Shown in pieces: positions 1 through 64,000 of a stretch of 64,000 nt of DNA (its first letter is position 1; each line of letters starts with the position of its first letter). Location: positions 960,001-1,024,000 of the forward strand of contig CAWCNY010000002.1 of the NCBI GenBank assembly GCA_963797095.1. The letters run 5' to 3'. The stretch comes from an uncultured Chloroflexia bacterium (GTDB taxonomy: Bacteria > Chloroflexota > Chloroflexia > QHBQ01 > JADMIH01). Position numbers and translations under genes: made by a program. The notes beneath the pieces were generated by a model that did no database searches, was not told the DNA's origin, and was given only the letters and a program-made list of their open reading frames with translations.

Positions 1-1904
1 CAAGGTAGAAGGTAGGTTGTGGGCCTCCTGTCGTGTCCTGTAGCACAATGGCTGTTATCACCCGGCTGGTAGCACCCAGGTCAGATAGAGGTATGCTTAC
101 CTGCCTCCAACTGTTCTGGCCTATGCTCCCACCACTGATGTAGCTGTCCAGCGGCCTCGATGTAAGGTAATTACCGTTGGCATCGGCCACATACACCTCC
201 ATCTGCTGGCCTGAGCTGGACCCACCATTCACCCAGAAGGTGAGGCGGTCATACCCTGTGGTGTTGAACCCACTGCTGCCAAGCTGCAACCCTGCCCACG
301 AACCAGTGAACTGGACGCTGGTAGACCTGCTCCCAGCATGCACATAGGCAGTGCTCGCGAAGTTGATGTTCGACCTCCACGACCAATTCTGCCACCCATT
401 CTGCAACACATCATCATACACTGTTGAGCTAACGCCACTAGCGGGTGTAGCAGTTGGCGCGCTAGTAGCCGTGCGCGTGGCTGTTCGGGTAGCCGTCGCC
501 GAATTGGCAGGCGTTGTACTGGCACCCGGAGTAGACGTGCGCGTCGCTGTACGAGTACTCGTAGCTACTGCGGTCGATGTTCGGGTGGCCGTCGCAGGCG
601 CTGAGGTAGATGTAGGCACAGGTGTGCCTGGGGTTCCGCCCGGCAGAGGCAAAGTGCCACCGCTGTAGTATGCAGCCGCGTTGGCGCGGATGTATCCACC
701 GTCATCGTCCGCCACCGTCGCCACCAGGTTATTCCCGTTGATCGGTGGCGGGTTGGTGATACCGTCGCCCTTAGAATCGAAGTAGTGTGATTGGCTGCCA
801 ACTCCGGCCCCGAACATCACGCCTATCACCCCATAATTGGCCCACAGGCTCATATGAGAGCGCCCGGTCGAAGCGTTCAGGAAGTATTCAGGACGATTGT
901 CCTGGTAGTGCCCGTCTGTGTTGTTTTCCGAGCGATATTGTTGGTTGCCGTTAGGCACCTGCCACATAAGTGCTCGCTTGTTGGTAGCCGAATCGATACG
1001 GCCAAGCCAGGCGGCTATAGTATCGAAACTGGGCTGCTGCGAGCTATCGTGCCACCAGCGGTTCGAGCCTTGCACCAGTTCGTAGTAAGCCGCGTCGCGG
1101 TCCAACGGCGAGAAGAAGTTGAGTGCATAGCCGGGTCCGAAGCTATTGTGGTAAGTCGCTAGGCGATCCGCATGAGCCTGCCAGTTGAAGTTTGGGTCAT
1201 TACGCAAAGAGATAGTCAAATCGGCGCCAGGACCCCATATTGACAGGTCTTGGCCGAGTACCACGTTAGGCGCGTAAAGGTCGCGTAGGTGCGCCAGCGC
1301 CTGCCAGAAGTTGCGGAAGTTATCCGCCATGCCCGCCAGTTCTGGCATCCCTGATCCACCAACCTTGGTTGGTTGAAGGGCCGAGTTGTCGCTGGTGTTA
1401 GATGAGTTCCTGCATCATCACGCCATCCAGGTCAGGCTCGATATTCACGAATGCCGCTTGCCCGTCGTTCATCTGCTGCATCAGGACCTTGAAGTCGTTA
1501 TAGTAAGCCAGCATCGTGGATGCATCGTTCAGATTGCCGTACTCATCGTAGTGAGGGGCCGATTGCAAGATCATGTAGTACACAAACCCGGGCAGGTAGC
1601 CCGCCGAGCGGGATTGCGTTACATAGTTTCTCGCGTAGCTGCTCCCCCATGTCTGCCACCCACCGCCCGTATTCACCCCGCCTGCCAGGTACTGGTAGCG
1701 ATAGTCATACGGAACGCCGGAATGCATATCTGAAAGGTTGCCATTGAAGAGACCATAGCCGAAATGGCTAGGAAAACCTCCTGGAATCGGGGCCAGCGTG
1801 GGGCTGGCCGCCTTAACGGTTGGCAATATCTGCCCGCTCAACCCGGCTGCACCTGCAACGAGAAGAACGGCAATAGCCAGTAATATTCGAATGCGCTTGT
1901 TCAA
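1..1904 (-). pseudogene. Secreted putative glycoside-hydrolase-like protein + Pro/Thr linker + CBM-like domain; 1-bp frameshift at ~1409; runs off the window start
   Basis: TTG start after AAGGAG; signal peptide; YDYRYQYLAGG and NIEPD motifs. The first frame stops at 1398, but removing one base at 1409-1410 continues an open frame (NSSNTSDNS...MWQVPNGN...DDDGGY...PT-rich linker...VYDDVLQNGWQNWSW...TFYL) to position 2. Could be a sequencing error. Confidence 0.7.
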
Positions 1905-2402
1905 TTTAACTCCTTTCACCCGCAAAGCCGTGTAAGACGTAGTTTGTATGGAGAGCCTTACCAGGGGGGGTGGTTATGCGCCGTGTATGCTTGGAGCGGC
2001 GATGAACATACAAGTTAAAGCAGCAGGCATGCCAGGTCCGGCGAACAGCCCTGTGCATGAATCCGCGAGCCTATTTTTGCGCCTGGGAAAGGCAAGCGCC
2101 TGTCGATGGGCACTTGCATCGATAGCGCTAGACGCCCTGAAAATCCTGTGGAATACTCGGTTGCTTGTCTAGCCTGTAAACTCTACCAAACGGCAACAGG
2201 CAGCCGCAATAGGAATTCTAGTGCAAATCGCGTAACCATCTGCACTAAGATTTCCTACGTAATCATCCGTATGAAGCGTCTGCCAGTGCTCACTCTGGGA
2301 CTAACGGCCATCAATTGATGGCGAAAACCACAATTCTTGAAACCGCTTCCGCCTCCGCGTTGTACACTCTCAAGGGGGATTATTTTCACCGGGGAGGAGC
2401 AA

Positions 2403-3347
2403 ATGGCAAATAAGCGGCTATTTCGTTTCGGCGTGTGCCCTGGGAGCGCGCAATCGCGCAAAGACTGGGTCGAGCAGGCACGCAAAGCCGAGGACCTGGG
2501 ATACTCAACATTTCTCTTTCCCGATCACTTCGTAAACGACCTCACCCCCGTCCCGGCCCTTTCAACAGCCGCCGAAGCCACCCGCACCTTGCGCGTAGGT
2601 AGCTATGTATTCGACAATGATTTCAGGCACCCGGCCATGCTCGCGAAAGAGGCTGCCACCCTCGACCTCCTCTCGGATGGGCGCTTTGAGCTAGGCATAG
2701 GCGCAGGCTGGCACGGCCCTGACTATGAGCAGACAGGTATACCATTCGACCCGCCGGGTGTGCGCGTCGGCAGGTTGGAGGAAGCCGTTGCCATAGTCAA
2801 AGCCTTATTCGGAGAAGAGCCGGTTACTTTCTCAGGCAAATACTACACCATCAATGCCCTGCTAGGACTCCCCAGGACCGTGCAGCGCCCCCACCCGCCC
2901 ATTTTCATAGCGGGTGGGGGCAAACGCGTCCTCTCCCTGGCCGCGAGAGAGGCCGATATTGTGGGCCTGCACCTCAGGACCTATGCCGATGGCAGTGGAG
3001 GCGATGTTACAAGCACCTCAGCCGATGCTACCCTCGAAAAACTTGATTGGGTTCGCCAGGCCGCGGGCGACCGCTTTGACCAGTTGGAATTCAACGTGCT
3101 GGTTCCCCGCATCGCCATTAGCGACAATCCCAGGCAAGCAGCAGATGAGATGGCCTCCAGGGCCAACCGCCCCGGCCTCACGCCCGAATTGCTGGCAGAA
3201 ACCCCCAACGCCCTCATCGGCACGGTCGGCAGCATTATAGAGACTCTTGAGATGAGGCGCGAGCGTTACCTCATCTCATACATAGCCATTCCCTACGATG
3301 ATATGGAGAACTTCGCACCGGTCGTCGCCCGCCTGAGCGGCAAATAG
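2403..3347 (+). CDS. LLM-class (probably F420-dependent) oxidoreductase
   Basis: GAGGAG RBS before ATG 2403; motifs FPDH, DNDFRHPAMLAKEAATLDLLSDGRFELGIGAGW, PPIFIAGGG. Confidence 0.88.
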   Translation: MANKRLFRFGVCPGSAQSRKDWVEQARKAEDLGYSTFLFPDHFVNDLTPVPALSTAAEATRTLRVGSYVFDNDFRHPAMLAKEAATLDLLSDGRFELGIGAGWHGPDYEQTGIPFDPPGVRVGRLEEAVAIVKALFGEEPVTFSGKYYTINALLGLPRTVQRPHPPIFIAGGGKRVLSLAAREADIVGLHLRTYADGSGGDVTSTSADATLEKLDWVRQAAGDRFDQLEFNVLVPRIAISDNPRQAADEMASRANRPGLTPELLAETPNALIGTVGSIIETLEMRRERYLISYIAIPYDDMENFAPVVARLSGK

Positions 3348-3420
3348 CCTGGCGACCGGTGCGATAACCGTACCCCGTAGCACCCTAAACGGAAAACATC
3401 TAGTCTGGTAGATCAACCGT

Positions 3421-3759
3421 CTACCTTGCCTCACTGTCTCCCCTTTTCAAGACTATCTCTTTTGCAATCGTGGCGGCGCTCATTGCGGTCGGCCAGCCCG
3501 AATAGCAGGCCAGATGGGTGATCGCCTCCACCAATTCATCCTTTGTAACGCCATTGTCCAATGCTCTTTCGATGTGGCCTCGCGGCTGTTCAGTGCGGTT
3601 TAGAGCAATCAGGGCACTCACCGTTACCAGGCTGCGGTCACGCTTTGCCAGGCCTGGTCGCTCCCAGATATCGCCAAAGAGGACATTGTCTGTCAATTCG
3701 ACCAGCTTAGGCGCGAAATCGCCGACCATCTTCTGAGCTTTAGAGGGTTCTTGATTCAT
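3421..3759 (-). CDS. Carboxymuconolactone decarboxylase (CMD/AhpD-like) family protein
   Basis: LFGDIWERPGL..RDRSLVTVSAL, HIERALDNGVT..ELVEAITHLA.YSGWP. Confidence 0.88.
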   Translation of the reverse strand: MNQEPSKAQKMVGDFAPKLVELTDNVLFGDIWERPGLAKRDRSLVTVSALIALNRTEQPRGHIERALDNGVTKDELVEAITHLACYSGWPTAMSAATIAKEIVLKRGDSEAR

Positions 3760-3808
3760 GTTTATTACCCCTTTTGGTGGCGCCTCAGCGTCGAGGATGC
3801 TAGCAATG

Positions 3809-4840
3809 TTAGGGGCGAATCATTACCTTGATAGCTCGGCGCTCGTTCATAGCGGCGTATCCTTCGGCCACTCGCTCCAGTGGTAACTCCAAGTCGAATA
3901 CACGCCCAGGGTTGATGCGACCCTCCAGAACATCGCCGAGGAGTTAAGGGATATAGCGGCGCACCGGTGCTACGCCGCCGCGCAACCCGATGTTCCGGAA
4001 AATCACGGTCTGGATAGGCACCTCGACACCGTGAGGGACCCCCACAACGCCGACAATTGAGCCAGGTCGCGCAATGCCGAACGCCGTCGCCATGGACTGG
4101 CCGGAACCGACACATTCAAGACGAGCATCGACGCCAACCCCATCCGTCAGTTGAAGAACTGCCTCGATCGCTGCGTCGCCTCGCTCGGCCACAATGTCCG
4201 TCGCACCAAAAGACCGGGCCAGCGCCTGGCGGGCCGGGTTACGGCTAAGGGCGATGATCCGAGCGGCGCCCAGCCGTCGCGAAGCAATGATAGCGCATAG
4301 ACCTACGGCGCCATCCCCTACAACACCCACTACACTGCCTTGCCTGACCCCAGCACTCACAGCAGCATGATGGCCGGTGCACATCACGTCGGAGAGCGCG
4401 ACAAGAGAGCGCATTGTTTCGTCCGAATGGCCGGAGCCAGGAACCCGGACGAGCGTGGCGTCGGCGAAAGGCACGCGCACAGCCTCCCCCTGGCCTCCGT
4501 CCATGCCGTGGTTCCCAAACGAGCCACCTGCAACGCAGTTCGACGGCCATCCAGCGCGGCAGTTTACGCACGTGCCATCGCAGTAGGTGAACGGGGCTAT
4601 TACGAGATCGCCTTTAGAGATCCCCTGCACCTCCGCCCCGACATCCTCTACCACACCGATGAACTCGTGGCCGATTGGACCAAGAGCGTGTGGCGACTCC
4701 CCACGGTAGTACCACAGATCTGAGCCGCAGATGCAGCCTAGCACCACCCGAACTACGGCGTCAGTTGGCTCAACAATCACGGGATCAGGCCGCTCACCGA
4801 CTTCTATCGAGTAGGGGCCGCCATAAATAGTCGCATTCAT
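3809..4840 (-). pseudogene. Zn-dependent alcohol dehydrogenase with an in-frame nonsense codon at 3944-3946
   Basis: CGSD, GHE, CxxCxxC, GDGAVG motifs. After RRYIP-TAA the same frame continues LLGDVLEGRINPGRVFDLELPLERVAEGYAAMNERRAIKVMIRP to a TAA at 3809, which is the normal C-terminus of the family. Confidence 0.85.
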
Positions 4841-4887
4841 GGTTGTTTCCCTCCATTACATCGGAGCAGATATTCGAGCATAAGGTC

Positions 4888-4918
4888 ATTATATGCAAGT
4901 TAGAGCGCTCTAAGTCAA
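4888..4918 (-). promoter_or_regulatory. MerR-type (AdhR/NmlR-like) promoter: TTGACT-19 bp-TATAAT with dyad TTAGAGCGCTCTAA
   Basis: Near-consensus -35/-10 with the elongated 19-bp spacer and a perfect 14-bp palindrome (4900-4913), upstream of ADH-CMD. Confidence 0.8.
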
Positions 4919-5062
4919 GAGCCAGTTTTTTCTAGTAGACGGCAAGAGGCATCGCGGAAGCGGTGAATTCGCGCACCTGCATGATAGCAAGTTGACCAGC
5001 CAAGGTTATAGATCTCGAAAAGACCTACATTCGTGCTCAGATGTTTATTACAAACAAAGAAG

Positions 5063-5104
5063 AAGCCCTACCAAAACGGTAGAGCTTTTGGGCGGAAGTG
5101 ACGG
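5063..5104 (-). repeat. att-like copy of the tRNA-Asp 3' end plus a degenerate copy of its downstream hairpin
   Basis: aagccctaccaaaacggtagagcttttgggcggaagtgacgg vs aagctctaccaaaaggtagagcttttcggcggaagcgacgg at 14544-14584. Confidence 0.8.
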
Positions 5105-5233
5105 AGATTGCACCGTCACTTACGATCTTTCCAGCCTCAAGTTGCATCAGCAGCAAGAAATCGTTGAACCTATTCTACTCTTGCCTCATCCGAAAAGTCA
5201 AGGTCGGTATGCTGTACGGGTGCGCGCCATCGT

Positions 5234-6740
5234 TTAGGCGACTTTTCTGAGAGGGCGAGTTTTGGGCCAGCATTGCTCCCACCTCTCACTGAGCAGTTCG
5301 GCTCTCAGTGTCAGCACCCCTTGTGCTCCTGGTTTGCTCCAACACATGCCTGCTCCCTTGAGACGGGCACCAATCAGCCGCTTGCATGCACTCTCCACCG
5401 TGCCTGAACCAACTGGGAAGCCCAATGCCCGGTACTCGGAGTAGCGCATCCTCTCTTTGTTCGTCTGAAAGTAATAAATCTGCTCTCGTGCCGCTTCTCC
5501 CGCCTCCCCTTCACGTTTGCTCTCTCTGTGTAGAGCCACAATGACTGCTTCTACCCTTCCCTCCCATAATTCCTTCTCCCAACGCTTCACCCATCTTGCG
5601 GCGTCTGGTGTGCCCTGCCCGAAGATACCATTACCTGCTTGCCACAGGTGCTCCATGGCGTGATACCAGTCGAGTACCTCTACCCTGTTGGCAAAGTGCT
5701 CATCGAACTGTATCCAGTTGGTGGGTGCCCCATCTCCCAGACATACAACCTGCTCCTCAGGGCCTATCCCTCTCCTCCATGCTTCAGCACTCAACCGCTT
5801 TCCTGCCCGCTCCATCGAGCCGACCTCCGCCACATAGCTCTGATGGGTGGCTCTTGCCCCCTCTATCTCTCCTGCTTCGTTGTATGCAGGCTCGGCCCAA
5901 AACACCACTCCCGCTTTAGCGTCATGCCACCCATCTTCGTAGCGCACCTTGCCAGCGTCCAGCGTCGCCGCCCATGTGCCCAAGCCCAATGCTCCATCTG
6001 CAACCTTTGAACCTTTCTGAGAGGTGGGACTTGCCCCTAGCGTTTGATCTTCTGCTTGCAAGCTCTCCTCTCCTCTTGCAAGCTCTCCTCTCCTCTTGCA
6101 AGCTCTCCTCTCCTCTTGCAAGCTCTCCTCTCCTCTTGCAAGCTCTCCTCTCCTCTTGCAAGCTCTCCTCTTGCAAGCTCTCCTCTAATGTAAGCCCCCT
6201 CTGTTCAGTCATGCGCTCGGCTTCTCTTGGAGAGACCGACATGCCAGTGAGTACCTCCACTGCATGTGCAGCCTGCTCGAAAGGCATCTGCACACCCAGC
6301 AGGCACACTCCTTGTTGCACTCCGTCCGAGAAGTGTTCCCGTGCGGGTATGCCTAGAGCCTCATCCAGCGGGTAGCGTCCGGTGCCACACCCTTTACAGT
6401 AGAAGTAACCTCTCTCCAATGTGACCGTGCCTACCCATGTTTGCACAGTGCGCCGCTGCTTACCCTTGTACTGGGGTGTCTGCCCGCAGTCACACTGCTT
6501 GTGCCCAAGCAGCCATTCTTCCTCTATCATGGCACGATGCAGTTGGGCTGCGGCTTCTAAGGCTGAGGCGAAACAGTCCGAGCGCAGTTGACGTGCTCTT
6601 TCTTCGAGACTGCTCAAAGTAGCATCCGGGTTGCGTTGAGCATATATCCAAAGTTGTTTGACGAGCCCCTCAAATTCCTTCACAATACTAGTGAGGGCAG
6701 GTGACAGGTCGCAAACGGCCTGAAACTCGCTACTCTGCAT
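5234..6740 (-). pseudogene. DDE transposase, frameshifted within an internal tandem repeat
   Basis: N-terminal part has a CxC..YFYCxxC Zn finger; C-terminal part has DGA..W, DWYHAMEHL, GSGTVESACK, R.KGAGM.W. The two frames meet across the repeat at 6056-6185. Confidence 0.85.
6056..6185 (-). repeat. Tandem repeat: 2x15 bp (GAGGAGAGCTTGCAA) + 5x20 bp (GAGGA + the 15-mer)
   Basis: Counted directly; 130 bp total. Confidence 0.92.
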
Positions 6741-7038
6741 GATACCCTCCAGGATTTCGGCCTTAGCCGGGATGTCTTCACCTAGAGGGTATCATTTTTC
6801 TTTCCTTCCTAAAAGATGGCGCGCACCCATGCTGTACCACTTACCCAAATACCTAAAGAGCAATGGGAAGACGCGGTCCAGCGCCATAGGAAAGGCGAGA
6901 GCTTGCGGCAACCGGCAAAGGAATATGGAGTTTCACACGAAGCTATTCGGCAAGTTCTGATGCGATATGGCAGTCACGAGTTGTAAGGCTTCCCTGGGTA
7001 TCAGGAATACGTCCATTTGAGGATAAAGGTATAGGCCG

Positions 7039-9861
7039 TTAATTCAGCATCTTGTCTGGCTGAGTACGCACAATCACTGCATAAGCTACAGCGGCTTCCA
7101 TGGACATTGCCAACCCCGCTCGCCATGCCCGATCCCACGCGGCCTCGTCTAGCTGTGCCCTGGCGCTTGCCAGATGCCTGTCCCGCTCAATCTGCTCTGC
7201 TGGCCACATGTAAGCCCCTATTGCCGAGCGCAATCCTTCGGAAGCTCCAAAGAGGCGTGCCGCTCGCGTTGGATCGCCTTGCGCGCCCGCCAACGCCGCG
7301 AACCCGGTCAGGCACTCGGAGATGCCCTGTTTGTTGCCGATCTCTTGATGGAGCGTCAGGCTCTCCTTGAATAATGCCCCTGCTTTTGGGTAATCCCCTT
7401 TAGCAAGTGCTACATAGCCCAGGTTGTGTAGCACACCCGGGATATCGCTCGTCCCCCCTTGATCCTGGAACAAAAGCAGACTTTCCTCATAGAATGAGCC
7501 TGCTCGCGGGTAATTGCCCTCGATACGCGCTATATCGGCCAGCAAGGCGGACGCCTGAGCCATCCCGTAAGGATCTCCCACTTCTCTGGACAGCGCCCTA
7601 CATTCCTCCCAAGTGGACCTGGCTACTGAGTAATCTCCATGCATGAAAGACAACATTCCCGACGACATCAGCCCAAGTACCAGCCCTGGCTTGCCTTCGT
7701 CTCCTAGCTGGCGGAACAGTTTCACCCCTTCTGAATTTATCGTGCGTCCTTCCTGGTCTCCTCCAAACGCCATAGTGACTCCCAAACTAGAACGTGCATA
7801 TGCCAACCCTAGCTTATCTCCCAACTCTCGTGAGATAGCTGTGCTTTCCTCAAGCAGAACCTGCCCCGCCGAGGGGTCGCCCTGCAAAAAGGTCATGTAG
7901 CCTGCGGCGTACAAGGCCCTTGCTCGTAATTGGGTAGGCTCCGGCACACCCGGCAATAGCGCCTCCATCCACCGCCGCCCTTCACTCAGGTGGCCTCGCA
8001 TCTGCCAGAAAAGATGGAGCGCGGTGGCGATGCCCAAACCTACCTCTTTATCACCTACGCTGCTGAGGCTCCATTGGAGGGCTGCCCGCATATTGTCGTG
8101 TTCGGTCTCCAGCCTTTGCGCGGCTTCCTTCTGCCTTAGGGTCTGAATAAGCGGTGCGCATTCTTCGGCCACCTGCAGAAAGTAGTAAGCATGTGCTCGT
8201 CGCATGATGCTTATCTCGCCCCGCTCTTCCAGGCGCTCCAGCGCGTACTCGCGTATTGTCTCCAGCATCATAAAGCGAGATTCAACATGTGTGCCATCAA
8301 CCTGGCGTAGCAGGCTCTTATCATTAAGTGAGGCTACTCCGTCGAATATATTCATTTCGAAGGGGGCCAGTTCGTCCGGCGTAGAACCAGTATGGGTGGG
8401 CAACGAACGGCCTGCAGCAACAGCCTCAGCCGCCTCGAAAGTGCAACCGCCCATGAAAACGCCCATTCGGCGAAATAAGGTGCGTTCGTCGGACGATAAC
8501 AGATCGTAGCTCCAACCGATCGCGCATCGCAATGTCTGCTGACGAGCAGGCAGGTCACGCCCTCCACCAGTCAACACTTTCAGGCTGCTCTCCAACCTGG
8601 ATAGGATAGCCTGTGGAGTAAGGAGCTTAACTCGGGCCGCCGCCAACTCGATTGCCAGCGGCAGCCCATCAAGACGAACACAGATCTCGGCTATTATCGG
8701 GGCATTTTCGTTCGTCAGATCGAAGTCCGGTTTTACATCTCTGGCGCGCTCGATGAACAGGCGAACACTTTCAAAATCGGTCAGGTTCTCCAACGTGGGA
8801 GAATGGCGTAGGTCTGGCAGTTGCAAAGGAGGTGCCGGGAACTCTTTCTCACCGTATATATGGAGCACCTCGCGGCTCGTGACTAGCACCTTCAATTGAG
8901 AAGCGTCAGACAATAGTTCGCTCACTACCTGCCCCGCGCTGGACACCTGCTCGAAGTTGTCCAATAAGAGCAATAGCTCTTTCTGACCCAGATAGGCTTT
9001 CAAGCTTTCTATGATAGGCCGATTCCCATCTCCCATGAGGCCAAGTGTCTTAGCAATAGCTACCGGCACGAGGGCGGGATCGGTCAAAGCAGCTAGGGGC
9101 ACAAAGAAGACCCCATCACGAAAGCGGTCGAGCAACATTTCGCCCACTTGAAGTGAGAGGCGAGTCTTACCCGTGCCACCTGGGCCTGTGAGGGTTACAA
9201 GACGCACTTGCGGTCTGGCAAGTATCTCCTGCGTTAGCTCGACTTCCTTCTTCCTACCAATGAAGTCGGTTCGCTGAACCGGCAGATTGTTTGGGCGTGT
9301 ATCCAGCGTCTTGATGGGAGGGAAATCAGAAGGCAGATCGTCAACAACCATCTGGAAGACATGTTCCGGACGTTGCAAGTCCTTCAACTTGTGATCTCCC
9401 AGGTCGCGCAATCCGACCCCCTCCGGCAGATTATCGAAAACCAACTGATAGGTCGCACCAGTAAGCAAGATCTGTCCCCCATACCCGACAGCGAGCAAGC
9501 GCGCTATGCGATTCAGATGTGGTCTAACGTAATCACCTTCCCTTACCTCACCGGGACCGGTATGCAAAGCCATTCTCACCTTGATTGGAGCTACGCGGGG
9601 GTCCCATCTCTCTTGATGCAAAGCGCGCTGCGCGGCGAGCACCGCGCCCAGGGCCTGGGGCGCTAATACGAAGCAAGCGCAGAACGCATCGCCCATCCTT
9701 CTGAAGACTACGCCTCTGAATGCTTCGATGGCTTCCTGCAGTATGGCATCATGTCTCTCGACGGCCGCCTTCATGGCGCCCGGATGCTGCTCCCAGCGCA
9801 CGGTGCTGCTCTCGATATCAGTGTACAGGAACGTCAGAGTTCCAGTTGGTAGTTGCAACAT
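7039..9861 (-). CDS. Class III nucleotidyl cyclase domain + STAND/NB-ARC ATPase + TPR protein
   Basis: TFLYTDIESST, MGDAF, RMALHTG; GPGGTGKT, LLLLDNFE, LDGLPLAIELAAARV; C-terminal TPRs. Confidence 0.9.
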   Translation of the reverse strand: MLQLPTGTLTFLYTDIESSTVRWEQHPGAMKAAVERHDAILQEAIEAFRGVVFRRMGDAFCACFVLAPQALGAVLAAQRALHQERWDPRVAPIKVRMALHTGPGEVREGDYVRPHLNRIARLLAVGYGGQILLTGATYQLVFDNLPEGVGLRDLGDHKLKDLQRPEHVFQMVVDDLPSDFPPIKTLDTRPNNLPVQRTDFIGRKKEVELTQEILARPQVRLVTLTGPGGTGKTRLSLQVGEMLLDRFRDGVFFVPLAALTDPALVPVAIAKTLGLMGDGNRPIIESLKAYLGQKELLLLLDNFEQVSSAGQVVSELLSDASQLKVLVTSREVLHIYGEKEFPAPPLQLPDLRHSPTLENLTDFESVRLFIERARDVKPDFDLTNENAPIIAEICVRLDGLPLAIELAAARVKLLTPQAILSRLESSLKVLTGGGRDLPARQQTLRCAIGWSYDLLSSDERTLFRRMGVFMGGCTFEAAEAVAAGRSLPTHTGSTPDELAPFEMNIFDGVASLNDKSLLRQVDGTHVESRFMMLETIREYALERLEERGEISIMRRAHAYYFLQVAEECAPLIQTLRQKEAAQRLETEHDNMRAALQWSLSSVGDKEVGLGIATALHLFWQMRGHLSEGRRWMEALLPGVPEPTQLRARALYAAGYMTFLQGDPSAGQVLLEESTAISRELGDKLGLAYARSSLGVTMAFGGDQEGRTINSEGVKLFRQLGDEGKPGLVLGLMSSGMLSFMHGDYSVARSTWEECRALSREVGDPYGMAQASALLADIARIEGNYPRAGSFYEESLLLFQDQGGTSDIPGVLHNLGYVALAKGDYPKAGALFKESLTLHQEIGNKQGISECLTGFAALAGAQGDPTRAARLFGASEGLRSAIGAYMWPAEQIERDRHLASARAQLDEAAWDRAWRAGLAMSMEAAVAYAVIVRTQPDKMLN

Positions 9862-9936
9862 GGTGAACGCATAATAGCAAAAACGTCCGACTTTGGCACG
9901 GGTACAAACAGGTGTTCCCCTACCCTCTTCAGAATA

Positions 9937-9970
9937 CAAGTAAGCCAGTGGCATACCACTGGCTTACTTG
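9937..9970. terminator. Perfect 15-bp hairpin next to the second att copy
   Basis: CAAGTAAGCCAGTGG-CATA-CCACTGGCTTACTTG. Confidence 0.65.
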
Positions 9971-9978
9971 ACATAACT

Positions 9979-10236
9979 TGCGGAAGCGACGGGGATTGCA
10001 CCGTCAATTACGACTTTTCGTCTCTAAACCTGCACGAGCGACAAGAAATCCTTGATCCTATCTTATTCTCACCACGCAAGAAAAGTCAAGGTCGGTATTC
10101 CATGCCCCTCACACACATTCCGGAGGAGCAATGGGAAGAAGTGGCTCAACGCCACGTGAACGGCGAGAGCCTGCGCCTGTTAGCGAAGAGCTACGGAGTC
10201 TCGCATGAAGCTGTGCGGCAGGTTGTCAAGAGATAA
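9979..10236 (+). pseudogene. Headless HTH-domain ORF starting at the att site (copy 2)
   Basis: CGSDGDCTVNYDFSSL...SQGRYSMPLTHIPEEQWEEVAQRHVNGESLRLLAKSYGVSHEAVRQVVKR*; HTH signature GxSLRxLAxxYGVSxxxVRQ. A short HTH from the internal ATG may still be expressed. Confidence 0.7.
9980..9993 (-). repeat. att-like 14-bp direct repeat of the tRNA-Asp 3' end
   Basis: GCGGAAGCGACGGG is identical to 14572-14585. Confidence 0.8.
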
Positions 10237-10298
10237 CTCCACTATTGAGGAGTAGTGAGACTTAGGAACGTCGATAATTCTGAAATAGTCCGGAAAAT

Positions 10299-10335
10299 AG
10301 CCAGTCCTGACAGAGATAGTTCCTCAGGACTGGCT
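10299..10335 (-). terminator. 12-bp stem-loop after the cupin gene
   Basis: AGCCAGTCCTGA...TCAGGACTGGCT, followed by a T-tract on the minus strand. Confidence 0.55.
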
Positions 10336-10366
10336 GGGTTAGAGTACGGTGAGCATACCTCTTCTC

Positions 10367-10837
10367 TCAATCAGGGCTTAGGGGCGGTCCAAGCAGGGAC
10401 ATATCATGTCTATCGAAAACCGCTGCAACGTCCTTCGGGTCGGGCTTGCCGTTGCGCGTAAGAGGCCCAAGCTCTTCGTAAAACCTGTGTCCACCGCCCG
10501 GTGTGTACACCACGATGATCTCGGCTGTCTCATCGGTCAAGTTTACAAAGGCATGCGGCACCTTTGATGGAAGGTATGCAAAGCCTCCTTCGTTGAGGTG
10601 GAAGATGTCGTCACCGATTCGAACCTTGAACCGGCCTTTCAGCACATGAATGGTCTCCTCCTGTATATGGTGAACATGTAATGGAGGTCCGTTTTTCGGT
10701 GCCACCTGGACTACAAAATAGTCCAATGCTCCGCCGGTATCGTCGCCGGTAACCTTGAAAATGAGATCTCTGCCCGGACCCGATTGGAGGATCAAACCCT
10801 CAGCTTCGGCAAGGACCTTGTATCCAGTCGTTATCAT
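10367..10837 (-). CDS. Cupin domain protein (quercetin dioxygenase-like)
   Basis: AAGGAG RBS; GPPLHVH...EETIHVLKG, P..VPHAF.N motifs. Confidence 0.85.
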   Translation of the reverse strand: MITTGYKVLAEAEGLILQSGPGRDLIFKVTGDDTGGALDYFVVQVAPKNGPPLHVHHIQEETIHVLKGRFKVRIGDDIFHLNEGGFAYLPSKVPHAFVNLTDETAEIIVVYTPGGGHRFYEELGPLTRNGKPDPKDVAAVFDRHDMSLLGPPLSPD

Positions 10838-11051
10838 CTTCAACTCCTTATTGAAACCGGTTATTTTCTTCATAGCGGTCACCGGTCTTTCCAATTCCGG
10901 TCGCGCTTACTGTTCTGACTATACTGGGTCGTCCTCCCGCAAATCTCCCAAAAACCTCTCAAACCATCTCTCAGGCCTCAGGTCGGTTTGCTTTGGGCAG
11001 AATTGGGCGTATAATTCAGCTAAAGAAGCGCGTTGCTACAAGAAGGCCAAC

Positions 11052-14000
11052 ATGCTCAAGATCTACCTGCTAGGCGATTTCTCAGTACACCGCGACGGCA
11101 TCCCCATACCCGCCGCCGACTGGGCGCGCCGTAAAACCAGGTCGCTTCTCAAGCTGCTGGCGCTCCAGCCAGGACACCGGCTGCACCGAGAGCAGGTCAC
11201 CGAATTGCTGTGGCCCGACCTCGATCCGATTGCTGCTCGCGACAACTTCTATCGAAACCTTTCGTTCCTCCGCCATACGCTAGAACCTGAGCTCGAGCGC
11301 CCGGCTGATTCCCACTTTGTGAATCTGCAGGCGGAGATAGTAAAGCTTGGCCCACCGGATGAGGTTTGGATAGACGTGGACGCCTTCGAGAGCCTTATCG
11401 CTCAGGCCCGTACTACGGGGCAGCCGCTCCCGTTGCTTGAGGAAGCGCTGAGTCTCTATACGGGCGATCTTCTGTCGGAAGACACCTATGAAGAATGGAC
11501 TATCTCGCGTAGGGATCTCCTATCGAGGGCAGCGATCAAGGCATTGTTGCAGATAGCCGAAGCGCGGCGGGAAGAGGTGGCCTATGAACCGGCTATCGCC
11601 GCCCTGCAGCGCGTTCTCTCTCTGGATCGCACCGACGAGCAGGCCCACCGTGAACTGATGCGCACGTTTGCGCTCTCCGGACGCCGCCAGGATGCACTGC
11701 GCCAGTACGAGCAGTGCTGTAAGGTGCTGCAATCAGAACTGAACGTGGAGCCTGAGGCGGAAACCACCGGCCTGTATGATAGCATCGCAAGGGGCGATAT
11801 GGGCAGACGCTTCACCCCTGCGGTGCCTGGTGTGCCAGCCGGGCATGCAGCTGCTCGGCCACAACTCCCCGGGACGACTGAGTCTTTGAATAATCTGCCG
11901 GACATTGGCACGCCCTTGATAGGACGCGAACGTGAGGTAGCAGAAGCATGCCGCCATCTGCGCCGCCGCGAGGTGAGACTGCTCACGATGACCGGCACGG
12001 CGGGCATCGGAAAGACCCGCCTCGCTGTTGAAGTAGCGCACGCCCTGATCGAGGACTTTCGGGATGGTACGCTCTTTGTGCCCCTGGCCCATGCCCAGGA
12101 CGCCATTCAAGTGTTCCCGGCCATCGCGCAGGCACTTGGGCTGAAAGAGGACGGGGACCGCCCTTTGCCGGAGAGCCTTCAGGCTTTCCTGCGCCATCGA
12201 CAACTTCTGATTGTGCTGGACAACTTCGAGCATGTGATCCAGGCGGCCTCCGCTCTCGCCCAGGTCCTGTCCGCTTGCCCCGGCCTCAAGTTGCTCGTTA
12301 CCAGCCGGGAACTGCTACGCCTCACGCTGGAGCACGATTTTCCGGTTCAACCCCTGTCGTTGCCGGACCTGAACCACCTTCCGCCGCCACAGGACCTGGG
12401 CGACTATACATCTATTTGCCTGTTCTTAACCAGAGCCGCCGCTGTGAAGCCTGGGTTTGCACTCACATCTGATAATGCTGTGGCTGTGGCCGAGATTTGC
12501 AGCCGGTTGGACGGGCTACCTCTCGCTATCGAGCTTGCCGCGGCGCGGGTGCGTCTCCTAGCGCCCCAAGCCCTGCTGGCGCGGCTGAGCAACCGCCTGC
12601 GCCTGCTCACCGGCGGGGCCCGCGATCTGCCCGAGCGCCAGCAGACCATCTACAAGGCTATCGATTGGAGTTACGGTCTCTTGAGCACAAGGGAAAAGTC
12701 GATTTTTGCTCGCTTGTCGGTGTTTGTCGAGGGGTGCACGGAGGAGGCTGCTGCTGCGGTCTGCTACGACCTGGAGAGCGTAGGCGACCTTGGTGCCCTG
12801 GACGACCTCTCGCTGCTTGTAGATAAGAGCCTCCTGCGGTCGGAATCGGAGATCCAGAAACCGGGGGCTGTCGGGGCGGGAACCGGATCACTCGCAAACG
12901 GATACCCTGAGTCGCGGTTCAAAATGCTCGAGACGATCCGCGAATACGCTTCGGAGAGACTGACCGAGAGCGGAGAGTTGGCCGGAACGCAGGCGCGCCA
13001 CGCCCGATATTACCTGTCGATCGCCGAGGCGGGCGAAGATAACTGGTTCACTGCCGAGCAGCACTACTGGCTGGAGAGGTTTGATCAAGAGCAGTACAAC
13101 TTCCAGGCAGCACTGGTCTGGGCGATCCGGAGCGACCTAGAGGTGGCGATCAGGTTTGGCGGCGCGCTCTGGCACTACTGGCTGGCGCATGGGTACCTCA
13201 CGGAGGGGAGGCGATGGCTTGAACAGGCCATAGCGGAGGTGCCGAGATCAGAAGATGCAGCGCTCGGTCCAGACAGGGCCGGGCGCGCGAAAGCGTTATT
13301 CGGGGCGGGTGTGCTGGCGACTCACCAGGCGGATTATGCCCGCGCCGGCGAGTTGATCGCCCAATCGCTCGGCGTCGCCCGCTCGATCGGCGATGACTTA
13401 CAGATAGCCAATTCCCTCGCCGGGCTTGGGATTAGCATGTACTACCGGGGCGAGTACGATCGCTCGATGTTGCAGTTCGAGGAGGCACTGCAAATCTTCA
13501 GGCGGCTAGGGCACACACGTGGCACGGCCCTGGCGCTGAATAGTCTGAGCGACGCGATCCTATGCCTGGGGGACAGTACGCGCGCTTCGACCCTGGCCGG
13601 GGAGAGCCTGAATCTGTCGCTAGGCATTGGGGACAGTTTCTCCGTGGCTGCCTCGCTAGCCAACCAGGGCCGGGCGCTCCTGCAGCAAGGGGACATAGAG
13701 AAAGCCCTAGCTCTCTTTGAGGAGAGCCTGGCAATTCGGGTCAAGCTGAAGGACAAGGGGGGCATGGCCCACACTCTCAATCTCCTTGGAAACGCGGCCC
13801 TCGCTCGCGGGGACATCACTGGGGCGTCAGGCTTCTACACCCAGAGTCTCACGCTGCGGCATGAACTGGGCGACAGAGAGGGCATGGCAGCCCCATTGGA
13901 GGGGCTGGCTGCCGTAGCGGAAAGGCTTGACTACGTTGAAAGAGCCGCCCGGCTCTACGGCGCTGCCGAGGCGCTACGGGAGGCGATCGGTGCGCCCATT

Positions 14001-14144
14001 CCGCCCACGGACTTCGGACTGCATAGTCGAGCTATTTCCTCGCTGAAGTCACGTTCGGAAGGAGATGCCATAGCCGCAGAATGGAGGATGGGGCGGGCTC
14101 TGCAGATAGAGGACGCAGTATCTTACGCCCTCTCTGAGGGCTGA
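11052..14144 (+). CDS. AfsR/SARP-type regulator: wHTH + BTAD + NB-ARC + TPR
   Basis: KIYLLGDF, LLWPD, DVDAFE, LYTGDLL, EQAHRELM; GTAGIGKT; LDNFE; LDGLPLAIELAAARV; TPRs. Confidence 0.92.
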   Translation: MLKIYLLGDFSVHRDGIPIPAADWARRKTRSLLKLLALQPGHRLHREQVTELLWPDLDPIAARDNFYRNLSFLRHTLEPELERPADSHFVNLQAEIVKLGPPDEVWIDVDAFESLIAQARTTGQPLPLLEEALSLYTGDLLSEDTYEEWTISRRDLLSRAAIKALLQIAEARREEVAYEPAIAALQRVLSLDRTDEQAHRELMRTFALSGRRQDALRQYEQCCKVLQSELNVEPEAETTGLYDSIARGDMGRRFTPAVPGVPAGHAAARPQLPGTTESLNNLPDIGTPLIGREREVAEACRHLRRREVRLLTMTGTAGIGKTRLAVEVAHALIEDFRDGTLFVPLAHAQDAIQVFPAIAQALGLKEDGDRPLPESLQAFLRHRQLLIVLDNFEHVIQAASALAQVLSACPGLKLLVTSRELLRLTLEHDFPVQPLSLPDLNHLPPPQDLGDYTSICLFLTRAAAVKPGFALTSDNAVAVAEICSRLDGLPLAIELAAARVRLLAPQALLARLSNRLRLLTGGARDLPERQQTIYKAIDWSYGLLSTREKSIFARLSVFVEGCTEEAAAAVCYDLESVGDLGALDDLSLLVDKSLLRSESEIQKPGAVGAGTGSLANGYPESRFKMLETIREYASERLTESGELAGTQARHARYYLSIAEAGEDNWFTAEQHYWLERFDQEQYNFQAALVWAIRSDLEVAIRFGGALWHYWLAHGYLTEGRRWLEQAIAEVPRSEDAALGPDRAGRAKALFGAGVLATHQADYARAGELIAQSLGVARSIGDDLQIANSLAGLGISMYYRGEYDRSMLQFEEALQIFRRLGHTRGTALALNSLSDAILCLGDSTRASTLAGESLNLSLGIGDSFSVAASLANQGRALLQQGDIEKALALFEESLAIRVKLKDKGGMAHTLNLLGNAALARGDITGASGFYTQSLTLRHELGDREGMAAPLEGLAAVAERLDYVERAARLYGAAEALREAIGAPIPPTDFGLHSRAISSLKSRSEGDAIAAEWRMGRALQIEDAVSYALSEG

Positions 14145-14541
14145 ATGCTATCCCCGCATGATTGTGGTGCGAGAGATTGAATACCCATGTGTGCACAAAA
14201 GCGCGTGCAGAAGTCTTTAGAGAGGAACCGGAACGCAACAACGAGAATAAGAGAATGCAGGCGCGAACAATCGAGCAGCAAAATAGATGGGCTTCCTCCG
14301 CTATTATACCAAGTTCGAGACTTTTGGCACTCACATTTGCAGTCCGATATACCCAACGTTTTTGAGACAGATCGCAATATGCAGCTTGCTATTAACCGGT
14401 AACCGGTGCCAGCCGTGCATGTCTCGTCAATAGTCGCGGAAGCGAAAAGATGACGAACCGACGATTACGACCTCTGCAAGGTCGCACTTTATCCACCAAT
14501 TACAGCCAAATTCGTGCGTGAGTTGCACTTGCAAATGTGAA

Positions 14542-14569
14542 AAAAGCTCTACCAAAAGGTAGAGCTTTT
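14542..14569 (-). terminator. Intrinsic terminator of tRNA-Asp
   Basis: AAAAGCTCTACC-AAAA-GGTAGAGCTTTT perfect hairpin. Confidence 0.8.
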
Positions 14570-14572
14570 CGG

Positions 14573-14646
14573 CGGAAGCGACGGGATTCGAACCCGCGGT
14601 CTCGGCCTTGACAGGGCCGCATGTTAGGCCACTACACCACGCCTCC
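14573..14646 (-). tRNA. tRNA-Asp(GTC); CCA not encoded (followed by CCG)
   Basis: GGAGGCG/CGCTTCC-G acceptor stem, CTGTCAA anticodon loop, GGTTCGAATCC T-arm. Confidence 0.97.
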
Positions 14647-14689
14647 ATTGCCCTGGCTTCACCGAAGCGAAACACATTTAGGCTTCATT

Positions 14690-14718
14690 ATATTACCAGA
14701 TAGCCCCCCTTGTGTCAA
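14690..14718 (-). promoter_or_regulatory. Sigma70-type promoter of tRNA-Asp
   Basis: TTGACA-17 bp-TAATAT. Confidence 0.65.
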
Positions 14719-14737
14719 GGAACGCCCACGCTGCCAC

Positions 14738-14794
14738 GTCGCACGATTTTCTCCTCACGAACGCAGCTGCGAGGAGAAAATCGTGCGGCTCTAC
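14738..14794 (-). repeat. GTAG-prefixed REP-like palindrome / terminator
   Basis: 17-bp perfect stem CGCACGATTTTCTCCTC/GAGGAGAAAATCGTGCG, with GTAG at the 5' end on the minus strand. Confidence 0.55.
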
Positions 14795-14816
14795 ACCTAA
14801 AGCGCGTAAGCACTCT

Positions 14817-15752
14817 CTACCTGTGATGTAGTGTGCCCTGCCCCTGCCCGCGCACCCACGGTACCAACAGCAGCGCCCCGGCAACGATCAGGAACACGGG
14901 CCATATCTGCCCTATCAAGCTGTTGTTGATCAACACCACCGGCAGAAAAACCAACCCTATCACTCCGAATATAGCCGCAGGCACCAGGTAGCCTCTCTGC
15001 GTGCCGTTCGATAGCAGGTACGCGGCCAACGCACCCACTCCCACGATCAACGGGTAGATCGGCCACAACCTCCCCTGGTCCTCCCACGAGATGACGCCAA
15101 GCGTGGTCGCCAGGAAGAACACCCCCACCAGGAATGGGATGGAACCGGCAAGCACCAGGCCGCTCCGCACGCGCAGGTCGCCTACCAGCGCAGCTACAAC
15201 CAGCAGAGCCAGGCCCACTGCCATCGGATATACAGGCCACCACGTGCGCGCCCATTCACCCCCGAACCATGTGTCTATCCCGTACCGCTGCCACCAATCC
15301 CAATCGTACAGGATGCCTGACAACGTGGCTACCAGGAAGCTCACACCCAGCAGCACAAACAGCACGCCAACTACCAGCAGGCCGTTCCGTTGCAAACCCG
15401 AGGCAACATAGCTAACCAGCGCTGCCGCGCCCAGGATCAGCAAATAGAACGGCCACAATCGCTCCTGGTCTGACCACGATGCCAGCCCAAGCGTGAATAC
15501 GAAGAAGAAGGCTCCAAGCAGCAACGTGAAACTGCCAACCAGCACCGCCCATCCTCTCCGAATCTGCCCCACATCTCGCGTAATCAACACTTGCGCCATC
15601 GGGGCCAACCCCACGATCATCACGAATGCCGGCCAGATATTACCCCAGTTAAGCCCTCCGATTTCCATGGTTGCAGCCAGGAAAACCATGCCGAACAAAA
15701 TCAGGAACAGTGCGGCCTGCACAGTTCCACTACGCAAATTTCGTGTTTCCAT
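14817..15752 (-). CDS. Polytopic membrane protein with internally repeated LiaI/LiaF-like TM hairpins
   Basis: Repeated W.DQ.RLWP / WP..L..G motifs; two homologous halves. Confidence 0.7.
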   Translation of the reverse strand: METRNLRSGTVQAALFLILFGMVFLAATMEIGGLNWGNIWPAFVMIVGLAPMAQVLITRDVGQIRRGWAVLVGSFTLLLGAFFFVFTLGLASWSDQERLWPFYLLILGAAALVSYVASGLQRNGLLVVGVLFVLLGVSFLVATLSGILYDWDWWQRYGIDTWFGGEWARTWWPVYPMAVGLALLVVAALVGDLRVRSGLVLAGSIPFLVGVFFLATTLGVISWEDQGRLWPIYPLIVGVGALAAYLLSNGTQRGYLVPAAIFGVIGLVFLPVVLINNSLIGQIWPVFLIVAGALLLVPWVRGQGQGTLHHR

Positions 15753-16006
15753 CTCTGTGCTCCTCCTATCTCAAGGCGTGTACCTCTCCTCCAACCGCTA
15801 CTGTCAGAGGCCCGCCCAATCGCAGCTCGATGGTTGATCCCTCAAGGCCCACGGCCTCTATTACACCCTACCGGCTACAATCCAGATTCCTGGACTCTAA
15901 ACCGGGAAGCGCGCGGGCGGATTCTGCCACGTTAAGTCTCGCACAGAAAGGTTACAGTCTTTGTATAAAAGTATCTACAAGAGGTGAAAATAATGAGCAG
16001 TCTTGA

Positions 16007-16198
16007 TCAGGAAATGTGCCGCCCGCGCCACCCGAAGAAGACCGCTCCTCCACCGACCAGCAGCAGGAAGAACCCTACCCATGCCCACAACATCTGCCCG
16101 GTCATATAGCTGCCGGGAAGCACCCCTATCCCCTGAAAGAAGAAAGTCGCCCCTGTCAACAACAACAGTATCCCGATTATCATTACTGCGTTCTTCAT
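16007..16198 (-). CDS. Small two-TM membrane protein
   Basis: FFQGIGVLPGSYMTGQ..W motif between two hydrophobic segments. Confidence 0.65.
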   Translation of the reverse strand: MKNAVMIIGILLLLTGATFFFQGIGVLPGSYMTGQMLWAWVGFFLLLVGGGAVFFGWRGRHIS

Positions 16199-16223
16199 CT
16201 TGTACCCCACTTCTTTATGCTTC

Positions 16224-16952
16224 TTATATGTATAGCTTAGGGCATATCCAGGCCGCATCCATTGATACGTCAACAGGTAACGAAAGGTTCAATGGACAAA
16301 TCTCGCACACCGGCCTCGGCTTGCAAATCCGCTTAGCATGCAGCACGATCAGCGCGTGATACTCGTTGAACAATCCCGCATCGTGCGGCAGGTTATCCAT
16401 AAACACTCTCTGCACATCATGGTACGAAGCATTGGGCCGCACCAATCCCCACCTTATACAAAGTCGCAGTGCATAGGCGTCCGCCACAAATACCGCCCGC
16501 CCCAGCGCATACAACAGAATCGCGTCTGCCGTCTCAGGCCCGATCCCTTTCAGGGCAAGCAATTTCCCCCTCAACTCCTCCACTCCATCGCCCGAAGCCG
16601 CCAGGGCCTCCGGCCCCCCATTCTCCACCACAAAACCGGCCAGCGTGCGAATCCGCTCCGGCTTCTGGGTGTAAAACCCCGCCGTGCGCACAGCCGCCGT
16701 TACTTCCTCCAGGGGCGCATCTATCAGTACCTCAGGCCGCCTTAACCCATCCGCCCCCCACCTCGTCTCAATATTGCCCAGAGCCACTTCAACGTTCCTC
16801 CACGACGTGTGCTGGGTAAGGATCGCCCCCAGCATGATCTCCCATGCGCTCCCGGTGCGCGTAGGCCACCAGCTTTGCGACCCGTAATAGGCCAGCAAAG
16901 CGTCATGGATTGACATTAGTAGACGATGTAGATAAGGATCTGCTTCAGACAT
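16224..16952 (-). CDS. Endonuclease III-like HhH-GPD DNA glycosylase
   Basis: GAILTQHTSW.NV, LKGIGPETADAILLYA, VADAY, EYHALIV, C-terminal Cys cluster. Confidence 0.88.
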   Translation of the reverse strand: MSEADPYLHRLLMSIHDALLAYYGSQSWWPTRTGSAWEIMLGAILTQHTSWRNVEVALGNIETRWGADGLRRPEVLIDAPLEEVTAAVRTAGFYTQKPERIRTLAGFVVENGGPEALAASGDGVEELRGKLLALKGIGPETADAILLYALGRAVFVADAYALRLCIRWGLVRPNASYHDVQRVFMDNLPHDAGLFNEYHALIVLHAKRICKPRPVCEICPLNLSLPVDVSMDAAWICPKLYI

Positions 16953-16991
16953 GAGCGGTTTGCAAAGTGCATAACGAAAGATAGGACGGTT

Positions 16992-17468
16992 TCAGGGACC
17001 GGTGACCACTACGTCGGCCAGGAGCGCTCCGCTCTTGTCGGCGAGGACGGCAGGTTCGATAAGGAACAGCGCATCATGCGCCCCCGCCGCCGCGTAGATC
17101 ATCGGCCACCGCAGCATCCTCTCGTCCATCAGCTTCCTGATCTCCATCGCATGCCCCAGCGGAGGCACTCCCCCGATAGCATATCCCGTATAGCGGCGCA
17201 CATCCCCCACCGGTGCCATCTTCACACTTTCGGCCCCCACCAGCGCCGCCACCTTCGCCGCGTCCACTTTCCTATCACCTCCGCAAATCACCAGCACAGG
17301 CTCCCCATCCGCCATGAACAGCAGCGACTTAGCGATGGCTCCCACCTCGCACCCCACCGCCGCTGCGGCCTCCGGCGCTGTGCGCGTGCTCTCCGACAGC
17401 CTCACCACCTGCACATCTATCCCCTGCTCGTGCAGCGCCGCCTGTACCCGCTCCGGCCCGCTTGCCAT
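16992..17468 (-). CDS. YbaK/EbsC aminoacyl-tRNA editing protein
   Basis: TRTA..AA, IAKSLLF, TGYAIGGVPPLGH. Confidence 0.9.
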   Translation of the reverse strand: MASGPERVQAALHEQGIDVQVVRLSESTRTAPEAAAAVGCEVGAIAKSLLFMADGEPVLVICGGDRKVDAAKVAALVGAESVKMAPVGDVRRYTGYAIGGVPPLGHAMEIRKLMDERMLRWPMIYAAAGAHDALFLIEPAVLADKSGALLADVVVTGP

Positions 17469-17504
17469 ATCTGCAACCCTCCTTTTCCGACAATATCGAT
17501 TATA

Positions 17505-18038
17505 TCAAGGGATAACCCGGTCCCCTTGGCCTAAAGATTCAGGAGAGAGCACCTTCAACATCTGCCGGTAAATAACCCGGTATCCAAGCTCCTCATAAAG
17601 CGCTCGCGCCCTCACGTTGAACTCCCACACTGTCAACTCGACCTGGCTCGCACCATGCTCGACTGCCCACGCCTCAGCAGCCGCCATCAGCTTATGTCCG
17701 ATCCCATGCCCTCTATACTCCTCTCCAACCTCGATATCCGTTAGCAGCGCATAATGCCTCAGCACAATCCCCTGCTGATCCTCCATGCTATGCAGCATCA
17801 ACTGAACAAAGCCCACCACCCCGCCGCCCGTCCCGTCCGCCTCTACACGCTCTGCGACAAGCAAACCGCTGTTCAGCCCTGAGATCACCCTCGATATGTA
17901 CTCTTTCGGCATGACCCGCTCCGACGACGGCGCGATGATCCCCGGCTCCCCCGCGTGGTGTATATCCGTGCCCGCCGCGAAAAGCTCCATTAGCTCTTCG
18001 TAGTCATCCTCCACCGCTTCTCGAATCATGATATCCAT
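17505..18038 (-). CDS. GNAT N-acetyltransferase
   Basis: YRGHGIG, LTVWEFN..A..LYE.LGY. Confidence 0.88.
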   Translation of the reverse strand: MDIMIREAVEDDYEELMELFAAGTDIHHAGEPGIIAPSSERVMPKEYISRVISGLNSGLLVAERVEADGTGGGVVGFVQLMLHSMEDQQGIVLRHYALLTDIEVGEEYRGHGIGHKLMAAAEAWAVEHGASQVELTVWEFNVRARALYEELGYRVIYRQMLKVLSPESLGQGDRVIP

Positions 18039-18072
18039 CTGCTTCCACCCTCAAGCCATCATCGGTTACTTC

Positions 18073-18990
18073 TCATCCTCGTGCGTCAATCGCCGGAATT
18101 ACCTCCCCCATCAGCGTCTCAAGCGTAATCAGGTTGGGCACGCCCGGTGTCCCGAACATGAAGTAGTCCACTCCCATCTCTATGAGCTCGTTTATCTTAT
18201 CTATGACCTCCTGCGTGGTCCCCTTGATCCCGCCCGCCGGGAGGTGACGCTCTCCCATAAGCGCCCGCAGCGCCGCCTCATTTGGCGCGCAAGCACACCC
18301 ACCAAACCACGACCGCCGCTGGCTCCTGGGGTCTTTGCCAAGCTTCTCGCACGCCTGCTCGTACACTTCCACCATCCCACGGTAGTCCTCGATGCTCGTC
18401 CACGATACATTCCACCAGTCTGCGTGCAGCGCCGCTACGCCGATCATCCTGGGCTTCATAGCCCCGATCATGATCGGAGGTACAGGATCGGGCTTCGGCT
18501 CGCACCACGCCTCCTTCACCCTGTAATACTCTCCCTCATAAGTCGCCGGCTCGTCGTGCCACATCGCCTTGATAATGTGTATATACTCTTCCAACTGGTC
18601 CACCCTCACGCCTGCGGGCGGGAAATCATACCCATACGCCTCATACTCATCCTCTTTCCACCCCGACCCTAGCCCCAAAATAAACCTTCCGCCGGTCAAG
18701 AACTGCATCGTGGCACCCATCTTTGCCACCAATGCCGGGTTTCGGTACGATTGGCAGACTACCGCCTGCCCAACCTGGAACTGCTGGTGCAGCGCCGCCA
18801 CATAAGCCACCGTAGTCCAGGCTTCCAGCACATCCCGGTTATCGGCCTGCAAGTGGTCCACAAGCCAGGCCGAATCGAACCGGTCCTTGACCAGGTTCAA
18901 CCCTCTATCAATTACCGCCAGGTGCTCCCCACGAAGCGACTTATCAGGCATCCCATTAGGCATGGTCCAACCGAATTGTATACGTGCCAT
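18073..18990 (-). CDS. LLM-class flavin-dependent oxidoreductase
   Basis: DH, YRNPALVAKM, GRFILGLGSGW, PPIMIG, ADWWN. Confidence 0.88.
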   Translation of the reverse strand: MARIQFGWTMPNGMPDKSLRGEHLAVIDRGLNLVKDRFDSAWLVDHLQADNRDVLEAWTTVAYVAALHQQFQVGQAVVCQSYRNPALVAKMGATMQFLTGGRFILGLGSGWKEDEYEAYGYDFPPAGVRVDQLEEYIHIIKAMWHDEPATYEGEYYRVKEAWCEPKPDPVPPIMIGAMKPRMIGVAALHADWWNVSWTSIEDYRGMVEVYEQACEKLGKDPRSQRRSWFGGCACAPNEAALRALMGERHLPAGGIKGTTQEVIDKINELIEMGVDYFMFGTPGVPNLITLETLMGEVIPAIDARG

Positions 18991-19196
18991 TTTCTTTACT
19001 CCTCATTCTCTAATTCCCGAAATCTGAATATGGCATTAACACCCCTGGCGCGAATCGCCCACATAGGATAACATATCGTATCCGGACCAAACAGACGACG
19101 GCAGACGAAAGACAAAAGACAGACGATACGCAATAATCACTCGCCACTCGCCACTCATCACTCGTAATCACCCATCACGCTCCAGGAGCCAAAAGA

Positions 19197-20480
19197 ATGA
19201 CTACAAACACCCAACCCACACCACTCATCGACTCCGACTGGGTGCGCCCCCAGTTCCCATCCCTCTCCGTGGAGCAGGACGGCACCCCCGTCCTCTACCT
19301 TGACAACCCTGCGGGCACCCAGGTCCCACAACGCACCATCGACGCCATCGCCAACTACTTCGCCAGCGCCAACGCCAACACCCACGGCCCCTTCCTCACC
19401 AGCCGCCGCACCGACGCCGTCATCTCCGCCGCCCGTCAGGCTATGGCCTCTTTCCTCGGCGCTTCCTCCCCCCATGAGATCGTCTTCGGCCCCAACATGA
19501 CCACCCTCACCTATTCCCTCAGCCGCGCCATAGGCCGCTACCTCTCCCCACACGACGAAATAATCGTCACAGACCTCGATCACGACGCCAACATCAGCCC
19601 CTGGACCTCCCTCCAGGAGCGCGGCATGAACGTGCTCCGCACCGGGATCAACCACGAAGACTGCACCCTCGACCTCGATGCGCTGGCCGCTATCATCTCC
19701 CCCAGAACCCGCCTCATAGCCGTCACCTACGCCTCCAACGCCGTCGGCACCATCACCGACCTGGCCCGCGTCGTAGAGATGGCGCACGCAGTGGGCGCGT
19801 GGGTGTGGGTAGATGCCGTCCACTTCGGACCCCACGGCCCCATCGACGTGCAGGCCCTCGACATCGACTTCCTGGTCTGCTCCTCTTACAAGTTCTTCGG
19901 CCCCCACATCGGTATCCTCTGGGGCCGTCACACCCTCCTCGACCGCATCCCCGCCTACCAGTTGCGTCCTGCCCCCCACACCGTCCCCGAAAAGTTCGAG
20001 ACCGGCACCAAAAACCACGAATGCCTGGCGGGCCTGGCCGCCACTATCAATTACCTGGCCGACCTCGGCAGGCGCTCCGCGGGCCTCACCGAGTCCGAAG
20101 GCAATCTTCGCCCCTCCCTCGTTTCAGCCATGACCTCCATTCGTGCCTACGAAACCACCCTCAGCGCCACCCTCCTTGATGGCCTCCTCTCCATACCCAA
20201 CCTTCGCCTCTACGGCATCTCCGACCCCGCCCGCCTCGACCGCCGCGTGCCAACCTTCGCCTTCACCCTCGGTGACATGCCAAGCCCCGAACTCCAGCTC
20301 CTCCTCGGCGAGCGCGGCATATTCTCCTGGTCAGGCAACTACTACGCCCTGGCTATCATGCAGCAACTGGGCCTGGAAGGCAAAGGTGGTGCTCTCCGCG
20401 TAGGAGCAGTCCACTACAACACCCTCAACGAGATCGACCGCCTGATAGAATCCCTCAAAGCTATAGCCGCAGGCCGCTAA
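19197..20480 (+). CDS. Cysteine desulfurase-like class V aminotransferase
   Basis: YLDNPAGTQVP, DHDANISPW, DAVH, SSYKFFGPH, KFETGT. Confidence 0.9.
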   Translation: MTTNTQPTPLIDSDWVRPQFPSLSVEQDGTPVLYLDNPAGTQVPQRTIDAIANYFASANANTHGPFLTSRRTDAVISAARQAMASFLGASSPHEIVFGPNMTTLTYSLSRAIGRYLSPHDEIIVTDLDHDANISPWTSLQERGMNVLRTGINHEDCTLDLDALAAIISPRTRLIAVTYASNAVGTITDLARVVEMAHAVGAWVWVDAVHFGPHGPIDVQALDIDFLVCSSYKFFGPHIGILWGRHTLLDRIPAYQLRPAPHTVPEKFETGTKNHECLAGLAATINYLADLGRRSAGLTESEGNLRPSLVSAMTSIRAYETTLSATLLDGLLSIPNLRLYGISDPARLDRRVPTFAFTLGDMPSPELQLLLGERGIFSWSGNYYALAIMQQLGLEGKGGALRVGAVHYNTLNEIDRLIESLKAIAAGR

Positions 20481-20643
20481 ACCTCCCCCCACACTCCCCA
20501 ACATCAAAAGAACTACTTCCCACACCAACCTTCGTCCCATCTCCTTCCAGTCCTTGGCACGATGTATCTTGCCGCGCCCGACCGCATAATAGCCACCGGC
20601 AACTCATCTGCTTCAAGCCTTAAACCGCAAAGGAGACCAACTC

Positions 20644-21195
20644 GTGAACAAACGCCTTTCCTTTCTGACAATTCTTCTACTACTACTATCAGCCTTCATC
20701 TTCGCCGCCTGCGATTCCGGTACCCCCGCCACCCCCACCGTCACCCAGGACGACACCCCCGGCATCAACATCACCCGCTCCGACTACAATTCCGCCCTCG
20801 CCAAATGGCAGGTCCTCAACGTACAGGAATATAACATCTCCGAAGACTACAGCGCCTTCTCCACGCTGGCGGGTTCCTGGGAGCTACACGTGACCAAAGA
20901 CGCCATCGAGCCGACAAGCTTCTCCCGAAGCGGCACCCCCACCACCCCCACCCCCGGTCAGGACCTCTACCTTCTCACAGTTGACGGCATCTTCAACAAC
21001 ATCGACCGCGTCCTCACCGACACCGCCCAGTCCGAGCAAACCTACGCCTTCCAATACAAAGTCCAGTTCGACCCCGACAAAGGCTACCCCACCCACTTCT
21101 CAGCCCGCAGCGTCCCCAATCCCACCACAGGCTCCGGTGTAATCGCCGACGCCGACTACACTATCGATGTGAAAAGTTTGAGTATTATCAAGTAA
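20644..21195 (+). CDS. Lipoprotein (DUF6174-like)
   Basis: Lipobox FAAC; C-terminal FDPDKGYP motif. Confidence 0.7.
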   Translation: MNKRLSFLTILLLLLSAFIFAACDSGTPATPTVTQDDTPGINITRSDYNSALAKWQVLNVQEYNISEDYSAFSTLAGSWELHVTKDAIEPTSFSRSGTPTTPTPGQDLYLLTVDGIFNNIDRVLTDTAQSEQTYAFQYKVQFDPDKGYPTHFSARSVPNPTTGSGVIADADYTIDVKSLSIIK

Positions 21196-21393
21196 TCACC
21201 TCTCAACCCACGCCCAAACTACCGCTGAGGGGGCTTATAAACTACAGGTCCCCTCTCCCCAACCACCAACCGCAGCCATGCAAGGCGTAGCCCCAATCCT
21301 ATTCCTTCCGGTAATAGTCTGGATCTTAACCAGGCTCTTCAAGCGCCTCGGCTTCTAACAACACTCCACCCCATCGAAAAGGACAATCTCGCA

Positions 21394-21912
21394 ATGCCCC
21401 TCCTCCCCTATCAAGGCAAAACCCCCACCATCGGCCAGAACTGCTACATAGCCCCCACCGCCGTCCTGATAGGCGATGTCACCATAGAGGACGGGGCAAG
21501 CGTATGGTTCGGCTGCGTCCTCCGAGGCGACGTTGCTCCCATACACATCGGCAAGCGCACCAACATCCAGGACAACACAGTAATCCACGGCGACGATGGC
21601 TCCCCCACCACCATCGGCGACGATGTAACCGTAGGCCACAGCGCCATCGTCCACGCCGCCACCGTCTCCGACCGCGTCCTCGTCGGCATGGGCTCCGTCC
21701 TCCTGAGCCGCTGCCGCATCAACTCCGACACCATAATAGGCGCACGCGCTCTAGTCACCGAAGACGTAGAGATCCCCTCAGGCGTCTTAGCCGTAGGCAT
21801 GCCCGCCCGCCCCAAACGCCCCCTCACCGACCACGAACGCCACTCCATCCTGGAATCCGTCCAACACTACCTCGACTACGCCTCCCACTACCAAACCCAC
21901 CCCACCCCCTAA
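21394..21912 (+). CDS. Gamma carbonic anhydrase family protein
   Basis: IGDV, VLRGD, TNIQDNTVIH, VTVGH hexapeptide repeats. Confidence 0.92.
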   Translation: MPLLPYQGKTPTIGQNCYIAPTAVLIGDVTIEDGASVWFGCVLRGDVAPIHIGKRTNIQDNTVIHGDDGSPTTIGDDVTVGHSAIVHAATVSDRVLVGMGSVLLSRCRINSDTIIGARALVTEDVEIPSGVLAVGMPARPKRPLTDHERHSILESVQHYLDYASHYQTHPTP

Positions 21913-22450
21913 ATCCCACTCCCCACTCCCCACTCCCCACTCGTCACTCGTCACCAAAAATCATACCTTTGGCCACTTGCAAACATAGAACAAGTATGCT
22001 AAGGTCAATAGTGAAATAGCTAATTCACCTCCGAGCCGCGCAGCAAGGAGGACATAGAGACAAGACTGGTGTCCCTGTGTTACATGCGTTTAGCACCTTA
22101 CCAGAGGCACAAACAAAAAGGAGAGAGCAGCCAAAGCCGCAGGCCGCACCCGTGTTGCATCACAACTGCACCACGACCACAATCTCAAAAAGCGCTCCGG
22201 TCTCCCAACACCGGATCCCGCAAGGGAAATAGCACGGAACAGTGCTCAAGTGTGCATTCGTGTCACACCCTCTAAAGGCCAAAAGAGCACCGTCCGACAC
22301 CAACCAGTGCGCCACAGGGACACCATCCCAAAAGCCAACCATCCACCGCTCTACTAACGATGACCTACAAGCAAACGAACCAGGAAACACCCTGTCATCC
22401 TGAGCACTTCGCTAACGAAAATATGGCAAGAAACGAACCAACAAAGGCCT

Positions 22451-22477
22451 TGTCATCCTGAACGAAGTGAAGGATCT
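22451..22477 (+). repeat. GTCAT(C/T)CTGA-type REP-like element (related copies at ~22393 and ~52906)
   Basis: TGTCATCCTGAACGAAGTGAAGGATCT; TGTCATTCTGAACGAAGTGAAGAAT at ~52907. Confidence 0.6.
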
Positions 22478-22770
22478 CGCTCTCAGAGATCACCCTTCGG
22501 CAACAAACCAGGCCAGAGAGTGCCCACAACGAGCAAGGTCCCCACAAAGCAAAAGATCAGGCTGCGTTTCCAGCAAGGTAATCCTTAGCAGCGCACAACC
22601 AACAACCAAACAGAAAAATGAAAAGGGTGCATGAGATCCCAAAAGATCCCAATACACCCTCTTCTCCATACCCATCCACCAGAACCTCGAACTTCAAACT
22701 AAAAACCCAAAAGAATCTTCGTGCCCTTCGTACTTTTTCGCCTCTTCGTGTACAAAAAACAAAAAGAACC

Positions 22771-23091
22771 CTACTGACCGTCCACACTCTGCCCGGCAGG
22801 CACAACACTCACCGGGGCTACCCCGGCCACATTCGTACCCGCACGCGACGCCTCCCGCTGCGGCCATTCGACCGTCAGCATCAGGCCCAATATGGACGCC
22901 AACAGCGCCCCAAGCAATACAGTAATCGTCACAAACTCGGTAATTCCCGCACTCATATTGAACATAGACCGCAGGAGCAATACAATGACCGCCCCTGTTA
23001 CCGCCCCCAACAATCCGCCTGCCATAGACATCACCAACACAAATGCCGCAATCAGCACAGCACGCCTAGAGCCTTTCTTGATCCTTGCCAT
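22771..23091 (-). CDS. Small membrane protein
   Basis: GGGAG RBS before ATG; two hydrophobic segments. Confidence 0.5.
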   Translation of the reverse strand: MARIKKGSRRAVLIAAFVLVMSMAGGLLGAVTGAVIVLLLRSMFNMSAGITEFVTITVLLGALLASILGLMLTVEWPQREASRAGTNVAGVAPVSVVPAGQSVDGQ

Positions 23092-23419
23092 CTCCCTCAG
23101 TCTCCTCTGTGTAGCGCCATGGTCTGCTCTATCGCTCGTCACGAAAACATAACCGCCCACAGCCGCCTTGCTATGCCCACCTGGGCCTTGTCCTTGTCCT
23201 TTCTACCTCTCTAGCTTGCGATTCATCCGCTCCTGCGTCCACTCGCGATTCTTATTACCACCTCACCTGCTTCCGTCAGTGATGTGGAGTAGAATATAGC
23301 ATACGGCCAGGATGCATAAGCGCGGATGTGCATATGTGTAAATCAACTGTTCGGTCCCACAAACCTCCGGTTTCGCCCAAAATTGCGCTCAATCATAAAA
23401 GCAAGAAACAGGCCAGGCC

Positions 23420-23908
23420 ATGAAACCCGAAATCCTGGATAAAGTCCGCAAAATGATAGAAACCCGCAAGCTCCTGGGGCCTTCCGCCACCGGCGCCGAC
23501 CTCCCCTGGTCCTGCGACGAAACTCCGCCCCCTCTCTTCTACACCGGCCTCGAGCAATTCAACCGGGGCGAGTACTTTGAGCAGCACGAATCCCTCGAAG
23601 AGATCTGGATCTTGGAGCCACGCCCCATCCGCTACGTCTACCAGGGCATCCTCCGCATAGGCGTGGGCTTCTATAAGCTTCGCCTGTGCAACTACAGGGG
23701 CATCGTCAACCATATCAACGGGGGTATCGCCTACCTGCAACCCTTCGGCGATGAATGCCTGGGCGTAGACCTCGCCCGCCTGACCCATGAGGCCACCCAG
23801 GTCCGAGACAAAGCTATCGAGCTAGGCCCCGACCGACTATCCCAGTTCGACCTCACCACCCTACCCAAAGTCCACTACAAACACCCCGGCACGTCCCCTC
23901 ACTCATAG
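23420..23908 (+). CDS. DUF309 family protein
   Basis: FNRGEYFEQHE.LE..W, YQGILRIGVG. Confidence 0.8.
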   Translation: MKPEILDKVRKMIETRKLLGPSATGADLPWSCDETPPPLFYTGLEQFNRGEYFEQHESLEEIWILEPRPIRYVYQGILRIGVGFYKLRLCNYRGIVNHINGGIAYLQPFGDECLGVDLARLTHEATQVRDKAIELGPDRLSQFDLTTLPKVHYKHPGTSPHS

Positions 23909-24384
23909 GTCCGCTTAGCCGCCCGATCCAGCGCGAACACTCCGCTATCCTCGGCCACTGCCACCACCAGATCGGGTACATGCAGCGCCTTCTCCACCCC
24001 TATGCGCACCCTGTAGAACAGGTACGAAGACGCTACTGCTGCCACAACTCCTACCGCCGCTCCCGCCACCGCAGGCTTATCCGCCTCGGCAAACGCAGCA
24101 GCCCCCGCCGTGGCCCCCGCTACTGCTCGCCCCAGCAACGGCAGCGGAGCAATCCGGGCAGGCAGGATCGGCAGCTTATCCAGCACTATCTCGACTAACT
24201 GCCCCAATGTGGCCAGCATCGCCATCTGGGGATTTGCCAGCAACCAGAAGATCGACTTCTCAAAGCCCTTAGGGTGCCCTGCCGCCCGCCGGGTAATCGC
24301 AGCAGGTCCGGCCACAGACCTCATCCCCGACATAACCCCCAGAATGGCCGCCCGAGCCACCACATTAGTCTCCAAGCTACTCAT
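23899..24384 (-). CDS. DUF4126-like membrane protein
   Basis: GMRS, E...DKLP..PAR, VAVAED. Confidence 0.7.
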   Translation of the reverse strand: MSSLETNVVARAAILGVMSGMRSVAGPAAITRRAAGHPKGFEKSIFWLLANPQMAMLATLGQLVEIVLDKLPILPARIAPLPLLGRAVAGATAGAAAFAEADKPAVAGAAVGVVAAVASSYLFYRVRIGVEKALHVPDLVVAVAEDSGVFALDRAAKRTYE

Positions 24385-24471
24385 ACCTCTCCTCTCCAAA
24401 CCTACCGACTACCGATTACCGACTACCGACTACCAGCAACTAGGAACTAGGAACTAGGAACCCCACACTCG

Positions 24472-25845
24472 CTACTCGCTACTCGCTACTCGCAACTCAG
24501 GATGCCCCGCCACATACTCCCGCGCCAATCGCTCGCCTTCCACCTTATCGTCCTGCGACAGCGCCCCATCCAGCACAAGCCCCAGCAGATAATCCTTGAT
24601 CTCCCCGATCCACCGCCCTGGCTTGCCCCCGAACATCTCCATCAATTCGTTACCGTCCAGCGGGCTATGCAACTTCTCTACATCCTCTTGCGCCCTTATC
24701 TCCTCGCACCTCTGGTACAGCGCGTCCACCTTAGCCAGGGCAGCCGCCACCCGCTGCGCCCGTTGCGAAGTAATATCAGCCCTCGATAACAAGAACAACC
24801 TCTCCGTGATCGGCGCGGTCTCCCTCATGAAGCGGCGCACCGCCCCGTCCGTCCAGCTTTCATCGTATACCCCGATCCGCAGGTGCTCGGCCACCAGTTG
24901 CACCACAGGCTCTATCACCTCGGCAGGCCGCCTCAACCTGTTCAGGATGCTCCGCGCTATCTTCGCCCCCACCCTGTCGTGCCCGAAGAAGTGCACTTCC
25001 CCATCGGTCACACTGTAGGTAGCAGGCTTGGCGATATCGTGCAGCAATCCAGCCCACCTCAGCACAAGGTCGGGCGGCGTCCGGTCCAGCACCTTGAGCG
25101 TGTGCGGGTATACCTCCTTGTAATGGTACGCCCCGCGCTCCATCTCGTGCATCTCCAGCAACTCCGGGATCGTGTAAGCCAGCAACCCCAGGCTGTCCAA
25201 CCCCTCGATTCCCTCGCTGGGCACGGGCGCGAGCAGCATCTTGTCCAGCTCGTCCCCGATCCGCTCCCAGGCTACCTCCTTCAGCAGGTGCCCCACTCGC
25301 CTGATAGCCTTCTTGGTCTCTCGCTCAACGAAGAACTCCAGGCCCACCGCCAGCCTTACAGCCCTCAGCATCCTCAAAGGGTCTTCTTGAAATCGTTCCT
25401 CGGCGTCCCCCACCGCCTGGATGAGCCTGTGCTCGATATCCAGCTGCCCGTTGAATGGGTCGTGCAACTCGCCTGTATGCATGTCGCGTGCGATAGCGTT
25501 CACCGTGAAGTCGCGGTGCGCCAGGTCCACATACAAGCCCCGAAGTGCAGACTTCTTCGAATGCCCCTCCCTAACCTCCTCCTGCGCCCGAAAGGTGGTC
25601 ACTTCGACCGTAAAATCGTCCACGATAGCGCTAACCGTCCCGAACTTCTCGCCCAGCGCGAACATCACGTCAGGCCGAGACGCCTCAAGTATGCTCCTTA
25701 TCACAGGCACGGGCGCGTTGGTAGTCAGGTCATAGTCGTGTATCTCGCGCCCCATCAGTTGGTCGCGCACGCTCCCGCCCACCAGGTACATCCTGTACCC
25801 GGCCCCTTCTGCGTTCTTCACCAATCTGTCGAGAAACCTATCCAT
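24472..25845 (-). CDS. cca: Class II tRNA nucleotidyltransferase with HD domain
   Basis: LVGGSVRD..DYDLTT, RDFTVNA, EDPLRMLR, ERIGDE, LLHDIAK, FFGHD. Confidence 0.88.
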   Translation of the reverse strand: MDRFLDRLVKNAEGAGYRMYLVGGSVRDQLMGREIHDYDLTTNAPVPVIRSILEASRPDVMFALGEKFGTVSAIVDDFTVEVTTFRAQEEVREGHSKKSALRGLYVDLAHRDFTVNAIARDMHTGELHDPFNGQLDIEHRLIQAVGDAEERFQEDPLRMLRAVRLAVGLEFFVERETKKAIRRVGHLLKEVAWERIGDELDKMLLAPVPSEGIEGLDSLGLLAYTIPELLEMHEMERGAYHYKEVYPHTLKVLDRTPPDLVLRWAGLLHDIAKPATYSVTDGEVHFFGHDRVGAKIARSILNRLRRPAEVIEPVVQLVAEHLRIGVYDESWTDGAVRRFMRETAPITERLFLLSRADITSQRAQRVAAALAKVDALYQRCEEIRAQEDVEKLHSPLDGNELMEMFGGKPGRWIGEIKDYLLGLVLDGALSQDDKVEGERLAREYVAGHPELRVASSE

Positions 25846-25858
25846 AGAATATGCTGAA

Positions 25859-26578
25859 TCACTTCCGCTCGCCGAACACCGCTCGACCGAGGCGCACCAT
25901 CGTCGATCCTTCCTCTATCGCTATCTCATAATCGTCGGTCATTCCCATACTCAGGTGCTTCCACTCGCCAACCCCGGCGTGCGTCTTCCTTAAGCCTTCC
26001 AGCATCCGCCTCAATCCACCGAACGTCCGGCGCAATTCCTCTTCGTCCGCGCCCAAACGTGCCACCGTCATCAAGCCCATCGCTCTCAGGCACCCATGAT
26101 CCGCCAGTGCATCGGCCAGCCTCGGCAATTCCTCCGGAGCCACCCCCGACTTGGCTTCCTCCCCCGTCATGTTCACCTCAAGCAGTACCGGCAATACGTC
26201 GCCCCCTCGCTCGCAAGCATCCCTATCCAGAGCCGCCATCAGCTCAACCCTATCAACAGACTGCACCCAGTCGAACAACTCGACCGCACGCCGGGCCTTG
26301 TTCCGCTGCAACGCCCCGATCATATGCAAAATGATGCCCTTCCGAGACACCATACTCGCATCTTTCAGGCCCCGCGCAGCAAACTTCAACTCCGCTTCCT
26401 GCACCCGATTCTCCCCCAGATGCGTTACGCCCGCCTCCACCGCCGGCCGAATACGCTCCACAGGCACAGTCTTGGTCACCGCCACCAGCGTCACATCCTG
26501 AGGCTCACGACCCGCTGTTTCAGCAGCGCGAGCTATCCTATCCCGTATGTCCTCCAGGTTATCCGCAACGCTAGCCAT
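25859..26578 (-). CDS. yggS: PLP homeostasis protein
   Basis: LVAVTK, GENRVQE, IGALQRNK, LSMGMTDDY.IAIEEGSTMVRLG. Confidence 0.93.
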   Translation of the reverse strand: MASVADNLEDIRDRIARAAETAGREPQDVTLVAVTKTVPVERIRPAVEAGVTHLGENRVQEAELKFAARGLKDASMVSRKGIILHMIGALQRNKARRAVELFDWVQSVDRVELMAALDRDACERGGDVLPVLLEVNMTGEEAKSGVAPEELPRLADALADHGCLRAMGLMTVARLGADEEELRRTFGGLRRMLEGLRKTHAGVGEWKHLSMGMTDDYEIAIEEGSTMVRLGRAVFGERK

Positions 26579-26616
26579 ACCTATTACAAATCTCCGTGCC
26601 TCTGTGTCTCTGTGGT

Positions 26617-27585
26617 TCAAGCCGTCATTTGTCCATTGTCCCGGATCCCCATCACTACCCCAAACAGCCCACAATCCCCTCTCTCGACCCGGTGCGAATA
26701 GAACAGGTGCAGGTTGTGCCCTGTGCACACCTCCTCCACCGTCACATTAGCTCCCGGGATACCGGCCTCCACGATAGCCCGGCGTACGCCCTCCCAAAGG
26801 TTGAAGTATGTGGTCCCATCTCGCTTCTCAAGCAAAGGCTTTGGCCCGTCCCATGCCCTGGCGAAAGCCTCCTCAGCCGCCTCGATCACGTTCTCCCCGA
26901 CAGCATAGCAACAGGGCCCGATCCCCGGCCCGACCACGGACACAATCTCGTGCGGATCGCATCCGAATTCACCAACCATCATCTCAACCACGTTCCCCGC
27001 GATCCGTCCCACAGTTCCCTTCCAACCCGAATGTGCCAACCCGACCACCCAACGCGCGGGATCGTAGAAGAACACGGGCGGGCAGTCAGCCGACAGCGCC
27101 ATCAGGTATAACCCTCGCACATCGGTTACCATCGCATCCGCGCCTTCTATACTGGGCAGCCCCGGACGCATTCCACTTCCGGCATCCTCGTTTCCCACTC
27201 GTACCACCACCGAGGTATGCATTTGCTGGCACCCAACTATCCTATCAAGCGAGATGCCCAATAGCTCGGCCAGCTTCTGACGGTTTCGCAGGGCCACCTC
27301 CGGGTTAGCCGGGTGCTCACGGCTCCCACGCTTCGCACTCAGGTTCCAATCCCCCCCGTCAGGTGCGGTCCGAGTAGTGATGGCGTGCAACAATTCAGGG
27401 TAGAGATCAAGCGCTCCCGCTTTCAAAACGCCCCTGTGGGCGTGAAGGTCGTGGTGCCCTTCTCCTGTTATTGCACAGCCACTACGGGTGGTCTTTCCTA
27501 TCGCATCCGCCGTAGGGGCGGGTTTCAAACCCGCCCCCACCTCTGGATCGCTATTCCCTGCCGGTAAGCTTGCGGTAGTAATCAT
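26617..27585 (-). CDS. pgeF: Peptidoglycan editing factor / polyphenol oxidase family (YfiH) with an N-terminal extension
   Basis: ADAMVT, SADCPPV, HSGWKG, GPGIGPCCY.V, FYSHR. Confidence 0.85.
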   Translation of the reverse strand: MITTASLPAGNSDPEVGAGLKPAPTADAIGKTTRSGCAITGEGHHDLHAHRGVLKAGALDLYPELLHAITTRTAPDGGDWNLSAKRGSREHPANPEVALRNRQKLAELLGISLDRIVGCQQMHTSVVVRVGNEDAGSGMRPGLPSIEGADAMVTDVRGLYLMALSADCPPVFFYDPARWVVGLAHSGWKGTVGRIAGNVVEMMVGEFGCDPHEIVSVVGPGIGPCCYAVGENVIEAAEEAFARAWDGPKPLLEKRDGTTYFNLWEGVRRAIVEAGIPGANVTVEEVCTGHNLHLFYSHRVERGDCGLFGVVMGIRDNGQMTA

Positions 27586-27610
27586 CGTCTTTGCCAGGAC
27601 CTCCGGCCTC

Positions 27611-28030
27611 TTAGTCTTCAGAGTCGGCTTGCTCTTCAACACCGTCTTCATACCCACTCCCGTCGTATTCTCCCGCTTCATCCTCTTCATCATCCGCGTA
27701 ATTGCTGTAGAAAGCCTGGTTAGTAACCGACGGGTAATACACCTCTATCCCGTACTCGCTGGGCACCCCTAACGCTTCGGACACTTCGCTCAGTATGGCG
27801 TCGATCACATCGTCCAACGTCTCCTCCGAACCGGCGGCATGCGTGGTGTTGTACCCCTTGGCATACTCCGCCCATATCAACAATGTGCCCACGATCTGGT
27901 CGCTCAGATAGTGCACTTCCAGCTTGCCCATGCTCACGGCAGCGTCGTTCTCGTCCAGGGTCTCGCCATCGAATATGGCAATCTCCTCAGATTGGGCGGT
28001 CCTCACCACTCGCTTCAACTTGAGGTTCAT
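27611..28030 (-). CDS. Hypothetical protein with an acidic C-terminus
   Basis: AAGGAG RBS; co-directional position within the operon. Confidence 0.7.
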   Translation of the reverse strand: MNLKLKRVVRTAQSEEIAIFDGETLDENDAAVSMGKLEVHYLSDQIVGTLLIWAEYAKGYNTTHAAGSEETLDDVIDAILSEVSEALGVPSEYGIEVYYPSVTNQAFYSNYADDEEDEAGEYDGSGYEDGVEEQADSED

Positions 28031-28076
28031 AGCTCTCCTTCCCCTCAGATCGACTGCTTATTCCGTATCGTATCCT

Positions 28077-29786
28077 CTATTTCCCCACATCGCTAACCAC
28101 GCCCAGTATGATCTGGTCGATCACCTCTTCCACAGGTGCTCTATCATCCGTAAATACGTATCCATTTGGGTCAGGCTTTACCTCACGCATGTTGCCTTGT
28201 TCGAGGCTGGCCTTGAACACCTGCTGCAAGGTCGGATCGCTTATTCTTGCCGCGTTCTCCGCGAAGTTCTCAAGCCTGGTTGGCTGCTTGGTTCCGATCA
28301 CCATGCTGTTTGCCAGGGTCGGCACATCGATCACATACACGTTCGAAAATACCTGCAACATCGTATTCGCCAGTGCATCCACCAACCGTGTATCGTCCGC
28401 AGTTCTCCCCGCGTTGATCATCGCCACTCCATCAGGCGTCAGGTGTCCGCTCACCTCCTGAAAGAACTCCTTGGTCGTCAGGTGAAAGGGTATATAGGGC
28501 TGCCTGTACGCATCGATCCCCACCACAGTCCATCTCTTGTTCTTCCCATCGGTCTGCAGATAGGTTCGCCCGTCCTCCTCGTGCGTGGTTGCGTTCTTCA
28601 GCTTATCCATGCCGAAATACTGCTCCCCGATTGCCACGATCTCAGGGTCGATCTCCACTCCATCCACAGGCACGCCAGGATATACGGTATCGTACTGCCT
28701 CATAGCCGTACCCGCCGCCGACCCGATCATCGCCATTCCCTTCATATCAGACGGCGAGAAGTTCTTGTTGAAGTAGGGCGCGATCAGCCAGTAGTCCCAC
28801 GGCCCGCCCGTCAGCAAGTTGGCCGTATCGTAAATAGAATGCACGGCGTGCCCCTCGTTCAGCATCAGCATAGTGCGCGTGCCTTCCTGCACCACCTGGA
28901 TGTAGTTGTAAGCCGACTCTTTTTCGTAAATCAACTGCCCTCGCTGAGGCGGCTTGATAAGCCCGCCTTGCACAAAGAGCGCCAATCCAAGCACTACCAA
29001 CAACATACCAGCGTAAACTGCGGCAGGGCGCATAGCCCCCGTCACCACCAACCCCAATATCGAAAACACAAGCAGCACCACGCCGGCAGTGTATAGCGTG
29101 GCCGCCGTCCCGATATACGGTATAAGAAAGAACACCGGGATGAACGTTCCAAGGATGCTCCCTAGCGTCGAGAGCGCCGACACCCCGCCAGCCGTCATAC
29201 CGGCATGAGCCACGCCTACCGAGCGCAGCCTGATAGCGAATGGCGATACGAACCCCAGCAAGATCAACGGCACCGAGAAAAGTAGGATCACTCCCACAAG
29301 CGAGCTATAGAAGACGCCCACCGAATAGTCCGAGAACCCCTCCAGCGACCACGACAGGATGGGCCGCGAGAGCACCGGGATCAGCCCGACCGCGAATCCC
29401 GCCACGGCAGTAAGCCCGTACAGGAACGAGTGCCTGGGAAAGCGGTCGGCCAGCCTCCCGCCGAGCCAGTAGCCCAGCGTCAGATAGATCATCACCAGCC
29501 CGATAAGGTTGGCCCAGATAAAGAGCGAAGTCCCAAAATAGGGCGCGAGCAGCCGCGAAGCGCTCATCTCGACGGTCATCACCGATGCCCCGCCGAAGAA
29601 GACGAGCAACAAGAGCACGGTCCCCGTTACCCGCGAATGCGCCAACTGCTCCGCAGGGAGCACTCCGCGCTGCTGCGCAGGGAGCACCCCGCGCTGCTGG
29701 GCCCCAACTTGCTCCCCTGCATGCGCCTCTGCCGCTCCCGTTGTTCCCATCCCCGCCTGCGGACGATTGTCAGTGCTAGTCGCCAA
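28077..29786 (-). CDS. Fused membrane domain / spermidine synthase-like SAM-dependent protein
   Basis: EM.ASRLLAPYFGTS, GSILGTF, ESAYNYIQV, VEIDP, DGR, IDAY, IPFHLTT.EFF, TDDRAP. Confidence 0.88.
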   Translation of the reverse strand: MATSTDNRPQAGMGTTGAAEAHAGEQVGAQQRGVLPAQQRGVLPAEQLAHSRVTGTVLLLLVFFGGASVMTVEMSASRLLAPYFGTSLFIWANLIGLVMIYLTLGYWLGGRLADRFPRHSFLYGLTAVAGFAVGLIPVLSRPILSWSLEGFSDYSVGVFYSSLVGVILLFSVPLILLGFVSPFAIRLRSVGVAHAGMTAGGVSALSTLGSILGTFIPVFFLIPYIGTAATLYTAGVVLLVFSILGLVVTGAMRPAAVYAGMLLVVLGLALFVQGGLIKPPQRGQLIYEKESAYNYIQVVQEGTRTMLMLNEGHAVHSIYDTANLLTGGPWDYWLIAPYFNKNFSPSDMKGMAMIGSAAGTAMRQYDTVYPGVPVDGVEIDPEIVAIGEQYFGMDKLKNATTHEEDGRTYLQTDGKNKRWTVVGIDAYRQPYIPFHLTTKEFFQEVSGHLTPDGVAMINAGRTADDTRLVDALANTMLQVFSNVYVIDVPTLANSMVIGTKQPTRLENFAENAARISDPTLQQVFKASLEQGNMREVKPDPNGYVFTDDRAPVEEVIDQIILGVVSDVGK

Positions 29787-29949
29787 CCCTTTGCTCCTGT
29801 ATAACGATACAGGGCAAGCCGCGCATGTTGCCCTGCCCGGTCATTATACAGTGAGGTCTAAAATACGGGCAAGCATCGCACCAAACCCGCTGCTACGCAG
29901 GGAGCACTCCGCGCTGCTACGCAGGGAGCACTCCGCGCTGCTACACCCC

Positions 29950-32100
29950 TCAAACGCCCAGCGTGCGGGTCGCCAGTTCGTCCGAGTGCATTATGGTTCT
30001 GTTGCGTCCCTTCCCCTTCGCCACATAAAGCGCCCGGTCTGCGGCAGCTATCAGGGCTTCCTGCGACTCCCCGTCGGCCGGCAGCGATGACACTCCTGCG
30101 CTGACCGTCACCCACAGGCTCAATGGTATTTCCTCATCCACCCATACTTCGCACGCCGTAGAGGCTACCAGCAAGCGCAGCCGCTCGGCAAACTCCCATG
30201 CATCGTGCGCGCTCAATTCGGGCACTATAACCGCGAACTCCTCACCCCCATAGCGTGCCACACAGTCCACCGAGCGTATCGTTTTACTCAAAATGCCCGA
30301 CAGCCACGCCAACACTGTATCACCTATCTGGTGGCCGTAAGTGTCATTCACGTGCTTGAAGTGGTCCAGGTCGAGCAGTATCAGCGACATCGATCCTCCA
30401 TAGCGCTTGCACCGGGCCACTTCATTACTCAAAAGCCGCATAAACTCACGCCTGTTATACAACTCGGTCAATTCATCCCGAATCGCAAGCTCATGCAATG
30501 CTTCCTCGGCGCGCTTGCGCTCCCTTATCTCCTGTTGCGCTACCTCATACAGCTGCGCGTTCTGCAGCGCCACCGAGGCCATCTGCGCAAATCGGCTCAG
30601 CAGCTCTACTTCTTCGGAATGTATCTGCTCTGAATTCCCTCCCGTGTGGGCCATCCCCAGCACCCCCATCACCTCCCCACCCGCTCTCAGAGGCACCTCT
30701 ACTATGGCCCGCATCTCCACAACATCCAGTTCCGGCAAGCGGTGCTCCCACCTGGTGTAATCCTCAATCACCATGGTTTTGTTATACTCCCACACCCGCC
30801 CGGCTAACCCTTCGCCATACTTCACCCGCACATCGCCGATACTCCCCAGGAAGCGGCCGTTGGCTGCCCTTATCATCATCGTCTGCTCGTCCGGCTCCAG
30901 CACATACAGAAACGTATCCGGTATGCCAAGCAGAGAGGCCGCATTGATCACTATGGCTTCCAGCAGCGATTGCGTATCCAAACCGTTGACCAGGCCAAGT
31001 GTGGTGTCGTTTAGCGCCGAAAGCTCTGCCTTTTGCTTTCGCAGTTGGGCCTCCACCCCCCGCGCCTCTGTCACATCGCGGCTGATACCGATCACCCCAA
31101 GCAACTCGCCATCGGTCGATAGATAGGGAAACTTGGCCGTATTGTAGATAAGGGTCTTCCCGTGGATGGATACGGGGCTTTCATAGGTCAGCAACCCCAC
31201 TTCAATCGCCTGCCTGTCTTTCTCTATGACCGCTCGACCCTTCTCCTCGCCGAACAGGTCTATATCATCCATGCCAACGATATCCTGGCTTGATAGACCA
31301 AATATGTTGGCCCCGGAGCTGTTGATCATGGTATAGCGGCCCTGCAGATCCTTTATGAATATAGGGTCAGCCGTGTTCTCGATTATGGCTTTGAACCTGT
31401 TTTCACTGGCGATGAGCGCTTGCTCGCTGCGCTGCTTGCCCCGCATTTCGCGACCGATGATGGTGTAGATGAGGGCTATGAAGGCCAGGCAGAAGGGCAC
31501 GGTAGCCAGCAGCCAACCCGTCCCTGTGGCGCTCGTGACCAACTCGTCGGACATAGCGTCCAGCCTGGAGTGCTCCACCGATTGCATGTGGGCAACCGCC
31601 GAGCGTATATCGTCCATCAGCGCCTTGCCCGTCCCCTGTACGATCTTTTCCTGCGCGGCCTCGAAGCTCACCTTGCGTCGCAGAGCAACTACATCGCGGC
31701 TGAAATCGAGTTTCTGTTCGATCTTGGGCTCAAGCTGTATAAGGTTGGCTAGCTGGGTTGGATCATCGCTGATCAAGGAGCGAAGGTGCTTCAGATGGCT
31801 ATCTACGGTGCTTATGGCGGTGTAGTATGGCTCAAGGTATGAATCATCGCCGGTAATGACATACCCGCGAGTGCCGGTCTCATTATCGGTTATCAGAGAG
31901 AGGGTGGTTCCAAGTTCATCGATTACGCTCTGAGCCTGCGCCATTTGACGGCGTATAGTTAGCTCCCTTTGATTGGCGGCATCGGCCATGATGCCCAGGG
32001 CGAGCACCATGAAAAATGCGGCAGCAAAGCCGGCCACTACTTTATGGGCCAGGGATAGCTTTGGAATTATGAATAAAGTTGCCATGATTCGACCTGACAC
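29950..32100 (-). CDS. Diguanylate cyclase (CHASE3-PAS-GAF-GGDEF)
   Basis: ETGTRGY...YLEPY (CHASE3); IFIKD (PAS); GEGLAG (GAF); DLDHFK.VND.YGH, RxxD I-site, GGEEF. Confidence 0.92.
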   Translation of the reverse strand: MSGRIMATLFIIPKLSLAHKVVAGFAAAFFMVLALGIMADAANQRELTIRRQMAQAQSVIDELGTTLSLITDNETGTRGYVITGDDSYLEPYYTAISTVDSHLKHLRSLISDDPTQLANLIQLEPKIEQKLDFSRDVVALRRKVSFEAAQEKIVQGTGKALMDDIRSAVAHMQSVEHSRLDAMSDELVTSATGTGWLLATVPFCLAFIALIYTIIGREMRGKQRSEQALIASENRFKAIIENTADPIFIKDLQGRYTMINSSGANIFGLSSQDIVGMDDIDLFGEEKGRAVIEKDRQAIEVGLLTYESPVSIHGKTLIYNTAKFPYLSTDGELLGVIGISRDVTEARGVEAQLRKQKAELSALNDTTLGLVNGLDTQSLLEAIVINAASLLGIPDTFLYVLEPDEQTMMIRAANGRFLGSIGDVRVKYGEGLAGRVWEYNKTMVIEDYTRWEHRLPELDVVEMRAIVEVPLRAGGEVMGVLGMAHTGGNSEQIHSEEVELLSRFAQMASVALQNAQLYEVAQQEIRERKRAEEALHELAIRDELTELYNRREFMRLLSNEVARCKRYGGSMSLILLDLDHFKHVNDTYGHQIGDTVLAWLSGILSKTIRSVDCVARYGGEEFAVIVPELSAHDAWEFAERLRLLVASTACEVWVDEEIPLSLWVTVSAGVSSLPADGESQEALIAAADRALYVAKGKGRNRTIMHSDELATRTLGV

Positions 32101-32287
32101 CCTCAGGCACGCCGATCCGGTAGGGGTATGCTATAACCCGCATAGTAAATATAGCCCAGTTCATCTGACCTCGTAAGCCTACTTAAGTCCGGGCAACTGT
32201 TGGCTAATCTTCCTACTACTTCAGATAGCAACAAAGTTGGACAGCACGAACCCTCCTACGCCTCCAACTTCCCAGGTATACAATCTG

Positions 32288-32342
32288 TTTCTAAAAAGAG
32301 CACTATTGGCGGCTTTTCCGCCAATAGTGCTCTTTTTAGAAA
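32288..32342. terminator. 25-bp perfect hairpin; a second hairpin follows at ~32344-32369
   Basis: TTTCTAAAAAGAGCACTATTGGCGG-CTTTT-CCGCCAATAGTGCTCTTTTTAGAAA. Confidence 0.75.
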
Positions 32343-32468
32343 GCACCTCCCCAAATCTTGGGGAGGTGTTGGGGTGGGGCCTTTGCCCGTTCCCAATCTA
32401 CTTTACATACAAATCGAATATTCGAGATGATGTATGTTTCTATTCACAAGACCTCACGCGATTATGCC

Positions 32469-35400
32469 CTACGGGTGAGTTATCGCAAGATACACAATCT
32501 TCGATATCTGCCCCCTCAACGCCGGGTTCCCGGGCCGGAACGTACCGTCCGAATACCCGTTCAATATAGCGTAGCTCACCGCAGTCTCTATATAGCAGTA
32601 GAACGAGCTATCGTGCGGCACGTCGCTGAAGTGCCCGCTTGCCGGGCATTGCAGCGTCCACCCCTCCGCCAGCACCACGATCTTCGTCAGCTGCCCCCTC
32701 GTTACAAGCGCGTTCGGGCGGAAGTACGGTCGGTTACCCGGCCCAACGCACGGCTCCCCAACCCCACCGCATGGATAGCCGTTGATCAGCCCCGCGTTGT
32801 ACGACGTCTCAACGTAATCGTAGAACGTGCTCCCCGCCACCACATCCTCGAAGTGCGGCCCACCGGACGTGTTGATTGCCATCCCCTCGCCCAGCACCAC
32901 GATCTTCGTCAGCTGCCCCCTCGTCGTATTGTTCACCGGCTTGAAGCAGGGCGTCCCCGAGTCACATGGCGGGTTCGTGTTGTACCCGTTTATCACCGCG
33001 TGGCACGCCAGGTACTGCACCGGCTCATAGTAATAGTCCGCCGGGCTCACATCCACAAAATTCACCACGCACCCCGTTGGCGTAGGAGTAGGCGTGCCCG
33101 GTGTGCCGCCTACCGGTGTGGTGCTTGCCGTCGGGATCGGCGTCGGCGTAATCGCCCCCGCTACCACCACCAGCGACAGGTTGGTCGAATTGTAAGTTGG
33201 CAGCAGCGACCGCCCGCTCAGCACCAACCCCGTATACGAAGTAAACGTTCCACCGTGGCTGTTGTAAGGCATGATCTGAATTGTATTCCCCACGCTCGGC
33301 ACATACCCACCTACCATCTGTATATTGAGCGTGCCGCTCAGCGTGGCCGTTCCAAGCACATGCAACTGGTCGAAATCCGTCCCGGGGTTCGGTCCGCCTA
33401 TCTGGATAGTAACGGCCCCCGCTACTCCCTGCCGGTACGCCCCGTTCACAGTCAGCACACCAATCGCAGACCCAGGCCTGATCTCTCCCGAGTTGGCTAC
33501 CGTCCCCGTGATCACACCACCTCCCGTCAATAACCCGTCCAGGAAGTTCAGCGTCCCGGTGCTGCTCATATTGCCACCGCTCAGGCTCGTTGTCCCCGCA
33601 TACTGGTTGAAGTTCGGCCCGAAATTGATCACCCCGCTCAACACATCCACCGTACCGCTGTTGTTGAACACCAGCGTGCTCAGCCCCACGTTCGATGTGC
33701 CCGTCCCCGCCGCCTTCCGGAAAGTCCCGTCATTGCTGAAGATAGGCGCTGCTCCATTCTCATAACTTATCGAATCGTTATTCTGGATATTGAACGTACC
33801 ACCCGTCAGCACGTGGAATATCGCGCCCGTCCCCAGATACAATGTGCCGGTGCCTGTCCCATTCATATAAGCTATCCCGCCCAGGTCAAACGTTCGCTCC
33901 CGCAGGCGCTTCTGTGTCGAAACACCGTTCAGGTTCAGCACCGCCCCCACCGGTACGCTCGTGATCCCGGCGTCGACCATATACCCGCCCGACCAGTTCA
34001 ACGTATCCGTTACCGTATATATCCCACTCCCCCCTATCGTCCCATTTATCAGATTGGTAGATGCGCTCGTGGCATTCGAATTGAAATTGACCGTTCCGCC
34101 TGTAACGTTCGTGATACCTGCCATGTTACACACGCCCGCGATATTCACCGCCCCCGCGTTGAAAGTCAGGTTGCCCGATCCCGTCAGCGATGAGCCTGGC
34201 TGTAACGTGTGGTTGCCGCCGTTGAACCGCAGCGTAGCCTGCGATGACATCGTGAATGTCCCCTCGCTCGCTCCACCCCCGTCCAGGCTCAACGTGCCCG
34301 TCAGCACCTGCACCGCCCCGTCGTTGTTGAACAACAGGGAGCCGCTGCTGAGCGTTGACGTACCCGCTCCCCCCGACTTCTTGACCGTCCCGACATTATT
34401 GAAGTTTGCCTGGTTCGTGCCGTTCGCGTACAGGATAGAGTCGTTATTCTCAATGTCGAACACAGCCCCCAGGTTGTTATTGAACGTGGAGTGATTTCCC
34501 ATGTACAGGTAGCCCGTGCCCGTGCTGTTCATCAGCGCCAGGCCGTTGTTGTTCAGCGTCCTCTGGTACAAGTACTTCGATGTCGAGACCCCTGTAAACG
34601 TGAGGATACCTGATGCGTCTATATTCGTGGTCCCAGGCCCGTCTTGTATCCCACCTTGCCACGCCAAATAGGTCATATTCACCGTGCCCGTTCCCGTAAG
34701 CGTGCCGCTGCTCATAAACGCGGTGGTCGTATCCGCGTCCGAATCGAACCTGGCCGTGCCGCCGGTCACGCTGCTGGTGCCCATTATGTCGTATGTCCCT
34801 GCTACGTTCGCCGTCCCCGACTTGAACTCCACGTTCCCATCGCCCGTGATAGACGAGCTACTCCCAAGCAAATGTGTGCCCCCATTGAAGCGCAACTCAG
34901 AGCGCGGGTCAATCTCGAACGACCCGCTATCGGTCCCGCCGCCATCCAGGCTCAAGGTGCCCGTCATAACTTGCACGCTTCCATCGTTCTCGAACGACAA
35001 GCTGCCGCTCCCAATAGTGGAAACCAGCGCGCCGCCCGACTTGACTATCGTGCCTGTATTGATGAAGATGGCAGCCGTGGTGCCGTTTATGAACAGCACC
35101 GAGTCATTGTTCTGAAGGTCGAACACCCCGGTCGAAGTGTTGTTGAAGATTCCCTGGTCGCCGATAGCTATCGTACCGGTGCCTGTGCCGTTCACAACAG
35201 CGTGCCCGTTATTATTGAACACGCGCCCGCGCAGGCTCTTGGTAGCGCTAACACCCGCCACCGTCATCACGCCTGTTGCCGAAATATTCGTCTCGCCCGC
35301 CAGCGTATCGCCCTTGTTCATCGTGCCGCCGGTCCACAGCAGCACATCGGTATCGTACTCGCCATCGCCCGCCAGCGTGCCACCGCTCATGCTTGTGCTT

Positions 35401-36956
35401 GCTGACACTGCGATCGAATTGAATTTGACCGTTCCACCGGTTATATATGTAACCCCCGTGATGTTGTAGTCCCCTCCGATTGTGGTCAGCCCATTGCTGA
35501 ACGTCACATTTCCCTCGCCTGTGATCGAGGATGCCGGGCCGAGGTTATGCGTGCTCCCGGATACTCCGCCAAACCGGAGGGTTGTGTTCGGCAACACAGA
35601 GATCGCACTTACTATTGTATCGTTGAAACCGCCTGCGGCTCCTCCATCAATGCTGAGGGTTCCGGTCAATACATCTATTGGGCCGCTGCTGTTCAAGAAG
35701 AAGAAGTTCGACCCGAATGTCGAGATCCCCGCGCCTCCCGACTTACTTATCGTCCCATAATTATTGAAGGTCGGGTGCTCACCCGTACCATACACAACGG
35801 AGTCATTGTTCAGAATGACGAAACTGCCGTAATTATTGAACACAGCCAGGTTGCCCATCGCATATGTGCCTGTGCCTGTGCCGTTCAAGGTAAATGTGCC
35901 GTGATTGTTGAATGTGCGCTGGTTGAGGGTTTTGGTCGTTCCCGTGCCCGCCATCGTCACGGCTGCGCCAACCGGGATCTCGGTCGTTCCGGTGTCATTG
36001 CTAAACGGCCCATCCATCGTCCCGCCGTTCCAGGTCAACGTGCTGTTAACGGTGAACGTTCCCACTCCGGTCAGCGTTCCGGAGGTGAACTCGACATGAT
36101 CTGCGTTGGCCGATTGCGTGTTTACCGTGCCAATACTGACCGTGCCGCCGTTTATACGCATCACCCCTGAGCCGATAAATGAGGTGTTGTTGTCAAGTAT
36201 CTGCTGCCCGGTTGGGAAACACGCCGCCGATACTGATGAAATATCGAACAGGCCGTTACTCGTACCGCCGTTGGTCATATTCAAGGTGCAAGTATTAGGA
36301 GAAACAGGGGCTGTGGTTAGGCTAACCGTACCTAAATCATTCAAGATGCCGCCGTTCGCGACGGTCAAATTGTCCAGCCCAACCGTAATCGGTCCATCGA
36401 TCTTCACACCACGCCGCAAACCCTGCCCATCCAGCGTGCTTAGTGTTGATACCCCATATTGCGTCCAGCAAGTGCCGCATGTACCGCCCGCATAGCCACC
36501 TATCATTGTCAGTGGGATCGAGATCTCTGCCACTGCGTTCCCAGTGCCCAGGTAGGTCCCTCCCGCCAGCAAAACATAGTCGTCAGGCGCTGCTGACAGC
36601 AGAGCCAACTCTATAGACGTGAAGGTACTCCCGTTAGTACAAGGAGGCGCAGTAGGTTGAGATGTCATGTTATCGTCCACACACCAGTAGCTGGCTGTAG
36701 TCGACATAGCGGGCCTTTCCGCGAACGCCGAATATTGCTCGGCTGCCGTTCTCGCCGTATGAAATGCGTTTGCACTCCTCCCAATCGCGTGGAAGATGCT
36801 CTCAATACCCGAAGTTGCTTGCCCCGAAGAATCCACCACCCCACTTGTAGGGCGAGCGGCCTGCGAATTCTGCGCCATTGCACCCAGCACCAGTAGGATT
36901 ACCACCACAGGGATCGCATAACGCAAATATGCCGGCGTTCTCTTGCTATCTGACAT
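32469..36956 (-). CDS. Large secreted beta-helix/adhesin-like surface protein with C-terminal SLH domains
   Basis: Signal peptide; about 4 G/T/N-rich repeats (W.GG.M...NNDS...KSGG); PT linker; SLH motifs F.DV, GY.DGTFRP, TRGQ. Confidence 0.85.
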   Translation of the reverse strand: MSDSKRTPAYLRYAIPVVVILLVLGAMAQNSQAARPTSGVVDSSGQATSGIESIFHAIGRSANAFHTARTAAEQYSAFAERPAMSTTASYWCVDDNMTSQPTAPPCTNGSTFTSIELALLSAAPDDYVLLAGGTYLGTGNAVAEISIPLTMIGGYAGGTCGTCWTQYGVSTLSTLDGQGLRRGVKIDGPITVGLDNLTVANGGILNDLGTVSLTTAPVSPNTCTLNMTNGGTSNGLFDISSVSAACFPTGQQILDNNTSFIGSGVMRINGGTVSIGTVNTQSANADHVEFTSGTLTGVGTFTVNSTLTWNGGTMDGPFSNDTGTTEIPVGAAVTMAGTGTTKTLNQRTFNNHGTFTLNGTGTGTYAMGNLAVFNNYGSFVILNNDSVVYGTGEHPTFNNYGTISKSGGAGISTFGSNFFFLNSSGPIDVLTGTLSIDGGAAGGFNDTIVSAISVLPNTTLRFGGVSGSTHNLGPASSITGEGNVTFSNGLTTIGGDYNITGVTYITGGTVKFNSIAVSASTSMSGGTLAGDGEYDTDVLLWTGGTMNKGDTLAGETNISATGVMTVAGVSATKSLRGRVFNNNGHAVVNGTGTGTIAIGDQGIFNNTSTGVFDLQNNDSVLFINGTTAAIFINTGTIVKSGGALVSTIGSGSLSFENDGSVQVMTGTLSLDGGGTDSGSFEIDPRSELRFNGGTHLLGSSSSITGDGNVEFKSGTANVAGTYDIMGTSSVTGGTARFDSDADTTTAFMSSGTLTGTGTVNMTYLAWQGGIQDGPGTTNIDASGILTFTGVSTSKYLYQRTLNNNGLALMNSTGTGYLYMGNHSTFNNNLGAVFDIENNDSILYANGTNQANFNNVGTVKKSGGAGTSTLSSGSLLFNNDGAVQVLTGTLSLDGGGASEGTFTMSSQATLRFNGGNHTLQPGSSLTGSGNLTFNAGAVNIAGVCNMAGITNVTGGTVNFNSNATSASTNLINGTIGGSGIYTVTDTLNWSGGYMVDAGITSVPVGAVLNLNGVSTQKRLRERTFDLGGIAYMNGTGTGTLYLGTGAIFHVLTGGTFNIQNNDSISYENGAAPIFSNDGTFRKAAGTGTSNVGLSTLVFNNSGTVDVLSGVINFGPNFNQYAGTTSLSGGNMSSTGTLNFLDGLLTGGGVITGTVANSGEIRPGSAIGVLTVNGAYRQGVAGAVTIQIGGPNPGTDFDQLHVLGTATLSGTLNIQMVGGYVPSVGNTIQIMPYNSHGGTFTSYTGLVLSGRSLLPTYNSTNLSLVVVAGAITPTPIPTASTTPVGGTPGTPTPTPTGCVVNFVDVSPADYYYEPVQYLACHAVINGYNTNPPCDSGTPCFKPVNNTTRGQLTKIVVLGEGMAINTSGGPHFEDVVAGSTFYDYVETSYNAGLINGYPCGGVGEPCVGPGNRPYFRPNALVTRGQLTKIVVLAEGWTLQCPASGHFSDVPHDSSFYCYIETAVSYAILNGYSDGTFRPGNPALRGQISKIVYLAITHP

Positions 36957-37297
36957 TGCTCTTCGTCCTTCCTTGATAATGTACAAATACTGCGTGTAAC
37001 GAGTGGGGATGTCGTTGTGCAAGCCTCACAGCACTAATCATCCTCAGAAAATATCATCCTGGCCCGGAAGCATCCCAAACATCGGACCTTGAATTGCTTG
37101 GCAGTAGAGCCGAAACTTCACCCAGGCGAAAACCACCCCTTCTCTTGCATTCTAGTAGCGTGCTCTATATACAACAATAGGCAAACAGTCCTACCCCTCG
37201 CGACATATGTACAGCAATTATGTACTACCCGTGCCTGGCATCCGCATCCGTGGGTGACTAACCGCGCCTGGCGAAGCTGGCTGAAGCACCCCTCGCA

Positions 37298-37380
37298 AAA
37301 AACTGTACCAAAGTACACCCCAAAATCTGTCCAGATTTGTCCCGCCAATGCCATATAGTAAGTGAGGGCAAGTCCAACCC
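37298..37380 (+). repeat. 83-bp conserved non-coding element (inverted copy at 52726-52808)
   Basis: Ungapped hand alignment, 69/83 identical. Confidence 0.85.
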
Positions 37381-37560
37381 TTGAAAAGAGAATGGCAGAA
37401 GGAGGTGAGCGGTGTTGGTTCGACAAAACTGAGGCTGATCGCCCTGGCTTTGAAGGGATCAGAGCGCAGACTGGGTGCGCGCCATCTTTTAGGAAGGAAA
37501 GAAAAATGATACCCTCTAGGTGAAAACATCCCGGCTAAGGCCGAAATCCTGGAGGGTATC

Positions 37561-39017
37561 ATGCAGAGTAGCGAGTTTCAGGCCGTTTGCGACCTGTCAC
37601 CTGCCCTCACTAGTATTGTGAAGGAATTTGAGGGGCTTGTCAAACAGCTTTGGATATATGCTCAACGCAACCCGGATGCTACTTTGAGCAGTCTCGAAGA
37701 AAGAGCACGTCAACTGCGCTCGGACTGTTTCGCCTCAGCCTTAGAAGCCGCAGCCCAACTGCATCGTGCCATGATAGAGGAAGAATGGCTGCTTGGGCAC
37801 AAGCAGTGTGACTGCGGGCAGACACCCCAGTACAAGGGTAAGCAGCGGCGCACTGTGCAAACATGGGTAGGCACGGTCACATTGGAGAGAGGTTACTTCT
37901 ACTGTAAAGGGTGTGGCACCGGACGCTACCCGCTGGATGAGGCTCTAGGCATACCCGCACGGGAACACTTCTCGGACGGAGTGCAACAAGGAGTGTGCCT
38001 GCTGGGTGTGCAGATGCCTTTCGAGCAGGCTGCACATGCAGTGGAGGTACTCACTGGCATGTCGGTCTCTCCAAGAGAAGCCGAGCGCATGACTGAACAG
38101 AGGGGGCTTACATTAGAGGAGAGCTTGCAAGAGGAGAGCTTGCAAGAGGAGAGCTTGCAAGAGGAGAGCTTGCAAGAGGAGAGGAGAGCTTGCAAGCAGA
38201 AGATCAAACGCTAGGGGCAAGTCCCACCTCTCAGAAAGGTTCAAAGGTTGCAGATGGAGCATTGGGCTTGGGCACATGGGCGGCGACGCTGGACGCTGGC
38301 AAGGTGCGCTACGAAGATGGGTGGCATGACGCTAAAGCGGGAGTGGTGTTTTGGGCCGAGCCTGCATACAACGAAGCAGGAGAGATAGAGGGGGCAAGAG
38401 CCACCCATCAGAGCTATGTGGCGGAGGTCGGCTCGATGGAGCGGGCAGGAAAGCGGTTGAGTGCTGAAGCATGGAGGAGAGGGATAGGCCCTGAGGAGCA
38501 GGTTGTATGTCTGGGAGATGGGGCACCCACCAACTGGATACAGTTCGATGAGCACTTTGCCAACAGGGTAGAGGTACTCGACTGGTATCACGCCATGGAG
38601 CACCTGTGGCAAGCAGGTAATGGTATCTTCGGGCAGGGCACACCAGACGCCGCAAGATGGGTGAAGCGTTGGGAGAAGGAATTATGGGAGGGAAGGGTAG
38701 AAGCAGTCATTGTGGCTCTACACAGAGAGAGCAAACGTGAAGGGGAGGCGGGAGAAGCGGCACGAGAGCAGATTCATTACTTCCAGACGAACAAAGAGAG
38801 GATGCGCTACTCCGAGTACCGGGCATTGGGCTTCCCAGTTGGTTCAGGCACGGTGGAGAGTGCATGCAAGCGGCTGATTGGTGCCCGTCTCAAGGGAGCA
38901 GGCATGTGTTGGAGCAAACCAGGAGCACAAGGGGTGCTGACACTGAGAGCCGAACTGCTCAGTGAGAGGTGGGAGCAATGCTGGCCCAAAACTCGCCCTC
39001 TCAGAAAAGTCGCCTAA
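37561..39017 (+). pseudogene. DDE transposase, frameshifted within an internal tandem repeat
   Basis: ORFs 37561-38214 and 38190-39017 overlap at the repeat. Confidence 0.85.
38116..38195 (+). repeat. Tandem repeat: 4x15 bp + 1x20 bp
   Basis: Counted directly; 80 bp total. Confidence 0.92.
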
Positions 39018-39049
39018 ACGATGGCGCGCACCCGCGCAGACTTTTCCAC

Positions 39050-39078
39050 TTGCAATGCGCATTGCGCTATGCTATAAT
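39050..39078 (+). promoter_or_regulatory. Sigma70 promoter of tRNA-Ser
   Basis: TTGCAA-17 bp-TATAAT with extended TG. Confidence 0.75.
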
Positions 39079-39126
39079 TACCGTGCATGAGCGTGCATAG
39101 CAGGTGCGCTCAACCCATTTGTGTGT

Positions 39127-39217
39127 GGGGAGATGCCAGAGAGGTCGAATGGGGCCGCCTGCTAAGCGGTTAAGCGACGTTTAAGTTGCTTCTAGGGTTC
39201 GAATCCCTATCTCCCCG
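39127..39217 (+). tRNA. tRNA-Ser(GCT); CCA not encoded
   Basis: GGGGAGA/TCTCCCC-G acceptor stem, CTGCTAA anticodon loop, long variable arm, GGTTCGAATCC. Confidence 0.96.
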
Positions 39218-39689
39218 CCCCTTTCCTTTATGTCCCTAGCTTGTAACTTCCAATACCCCTGACCCTTCCCAGCCAGTTTCCACTTACATTACCCACATCA
39301 ACCAAGTTCGCACTCCACCCTTTGTTATCACCTAACCCCTCGTGCTTTCTGATCCAGCGAGCCATTGCCGAACCTGCGAATCCTATCTCTTCTTGATCGG
39401 ATGTAGGCGGTGGTCTTCAGGACCAGTTTTCGCACAACCGTGCCGCGCAACGAATGCGACTCGCTGCTTTCCTCCTATCTACTCAAAGTCTTATCGTGTG
39501 CGCAAAACTGATCCGGCAACCGGTAGCGTTCCATAAAGTAGGAACCAGGAACCAGAAACCAAGGATCAGGAACTGACAATCGTGTATGGAAAATGGCAAG
39601 CGTCATACGCACCCGGCACAATACCTATAGCCAGGTAATGCAATCGAATAGAACCAGCATAATCCGCTCAATGAAGAGAGGAAAACATA

Positions 39690-40667
39690 ATGGAAGAGAT
39701 GCAACGAAATCTTGCGCTTGAACTGGTCAGAGTAACAGAAGCAGCAGCGCTCGCGGCCGGGCTTTGGCTGGGGCGCGGCGATAAGATAGGCGCAGATGCG
39801 GCGGCGGTAAACGCAATGAGGCACACCCTGGCACGCATTGATATGGATGGTGTGGTAGTGATCGGTGAAGGTGAAAAAGATGAAGCCCCTATGCTCTACC
39901 TGGGTGAGGAGATTGGCAACGGCCGCCCCCCCAAAGTAGATATAGCCGTCGACCCTGTTGACGGCACTCGCCTCCTGGCACTTGGTATGCCTGGAGCTAT
40001 CGCGGTGGTGGCTCTCGCCGCCAGAGGTACGATGTTCTCAGCCCCGCCCGGTGTCTATTACATGGAGAAGATCGCGGTTGGCCGAGAGGCTCGCGGGGTT
40101 ATCGACATCCGCAAATCGGTAGCCGACAACATTGCCGCTGTCACAAAGGTGTTGGGGCGCGAAGAAGGCAACGTCACCGTTATGGTGCTCGACCGGCCTC
40201 GCCACGAACAACTGGTGAAAGACATCAGGGCTACAGGGGCGCGTGTGCGCTTCATACCCGACGGCGATGTAGCAGGCGCTATCGCTGCCGCCGACGAAAC
40301 CACCAGCGTTGATATGCTCATGGGTATAGGTGGTGCCCCTGAAGCTGTAGTAGCAGCCTGCGCCCTGAAAGCGCTGGGCGGCGATATGCAGTGCAGGCTC
40401 TATTTCCGAAGTGATGCTGAGCGCCAGGCTGCCGCGTCAGCAAGCATGAGCCAGGATATCGTCTACACAATCGATGACCTGGTGACAAGCGACGATGTCT
40501 TCTTCGCCGCCACCGGCATCACAGACGGCGAGTTACTTCGAGGCGTTCGTTACGGAACAGGCACAGCTACCACCGACTCGGTGGTCATGCGCGCCAAGTC
40601 GGGCACCATCCGCTATATGCATGCTGTGCATCATGGAGACAAACTGTCAAACATCGTGAATTATTGA
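39690..40667 (+). CDS. glpX: Class II fructose-1,6-bisphosphatase
   Basis: VIGEGEKDEAPML, DPVDGT, YMEK, DRPRH, DGDV, ATGITDG. Confidence 0.95.
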   Translation: MEEMQRNLALELVRVTEAAALAAGLWLGRGDKIGADAAAVNAMRHTLARIDMDGVVVIGEGEKDEAPMLYLGEEIGNGRPPKVDIAVDPVDGTRLLALGMPGAIAVVALAARGTMFSAPPGVYYMEKIAVGREARGVIDIRKSVADNIAAVTKVLGREEGNVTVMVLDRPRHEQLVKDIRATGARVRFIPDGDVAGAIAAADETTSVDMLMGIGGAPEAVVAACALKALGGDMQCRLYFRSDAERQAAASASMSQDIVYTIDDLVTSDDVFFAATGITDGELLRGVRYGTGTATTDSVVMRAKSGTIRYMHAVHHGDKLSNIVNY

Positions 40668-40745
40668 GAATGAGACCGAGGATAAGGATTAGCGAGAAGT
40701 CGATCCTGATCCCCTACCTCCCGTCCCTAACTCCTGGAGAAAACA

Positions 40746-42236
40746 ATGGATAGAGATCAAAAACAACAAAACAGTAGAAACGGCTACGCGCGTTACAACC
40801 GGCATCGCGGTGGCACCAAGAAGAGCAGAGGCAGGGAGCAGCAGTTCGACCAGGGTATGGACGATGGGAACATGATGAATGGGAACGTAGCCACAACTCT
40901 TGCGGATGGTGGCAACGGCGCTAGCCCAGGTATGCTTGTGCTGCCCGATAGCCAGGTAGCCGCGGGCCCCTCAAAGGTAATGCACACCCTGGCTGAGCTG
41001 GAAGCCCGCAACATGGACGACCTCCAGGAGATGGCCAAAGAACTGGACATCTCCGGCTACAGCCGCCTCAAGAAGCAAGACCTTGCCTTCCGCATCCTTC
41101 AGGCTCAGACCGAGCAGCAGGGCAACATCTTCAAAAAGGGTATCCTCGATATCATGGATGATGGTTTTGGCTTCATGCGCGTGACCAGCTATCTCCCCAG
41201 CCCCAGCGACGTGTACGTGAGCCAGAGCCAGATCAGGCGCTTCGGCCTGAGGCCGGGCGATGTGGTGGTGGGGCAGGTGCGCGCCCCCAAAGAGGGCGAG
41301 AAGTATTACAGCCTGTTGCGCGTGGAAGTGGTGAATGATATGGACGCGGAGACCGCGAAGAAGCGCCCGCACTTCGGCGACCTCACCCCTATCTTCCCGA
41401 CCCAGATGTATAACCTTGAGACGGGCCAGCAGCAAATCTCGACACGCCTGCTGAACCTGGTGGCCCCGATCGGTCGCGGCCAACGCGGGCTGATAGTGTC
41501 GCCTCCTAAAGCGGGGAAGACGCTGCTCCTGAAGGCCATCGCCAACGGCATCGTCGCCAACTATGGCAACGAGGTGCATCTTATGGTGTGCCTGATCGGT
41601 GAGAGACCGGAGGAAGTGACTGATATGGTGCGCTCGGTAAAGGGTGAGGTGATGGCCTCTACCTTCGACGAGCCTGTGGAGGACCATGCCAAAGTAGCTG
41701 AGTTGACGCTGGAGCGCGCCAAGAGATTGGTGGAAGGGGGGCAGGATGTTGTTATCCTGCTGGACTCGATCACGCGCCTGTCGCGAGCCTACAACACGCT
41801 GATGCCGCCATCGGGCCGCACCCTCACAGGCGGCATGGACCCTATCGCCCTCTACCCGCCTAAGCGCTTCTTTGGCGCAGCCCGCAACATCGAGGAGGGC
41901 GGCTCGCTCACCATCATCGCCACCTGCCTGGTAGACACCGGCTCGCGAATGGACGATGTAGTGTACGAGGAGTTCAAGGGTACAGGCAATATGGAATTGC
42001 ACCTCGATCGCAAATTATCCGAGAAGCGCGTCTTCCCGGCCATAGAGATACCCAAATCGGGCACACGCCGCGAAGAGATGCTTTTCGACGAGAATACCTA
42101 CAGGCAGGTGCTCACAATGCGCCGAATGGTAAGCGTACTGGGCGGTACCGAGGGTCTGGAGCTACTGCTTGCCCGCCTGTCCAAAACGAAAGATAACAAC
42201 GAGTTCCTTGCGACCCTCACCAAGGATATTCTCTAG
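40746..42236 (+). CDS. rho: Transcription termination factor Rho
   Basis: [49 protein letters not shown]. Confidence 0.97.
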
Positions 42237-42244
42237 TTCCGAAG

Positions 42245-42287
42245 CGAAATCTCTCGCCTAAAGCAATTGCGCGAGAGATTTTGTTTT
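42245..42287 (+). terminator. Intrinsic terminator after rho
   Basis: AAATCTCTCGC...GCGAGAGATTT followed by TGTTTT. Confidence 0.65.
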
Positions 42288-42294
42288 AGAGACC

Positions 42295-43167
42295 ATGAAA
42301 CCGGGAGGCGGCTTCCTATCGAGCCTCGGATATCTGTGGGAACTGCTCATCCAGGGATGGGTGAGATATACCGGCAGGAAGTTAGACACCCCCAATGTGC
42401 CCTGGCTCGCAGGGCCGACCGGCGGAAAGAAGATAGGGCCGGGTTTCTACGAGAGCTATGCCAGGAGTGCGGGCCTCACGATCCGTCCCAGCCCCGACGC
42501 GGGTCTGCTTGAGAGCTTTAGCAGCCTGAAAAGCACCCATTTCAGCCCTGAAAAGGTGCGCCCGGAGATCGTGGACTTCTACGAGAAGACGTCCCACTAC
42601 GCCCTCGACGCCTGGGTGCAATGGAGCGGAGGGATAAGCCCGTTCGCCAGGATCATGATCTCCTCGATCAGCCGGAACATCGAGCAGTTGATCCTGCCTC
42701 TAACTCCGCTGACAACCAGTCACGGCATGAGTAGCCGGATCATCAGCATGGTCAATGAAGAAACTGGCGCTGTTGAGTATTCAGGCTGGCTGCGAACCGC
42801 CATCTCTACCGGCGAGATCGTGTATGCAGGCTTCTACTCAACCTGCCAGCCTCCAGGATACGATGGCCGTTGTGTGAAGGTGGTTTTTCCGCTCCCACAA
42901 GGCTCCGCCACCGTCATCCTGAAGCCTGTGAACAGTACCAAAGGCTCCTTCAAATTAGTTTCTGAGGGGCGGAGGTTCGGCGGTCCTGGATATTACCGTA
43001 TCCACAGGTTGAGCAATCGAAGCATACGGGTCAAATATATCCCTATCGAGGAAACGATTCACGTTTATGTTGACGACAATGATGTGCTTCGCACTGACCA
43101 CTTGTTCAACTTCTGGGGCAGGCGGTTTTTGACCTTGCACTACAAGATCACACGTAAGGATCTCTAA
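42295..43167 (+). CDS. Conserved hypothetical protein (possibly YndJ-related)
   Basis: Long ORF; FYE.T..Y, VFPLP.G, E.IHVY motifs; family assignment tentative. Confidence 0.65.
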   Translation: MKPGGGFLSSLGYLWELLIQGWVRYTGRKLDTPNVPWLAGPTGGKKIGPGFYESYARSAGLTIRPSPDAGLLESFSSLKSTHFSPEKVRPEIVDFYEKTSHYALDAWVQWSGGISPFARIMISSISRNIEQLILPLTPLTTSHGMSSRIISMVNEETGAVEYSGWLRTAISTGEIVYAGFYSTCQPPGYDGRCVKVVFPLPQGSATVILKPVNSTKGSFKLVSEGRRFGGPGYYRIHRLSNRSIRVKYIPIEETIHVYVDDNDVLRTDHLFNFWGRRFLTLHYKITRKDL

Positions 43168-43883
43168 GCGACCTCGCGCCTCTGCCTGGGTAACTTCACT
43201 ACCAGCACACGATAAATAGTAAGCACGGCCAAACTCAAGCCGGAGAACCAGTAGATCAGCCCCGTCCAGGATGATCCTGTGTCACTGCCGCTGAAGATGC
43301 TGTGCAGCATCATGAGGGCGAACAACCCATAGCTAGCGTAGTGTATGACTTGCCATGTGCGGTTCCCGATGCGCTTGCGTATGTAGAATGTGAAGCTGAC
43401 TATGGCTAACCCATACAGTGCAAGTTGCCCCAATCCGACCCAGAACGGCTGGTAATTGGCGCTGGCAAACGGCACGAGCACACTGACCAGGTCATACGAT
43501 ATATAGAGGTTCCACATCAGGATCAGCCCGTGGAACAACCCGAAGCCAAGACCTAAAAGGCTTGTATACTCATGTAAATCAAAGGCCTTGGGTCCTCCGG
43601 GCCATACCCTCGCCATCTTGTTGGTGATAATGAGCCCAAACGCCATCGACATCCAGATCAGGCCAAATGCGGTGAAAGCGCTCGCCCTCGATAGATGCCA
43701 GAATATGGTCGGCTCATCCCCCGTGGCCGATGCGCCCATGCCCGGAACCCACAGCGGCAATACCACCACCGCCGCGATAGCCCCGACCAGCACGCCCATC
43801 AGTAGGAGCGTGGTGGTCGTCAACCCGTCATCGGACTGTTCATCACCTGCTCTATTCGTATTTGCATTATTCACCGCTTGCAT
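43164..43883 (-). CDS. Ferric reductase-like (MsrQ-like) heme b membrane protein
   Basis: W..SRAS; His residues in DLHE, LFHG, W..IHY and LHS; GSD; multiple TMs. Confidence 0.85.
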   Translation of the reverse strand: MQAVNNANTNRAGDEQSDDGLTTTTLLLMGVLVGAIAAVVVLPLWVPGMGASATGDEPTIFWHLSRASAFTAFGLIWMSMAFGLIITNKMARVWPGGPKAFDLHEYTSLLGLGFGLFHGLILMWNLYISYDLVSVLVPFASANYQPFWVGLGQLALYGLAIVSFTFYIRKRIGNRTWQVIHYASYGLFALMMLHSIFSGSDTGSSWTGLIYWFSGLSLAVLTIYRVLVVKLPRQRREVA

Positions 43884-43888
43884 TCCAC

Positions 43889-44821
43889 TTACTCCCAAGT
43901 GTGGTGTGTCATCCTCTTGCTGTAAAGCACCTGCCCATCCTCCAGGGTAAGTAGAGCCGACAGGGGCGGGCGTGCTTCTATCCATTCGATGCCTTGCCGG
44001 CTCCCCAGGATCAAGGTCGCTTTAGCCGCCACCTCTGCCTGCATGGTGCTGGGCGCGATCACGGTGGCGCTTAGAACGTCGGTGTCGGCAGGTTGTGCGG
44101 TGCGTGGATCAAGAATGTGGTGATGCCACCTATCGCCTACCCGCCAGCGCCTGTAATCGCGCCCCGAGGTGGCAACCCCACCGCCCCTCAAAGCGAGCAA
44201 TTCGAGTTGTTTGCCACGAGTTAGCGGGTCGTCTACACCAATGGGCCAGGCCGAGCCATCGGCGCGCGCTCCACTGAATGCTATGTCTCCCCCTGCATCA
44301 ACCATGGCGGGCGCGATCTCGCCGAGCCATCGCGCAGCTTTGTCGGCGGCCCAACCCTTCACGATACCTCCCAGGTCAAGTCTCATGCCCGCCGGAGTGG
44401 TGATTGTGTGCTTCCCCTGGTGCAGTTTGATAGCACGCCAGTCCTCCTCAGCAACCAGGGTGGCGCTCCTCTCCGGCATAACTGCGACCGCCGACCTCTC
44501 CTTTATGGTCTCAAAGCTGGCGTCGTAGCCTGCACGCTCCAGGGCGGTAAGCATTGTAGGCGTCACCAACCCGTCTGTCAGCTGGGCTGCCGCCAGTGCT
44601 TCGTTCAACACTTCCCACATAATCGGCCCCACCTTGACCGTGCTCCCGCTCTGTCTGTTATGCTTGCTAAGCTCGCTTTCCGGGCGGAAGCGGCTCAGTG
44701 CAGCTTCCCATTCCTCAAACATAGAGGGTATACGCGCCAGGCGCTCGCCTGCCTGCGATGAATCTGCCTCGATTATCGCCATCATCCCGGATCCCATGGC
44801 CCTGAATTCCAGCTTCTGCAT
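43889..44821 (-). CDS. apbE: FAD:protein FMN transferase
   Basis: FRAMGS, LSRF..SEL, DLGGIVKGWAAD, DAGGD, VATSG, HHILDPRT. Confidence 0.92.
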   Translation of the reverse strand: MQKLEFRAMGSGMMAIIEADSSQAGERLARIPSMFEEWEAALSRFRPESELSKHNRQSGSTVKVGPIMWEVLNEALAAAQLTDGLVTPTMLTALERAGYDASFETIKERSAVAVMPERSATLVAEEDWRAIKLHQGKHTITTPAGMRLDLGGIVKGWAADKAARWLGEIAPAMVDAGGDIAFSGARADGSAWPIGVDDPLTRGKQLELLALRGGGVATSGRDYRRWRVGDRWHHHILDPRTAQPADTDVLSATVIAPSTMQAEVAAKATLILGSRQGIEWIEARPPLSALLTLEDGQVLYSKRMTHHTWE

Positions 44822-44833
44822 AACTTTTACCCC

Positions 44834-45232
44834 TTAGCGAGATGAGTGTGTCCTACCCATTGGCGCAGGCTGGTTGCTCGGAGCCTGTACACGCCTCAAT
44901 GCGGGTGTGGGTGTGGCTGCGGGCGCTTGAGATTGCGATTGGTCTTGCGGTTGGGTAATGGGTGTGGGCGACGCCTCTCCGGGGGGAAGCGACGGCAACA
45001 GGTATCCCGTTCCGCCTGCGTCGGGTGCTGTCTGCGCCGCCACTATCACATCATCCTGTGCCTGAGCAGCCGTAGATGCATCTTTGACGGCGAACATCGC
45101 CATCCCGCCCAACGTGGCGGTGAGTGATACTGCCGTGATCAGCAGCTTTGCTTCGATTGTCTTCCTCGAAGCGCGCTTCCTGGTCCTATTCTCTGACATT
45201 TCCTTTCCTGTCTCCTTGTCCATTGCGATCAA
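44834..45232 (-). CDS. Membrane-anchored Pro/Gln/Thr-rich protein ending GRTHSSR
   Basis: Basic N-terminus, one TM and a low-complexity stalk; overlaps the stop of the upstream gene. Confidence 0.7.
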   Translation of the reverse strand: MIAMDKETGKEMSENRTRKRASRKTIEAKLLITAVSLTATLGGMAMFAVKDASTAAQAQDDVIVAAQTAPDAGGTGYLLPSLPPGEASPTPITQPQDQSQSQAPAATPTPALRRVQAPSNQPAPMGRTHSSR

Positions 45233-45768
45233 TCATTGCCATCATTTGGTTCGTGCTGTTCTCCCGGGTCCTGGCGTCCGAAATGTCTCCCCCTCTGGAA
45301 TGGATTGTCGTTAGGGACGCCGTTGTACAGTACCGATCCGGTGCTAGCATCCACGTAAAGCGTTCCACGGTCTGTTTGCACTTCGTATGCGACCGTCCCG
45401 GCGAAATCGACTAATTGAGGAGCGGCCAGCAGAGATGCCCTGGGGGCAACCGACAGCGCTATTGCTGCCGCATCATCCGGTGTTACAGCATAAGATGGGG
45501 CAGGTTCCGGCGTTGGCGCGGATGCAGGTGGGTCCTGGGCCGCAGGCATCTCGGTTGGTTGTGCATTCTCCAGGTTCGACTGTTGCAATCCGTTGCCAGT
45601 CGATGTCAGTTGCTCCCCTGCGTTCCCCTGCGCCTGGTTGGGCTGCCCGGCTTGCGCCCGTGTCGCGCCACCCATCATTACATAGGTTACCGCGCCTGCC
45701 GCCAGTACCAGCAAAAAGCCTGTCAGGCCGGCGGCCAACATCAACATTATCTTCCGACCCATCTCCAT
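45229..45768 (-). CDS. Membrane-anchored PepSY domain protein
   Basis: VTPDDAAAIAL...AYEV.....LYVDASTGSVL. Confidence 0.8.
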   Translation of the reverse strand: MEMGRKIMLMLAAGLTGFLLVLAAGAVTYVMMGGATRAQAGQPNQAQGNAGEQLTSTGNGLQQSNLENAQPTEMPAAQDPPASAPTPEPAPSYAVTPDDAAAIALSVAPRASLLAAPQLVDFAGTVAYEVQTDRGTLYVDASTGSVLYNGVPNDNPFQRGRHFGRQDPGEQHEPNDGND

Positions 45769-45825
45769 CTCTCTCCAATCTTGTCCATCTTTGTATCTAT
45801 ATCCTAACCGGGTATGATTAAAACA

Positions 45826-45866
45826 ACATTGGAAAACGCCACCTGTGTTTCCAATCTTCTTCCAAT
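45826..45866. promoter_or_regulatory. Putative OmpR-family binding site: TTCCAAT direct repeats 11 bp apart plus an inverted copy
   Basis: TTCCAAT at 45849 and 45860; ACATTGGAA at 45826; lies between the divergent PepSY operon and the response regulator. Confidence 0.5.
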
Positions 45867-45903
45867 GTTTCTGGTGTATGCTCATATACAGTAGGAAGAT
45901 GGC

Positions 45904-46593
45904 ATGAAAGTGTTGCTGATTGAAGATGATCAAAAGCTGGCACGCCTTATGGCAAGCGTACTGCGCGAGGAGCGGCATGAAGTAGATGTTGCACATGAAG
46001 GCAACGATGGATTGGATCTGGCTCTGCGTGGCGTATATGATGTTGCTATCATTGATTGGATGCTGCCTGGTCGCGATGGTCCATCCATAGCTCGCGGCAT
46101 ACGCGCGTCCCGGGTGCCTTTACCTATCCTGATGCTTACAGCCCGCAGCCAGGTCGAGGACCGCGTGGCAGGTCTCGACAGTGGCGCTGACGATTATCTG
46201 ACCAAGCCCTTCGCGTTCGAAGAGTTGCTCGCCCGCGTGCGCGCCCTGGGGCGGCGCTACCTGCAAGTTAGCGGTGACCCGGACGAGTTGCGTTCCGGCG
46301 ACATGGTGCTTGATACGCGCTCCCACACCGCCCGTAAAGCGGGCAATCCACTTGATCTTACGCACACCGAATGGAAGTTACTCGAATACTTCATGCGCCA
46401 TCCGGGCCAGACCCTCACTCGCCGCCAGATACTCGATTACGTGTGGGATTTCACCAGCGACGTGCAGCAAACCATGGTGGACGTCTACGTCTCCTATCTG
46501 CGCCGCAAACTCGCCTTTGGCCCGCACCCCGACCCTATACGCACTGTGCGCGGTGTTGGCTACCGGTTGGAGGCACCAGGTGACCAGGCTTAA
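45904..46593 (+). CDS. OmpR-family response regulator
   Basis: LLIEDD, DWMLPG.DG, GADDYL.KPF, TVRGVGY. Confidence 0.95.
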   Translation: MKVLLIEDDQKLARLMASVLREERHEVDVAHEGNDGLDLALRGVYDVAIIDWMLPGRDGPSIARGIRASRVPLPILMLTARSQVEDRVAGLDSGADDYLTKPFAFEELLARVRALGRRYLQVSGDPDELRSGDMVLDTRSHTARKAGNPLDLTHTEWKLLEYFMRHPGQTLTRRQILDYVWDFTSDVQQTMVDVYVSYLRRKLAFGPHPDPIRTVRGVGYRLEAPGDQA

Positions 46594-47974
46594 CCCCATG
46601 TTCGGGCGATTGCGCCTCACGCTGACCATCCTGTATCTGGTGGCGGCCCTGGCCCTGATAGCTCTGGTGGGCATTGGTACCTACGGGCTTGTGGACCAAT
46701 ACTTCCAGAGCGGCACCGACCTCGCCTTGCGCGAGAGGATGGCGCTCGAGATGGCGGCGCTTGGTGTGCCGTTGCCCTCCGAGATCGCGGATGCCAGGAG
46801 TGAGTGGATTGCCACGCGCAATTCTCCACCACCTCCGGCCAGGGTACCACCGAGCCAGGATGGTGACGACCACAACGCGGAGCATAACCAGCACGAGCAA
46901 GACGAATATGCCTACAACAGCGAGCTTGCCTCCATCTTCGTGCTACCGTTAGCTTCGGATGGCGCTCTGCTCACAGCTACAGGTGGGCAGGCCAGCCCCA
47001 ATGGCGCGAATATTGCAAACATCACCCCGGATAGTGATGCATTTCAGGCCGCCCTCACCGGTGGCAGCGACCTGCGGACTGTGGACATGAGCGACGGCAC
47101 GCGTGTGCGCCTACTCACTTATAAGATCTCCTCCGCCCAGGCCGGATTGCCCGCAGCCCTGCAATTGGGGCGCACCCTGGGCGACCAGGACCGCACGTTG
47201 AACCAACTGCTGCTTATACTGTTGGGGTTGGGCGGGGTGAGCGCGGTTCTGCTAGGAGCGGCAAGCTGGGCGCTGGCAGGACGCTCGATCAGGCCCGCCC
47301 ATGAGGCCTGGGAGAAGCAAAAAGCCTTCATTGCCAATGCGAGCCATGAACTGAGAGCACCCCTTACGCTGGTGCGTGCCGGTGCGGAGGTTGCCATGCG
47401 CCATACCCCTCCCGGTAACATAGAGCAGAAAGAGACCCTTCAGGATGTGCTGGACGAATGCGACCACATGGGGCGATTGGTCGAGGACCTGCTGCTGATC
47501 TCACGCCTGGATGCTGGACGGCTTGAGCTACAGACCGAGCCTGTCGACCTTGCCGAGTTGATGACCGATGTGCAAAGGCAGGTAGGTCGTGTAGCCGAGG
47601 AACGCGGTGTGCAGGTGACGGTAGCGAATGCAAGTGGCCCGGTGAAGGCCGACCGCACGCGCCTCAGGCAGGTGCTGCTTATTCTGCTGGATAACGCGTT
47701 GCGCCACACGCCCTCAGGCGGCAGCATTACGCTATCTACCACCCGTCAGGACCGGCGTATCCTTATTGAGGTAATTGACACCGGGAGTGGGATCGCCCCT
47801 GAACACCTGCCGCACATTTTCGAGCCGTTCTACAGCGCCGATAACAGCCGCAACGGCGGCAGCAGCGGCCTCGGCCTATCGATTGCCAGCAAGCTGATCG
47901 AGGCTCATGGTGGGCGCATCAGCATCAGCAGCCAACCGGGCCAGGGCACCCGCGTCACGGTTTCTCTCCAGTAG
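46580..47974 (+). CDS. Sensor histidine kinase
   Basis: GGAGG RBS before GTG; 2 TMs; ASHELRAP, LLDNA, DTGSGI, FEPFY, GLGL. Confidence 0.92.
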   Translation: MTRLNPMFGRLRLTLTILYLVAALALIALVGIGTYGLVDQYFQSGTDLALRERMALEMAALGVPLPSEIADARSEWIATRNSPPPPARVPPSQDGDDHNAEHNQHEQDEYAYNSELASIFVLPLASDGALLTATGGQASPNGANIANITPDSDAFQAALTGGSDLRTVDMSDGTRVRLLTYKISSAQAGLPAALQLGRTLGDQDRTLNQLLLILLGLGGVSAVLLGAASWALAGRSIRPAHEAWEKQKAFIANASHELRAPLTLVRAGAEVAMRHTPPGNIEQKETLQDVLDECDHMGRLVEDLLLISRLDAGRLELQTEPVDLAELMTDVQRQVGRVAEERGVQVTVANASGPVKADRTRLRQVLLILLDNALRHTPSGGSITLSTTRQDRRILIEVIDTGSGIAPEHLPHIFEPFYSADNSRNGGSSGLGLSIASKLIEAHGGRISISSQPGQGTRVTVSLQ

Positions 47975-48081
47975 TAAATAACCGGAACCCCCTTCACGGG
48001 CCACCCGTTATAATGATGGGATGGACGCCGTGCGTCTCCGATTTGCACTTGTTGTTTTATCAAGCGGAAGGAGAAATCAAC

Positions 48082-49167
48082 ATGACTACCAGATATAAGC
48101 TTCTCGTTCTAGCGCAAACTCTCATGATTGCCCTTCTAGTCGCATCATTAGGAGCGGGTATCTCTGCCCAGGCCCAGGTTCCGTCAGACACCCTCTCGCA
48201 GTCGCAGAGCGCCCAAACCTCCGCTGAGAACCCCCAGGCAACACGCGATTTCGAGGATGTGTCCCCCGATAGTACCTTCTTCCCTTACATCCGCAATCTC
48301 TACTTCTCAGGCATCGTCAGCGGATACCCATGCGGCGGGCCGGGTGAGCCTTGTGGCCCCGGCAACTTGCCTTACTACCGTCCCGGTGCCTCTGTTTCAA
48401 GGGGACAGATGGCGAAGTTTGCGGACGAAGTACGCAAGACACCGGGCTTCTTTATCGATACCAGCACCGACCCCCAGCCTTTCTATGTGCGCACCTCGGT
48501 TGCCAATGGGCGCGGCGTGCAGGGCGATAGCGTGCTCGGCAACGGCGTACATGGCGTATCAGCCGGATCGGCGGCGAGCGGCGTGTACGGCGAGAATGTG
48601 TCAGGAGGCTTCGGCGTGGCCGGGCGCAGCAGCGGTGCGGGCAGTGCCATATATGGTGACAACGTATCCGCTAACGGCTGGGCAGGCTACTTCAACGGCA
48701 ATGTGCGCGTGCAAGGCACCCTCAGTAAGGCGGCAGGCGCATTCGAGATCGATGACCCACTGGACCCTGGGCACAAGCTCCTTTACCACTCGTTCGTCGA
48801 ATCGCCCGACATGATGAACGTCTACAACGGCAACGTCACCCTCGATGCGAAGGGGGAGGCCACCGTCCAGATGCCCGATTACTTCGAGGCGCTCAATGAA
48901 GACTTCCGTTACCAGCTAACCCCCATCGGCGCGCCCGGTCCCAATCTCTATATAGCGCAGGAGATCACGGACAATACGTTCGAGATCGCGGGTGGCGCTC
49001 CCAACTCTAAGGTAAGCTGGCAGGTGACCGGCATCCGGCACGATCCTTACGCGGATCAAAACCGCATCCAAGTAGAGGTCGAGAAGCCCGCCGACGAGCA
49101 AGGCAAGTACCTGCACCCGGAGTTGTACGGCCAGCCAGATACGGCGCGCATTGATCCTTCTAAATGA
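48082..49167 (+). CDS. Secreted SLH-domain protein with Gly-rich beta repeats and a tail-fibre-like C-terminal domain
   Basis: FEDV...GYPCGGPGEPC...SRGQMAK; GV.G repeats; AGYF.GNV.V.G..K...F.ID.PLDP...L.H..VESP. Confidence 0.8.
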   Translation: MTTRYKLLVLAQTLMIALLVASLGAGISAQAQVPSDTLSQSQSAQTSAENPQATRDFEDVSPDSTFFPYIRNLYFSGIVSGYPCGGPGEPCGPGNLPYYRPGASVSRGQMAKFADEVRKTPGFFIDTSTDPQPFYVRTSVANGRGVQGDSVLGNGVHGVSAGSAASGVYGENVSGGFGVAGRSSGAGSAIYGDNVSANGWAGYFNGNVRVQGTLSKAAGAFEIDDPLDPGHKLLYHSFVESPDMMNVYNGNVTLDAKGEATVQMPDYFEALNEDFRYQLTPIGAPGPNLYIAQEITDNTFEIAGGAPNSKVSWQVTGIRHDPYADQNRIQVEVEKPADEQGKYLHPELYGQPDTARIDPSK

Positions 49168-49185
49168 CGAAGGACGAAAGACTAA

Positions 49186-49239
49186 GGACGAAAGACTAAG
49201 GACGATAGCTCGATTAGCGTCGTCCTTAGTCTTTCGTCC
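49186..49239. terminator. Hairpin built from heptamer repeats between convergent genes
   Basis: GGACGAAAGACTAAGGACGA/TCGTCCTTAGTCTTTCGTCC. Confidence 0.65.
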
Positions 49240-49240
49240 G

Positions 49241-49477
49241 CTAGGATGCTACCTTCTTCCAGTGCTTGACGATCTGAGAGATGCTTTGTGAGCCTTTCAC
49301 GTAGGTCTCGGCGTAACCACATGCCGCGCACACATAGCTGACGAGACGAGCGAACTCGGTGCGTACTGCCCCCCGTACCGGGATGGCCTGCACTCCGTAT
49401 ACACTGTTCACCGGGCCGATTTCCTGGTTGGTGTACACATCATGCGAACCGCATTTCGGACAAACACCGTTATTCAT
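49241..49477 (-). CDS. Small zinc-ribbon protein
   Basis: CPKCGS...C..CGY.E.Y. Confidence 0.75.
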   Translation of the reverse strand: MNNGVCPKCGSHDVYTNQEIGPVNSVYGVQAIPVRGAVRTEFARLVSYVCAACGYAETYVKGSQSISQIVKHWKKVAS

Positions 49478-49602
49478 CTCTTGTTCCTTCCTAGTGTGTG
49501 AGCGACTGCTTACTTTCCCACACCCATTTGTATATACGTAGCGCAGGCCCTGAGGTCGCATAACCTACCTTCAGTGCGTATGGTTCTGTATAATATGCCT
49601 AA

Positions 49603-51189
49603 GTGGCCAACTCCAGCACACAACAGAAAACACCAGAACAGGCGGACGCGCCCCCGACCAGGTTCGCGGCCTGGTGGATGTCCACGCGCAAGCGACGCTC
49701 CGAGTGGCAAACTCTCATAGCCACGGGCACGGCCACGTTTACGGGCCAGCCGCGCAGGCACTTCGTCGCGGCGCAGCCGGGCGATCCGGTGCTCCTCTAT
49801 GTGTCCAAGCCCGACCATGCTATTCGTGCGGTCGGAGTGGTCCTTGGCCCGACCGATAACGGGCGGCCATCGAGCGAGGATGGGGACGATGCCGGTACCG
49901 CAACGCAAAACCCAAAATCGATCGATGTTCAGCTGGCCTTTGAGCTGCCCGGCCCACTGGCGTGGCGCGATATCCTCGAGGTGCCCGCTCTCGCGAGCGC
50001 GGAGCCGGTGCGGCAGCGAAGTAGTGGCACCCTCTTCGGTCTCACACAGGACGAATATAGGGCGTTACAGGCTTTGATGATCATCCGCAACCCCGAATTG
50101 GCCGGTGCGTTCGCCGCCGTAGACGCGGGCGATGTGCAGCACGACGATGGGGATAGGGAAGAAGATGACGAGTTTGCTGTTATGCCGGGCAGCCCCCCTG
50201 CGGGGGCCGGGGGAGGGAACGGCCTCACCCCTGGCGCACCTACCTGGCTCAGAGAAGAGATCGCCTCTTATGCTGCACCTGCCTTGCCCTATACACCATA
50301 CGGCGCTCTACCCACGATCCGGAACCCGGCCGATCTCGCGGCCCTGACGGGTCTGCCAATGGAGACCCTGGAGGAGGCACGCGACCTGCTGGAAGATACG
50401 GGCCAGATAATCCTGAGCGGGCCGCCCGGCACAGGCAAGACTTGGCTTGCTCGCGGGCTGGCGTCGCTGGTGGCTGCCGGCCACAGCAGGATACAGGTGG
50501 TGCAGTTTCACCCTTCCACAGCCTACGAGGATTTCATCGAGGGGTTGAAGCCTCGTGTGGACGCCCTCGGCCACATCACTTATGCGATCATGCCCGGTAT
50601 CTTCGTACGTATGTGCGAGGAGGCGAGGCGCGATACCGACCACCATTATGTGCTGCTCATTGACGAGATCAACCGCGCCCCGCTTTCCCGAGTATTTGGG
50701 GAATTGCTTTACGCCCTGGAATACAGGGGGCCATCGGGTGCGGTGGAGCTGGCTGCGTCCGCCGGGTCGGGACAGGGCGGCGCTCCATTCTATGTGCCGG
50801 AGAACCTGCTGATTATCGGTACGATGAACTCGGCAGATCGGAGTATAGCGCTGGTAGACTACGCTCTCAGGCGTCGCTTCCGGTTCATCGAGCTTGAGCC
50901 GAACACGGATATACTGGACGGCTGGCTTGCGGCGCATGGGACGCCCGAAGCGGCACGCAGCGTCCTCCTTGACCTGTTCGAGAGCGTCAATAGCCGGCTT
51001 TCCGAGCATCTCGACCCCGATCACCGGCTCGGACACAGCTACTTTATGCTTGATCCACTTGACGCGCATACGCTTGACCTCCTGTGGCGGAGTGCTATCC
51101 GCCCGTTGATATCTGAGTACTTTACGCCTCCTGCAGGCGAGCTTGATGAGTATGCATCGCTGTTCGCGGAGGCGCGCCAGCGGCTGTGA
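49603..51189 (+). CDS. mcrB: McrB-family AAA+ GTPase with an N-terminal EVE-like domain
   Basis: GPPGTGKT, QFHPS..YEDFIEG, IDEINR, GTMNSADRS, ALRRRF, GHSYF; N-terminal PGD.VLLY.S. Confidence 0.9.
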   Translation: MANSSTQQKTPEQADAPPTRFAAWWMSTRKRRSEWQTLIATGTATFTGQPRRHFVAAQPGDPVLLYVSKPDHAIRAVGVVLGPTDNGRPSSEDGDDAGTATQNPKSIDVQLAFELPGPLAWRDILEVPALASAEPVRQRSSGTLFGLTQDEYRALQALMIIRNPELAGAFAAVDAGDVQHDDGDREEDDEFAVMPGSPPAGAGGGNGLTPGAPTWLREEIASYAAPALPYTPYGALPTIRNPADLAALTGLPMETLEEARDLLEDTGQIILSGPPGTGKTWLARGLASLVAAGHSRIQVVQFHPSTAYEDFIEGLKPRVDALGHITYAIMPGIFVRMCEEARRDTDHHYVLLIDEINRAPLSRVFGELLYALEYRGPSGAVELAASAGSGQGGAPFYVPENLLIIGTMNSADRSIALVDYALRRRFRFIELEPNTDILDGWLAAHGTPEAARSVLLDLFESVNSRLSEHLDPDHRLGHSYFMLDPLDAHTLDLLWRSAIRPLISEYFTPPAGELDEYASLFAEARQRL

Positions 51190-51345
51190 GGGTTACTTCA
51201 GCGTCTCACCCCGGCTCCTTCCCCATGAACGGGGAGATGGGAGTTAGAAGTTAGTGGGGAAGAGTTGGGGGACACCCCCAGACCCCTGTCAGGGGACTTC
51301 GCCCCTTGCACCCTCTTCTCCGCTCTGGCAAAGAACACGGAGATT

Positions 51346-52620
51346 ATGAAGGTAACTGACAGTAGCTTCCCAAATGTTTCAGGCGAGAGGTTCTCTATCT
51401 CGCTGAGCGAGTATGGCTCGGTTGAGGTTGCGTTACCCATCGAGGTTTATAGCCTGCTGCGCTCGCGGTATTCGAAGCAAATAGAGGTAGCTCATACCGG
51501 GCGTGAGGGCGTCTACAGGGTCGCGGCCCGCGATTATGTTGGGCGGATCAGCCTGCCGGGCGGGATGCTGGTGATCAGGCCGAAGGTTAGCGTGGGCAAC
51601 CTGTTCTATATGCTGTGCGCCGATGCGGGTTTGGCCGACTTTCACCCTCCACCTATGGGCTTGCATGAGGACGACGAGATATTCCCGTTCATCCTGGCTG
51701 CGCTGCTTAACGCCATCGAGACGGCGGTGGCAAGTGGGCTGTATCGCGACTATAACAGGCGCGAGGACCGCATACCTTATGTGCGGGGCCGCATTCTGCT
51801 CGGCGAGCAGGTGCGGCATGGTTGGCTTCAGCACTTGCATACCTGCGCTTATGCCGATCATAGCTTCGACACACCTGAAAACAGGGTGCTGGCGGCTACC
51901 CTTCGCTTGCTTCCGGCTCTGCTCAGGAGGCGCGAAGCGGAGGATGGGTTGGCGGCGCGAGCACGAAGCCTGCTCCGGCATTTCGGTGAGGTGGCGGCGA
52001 TCCGGCGCGGAGAGGCGGTAGCTCTGCTGCCTCGGCTGCAAATACACCGGCTCAATGCGGCTTATGGGCCCGCTCTTGCCCTTTGCGGGCTGGCTTTGCG
52101 CGGCCTGACGCTGAACGAGCAAGCGGGGGCGCACCCCTACGCTTCCTTCCTGGTGCAGATGCCCAGGCTTTTCGAGAGTTTTCTGACCAAGCGGCTTGCA
52201 AGGCTGCTGCCGAGGTATGGGCTGCGAGTGGTCGCGCAACGGCACGATTATCTGGACGAAGCGCGGACGGTTGGGATCAGGCCCGATGTGCTTGTTTTCG
52301 CGCGTCGAGAGGCCGCTCCGAGGCTTGTGCTCGATGCCAAGTATCGCCGGTCGGAAGGCCCTGATGCCGACCCCAACCGCGACCTGTACCAGGTGAGCGC
52401 TTATCTCGACCGCTATGGATTGAGAGAGGGGGGGCTGGTGTACCCACGCTTCGAGGGTGAGGAGGGTGCGCGTATGAAGCTGCGCGGGACGCCCAAGCAC
52501 CTGCATATTTTGACCCTCGACCTGGGCGCGACCACACCTGCCTTGCTTGACGAGAAGTGCGCTTTGCTTGCACGGCAGGTGGCACAACTTTCCGGTGGGG
52601 TTGGGGCCTCTGATAGTTAG
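51346..52620 (+). CDS. mcrC: McrC-family PD-(D/E)xK endonuclease subunit
   Basis: YVG, RPKV, DTPENR, M..LFE.F, IRPD, LDAKY, DLYQV.AY. Confidence 0.88.
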   Translation: MKVTDSSFPNVSGERFSISLSEYGSVEVALPIEVYSLLRSRYSKQIEVAHTGREGVYRVAARDYVGRISLPGGMLVIRPKVSVGNLFYMLCADAGLADFHPPPMGLHEDDEIFPFILAALLNAIETAVASGLYRDYNRREDRIPYVRGRILLGEQVRHGWLQHLHTCAYADHSFDTPENRVLAATLRLLPALLRRREAEDGLAARARSLLRHFGEVAAIRRGEAVALLPRLQIHRLNAAYGPALALCGLALRGLTLNEQAGAHPYASFLVQMPRLFESFLTKRLARLLPRYGLRVVAQRHDYLDEARTVGIRPDVLVFARREAAPRLVLDAKYRRSEGPDADPNRDLYQVSAYLDRYGLREGGLVYPRFEGEEGARMKLRGTPKHLHILTLDLGATTPALLDEKCALLARQVAQLSGGVGASDS

Positions 52621-52725
52621 GCTGGCGCTTCGCTTTGCTTCCTGAGGTGGTTTGTCAGATGTTGTAGGCCAAATGGGTGATTGTTGCATCTTCTTCCGCC
52701 TTTCTTCGGGCAGGTTTGCGATTTT

Positions 52726-52808
52726 GGGTTGGACTTGCCCTCATTAACTTAATGTCATAAGTCGGACAAAACGGGACAGGTTTTGGGGTGTACTTAAGTA
52801 CAGTTTTT
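52726..52808 (-). repeat. 83-bp conserved non-coding element (second, inverted copy)
   Basis: 69/83 identical to 37298-37380. Confidence 0.85.
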
Positions 52809-53148
52809 AGTAGGTCGGAGTATTGTGCGCGGAGGGTATAAGGTGGGGTTACAGGGCTAATGCAAAGTCAGATAAGGCGGTGGGAAAGGCCGCCCATCCA
52901 GGCCTTGTCATTCTGAACGAAGTGAAGAATGACATAACCAAACCTGGTGTGTCCGATACCGACTTTGCATCAGCCGTACATGAGCCTGTGGCACACCCCC
53001 AAGGATGAAAATTGGCCAAGCGCCTGGTGCAGTTGTTGGTTACAGCGCCTACTTTCAGGTCAGCCCTGGGTGGGGTTAAGAGTGATGCGTGTTGTGGGTG
53101 GGGCGGATGCTATAATTGTTTTTACGATTGCAACCCTTACCTCCTTCG

Positions 53149-55383
53149 ATGGTTAATTACACTGTGAGCACGCACACTACGACGCATCCCCAGACACAAG
53201 AGATCGAGCCTGCACGTCGCGAGGGCATCGCGAGGGTGCAACTGCGGTCAATCGCCTTGCAGCCGTGGCTGTGGGTGGGCGGGTTGACCTTGCTTGCTTT
53301 TGCGTTGCGGCGATTTCACCTGGGCGCGGAGTCGCTATGGTTCGATGAGGCGGATATCGTGGCGCAGGCCCGCCAGCCGCTTGGCAACTTGCTCGATGGA
53401 TTCGCCAGAGCGGGCGAGAACGGCCCTCTCTACACGCTGATGCTTCATTTCTGGATGGCACTCTATGATGGCGTGCCGGGGGTTGCGCGCGCTATGCACC
53501 TCCTGTTCGGGTCGAGCTACGAAGCGCCGATACGCGGCCTCTCGATGCTGTTCGGGACGGCGGGCATACCGGCGATGTACGCGCTGGCACGCAAGATAGG
53601 CGGTACTGCTCTGGGCTTGATTTCGGCGGCGTTGCTGGCTATCAACCCGTTCGACCTGTGGTACTCACAGGACGCCAAGATGTACACCTTGCTTGTGCTG
53701 ATGACCCTGCTCACCACATGGCTCGTTATGCTGGCTGTCGAGCGCAATACAGTGGGATTGTGGGTAGCGTATGTGGTCGCCACATGGGTGATGCTCACGT
53801 CGCACAGCCTGTCGGGTCTGGTGCTGCTGGCCCAGGTGGCCGCGCTGCCGTTCCTGTTGCGGGCGCGCAGATGGCAAGTGGCGTCGAGGTCCACCAATGA
53901 GGCAGACGGGCAACCCGGGAAGCGTAACCCGAACTGGATATGGGCGTTCTTGCTTATCGTGCTGCCGGTGCTGCCTATCGTGTGGCTGCGGGCCGCCGCC
54001 GTGCTGACGGGCACGGTCGATTCGGGCAACTGGTATACAAGCACCACTCTCCCGGATATACTGCTCACCATTTTCGTGAAGTTCGCGGTAAACCAGGCGG
54101 TGCCCTGGGAGATCGCGGACGGTCTTTCGCTCTCGTGGGAGGGGGTTGGAGCGCTTGCCATGGGCGTACTCGCGGTGACAGGGGTGGTGGCGCTTGTCAG
54201 GCGGCCCCGTATCGTTGTGCGCCGACCTGCAACTGCAAGCTCAGGTGAAACGATACAGGAAGACCGGGTGTTGCACAACAGGTACCAGTATCATGCTCGA
54301 TCCGCGATTGTGCTTGCGCTGTGGTTGGTGCCCGTGCTGGTGTTCTGGGTGCTTACGCTGGCTCTGCCGTTGTTTCACCCTCGCTATCTGATTATGGCGC
54401 TGCTGGCATATCTGATCATGGCGTCAGCCGGGATCGTGGCGTTCAGACGGATAAACATGCTTGGACTGGTGGTGCTGCTGGGTCTATTGGCGGTTTCGAC
54501 GGGGGCCGCTCTTGCCAGTATCAATTACTCGGCGCAGCCGCAGAAGGAGGATTGGCGGGGGGCTATGCAGTACGTGCAGGACCACCTGCGGCTGCGCGAC
54601 GTGATCGTGCCGTTCCCCGGCTATCTGCAAACGGCGGTGAACCTCTACTACAAACCCGGAGGGACGGCACTGGTCCCGGACCGCCCGGTAAGCACGGTCA
54701 AGAGCCTGGGCACCGAGAACTACGGCACCCGCGAGATGGAGGAGGATTTACGCAGCATAGCGCAGTGCAACGAGCGGGCGTGGCTGGTGGTGTCGCCTGT
54801 GAGAGCGGATGGGGAAGACCCTGAGCAGAAGGTGCTACAGTGGTTCCAGTACAACTTCATGACATTTGATACGCAGGTGTTCAATGGGGTAACAGTGTAC
54901 GGGATCGCGTTCAACAGCGTATACGATTGCTGGTCGCCGAACCCTGATTACAGCGAGCCTCATCAATTTGAGAACGGGCTGAGGTTCCTGGGCTATATTT
55001 ACGAACTGCGCGACCAGAGCCAGCAGCCTGTGCAGCCTGACGCGTCGTATTTGCCTCTCACGTTGTTCTGGCGCACCGACAAGCAACTGACAGGGGACTA
55101 CGAGTTTCGCATCCAGGTGATCTCGCCATCGGGCGAGGTAGTGAAAGACGAGGCGCTTGGGCTGGAGAACGGGTACTTCCCCGCGACGCAGCTACACCCG
55201 GACGTGACGGTGATGGACTACCGGGATATTCGTCTACCGGGGGGGCTTATGCCGGGGGATTACCGGGTGACGGTGCAGGTATATCCGAGGGGAGAGCCGG
55301 ACAGCCCGCTCAAGCTGGTGGGTGAGGATGGGAATACGATCACATTGGGGCAGACGGTGAAGGTAGTGCCGTGGCAGCCTTGA
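53149..55383 (+). CDS. GT39/PMT-like polytopic glycosyltransferase
   Basis: ESLWFDE, PLY...L..W, YSQDAKMY, PRY, EDWR; extracellular C-terminal domain. Confidence 0.85.
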   Translation: MVNYTVSTHTTTHPQTQEIEPARREGIARVQLRSIALQPWLWVGGLTLLAFALRRFHLGAESLWFDEADIVAQARQPLGNLLDGFARAGENGPLYTLMLHFWMALYDGVPGVARAMHLLFGSSYEAPIRGLSMLFGTAGIPAMYALARKIGGTALGLISAALLAINPFDLWYSQDAKMYTLLVLMTLLTTWLVMLAVERNTVGLWVAYVVATWVMLTSHSLSGLVLLAQVAALPFLLRARRWQVASRSTNEADGQPGKRNPNWIWAFLLIVLPVLPIVWLRAAAVLTGTVDSGNWYTSTTLPDILLTIFVKFAVNQAVPWEIADGLSLSWEGVGALAMGVLAVTGVVALVRRPRIVVRRPATASSGETIQEDRVLHNRYQYHARSAIVLALWLVPVLVFWVLTLALPLFHPRYLIMALLAYLIMASAGIVAFRRINMLGLVVLLGLLAVSTGAALASINYSAQPQKEDWRGAMQYVQDHLRLRDVIVPFPGYLQTAVNLYYKPGGTALVPDRPVSTVKSLGTENYGTREMEEDLRSIAQCNERAWLVVSPVRADGEDPEQKVLQWFQYNFMTFDTQVFNGVTVYGIAFNSVYDCWSPNPDYSEPHQFENGLRFLGYIYELRDQSQQPVQPDASYLPLTLFWRTDKQLTGDYEFRIQVISPSGEVVKDEALGLENGYFPATQLHPDVTVMDYRDIRLPGGLMPGDYRVTVQVYPRGEPDSPLKLVGEDGNTITLGQTVKVVPWQP

Positions 55384-55384
55384 T

Positions 55385-57106
55385 TTACTCGATCCACCAG
55401 ACGTTGACGTTCCACAGGTAGCGGGGCGAAGAGAAATCTATATCTCCGTGCAGGGATGGTGCTGCTACCACGCCGAATTTCTGCGCCCACAGGAAATAAT
55501 AGGGAAGCTGGTCGGCTACGATAGCCTGCATGCGGTCGTACATACTCTTGCGCTGGTTGAAATCGTAGGTGGCACGGGCGCTGAAGGCAAGGGCGTCGTA
55601 TTCGGGAGCCTGGAAGCCGGGGATATTGAGGAGGGCGGGGGCGACCACGGTGGGTATCTGGGTGGAGTGGAAAAGAGCGAACAAGTCGGGGTCGAAGCCT
55701 GTGCGGGTCCAGCCGAGCATCACCAGGTCGAAGTTGAAAGGCGGGTTGGTGGTGGGGCTGATGCGGGCCAGGATGGATGTCTGGAAGTCGGCGGGCTGGA
55801 CGGTGAGGCTGATGCCCACCTGTGCTAGAGGGTCTACCATTTCCTGCGCGGCCTTGAGGCGCACGTCGCTGTCGTTACGCACATAGAGGGAGACGGCGAG
55901 CGGTTTGCCATCTCTATCGACCACGCCATCGCCGTTGGTGTCGGACCAACCGGCATCCGCCAGCAATTTGCGAGCCTGGTCGGGGTTGCCGTTTAGTTGA
56001 GGAGCATCGGGGTTGTAGGCCCAGGAGGCTTTGTTGACATCGGTCCAGACCGGGTCGTCGGCCCCACCTGTGGCATCGAAGACGAGCTTTTGCTTGTCGA
56101 GAGCGAGTGCGAACGCCTGGCGTAAGCGGGTGTCGCTGAAAACATGGGTTTCGCGCAGGTTAAATGCTATGAAGTCGTAACCCAACTCGTTGTACGACCC
56201 GCCTTTGATGCCCTTGCCCTCGCCGACCAGACGTTCGGCGGAGGCGGGAGATAGCTGAGCCAGCTGTAGAGTGTTGTTGCGGATGGCATCTTCGGCGATG
56301 CCATTATCGGGTGCCACAACGAACACCACGCGCTCGATCAGCGGGCCGCCGCCATAGTAGTGTTCGTTGGCCGCGAGAGAGATAGATTGGCCCTGCCTGC
56401 GCTCATCAAGTTTGAATGGCCCTGTTCCCACCGGTTTATCATTGAAGGGGCTGGTAGCGAGGTCGGTGGGAGTTGTGCCCGATAGTATGTGGCTTGGCAG
56501 TACGGGGAGGGCCATATCGGCCAGGATGGGGGAATATGGGCCTTTGAGCGTGAATCGGACGGTGGAGGTAACCGGGTCTATGGCCTCTACTTTCTGCACC
56601 CACTCCTGAAGGTGGACCATAGCCGTGTTCTGGGCAGGCACCTGTCTGAGTGTATCGTACGACCAGATCACGTCCTGGGCGGTGAAAGGAGCGCCGTCCT
56701 GCCATGTAACATCCCGGCGAAGATGGAAGGTGAGGGTGGTGCCATCGGGGCCGGCCTCCCAGCGTTCGGCGAGGTCGGGTTGGGGCTGGAGGTGGTTATC
56801 TATTTTGGTCAGGCCGGAGAAGATCAGGCCCATGACCTCCTGGGCGTTCTCGTCATAGCCCACGAACCAGGGGTTGAGGGACCAATAGGTGCCATCGGAG
56901 CGTGCGTCGTTAGCCAGCCGGATATTGAGGGTGCCTGAGCGCGGCTTGTCGGGGACGGTTGGTGTGGGGGGTGGGGGAGGTGCGGGGGTGGGCTGAGGGG
57001 TGGGATTTATGTCGCACCCTGCCAGGGACGGCAGCAAGGCGACGAGAGCCAACAGAAGTGGAAGAAAATGCGGCACGCTCAGCGCGCGCCGGGCGTTGTG
57101 TGGCAT
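55385..57106 (-). CDS. Peptide/oligosaccharide ABC transporter substrate-binding lipoprotein (family 5)
   Basis: Lipobox LAGC; PDLAERWE, F.LR.DV.W.DG.PFTA.DV, PVGTGPF. Confidence 0.9.
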   Translation of the reverse strand: MPHNARRALSVPHFLPLLLALVALLPSLAGCDINPTPQPTPAPPPPPTPTVPDKPRSGTLNIRLANDARSDGTYWSLNPWFVGYDENAQEVMGLIFSGLTKIDNHLQPQPDLAERWEAGPDGTTLTFHLRRDVTWQDGAPFTAQDVIWSYDTLRQVPAQNTAMVHLQEWVQKVEAIDPVTSTVRFTLKGPYSPILADMALPVLPSHILSGTTPTDLATSPFNDKPVGTGPFKLDERRQGQSISLAANEHYYGGGPLIERVVFVVAPDNGIAEDAIRNNTLQLAQLSPASAERLVGEGKGIKGGSYNELGYDFIAFNLRETHVFSDTRLRQAFALALDKQKLVFDATGGADDPVWTDVNKASWAYNPDAPQLNGNPDQARKLLADAGWSDTNGDGVVDRDGKPLAVSLYVRNDSDVRLKAAQEMVDPLAQVGISLTVQPADFQTSILARISPTTNPPFNFDLVMLGWTRTGFDPDLFALFHSTQIPTVVAPALLNIPGFQAPEYDALAFSARATYDFNQRKSMYDRMQAIVADQLPYYFLWAQKFGVVAAPSLHGDIDFSSPRYLWNVNVWWIE

Positions 57107-57431
57107 ACCGTATTATACAGTACGGGCAGATTTGGGTAGATGGTAAAAGGGACTTGAGGCGGATCCAGCCTCTTAATCCCATCGTTTGGCACGCTCAAAT
57201 GTACGCCTGACATGCATTTTGTTAGTACCAATGTCTCGTAAACAATAACCCTTATATAACACCAATGAGCATTGTTGCAAAGAATAGCCATATGCTACAA
57301 TTTCCGTACTCTTACTAGATATAGTATCTCTTTGTGCTATCCACTTAGTAGGGACGGCTCCAGCGTGGGCGTTGGATGAGGCTCTTATTGAGTTTGAAGC
57401 AAGAAAGGGATCGCAAGCGAGCGTAGGCCCG

Positions 57432-59858
57432 ATGGCGAACGAAAGTGACCGCCTGGCGCACATTTTCATATGGAAGCAGACTGGCGCACACGACATAGAG
57501 TACGCGCGCCACGTGCTGAGTGTAGTTAATCCTAACGCACTACGAGTCCTCGATGAGGACGATCCGCCCCTGCGCTTTTTCACGCTCTACGGCCAGTGGC
57601 CTGAAGATCCGTGGGCGTATGCCCTGTACGATATGCGCTCAACCCCCAATCCGGAAGGCAACGAGTGGACCGATATTACCAAGTACGATCTTGCGGGGTG
57701 GCAGGGCACCGATCAGCGCACAGGGGAGCATCTTTTCATAGTTACCGCATATAGAAAGGCTAACGGGGCGACCGAGGCGTTCCAGGTAGCACCTATGCCC
57801 GCTCCGTCGCACTCCGCGACTCCGCCCGTGCCGCAAGTCCCCTATTATCCCCAGCACCCCACAGGCCCGCTCCAGTGGCCGCCAGGCGATACGGCATCGT
57901 CGATGGCTATGCCTTTTCAGGCCCAGGGCGCAGGAACGGAAGAAGTACAAGGGGAGAGAGGAGCGCGGCCTGCGCAAGCGGTCGAGCAGCCGCCTGAGGC
58001 GGCGCAACAAGAATCGGGGCAGGCGGGACGAGCCAGCGCTGGGCGGACAGGCCAGCCCGGAGGGAGTGCATATCCCCCGATTTACACCAGAGCGCTGGGC
58101 GGGCAGGTTCCGGCAGTGACGGGGGGCGACCTGCTGCCGGATAGCTACGCACCTTACTATGCGGGCTTCGCGCCGAGGTTGCTGGCTGGGCTGATCGATT
58201 TCTTTTTCGCGGGGCTGCTGGTAATTGCGGGCGTTTACATCGTGCTTGTTGTAAGGGGGAATGTAACTATCACCGATTTCGGGTCGTGGGTGGCCGCATA
58301 TGGCCCGCCCGCCGCTACTGCACTCATCATATTCGCGCTCTACCATATTGTGCAGTGGGCAATATGGGGGCGCACGCTTGGCAAGTACCTGATGGGGATA
58401 AAGGTGGTCGCGGCCAACGGAGATAAACCTGGCCTGAGTAGATCGCTGGTCAGGATGTTGGGCTACTTCTTCTCTTTCTTCGGGGGCTTCCTGATGATAG
58501 CCTTCGACCCGCGCAGGCAAGGTTTGCACGATAAGCTGGCCGAAACCTATGTGGTACCGGATACACCCGGCGCTGCGGTGCCGAGAGGACTGCCCGGCTA
58601 CGCTACTCCTGTGGCGGGTATTGGATTGCCGCCCAGGCAGCAAGGGCAACTACCGAGGCAGGCAGTGGCGGCGGCAACGGTAGCTGGGAGCCAGGCATAC
58701 GAGTTTGTAGAGATCGCGCCGGGCGCTTTTGAAACGGCGAGCACAGGTACGCTCAGCGATTTTCGCGGGCTGTACGGGGACGATAGGGGGCTTCAGACGG
58801 TGATGATGCTGCCCGATATCCCCGATGACACGTCTGTTGTGCGCCCAACGATCCCATTCGACACAGAGTCGGCCTTGTCGGGTCAGTTGGAGGGCGTGCC
58901 CGATACAACCTCCTCATTGACAGGTTCACTGGCAGGCCCACAGAGGCGCAGGCAGGGCGGCTACATGGTCGATAGGGCACGTGAGCTATACCGCCAGGGG
59001 ATCGAGCACCTGTCGAGCGGTGTGCAGCCGAGCGCTCGCGGCTACAAGATCGAGTCGGGCGCGGCGCGCTTGGCGGCGCTTGCGTTCAAGGGGGCTGTGG
59101 AACTTGTGCCCACCTCGGTGCTCTACAGGTATTTCTATGGTGTTGCGCTGCGATATTCGGAGGGTTTTGAGCTGGCGATTGGCGAGTTCAGGCGGGTGCT
59201 GGAACTGGACCCGAACTACTACGAAGCCCGGCAGCAGGTGGCCTACGGCCCAAGATGGCACGATGCGTTCGCTTATACGCCCTGGGAATCGCCTACAGGT
59301 GTTGATGTGGGGAGCGAGTTGCCGGGGTCTTTGCTGGCGCTGCTGCCACCGGGCAACGACCCGGTGACACGATTGGCGTTGTTGCGCGACGGCGTCGCGA
59401 AAGTGGTGTCGATACTTACCAGGACGCCGCGCTCTACCTGGGCCAAGCCTCTCACACCTGAATTGCCTGCGCATATCGACATGATGCTGTCGCGCACCCC
59501 GCATGGCCCGATCATCGCGTTCTACTTGATAGTGGAAGATAGGGCGGACGACCCGTACAAGGGTGAGACGTTCTTGAACCCCCACGATCCGGGCTATCCA
59601 ACTTATGATGCCTGCCAGTTGGGGCAGAACTTGGTGTCGCAACTGTCAAGGCAGGACCACACTTACTTGATCTTTGTGGACGAAAACAATAAACTGCTGA
59701 TGTCTCGCAAGCTGGAGTTCGACCCACAAACGCAGGTGAAGATCAATCACTGCATCTACGAAATTCAAACTCTGCCTGCCCAGGCAATGGACGCTCCTCG
59801 CTTCCAACTGGCTGCTCAATGGCACATGCAGAATATCCCGTTGGATCAGATCAAGTAG
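57432..59858 (+). CDS. RDD-family membrane protein with Pro-rich linker, TPR and uncharacterised terminal domains
   Basis: AGF..RLLA.LID, G.TLGK...GIKVV, RQGLHDKLA.T.VV; TPR (LELDPNY.EA); start uncertain. Confidence 0.8.
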   Translation: MANESDRLAHIFIWKQTGAHDIEYARHVLSVVNPNALRVLDEDDPPLRFFTLYGQWPEDPWAYALYDMRSTPNPEGNEWTDITKYDLAGWQGTDQRTGEHLFIVTAYRKANGATEAFQVAPMPAPSHSATPPVPQVPYYPQHPTGPLQWPPGDTASSMAMPFQAQGAGTEEVQGERGARPAQAVEQPPEAAQQESGQAGRASAGRTGQPGGSAYPPIYTRALGGQVPAVTGGDLLPDSYAPYYAGFAPRLLAGLIDFFFAGLLVIAGVYIVLVVRGNVTITDFGSWVAAYGPPAATALIIFALYHIVQWAIWGRTLGKYLMGIKVVAANGDKPGLSRSLVRMLGYFFSFFGGFLMIAFDPRRQGLHDKLAETYVVPDTPGAAVPRGLPGYATPVAGIGLPPRQQGQLPRQAVAAATVAGSQAYEFVEIAPGAFETASTGTLSDFRGLYGDDRGLQTVMMLPDIPDDTSVVRPTIPFDTESALSGQLEGVPDTTSSLTGSLAGPQRRRQGGYMVDRARELYRQGIEHLSSGVQPSARGYKIESGAARLAALAFKGAVELVPTSVLYRYFYGVALRYSEGFELAIGEFRRVLELDPNYYEARQQVAYGPRWHDAFAYTPWESPTGVDVGSELPGSLLALLPPGNDPVTRLALLRDGVAKVVSILTRTPRSTWAKPLTPELPAHIDMMLSRTPHGPIIAFYLIVEDRADDPYKGETFLNPHDPGYPTYDACQLGQNLVSQLSRQDHTYLIFVDENNKLLMSRKLEFDPQTQVKINHCIYEIQTLPAQAMDAPRFQLAAQWHMQNIPLDQIK

Positions 59859-59931
59859 TACCGAGTACCGAGTACCGAGTACCGAGTTGTCGGTAGACGG
59901 CACTCAGTACTCGGCACTCGGTACTATCTCT

Positions 59932-60411
59932 GTGACTTACGACGTTTCATCCCCCCAGGACGAATGGGCTGCGTTTCGAGTTGGGCAAGGGGTCTTGCTC
60001 GATGGGGAGCGCGTGCTTCTTTGCGGAAACAGGTGGTTCTCCGGTAAGCCTCTTGTGTGGACTTTGCCGGGAGGGCGCGCCGAGGATGGGGAAGGGGTCG
60101 CAGAGGCTCTTGTGCGCGAGTTCAGGGAAGAGACAGGCCTGGATGTAGAGGTGGGCGACCTGGCATACGTGGCCGAATCGAGGAGCGTGGTCCAGAGGAA
60201 GACTTATTTGGTTTGTGCGTTCTCGGTGCGGCGGTTGGGCGGCACGCTCCAATGCGATGGCGATCCGGCAGTGGAGGAGTTGCGCTGGGTTTCCCTTGAG
60301 GAACTGGATCAATTTGTCACCACACCCTCGCTAAGCGGCCCGTTGCGCGATTATCTGGAGCACCCACACGGTAGGGCGCGGTACTGGTTTTTCCCCGAAT
60401 ATACAACCTGA
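59932..60411 (+). CDS. NUDIX hydrolase
   Basis: PGG.AE.GE....AL.REF.EETG. Confidence 0.88.
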   Translation: MTYDVSSPQDEWAAFRVGQGVLLDGERVLLCGNRWFSGKPLVWTLPGGRAEDGEGVAEALVREFREETGLDVEVGDLAYVAESRSVVQRKTYLVCAFSVRRLGGTLQCDGDPAVEELRWVSLEELDQFVTTPSLSGPLRDYLEHPHGRARYWFFPEYTT

Positions 60412-60472
60412 GTTATTGCTTATAGGGCTGCGATAACCGGCAAAGACAGAGGGCATATGAAGAGAGGAGGCT

Positions 60473-60613
60473 TTATGCCTCCTCCAGTTCTTCCATCTCC
60501 TCTTCGGGGCCGAGCAGCCTGTTTGTCAGGTAGCCTGCCAGCCAGGTAGCTATTGTGGTGAGTACCAGGGTCAAAATGCCTTTGACCAGTCTTCGTGTAA
60601 CATCTTCATCCAT
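60473..60613 (-). CDS. 46-aa single-TM protein
   Basis: GAGGAGG RBS; MDEDVTRRLVKGILTLVL... Confidence 0.55.
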   Translation of the reverse strand: MDEDVTRRLVKGILTLVLTTIATWLAGYLTNRLLGPEEEMEELEEA

Positions 60614-60657
60614 TGGCGTGTAAGCCTCCTCTCGTTGTGTTGCGATTGGCCTGTGGT

Positions 60658-61575
60658 CTAGTGCTCCGGGAGCCAGGGACTGGTTCTTTGTTTCTTCTGA
60701 TCGCTTGCTCCTGCGTGCTCGACCGCCGCCAGAACGCGCAATCGCCGCACCTCGGCGGTTTCGGCTGTGAATTCGGCTCCGGCCAATATTATAAGCGATG
60801 AGAGGTAGATCCATGTAAGAAGGGCCACTACTGCGCCCAGAGTGCCATATACGGCGTCGTAGTTGGCGAAGTTGGAACCCAGGTAATAGGCGAAACCCTC
60901 TTTTACCAGGCCCCAGGCAATTGCCGCCAGTAACGCCCCCAGCCATACGTCACGGTAGGTCACGTCCATTCGCGGCAGGAGGCGATACATCAAGACGAAC
61001 ACCACAAAGATGATCGCCAGGGTACTGCCGAAGTTGATCAACTGCCACAGGATGTTTTCGCCGGGCACATGCCCGATAAGTTGGGCGGCGACTGCCCTGC
61101 CCGCAGCCAGGATAGAGGTAATCACGAGCGATGCAACCACCACTGCTGCCAGCACCGCCATCATGCCGAAGCCTATCAGCTTGCTTACAAAGAAGGTAGG
61201 ATATTTCTCGGTGTCCCAGGCGCGATTGATGGCTTTATCGAGCGCATCGAAGGCCCCGGACGCGGACCAGAAGAGGGTAAGCAAGCCGATGAGTGCAAAT
61301 ATGCCGGCATTCGACCGGTTGCTCAAGGCAGCTTCAATTGCATTTGATAGCAATTCGCTGGAACCGGGTATCACCCTGGTAATGTTGTCGTAGATAAGTT
61401 GGCGTGCCTGATCCTCTCCAACAATAAAGCTGAAGATTGTTACGGCGAGGATCAGGAGGGGGAACAGGCTAAAGAACGCGTAATACGTCAGGGCGGCGGC
61501 CATATTGCCGACGTCGTCTCGCCCGAACTCACGCCATGTGGCTCTCGCGATTGTAAGGAACTCTCTGCGGGTCAT
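60658..61575 (-). CDS. YihY/BrkB family membrane protein
   Basis: AAALTYY..FSLFP, YG.LGAV..LL.W.Y.S..I.L.GAE. Confidence 0.9.
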   Translation of the reverse strand: MTRREFLTIARATWREFGRDDVGNMAAALTYYAFFSLFPLLILAVTIFSFIVGEDQARQLIYDNITRVIPGSSELLSNAIEAALSNRSNAGIFALIGLLTLFWSASGAFDALDKAINRAWDTEKYPTFFVSKLIGFGMMAVLAAVVVASLVITSILAAGRAVAAQLIGHVPGENILWQLINFGSTLAIIFVVFVLMYRLLPRMDVTYRDVWLGALLAAIAWGLVKEGFAYYLGSNFANYDAVYGTLGAVVALLTWIYLSSLIILAGAEFTAETAEVRRLRVLAAVEHAGASDQKKQRTSPWLPEH

Positions 61576-61578
61576 TCA

Positions 61579-62079
61579 TCACTCATCACTTGCACTCGTC
61601 ACTCGTCGCTCGTCACTTTTCGGCAAATTCCGTTCGATAATAATGTCGGGATCGCCGCCCATGCGCGCCATCTCATCGGCCATATCGAGGATAATACGCA
61701 CTCCTTCGAGGTTGACTCCACCGCTTGTGAGGTGGCGTATCGACTGAAAACGATTGATATCGTTCTGGGAATAGCGGCGGCGATTGCCCTCGGTGCGGGC
61801 CGGGACCACCAACTGCTTCTCTTCGTAGATACGCAGGGTGCGAGGGTGGAGGCCAAGCAGGTCGGCTGCTACGCTGAGCGTGAAAATCGGCCTGTCCGCG
61901 CTTATTTGTGGTAGCCTGGCGTCTTCCTTGTTTTTGGTTTGCCTGGCACTCTTTGTCGATTCGGATGCGCGCGCTTCACTTCCCCTCACTTGAGTCTCGA
62001 ATTCTTCAGTCTTTGCGTGCCTGCTACTTTCATCTGATCTTTGCTTCTCGCTTCTACGCGGTTGATTATCGGTGAGCAT
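61579..62079 (-). CDS. hspR: HspR-like MerR-family heat-shock repressor with an N-terminal extension
   Basis: F.LSVAA.L.GLHPRTLR.YE...LV.PART.G.RR.YS..D....GVNLEG. Confidence 0.75.
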   Translation of the reverse strand: MLTDNQPRRSEKQRSDESSRHAKTEEFETQVRGSEARASESTKSARQTKNKEDARLPQISADRPIFTLSVAADLLGLHPRTLRIYEEKQLVVPARTEGNRRRYSQNDINRFQSIRHLTSGGVNLEGVRIILDMADEMARMGGDPDIIIERNLPKSDERRVTSASDE

Positions 62080-62473
62080 CTTTAATACCTCTGAGCCATA
62101 CGATGGCTCGTAAAGTTGGCTATAAAGTGGGGAGTAGCACAAACGGTGCCACACCCATCAGCCTTTCGGACAGTGAACACGGCCCATCATGCAAAATCGG
62201 GCATGCAGTAATAACACAAAGAGAGACGACTACATAAATCATCTCGTGCCGGTTTATCGTCTCTTCAATACATTATACACAGAAAAGTACTAAAGGATTA
62301 GTCGAAAACTTGACTTTTGTACCACGATACATGCTAGACTGGGCGAAACCACTTGACGTAACATCCGTCATATCTATATCAACGACATACAAGGCTGAAA
62401 GATGGCGGTCTGCAGGCATGCGAAATGCGGAACTTTGTAGCTTGTAATTTGAGGTTCCGACAGGGGAGGTGGC

Positions 62474-63097
62474 ATGAGGCATAGCTGGCGAATTGTCTTG
62501 AGTGGAGTGATCGGGCTGCTGGTATTGGCGGGGTGCGGGTCGGTGCCGCCTGCAGATGGCGGCATGGGCGGATCGCAGGCTAACGCGCCCGCAGTGGTGG
62601 ACGCGGGATCGGCAGTGCCCACAGTCGAGTCGAAAGCGTCTTCGGATGGAAGCACAACCGAAGACACGGCTTCCTGGAATACCGAGCAGCGCACGGCGGG
62701 TGATGTCACCTATTCTTACAAATATCCGGCGGGTTGGACCCCCGAGCTGACGTACTGCGTGCCGGGAGCGGGTCGCAATGCGATTGGCAACGAACTGCCC
62801 GCCCGGTGCGCGGCTACAGATATTCTGGTGGGGCAGAAAGCCCTCGACGTGGGCACTCTGAGAGGTGGGAATATGACCAACCTGACCATAGACAATAAGC
62901 AGGCTATGCGGCAGGTAGACAGCAAGCCACGTAATGGCATGGCCTCGCTCATTTACACCGTCATGATTTATGACGCTACGGGTGCGCCTCTCGTGGGTTT
63001 TTCGACATCAGTTGGCCCAGGTACGGACCAGGCTACCCAGAACAACATCACGGCTACGCTCGACAAGATTGCGGCAACTTTGACTGCTGGGAGGTAG
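62474..63097 (+). CDS. Lipoprotein of unknown function
   Basis: GGAGG RBS; lipobox LAGC; YP.GW motif. Confidence 0.75.
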   Translation: MRHSWRIVLSGVIGLLVLAGCGSVPPADGGMGGSQANAPAVVDAGSAVPTVESKASSDGSTTEDTASWNTEQRTAGDVTYSYKYPAGWTPELTYCVPGAGRNAIGNELPARCAATDILVGQKALDVGTLRGGNMTNLTIDNKQAMRQVDSKPRNGMASLIYTVMIYDATGAPLVGFSTSVGPGTDQATQNNITATLDKIAATLTAGR

Positions 63098-63104
63098 AGA
63101 CGAA

Positions 63105-64000
63105 TTGCCTACTGTGTACTGGCTGCTGCTCGTCGCCCGCCGTCTGGCAAAGCTGCTCGTCCTGGTTGCGGGGTTGGCAGTTCTCTTCTGGAGCGGGACG
63201 AGCCTCACGCAGGCATCCTTGCCAGCGAGCGGTGGATTGGGCATCGCCACCTCCGGGTGGATAACAACCCTCTTTTTGGAGCCGATCACTTACGAGAACG
63301 CCGACTACTACTACGACCAGAACAACCAGCTACAGTATTCAAGCTATATTTTCCATCATGGCATTGACGTTTCGGGCGGGTGTTACGCGGGGACTTACCC
63401 GGTGTACGCGGCGGCTGACGGCGTAGTGGCGCTGGCGCAGTATATCAATGACGGGTATGGCACGCAGGTAGTGATAGACCACGGCTGGAACGTCGGCGGC
63501 AACGGTCGCTATACCTACACCTTCTACGGGCACATGGGCAACCGGGTGACGGGCGACAGGTATATTGTGGTGTCGCCGGGGCAGTATGTGCACGCGGGGC
63601 AGTTGCTCGGATATCAAGGGAACGATGGCAACGCCTTCGGGTCGTGCCCTCCCGATCCCGGCACTCACCTCGATTGGGAAGTCAGGGTCAGCAATGTGCC
63701 TGTGTCATATAGCACCGCTATGCGGTACAGCGCAATCTCAGCGAGCCATAATTATTACGTAGGCCAGCAATTGACCTACGGCCAGCCAGATCCGGTCACA
63801 TGGGTAAGCGCGGGGCCGTTCCCCGGCGGGCCTACGCCGACGCCCGCGCCTCCTGTCGCCACGCCCACGGTTGGCCCAGGCCCATGCGGGATGCAGTTCT
63901 CCGACCTGCCGCCCGGCCACTGGGCCTACGACTACGTTAACTACCTGTATTGTCGCAACATAGTTACCGGGTTCTCGGACGGCACGTTCAGGCCGAATAC
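63105..64000 (+). CDS. M23 peptidase-domain protein with PT linker and SLH domain (partial; runs off the window end)
   Basis: Translated by hand (not in the ORF track): HHGID, PVYAAADG.V, YGHM, GTHLDWEVR, then FSDLPPGHWAY...GFSDGTFRPN. Confidence 0.85.
   Translation, partial: MPTVYWLLLVARRLAKLLVLVAGLAVLFWSGTSLTQASLPASGGLGIATSGWITTLFLEPITYENADYYYDQNNQLQYSSYIFHHGIDVSGGCYAGTYPVYAAADGVVALAQYINDGYGTQVVIDHGWNVGGNGRYTYTFYGHMGNRVTGDRYIVVSPGQYVHAGQLLGYQGNDGNAFGSCPPDPGTHLDWEVRVSNVPVSYSTAMRYSAISASHNYYVGQQLTYGQPDPVTWVSAGPFPGGPTPTPAPPVATPTVGPGPCGMQFSDLPPGHWAYDYVNYLYCRNIVTGFSDGTFRPN

What the first reader, a model, noticed from the sequence alone, without database searches (positions are those of the whole stretch)
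4950..14646. Tandem, integrase-less cassette array at tRNA-Asp whose att sites are fused in frame to an HTH tail
Seen: the tRNA-Asp 3' end recurs at 9980-9993 (14/14) and 5091-5104 (13/14). On the tRNA strand each copy is followed by a hairpin. On the opposite strand the att sequence itself encodes GSDG and opens a paralogous headless ~85-aa ORF ending in an HTH. The intact tRNA read in the same frame gives an alternative tail, GGSDGIRTRGLGLDRAAC*. No integrase lies between the sites. Established: att-in-gene switches exist (SSV1 partitioned integrase; mycobacteriophage BPs repressor). Inference: these elements carry attP inside a gene, probably the recombinase, so integration swaps an HTH C-terminal domain for a tRNA-antisense tail. 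That would act as a directionality or regulatory switch. The cassettes here would be decayed or non-autonomous members accumulating in tandem, somewhat like an integron.
Basis: partly seen in the sequence, partly recalled or inferred. Interest (0 to 1): 0.85.

Follow-up and report, generated by a model that had tools for sequence, protein, structure and literature searches.

The report
Split serine-recombinase remnants at tRNA-Asp
Beside a tRNA-Asp gene lie the left-over ends and cargo genes of several mobile elements whose own recombinase gene is cut in two each time they insert, an arrangement hardly described in bacteria; in this genome only the cut-off tails remain.

Summary
The 3' end of tRNA-Asp (14571-14646, minus strand) recurs at 9980-9993 and 5092-5104. 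Two more decayed copies lie at 4954-4989 and 14436-14471. Each good copy opens an ~84-codon frame: a linker, predicted disordered, followed by a three-helix HTH. Copy B is split by an IS. Substitutions between the two copies fall mainly on third codon positions, so the frame is or was coding, yet it has no conserved start codon.

Relatives supply the missing head. In three public Chloroflexia genomes a full-length large serine recombinase (LSR, 544-556 aa) reads straight into antisense tRNA-Asp and ends in the predicted IRTRGL...AC tail. Two further copies are damaged. One metagenome contig carries an uninterrupted 561-aa LSR with the tRNA core in frame (GSDG) and this HTH tail. So attP lies inside the LSR gene, and insertion swaps the HTH tail for a tRNA-antisense tail.

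The window itself holds only tail-side junctions plus cargo (STAND/TPR regulators, a cupin), with no recombinase. It is a fossil or trans-dependent array.

A 2011 paper noted a 3' att overlap for Dehalococcoides dsiB. The conserved HTH tail and the intact fused gene are new. Whether the swap acts as a switch is untested.

The parts
4954..4989 (+). Degenerate att fragment: start of the core followed by a remnant of the 'type 2' element arm (ends in CATGATAG). It is the outermost remnant of the array.
   Evidence: Read. The same signature follows intact type-2 cores in relatives.
5063..5087 (-). Terminator-like hairpin directly downstream (on the tRNA strand) of att copy B. It is near-identical to the hairpin beside the live tRNA.
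   Evidence: 11-bp stem followed by a T-rich run., D6: 5074-5104 versus 14554-14584, 90% identical.
5092..5104 (+). att core copy B (12 of 13 matches to the tRNA-Asp 3' end).
5094..5217 (+). Tail B, first half (codons 1-41 of the recombinase tail; linker part).
   Evidence: D3: 5092-5210 versus 9980-10098, 76% identical..
5218..6828 (-). IS element (UPF0236 / ISLre2-like transposase, split into two frames around a 20-nt tandem repeat) inserted into tail B. 9-bp target duplication at 5209-5217 and 6829-6837.
   Evidence: PF06782; I4 inverted ends, D1 repeat; about 9 full-length and 3 partial copies in the genome; contigs of other runs end exactly at 5218 and 6828.
6838..6986 (+). Tail B, second half (HTH part plus stop codon).
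   Evidence: D2: 6837-6967 versus 10105-10235, 70% identical; the frame continues across the IS site..
7039..9954 (-). Cargo: 971-aa STAND NTPase (NB-ARC/AAA) with TPR repeats.
   Evidence: Paralogue of the 1129-aa protein, with relatives in the arrays of G012 and G013.
9937..9970 (.). Perfect 15-bp hairpin at the inner end of the left cassette, just before att copy A. The same hairpin, with paired changes in the stem, precedes cores in G012, G013 and metagenome proteins.
   Evidence: (I17).
9980..9993 (+). att core copy A (14 of 14 matches to the tRNA-Asp 3' end).
9982..10236 (+). Tail A: intact 84-codon frame from the core to the stop. A ~42-aa linker predicted disordered, carrying the near-invariant LHExQEIxDP motif, then a three-helix HTH.
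   Evidence: pLDDT 53-60 for residues 1-40 and 81-93 for 41-84.
10367..10894 (-). Cargo: cupin-domain protein.
   Evidence: 87% identical orthologue in G013.
10755..14144 (+). Cargo: 1129-aa BTAD + NB-ARC + TPR regulator (SARP/AfsR-like architecture).
   Evidence: 73% identical orthologue in G013.
14436..14471 (+). Degenerate att fragment: first 10 bases of the core followed by a decayed start of a tail (..ATTACGAC).
   Evidence: D13; (third-copy frames). An equivalent remnant lies ~135 nt from the tRNA in G012 and in L054.
14545..14566 (-). Terminator hairpin directly downstream of the live tRNA-Asp.
14571..14646 (-). tRNA-Asp (GTC), the attachment target. Its 3' end is the core.
   Evidence: Single orthologous locus in 25 of 26 genomes of the genus. 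The right-hand neighbour gene is conserved in 16 of the 20 genomes whose tRNA-Asp loci were compared.

Best explanation
The region is a fossil array of tail-side junctions (flank-core-tail) left by integrative elements of Chloroflexia that insert into the 3' end of tRNA-Asp using a large serine recombinase (LSR).

In these elements the attachment site attP lies inside the LSR gene, about 55-85 codons before its stop. Insertion therefore splits the gene:
- The catalytic head (resolvase, recombinase and zinc-ribbon/coiled-coil domains) ends up next to the tRNA. It acquires a short tail read from the antisense of the tRNA.
- The natural C-terminus, a flexible linker plus an HTH, is stranded without a start codon at the far end of the element, followed by the cargo.

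In this genome the heads and backbones are gone. What remains is two recognisable tails (A intact, B hit by an IS), two smaller att remnants, three cargo genes, and a terminator hairpin before each core. The array cannot move by itself.

Shown: the split-gene architecture, the coding nature of the tails, and their strict linkage to the tRNA core.

Inferred: the tail swap changes what the recombinase does (integration-competent full-length form versus an altered or inactive truncated form). Also inferred: the hairpins survive because they terminate the tRNA transcript.
For: 1. The repeats and tails are real and specific.

2. Tail A versus tail B: 72% nucleotide and 58/84 amino-acid identity. 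Differences by codon position are 18/13/40. The other two frames carry stops.

3. There is no conserved start codon. Upstream sequences of family members are unrelated or fall into a few junction classes.

4. Tails were found in 13 of 24 other genomes of the genus and 0 of 16 outside it in that draw. They are always beside tRNA-Asp or a core, often several per locus. Of 22 distinct tails that keep the N-terminal part, 20 have the core just upstream.

5. LSR heads read into antisense tRNA-Asp in G053, G002 and G020 (full length) and in G011 (truncated). The core codons are in the same register, GGA-AGC-GAC-GGG, as in window tails A and B.

6. L062 carries an uninterrupted 561-aa LSR-core-HTH gene with no tRNA on the contig. 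Continuous frames also occur in L048, P0003, P0051 and P0062.

7. The head is 47-49% identical between L062 and the integrated heads over ~490 residues.

8. Decayed LSR C-terminal coding remnants lie 32-93 nt from the tRNA in G015, G018, G007 and G003, and left of tails in G002 and G012. This shows in-place decay.

9. The 3' end of the LSR gene itself encodes a hairpin just before the core. Twenty-three of the 24 tRNA-Asp flanks examined in the genus fold into one; G003 does not (0.0 kcal/mol).

10. Element backbones seen elsewhere: ParA-like and DnaD-like genes in G020; a TraG-like coupling protein and two Replic_Relax genes before the LSR in L042, with TIR and type I R-M cargo after the tail.
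Against: - No LSR of this family, nor any detectable remnant of its C-terminus, is in the window or in this genome (no window rows). The link is therefore by homology of the tails and cores only.

- Of the 8 cases where head and tail are adjacent, 3 are out of frame (L042/L056 and L068) or lack a recognisable tRNA-Asp core (L074). The frame used across the core differs between lineages: GSDG, RKRRGS or AEVTG.

- For P0003, P0051 and P0062 only the protein was seen, not the DNA.

- Canonical LSRs recombine only attP with attB. How several elements pile up at one tRNA is therefore not explained.

- No excised circle or empty-site junction was seen in public contigs.

- Nothing tests the function of the tail.
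Confidence: 0.85

Rival explanations
1. The HTH is an independent small gene (a regulator or excision factor) that merely sits next to attP. The recombinase reading through the att site into it, or into the tRNA, is incidental and has no functional meaning.
For: Three of 8 adjacent head-tail cases are not in one frame. The reading frame across the core is not conserved. Source annotation calls some members 'Mor family transcriptional regulator' or sigma-like. McMurdie et al. [quoted passage not shown]
Against: There is no conserved start codon in 34 aligned members. The column at the conserved Leu is mostly CTG. Third-position bias already holds in codons 1-41, directly after the core (10/6/16). 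Five in-frame continuous genes exist, including a complete 561-aa one. In 5.8 billion proteins every homologue of 148 aa or more found has either an LSR C-terminus or unrelated read-in sequence as its head.
Confidence: 0.12
2. The units in the window are not decayed full elements. They are non-autonomous cassettes (tail + cargo + terminator hairpin) that an LSR supplied in trans inserts one after another. Because the hairpin end resembles the native tRNA flank, each insertion rebuilds a usable landing site, as attI does in an integron.
For: Every cassette ends in a hairpin placed exactly before a core. The hairpin module at 9937-9979 recurs with different left neighbours in G012 and G013 and with both tail types. 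The module 'remnant core + ~110 nt + hairpin' occurs both beside the tRNA and beside a tail (window 4954-5090 and 14436-14570; G012; L054). Cargo is shuffled between genomes.
Against: Graded decay of LSR heads next to the tRNA is directly visible in G008, G023, G015, G018, G007 and G003. This explains hairpin-only ends without any special mechanism. No circular cassette junction was seen. Known LSRs do not use hybrid sites without a directionality factor (established knowledge; abstracts listed).
Confidence: 0.25
3. The repeats come from local duplication of the tRNA-Asp 3' end, or are chance matches, and the ORFs are spurious.
For: ARAGORN calls a tRNA-like object at 5089-5183.
Against: The exact core is unique to these sites in 6 Mb. 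Rfam rejects the pseudo-tRNA. There is a coding signature. The same junctions occur in many genomes and metagenomes.
Confidence: 0.01

Closest known systems
Dehalococcoides ssrA-specific genomic islands with the serine recombinase DsiB (McMurdie et al. 2011, PMC3146451; passages read)
   Same: Same phylum, Chloroflexota. Tandem islands lie downstream of a tRNA-like gene and are delimited by repeats of its 3' end. The integrase is a ~540-aa serine recombinase. Fifteen islands lack an integration module and are interpreted as cis-mobilizable. The authors state that dsiB always overlaps the att site at its 3' end, so its stop lies in ssrA or in the next island. They suggest it may be fully functional only on the circle, or when next to an island carrying 'the requisite 3' gene fragment'.
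   Different: The target here is tRNA-Asp, not ssrA. The backbone genes seen here are ParA/DnaD-like, or TraG/Replic_Relax; no DsiA/RecF/ParB/Mom module was seen next to the LSRs examined. That paper identified no conserved 3' fragment. Here the fragment is a conserved linker + HTH under purifying selection, and an intact fused gene exists. The tail profile matched only 4 of 201 sampled Dehalococcoidia genomes, and weakly.
SSV-type 'suicidal' integrases of archaea (Badel et al. 2020, PMC7253208, abstract seen; review PMC8371274, passages read)
   Same: attP lies inside the recombinase ORF and matches a tRNA gene. Integration partitions the gene into two pieces at opposite ends of the element. 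Integrated elements accumulate and decay.
   Different: Those are tyrosine recombinases (PF16795) in archaea. The cut separates the N-terminal part from the catalytic domain and inactivates both. Here a large serine recombinase in bacteria loses only a C-terminal HTH, after all canonical domains. The review states that self-disrupting recombinases are found exclusively in archaea.
Cis-mobilizable elements (CIMEs) and accretion at ICE attachment sites
   Same: Units flanked by att sites that lack recombination and transfer genes, sitting in tandem at a tRNA target.
   Different: The concept comes from tyrosine-integrase ICEs of streptococci (recalled; cited second-hand in PMC3146451). Mobilisation of the units here is untested.
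Integration-dependent immunity of mycobacteriophage BPs
   Same: attP lies inside a gene, so integration changes that protein's C-terminus and hence its behaviour.
   Different: There the cut gene is the repressor and the integrase is a tyrosine recombinase. Here the cut gene is the recombinase itself.
Integrons
   Same: A one-sided array of promoter-poor units at a fixed site, each ending in a hairpin-forming sequence. Cargo is varied and includes defence-like genes.
   Different: There is no IntI tyrosine recombinase, no attI/attC, no common promoter, and no evidence of single-strand hairpin recombination. The resemblance is only in layout.

Membership tests
Large-serine-recombinase integrative element | Encodes an LSR with Resolvase, Recombinase and zinc-ribbon domains | tested here: not met
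   There is none in the window or in genome G000. It is met in related elements: L062, G002, G020, G053 and L042. The window therefore holds remnants, not an element.
Large-serine-recombinase integrative element | Junctions share a short core with the target, and the element arm follows the core | tested here: met
   Core of 13-14 nt at 5092, 9980 and 14572, with homologous element arms after 5104 and 9993.
Large-serine-recombinase integrative element | Recombination by 2-nt staggered cuts at a central dinucleotide, with direction set by a directionality factor | not testable with these tools
   Needs biochemistry.
SSV-type suicidal integrase | attP inside the integrase ORF, with the gene partitioned on integration | tested here: met
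   in relatives. The window has the C-terminal pieces only.
SSV-type suicidal integrase | Tyrosine recombinase of the SSV family, in archaea | tested here: not met
   The recombinase is a serine recombinase (PF00239/PF07508/PF13408) in Chloroflexia.
SSV-type suicidal integrase | Partition separates or inactivates the catalytic domain | tested here: not met
   The cut lies after the zinc-ribbon and coiled-coil region, at about residue 505 of 561. Activity itself was not tested.
Dehalococcoides ssrA-GI / DsiB | The 3' end of the serine recombinase gene overlaps the att repeat | tested here: met
   compare PMC3146451.
Dehalococcoides ssrA-GI / DsiB | Integration at ssrA (tmRNA) | tested here: not met
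   The target is tRNA-Asp.
Dehalococcoides ssrA-GI / DsiB | Six-gene integration module (DsiB, DsiA, RecF-like, ParB, Mom, RNA-polymerase-domain protein) | tested here: inconclusive
   The neighbours of the LSR in G020 and L042 are ParA-like, DnaD-like, Replic_Relax and TraG-like. In G053 (L111) they are IS21-type transposition genes (IstB-like, Mu transposase C-terminal/rve). Only three contexts, two of them short, were examined. No direct comparison with a DsiB sequence was made.
Cis-mobilizable element (CIME) | Flanked by att sites and lacking integration and transfer genes | tested here: met
Cis-mobilizable element (CIME) | Can be excised or moved by a related element's recombinase | not testable with these tools
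   No cognate LSR is in this genome. No junction reads were found.
Integron | IntI tyrosine recombinase next to attI, and cassettes ending in attC | tested here: not met
   No tyrosine recombinase is in the window. The repeats are tRNA 3' ends.

The most novel reading that the evidence does not exclude
The split is a built-in state sensor for a large serine recombinase. Only the excised circle encodes the full-length enzyme, with its linker (invariant QEI..DP motif) and HTH. Only the integrated copy encodes the truncated enzyme with a tRNA-antisense tail. The two isoforms would differ in direction: for example, the full-length form integrates, while the truncated form excises or is inert until a tail is supplied by a neighbouring element. 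This would replace or supplement a separate directionality factor. In addition, the 3' end of the LSR gene doubles as a terminator hairpin for the tRNA. Decayed elements would then leave a site that can be used again, letting cargo (often defence-like) pile up as in an integron.
Probability: 0.3. Interest if true: 0.85.

Novelty: new variant of a known kind. Interest (0 to 1): 0.68.

Why it matters
Self-partitioning recombinase genes are presented in a 2021 review (PMC8371274, passages read) as an archaeal, tyrosine-recombinase peculiarity. The one bacterial hint I found, for Dehalococcoides dsiB in 2011, left the 'missing 3' fragment' hypothetical.

Here the fragment is identified. It is conserved, coding and strictly att-linked, and the intact fused gene is seen. 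This makes a clear test possible: do the full-length and truncated large serine recombinases differ in direction or activity?

Large serine recombinases are major genome-engineering tools, and their one-way behaviour normally needs a separate factor. A natural enzyme whose C-terminus is rewired by its own reaction would be of practical as well as evolutionary interest.

For this genome the practical message is more modest. The 10 kb next to tRNA-Asp is a graveyard of such elements that has delivered regulator-type cargo.

Tried and rejected
- Tyrosine integrase as the driver. G012 has one just 5' of tRNA-Asp, but no PF00589 match lies at the locus in G000, G007 or G003. Rejected as the general driver.

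- Viral origin. A scan of IMG/VR with the tail alignment gave 150 pattern matches and none confirmed.

- Word-indexed protein search for more full-length fusions, using the last 107 residues of the L062 protein. It returned only that protein itself.

- Profile search of 1.84 billion representatives (1779 hits at E<=1e-3, best 150 listed). Small tails dominated. I scanned 10 hits of 181-719 aa with Pfam. Eight were proteins made of tandem HTH repeats, not recombinases. The other two, P0051 and P0062, had no Pfam match and turned out to be continuous LSR-end/core/tail fragments.

- PDB by sequence (best E 0.04) and by fold (no hit at E<=0.001). Only a generic three-helix HTH resemblance was found (IstA, Tc3, Hin, KorA, Mor).

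- Public runs. No RNA holder is listed. The best DNA holder has 0.23 of the sampled words. Laying four runs, all of them contigs, gave no joint at 14572/9980, 9980/5092 or any core. This is no evidence either way.

- Does the Dehalococcoides-type island carry this tail? The tail profile matched 4 of 201 sampled Dehalococcoidia genomes, weakly. Not found with this query, so the question stays open.

- PADLOC on the window cargo gave only generic TPR matches.

- Literature. Six answered searches for serine integrase or recombinase with attP inside its own gene. They found only the archaeal papers and PMC3146451. Supplements were not seen; Additional file 7 of PMC3146451 may bear on dsiB.

Claims that rest on unpublished genomes: G021 supplies a fifth LSR head at tRNA-Asp, with an in-frame TAG. 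G021, G022 and G016 are 3 of the 24 flank rows. No conclusion depends on them.

Full report
**What is in the window**

tRNA-Asp(GTC) lies at 14571-14646 on the minus strand (Rfam 63.4 bits). A good promoter-like site lies upstream at 14718-14690.

Its 3' end, written on the plus strand as GCGGAAGCGACGG(G), recurs exactly at 9980-9993 and with one change at 5092-5104. In the whole 6.0-Mb assembly the exact 13-mer occurs only at the tRNA and at 9980. The other 15 one-mismatch hits share nothing else.

Two more decayed fragments were not in the finding:
- 14436-14471: the first 10 bases of the core, then a degenerate start of the tail.
- 4954-4989: the core start, then a CATGATAG-type arm.

Each core is preceded on the plus strand, which is downstream on the tRNA strand, by a hairpin: 5063-5087, 9937-9970 and 14545-14566. 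ARAGORN's 95-nt 'tRNA-Gln' at 5089-5183 is the att fragment and has no Rfam support.

**The ORFs**

From the core at 9982 an 84-codon frame runs to a stop at 10234-10236.

The copy at 5094 is interrupted after 41 codons by a 1611-bp IS. The IS has a UPF0236-type transposase, 21-nt inverted ends and a 9-bp target duplication. About nine full-length copies lie elsewhere in the genome, and contigs from other samples end exactly at 5218 and 6828. The rest of this frame continues in phase at 6838-6986.

The two copies are 72% identical in DNA and 58/84 in protein. Differences fall 18/13/40 on codon positions 1/2/3, and 10/6/16 already in the first 41 codons. The other two frames are closed. So this is, or recently was, protein-coding sequence that begins at the att core.

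It has no head. The upstream in-frame sequences of A and B are unrelated. Across 34 aligned homologues no start codon is conserved, and the N-terminal extensions chosen by gene callers are heterogeneous.

With that alignment, AlphaFold gives a low-confidence, unstructured first half (pLDDT 53-60) and a confident three-helix HTH (pLDDT 81-93). Pfam sees only weak Sigma70_r4/HTH_38 likeness. Fold and sequence searches of the PDB give nothing beyond a generic HTH.

Within the predicted disordered part, the motif LHExQEIxDP is invariant or nearly so.

**No recombinase here**

The ORFs between the sites are:
- a 971-aa NB-ARC/TPR protein;
- the IS transposase;
- a cupin;
- a 1129-aa BTAD/NB-ARC/TPR protein.

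None of the genome's PF00589 or PF00239 matches lies in the window.

**Relatives**

The tail occurs in 13 of 24 other genomes of the genus and in 0 of 16 more distant genomes in the same draw. It also occurs in 17 loci of the species-level genome collection, titled Chloroflexia with a few Thermomicrobiales and Dehalococcoidia, and in 37 metagenome loci. No confirmed match was found in IMG/VR.

It is regularly found several times per locus next to tRNA-Asp. G007 has three tails within 4 kb and then the tRNA. G012 has at least five remnants spread over 43 kb.

Of 52 distinct tail matches, 22 retain the N-terminal part. Of those 22, 20 have the core within the 150 nt upstream. The exceptions are one cut by a contig end and one with a more degenerate core.

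Two arm types follow the core. 'Type 1' reads GSDG(D)CTVTYDFS, as in the window. 'Type 2' keeps more of the tRNA T-arm and reads RKRRGSNPHDR. The frame across the core differs between lineages, while the protein is conserved from LHExQEI onward.

Cargo differs from genome to genome. It includes an Imm5-like protein, a two-component pair, a SIR2 protein with ThsA-like PADLOC matches, Ham1, an SDR, STAND/TPR regulators and a restriction-like protein. No integrase lay inside any cassette examined.

**The missing head**

A six-frame profile scan of the fetched loci showed one tail at the end of a 581-codon open frame, in L062.

That frame is a large serine recombinase. It has Resolvase (9.5e-40), Recombinase and Zn_ribbon_recom domains. 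Its sequence continues past the usual LSR C-terminus through ...SRGSDGERR..., encoded by GGAAGCGACGGGG, which is the tRNA core. It then runs into a linker and the family's HTH. The contig has no tRNA.

I then searched 61 related genomes with this protein. Heads 47-49% identical over ~490 residues turned up in G053, G002 and G020 (open frames of 544, 553 and 556 aa). G011 has a shorter one, and the unpublished genome G021 has one with a TAG.

In every one of these the frame runs directly into a tRNA-Asp gene on the opposite strand and ends ...(K/I/Y)(C/Y)GSDGIRTRGLxLDRxAC* (G020...GSDRIRTGDLVLDRDAC*). The core codons are in the same register, GGA-AGC-GAC-GGG, in these heads and in window tails A and B. 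Recombination within the core would therefore rebuild one continuous gene.

Continuous head-core-tail frames also occur in L048 and in three database proteins, P0003, P0051 and P0062. These use the three possible frames across the core.

Against this, in L042/L056 and L068 head and tail are adjacent but one base out of frame. In L074 no tRNA-Asp core is recognisable.

Word-based and exhaustive protein searches found no further full-length fusions. Integrated or decayed states therefore dominate the databases.

**What the elements are**

- Upstream of the integrated head in G020 lie a ParA-like ATPase and a DnaD-like protein.
- In L042 a TraG-like coupling protein and two Replic_Relax proteins precede the LSR. 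The tail is followed by a TIR protein and a type I restriction-modification system. No tRNA lies within 10 kb.

These look like integrative, plasmid-like or conjugative elements, with the cargo placed just behind the tail.

**Decay and the hairpins**

The last ~45 nt of the LSR gene form a hairpin that abuts the core. On the tRNA strand it sits where a terminator would.

Twenty-three of the 24 tRNA-Asp flanks examined in the genus fold into a hairpin there; G003's does not (0.0 kcal/mol). Several (G008, G023, G019:C95, G015) are plainly decayed LSR ends (three rows come from unpublished genomes).

A profile of the LSR C-terminus detects short coding remnants in two settings:
- 32-93 nt from the tRNA in G015, G018, G007 and G003;
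- immediately left of tails in G002 and G012.

My reading is that heads and backbones erode, while the terminal hairpin is kept because the tRNA needs it. This is inference.

The window shows the end state. No LSR remnant is detectable (no window rows), and the genome has no LSR of this family.

The right-hand neighbour of the tRNA (window 16224-16952) is conserved in 16 of the 20 genomes whose tRNA-Asp loci were compared. The locus is therefore orthologous, and the variation is all on the 3' side of the tRNA.

**How it most likely works**

Shown: attP lies inside the LSR gene. Integration leaves the head at the tRNA with a 14-residue antisense tail (13 in G053), and strands linker + HTH at the other end.

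Inferred: because the cut lies after all canonical LSR domains, the truncated enzyme may still be active. Only the circle can make the full-length form. The swap is thus well placed to bias direction or expression.

Unexplained: how several elements stack at one tRNA. Canonical LSRs use only attP x attB. Candidate explanations are the similarity between the LSR-encoded hairpin arm and the native-looking flank, insertion of multimers, and homologous recombination into a resident element.

**Comparison with the literature**

McMurdie et al. 2011 (PMC3146451, passages read) described tandem ssrA islands in Dehalococcoides with a ~540-aa serine recombinase, DsiB. Fifteen of the islands had no integration module. 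The authors remarked that dsiB always overlaps the att site at its 3' end, so its stop codon is unclear. They speculated about a 'requisite 3' gene fragment'.

The present family shares that architecture, but at tRNA-Asp and in Chloroflexia. It adds the identified, conserved HTH fragment and the intact fused gene.

The tail profile matched only 4 of 201 sampled Dehalococcoidia genomes, weakly. I cannot say that the two systems share the tail. My six answered literature searches found no other bacterial or serine-recombinase case. Supplements were not available.

**Verdict**

- Observation: confirmed, with corrections.
- Interpretation: supported in its central, testable predictions.
- The functional 'switch' remains a hypothesis.
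- The window itself is a non-autonomous remnant array.
- Novelty: a new variant of a known kind. Interest: 0.68.

Noticed in passing
window 5218-6828: An active-looking IS (UPF0236/ISLre2-like). Its transposase frame is broken around a 20-nt tandem repeat (6035-6191). About 9 full-length and 3 partial copies lie in the genome. A contig from another run carries a 19-nt insertion at 6179, so the internal repeat number varies.
   Followed up: partly
window 5089-5183: ARAGORN reports a 95-nt 'tRNA-Gln(ctg)' here. It is built on the tRNA-Asp 3' fragment and the hairpin-like element arm. Rfam gives no tRNA match, even at E<=1.
   Followed up: yes
window 14817-15752: A LiaF/LiaI-like membrane protein gene sits between tRNA-Asp and the conserved right-hand neighbour (16224-16952). 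It gave no tblastn match in the 31 related loci searched, where that neighbour lies ~260-350 nt from the tRNA. It looks like an insertion on the 5' side of the tRNA in this genome.
   Followed up: partly
window 5201-5172 and 10089-10060 (minus strand): Promoter-like sites (TTGACT, 18 nt, TAGAAT/TAAGAT) at homologous positions inside both tails, pointing toward the att core. They could be real outward or antisense promoters, or a by-product of the conserved KSQGRY codons.
   Followed up: no
window 14162 / 10242 (run X3): One contig of a related soil organism joins the region after the 1129-aa gene (..14162) through 31 letters that resemble the end of a tail ORF, and then to 10242 onward. This is a different cassette arrangement, or a tandem copy, in that relative. 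It is not a core-to-core junction.
   Followed up: no
proteins P0055, P0061, P0084 and others: The HTH unit of the tail is closely related to units that occur 5-13 times in tandem in proteins of 300-1557 aa. Pfam sees these only as stacks of HTH families. It is an odd class of multi-HTH proteins.
   Followed up: partly
L031:14773-15861 (G012:C9, minus strand): A 362-aa tyrosine integrase (PF00589, 142.7 bits) and a 181-aa ORF lie just 5' of tRNA-Asp in G012 only. They are presumably another element using the other side of the locus.
   Followed up: no
L042:3907-18207: An apparently complete relative of the element in attP-like configuration: a TraG-like coupling protein, two Replic_Relax proteins, the LSR, and the tail one base out of frame at a G-run. 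Cargo follows: a TIR protein and type I R-M. The frameshift at the G-run could be decay, an assembly error or slippage.
   Followed up: partly
L053:9693-10090 (Dehalococcoidia MAG): A decayed LSR C-terminus, then a different tRNA-like T-arm sequence read as GDPDRIRS, then an HTH of the same family. This suggests sister families that use other tRNA targets.
   Followed up: no
L029:7306-15473 (G007 array): Cassettes at the same locus carry an Imm5-like immunity protein, a histidine kinase/response regulator pair, and a SIR2 protein with ThsA-like PADLOC matches next to a P-loop kinase-like protein. The hotspot therefore collects defence- or conflict-type genes.
   Followed up: partly
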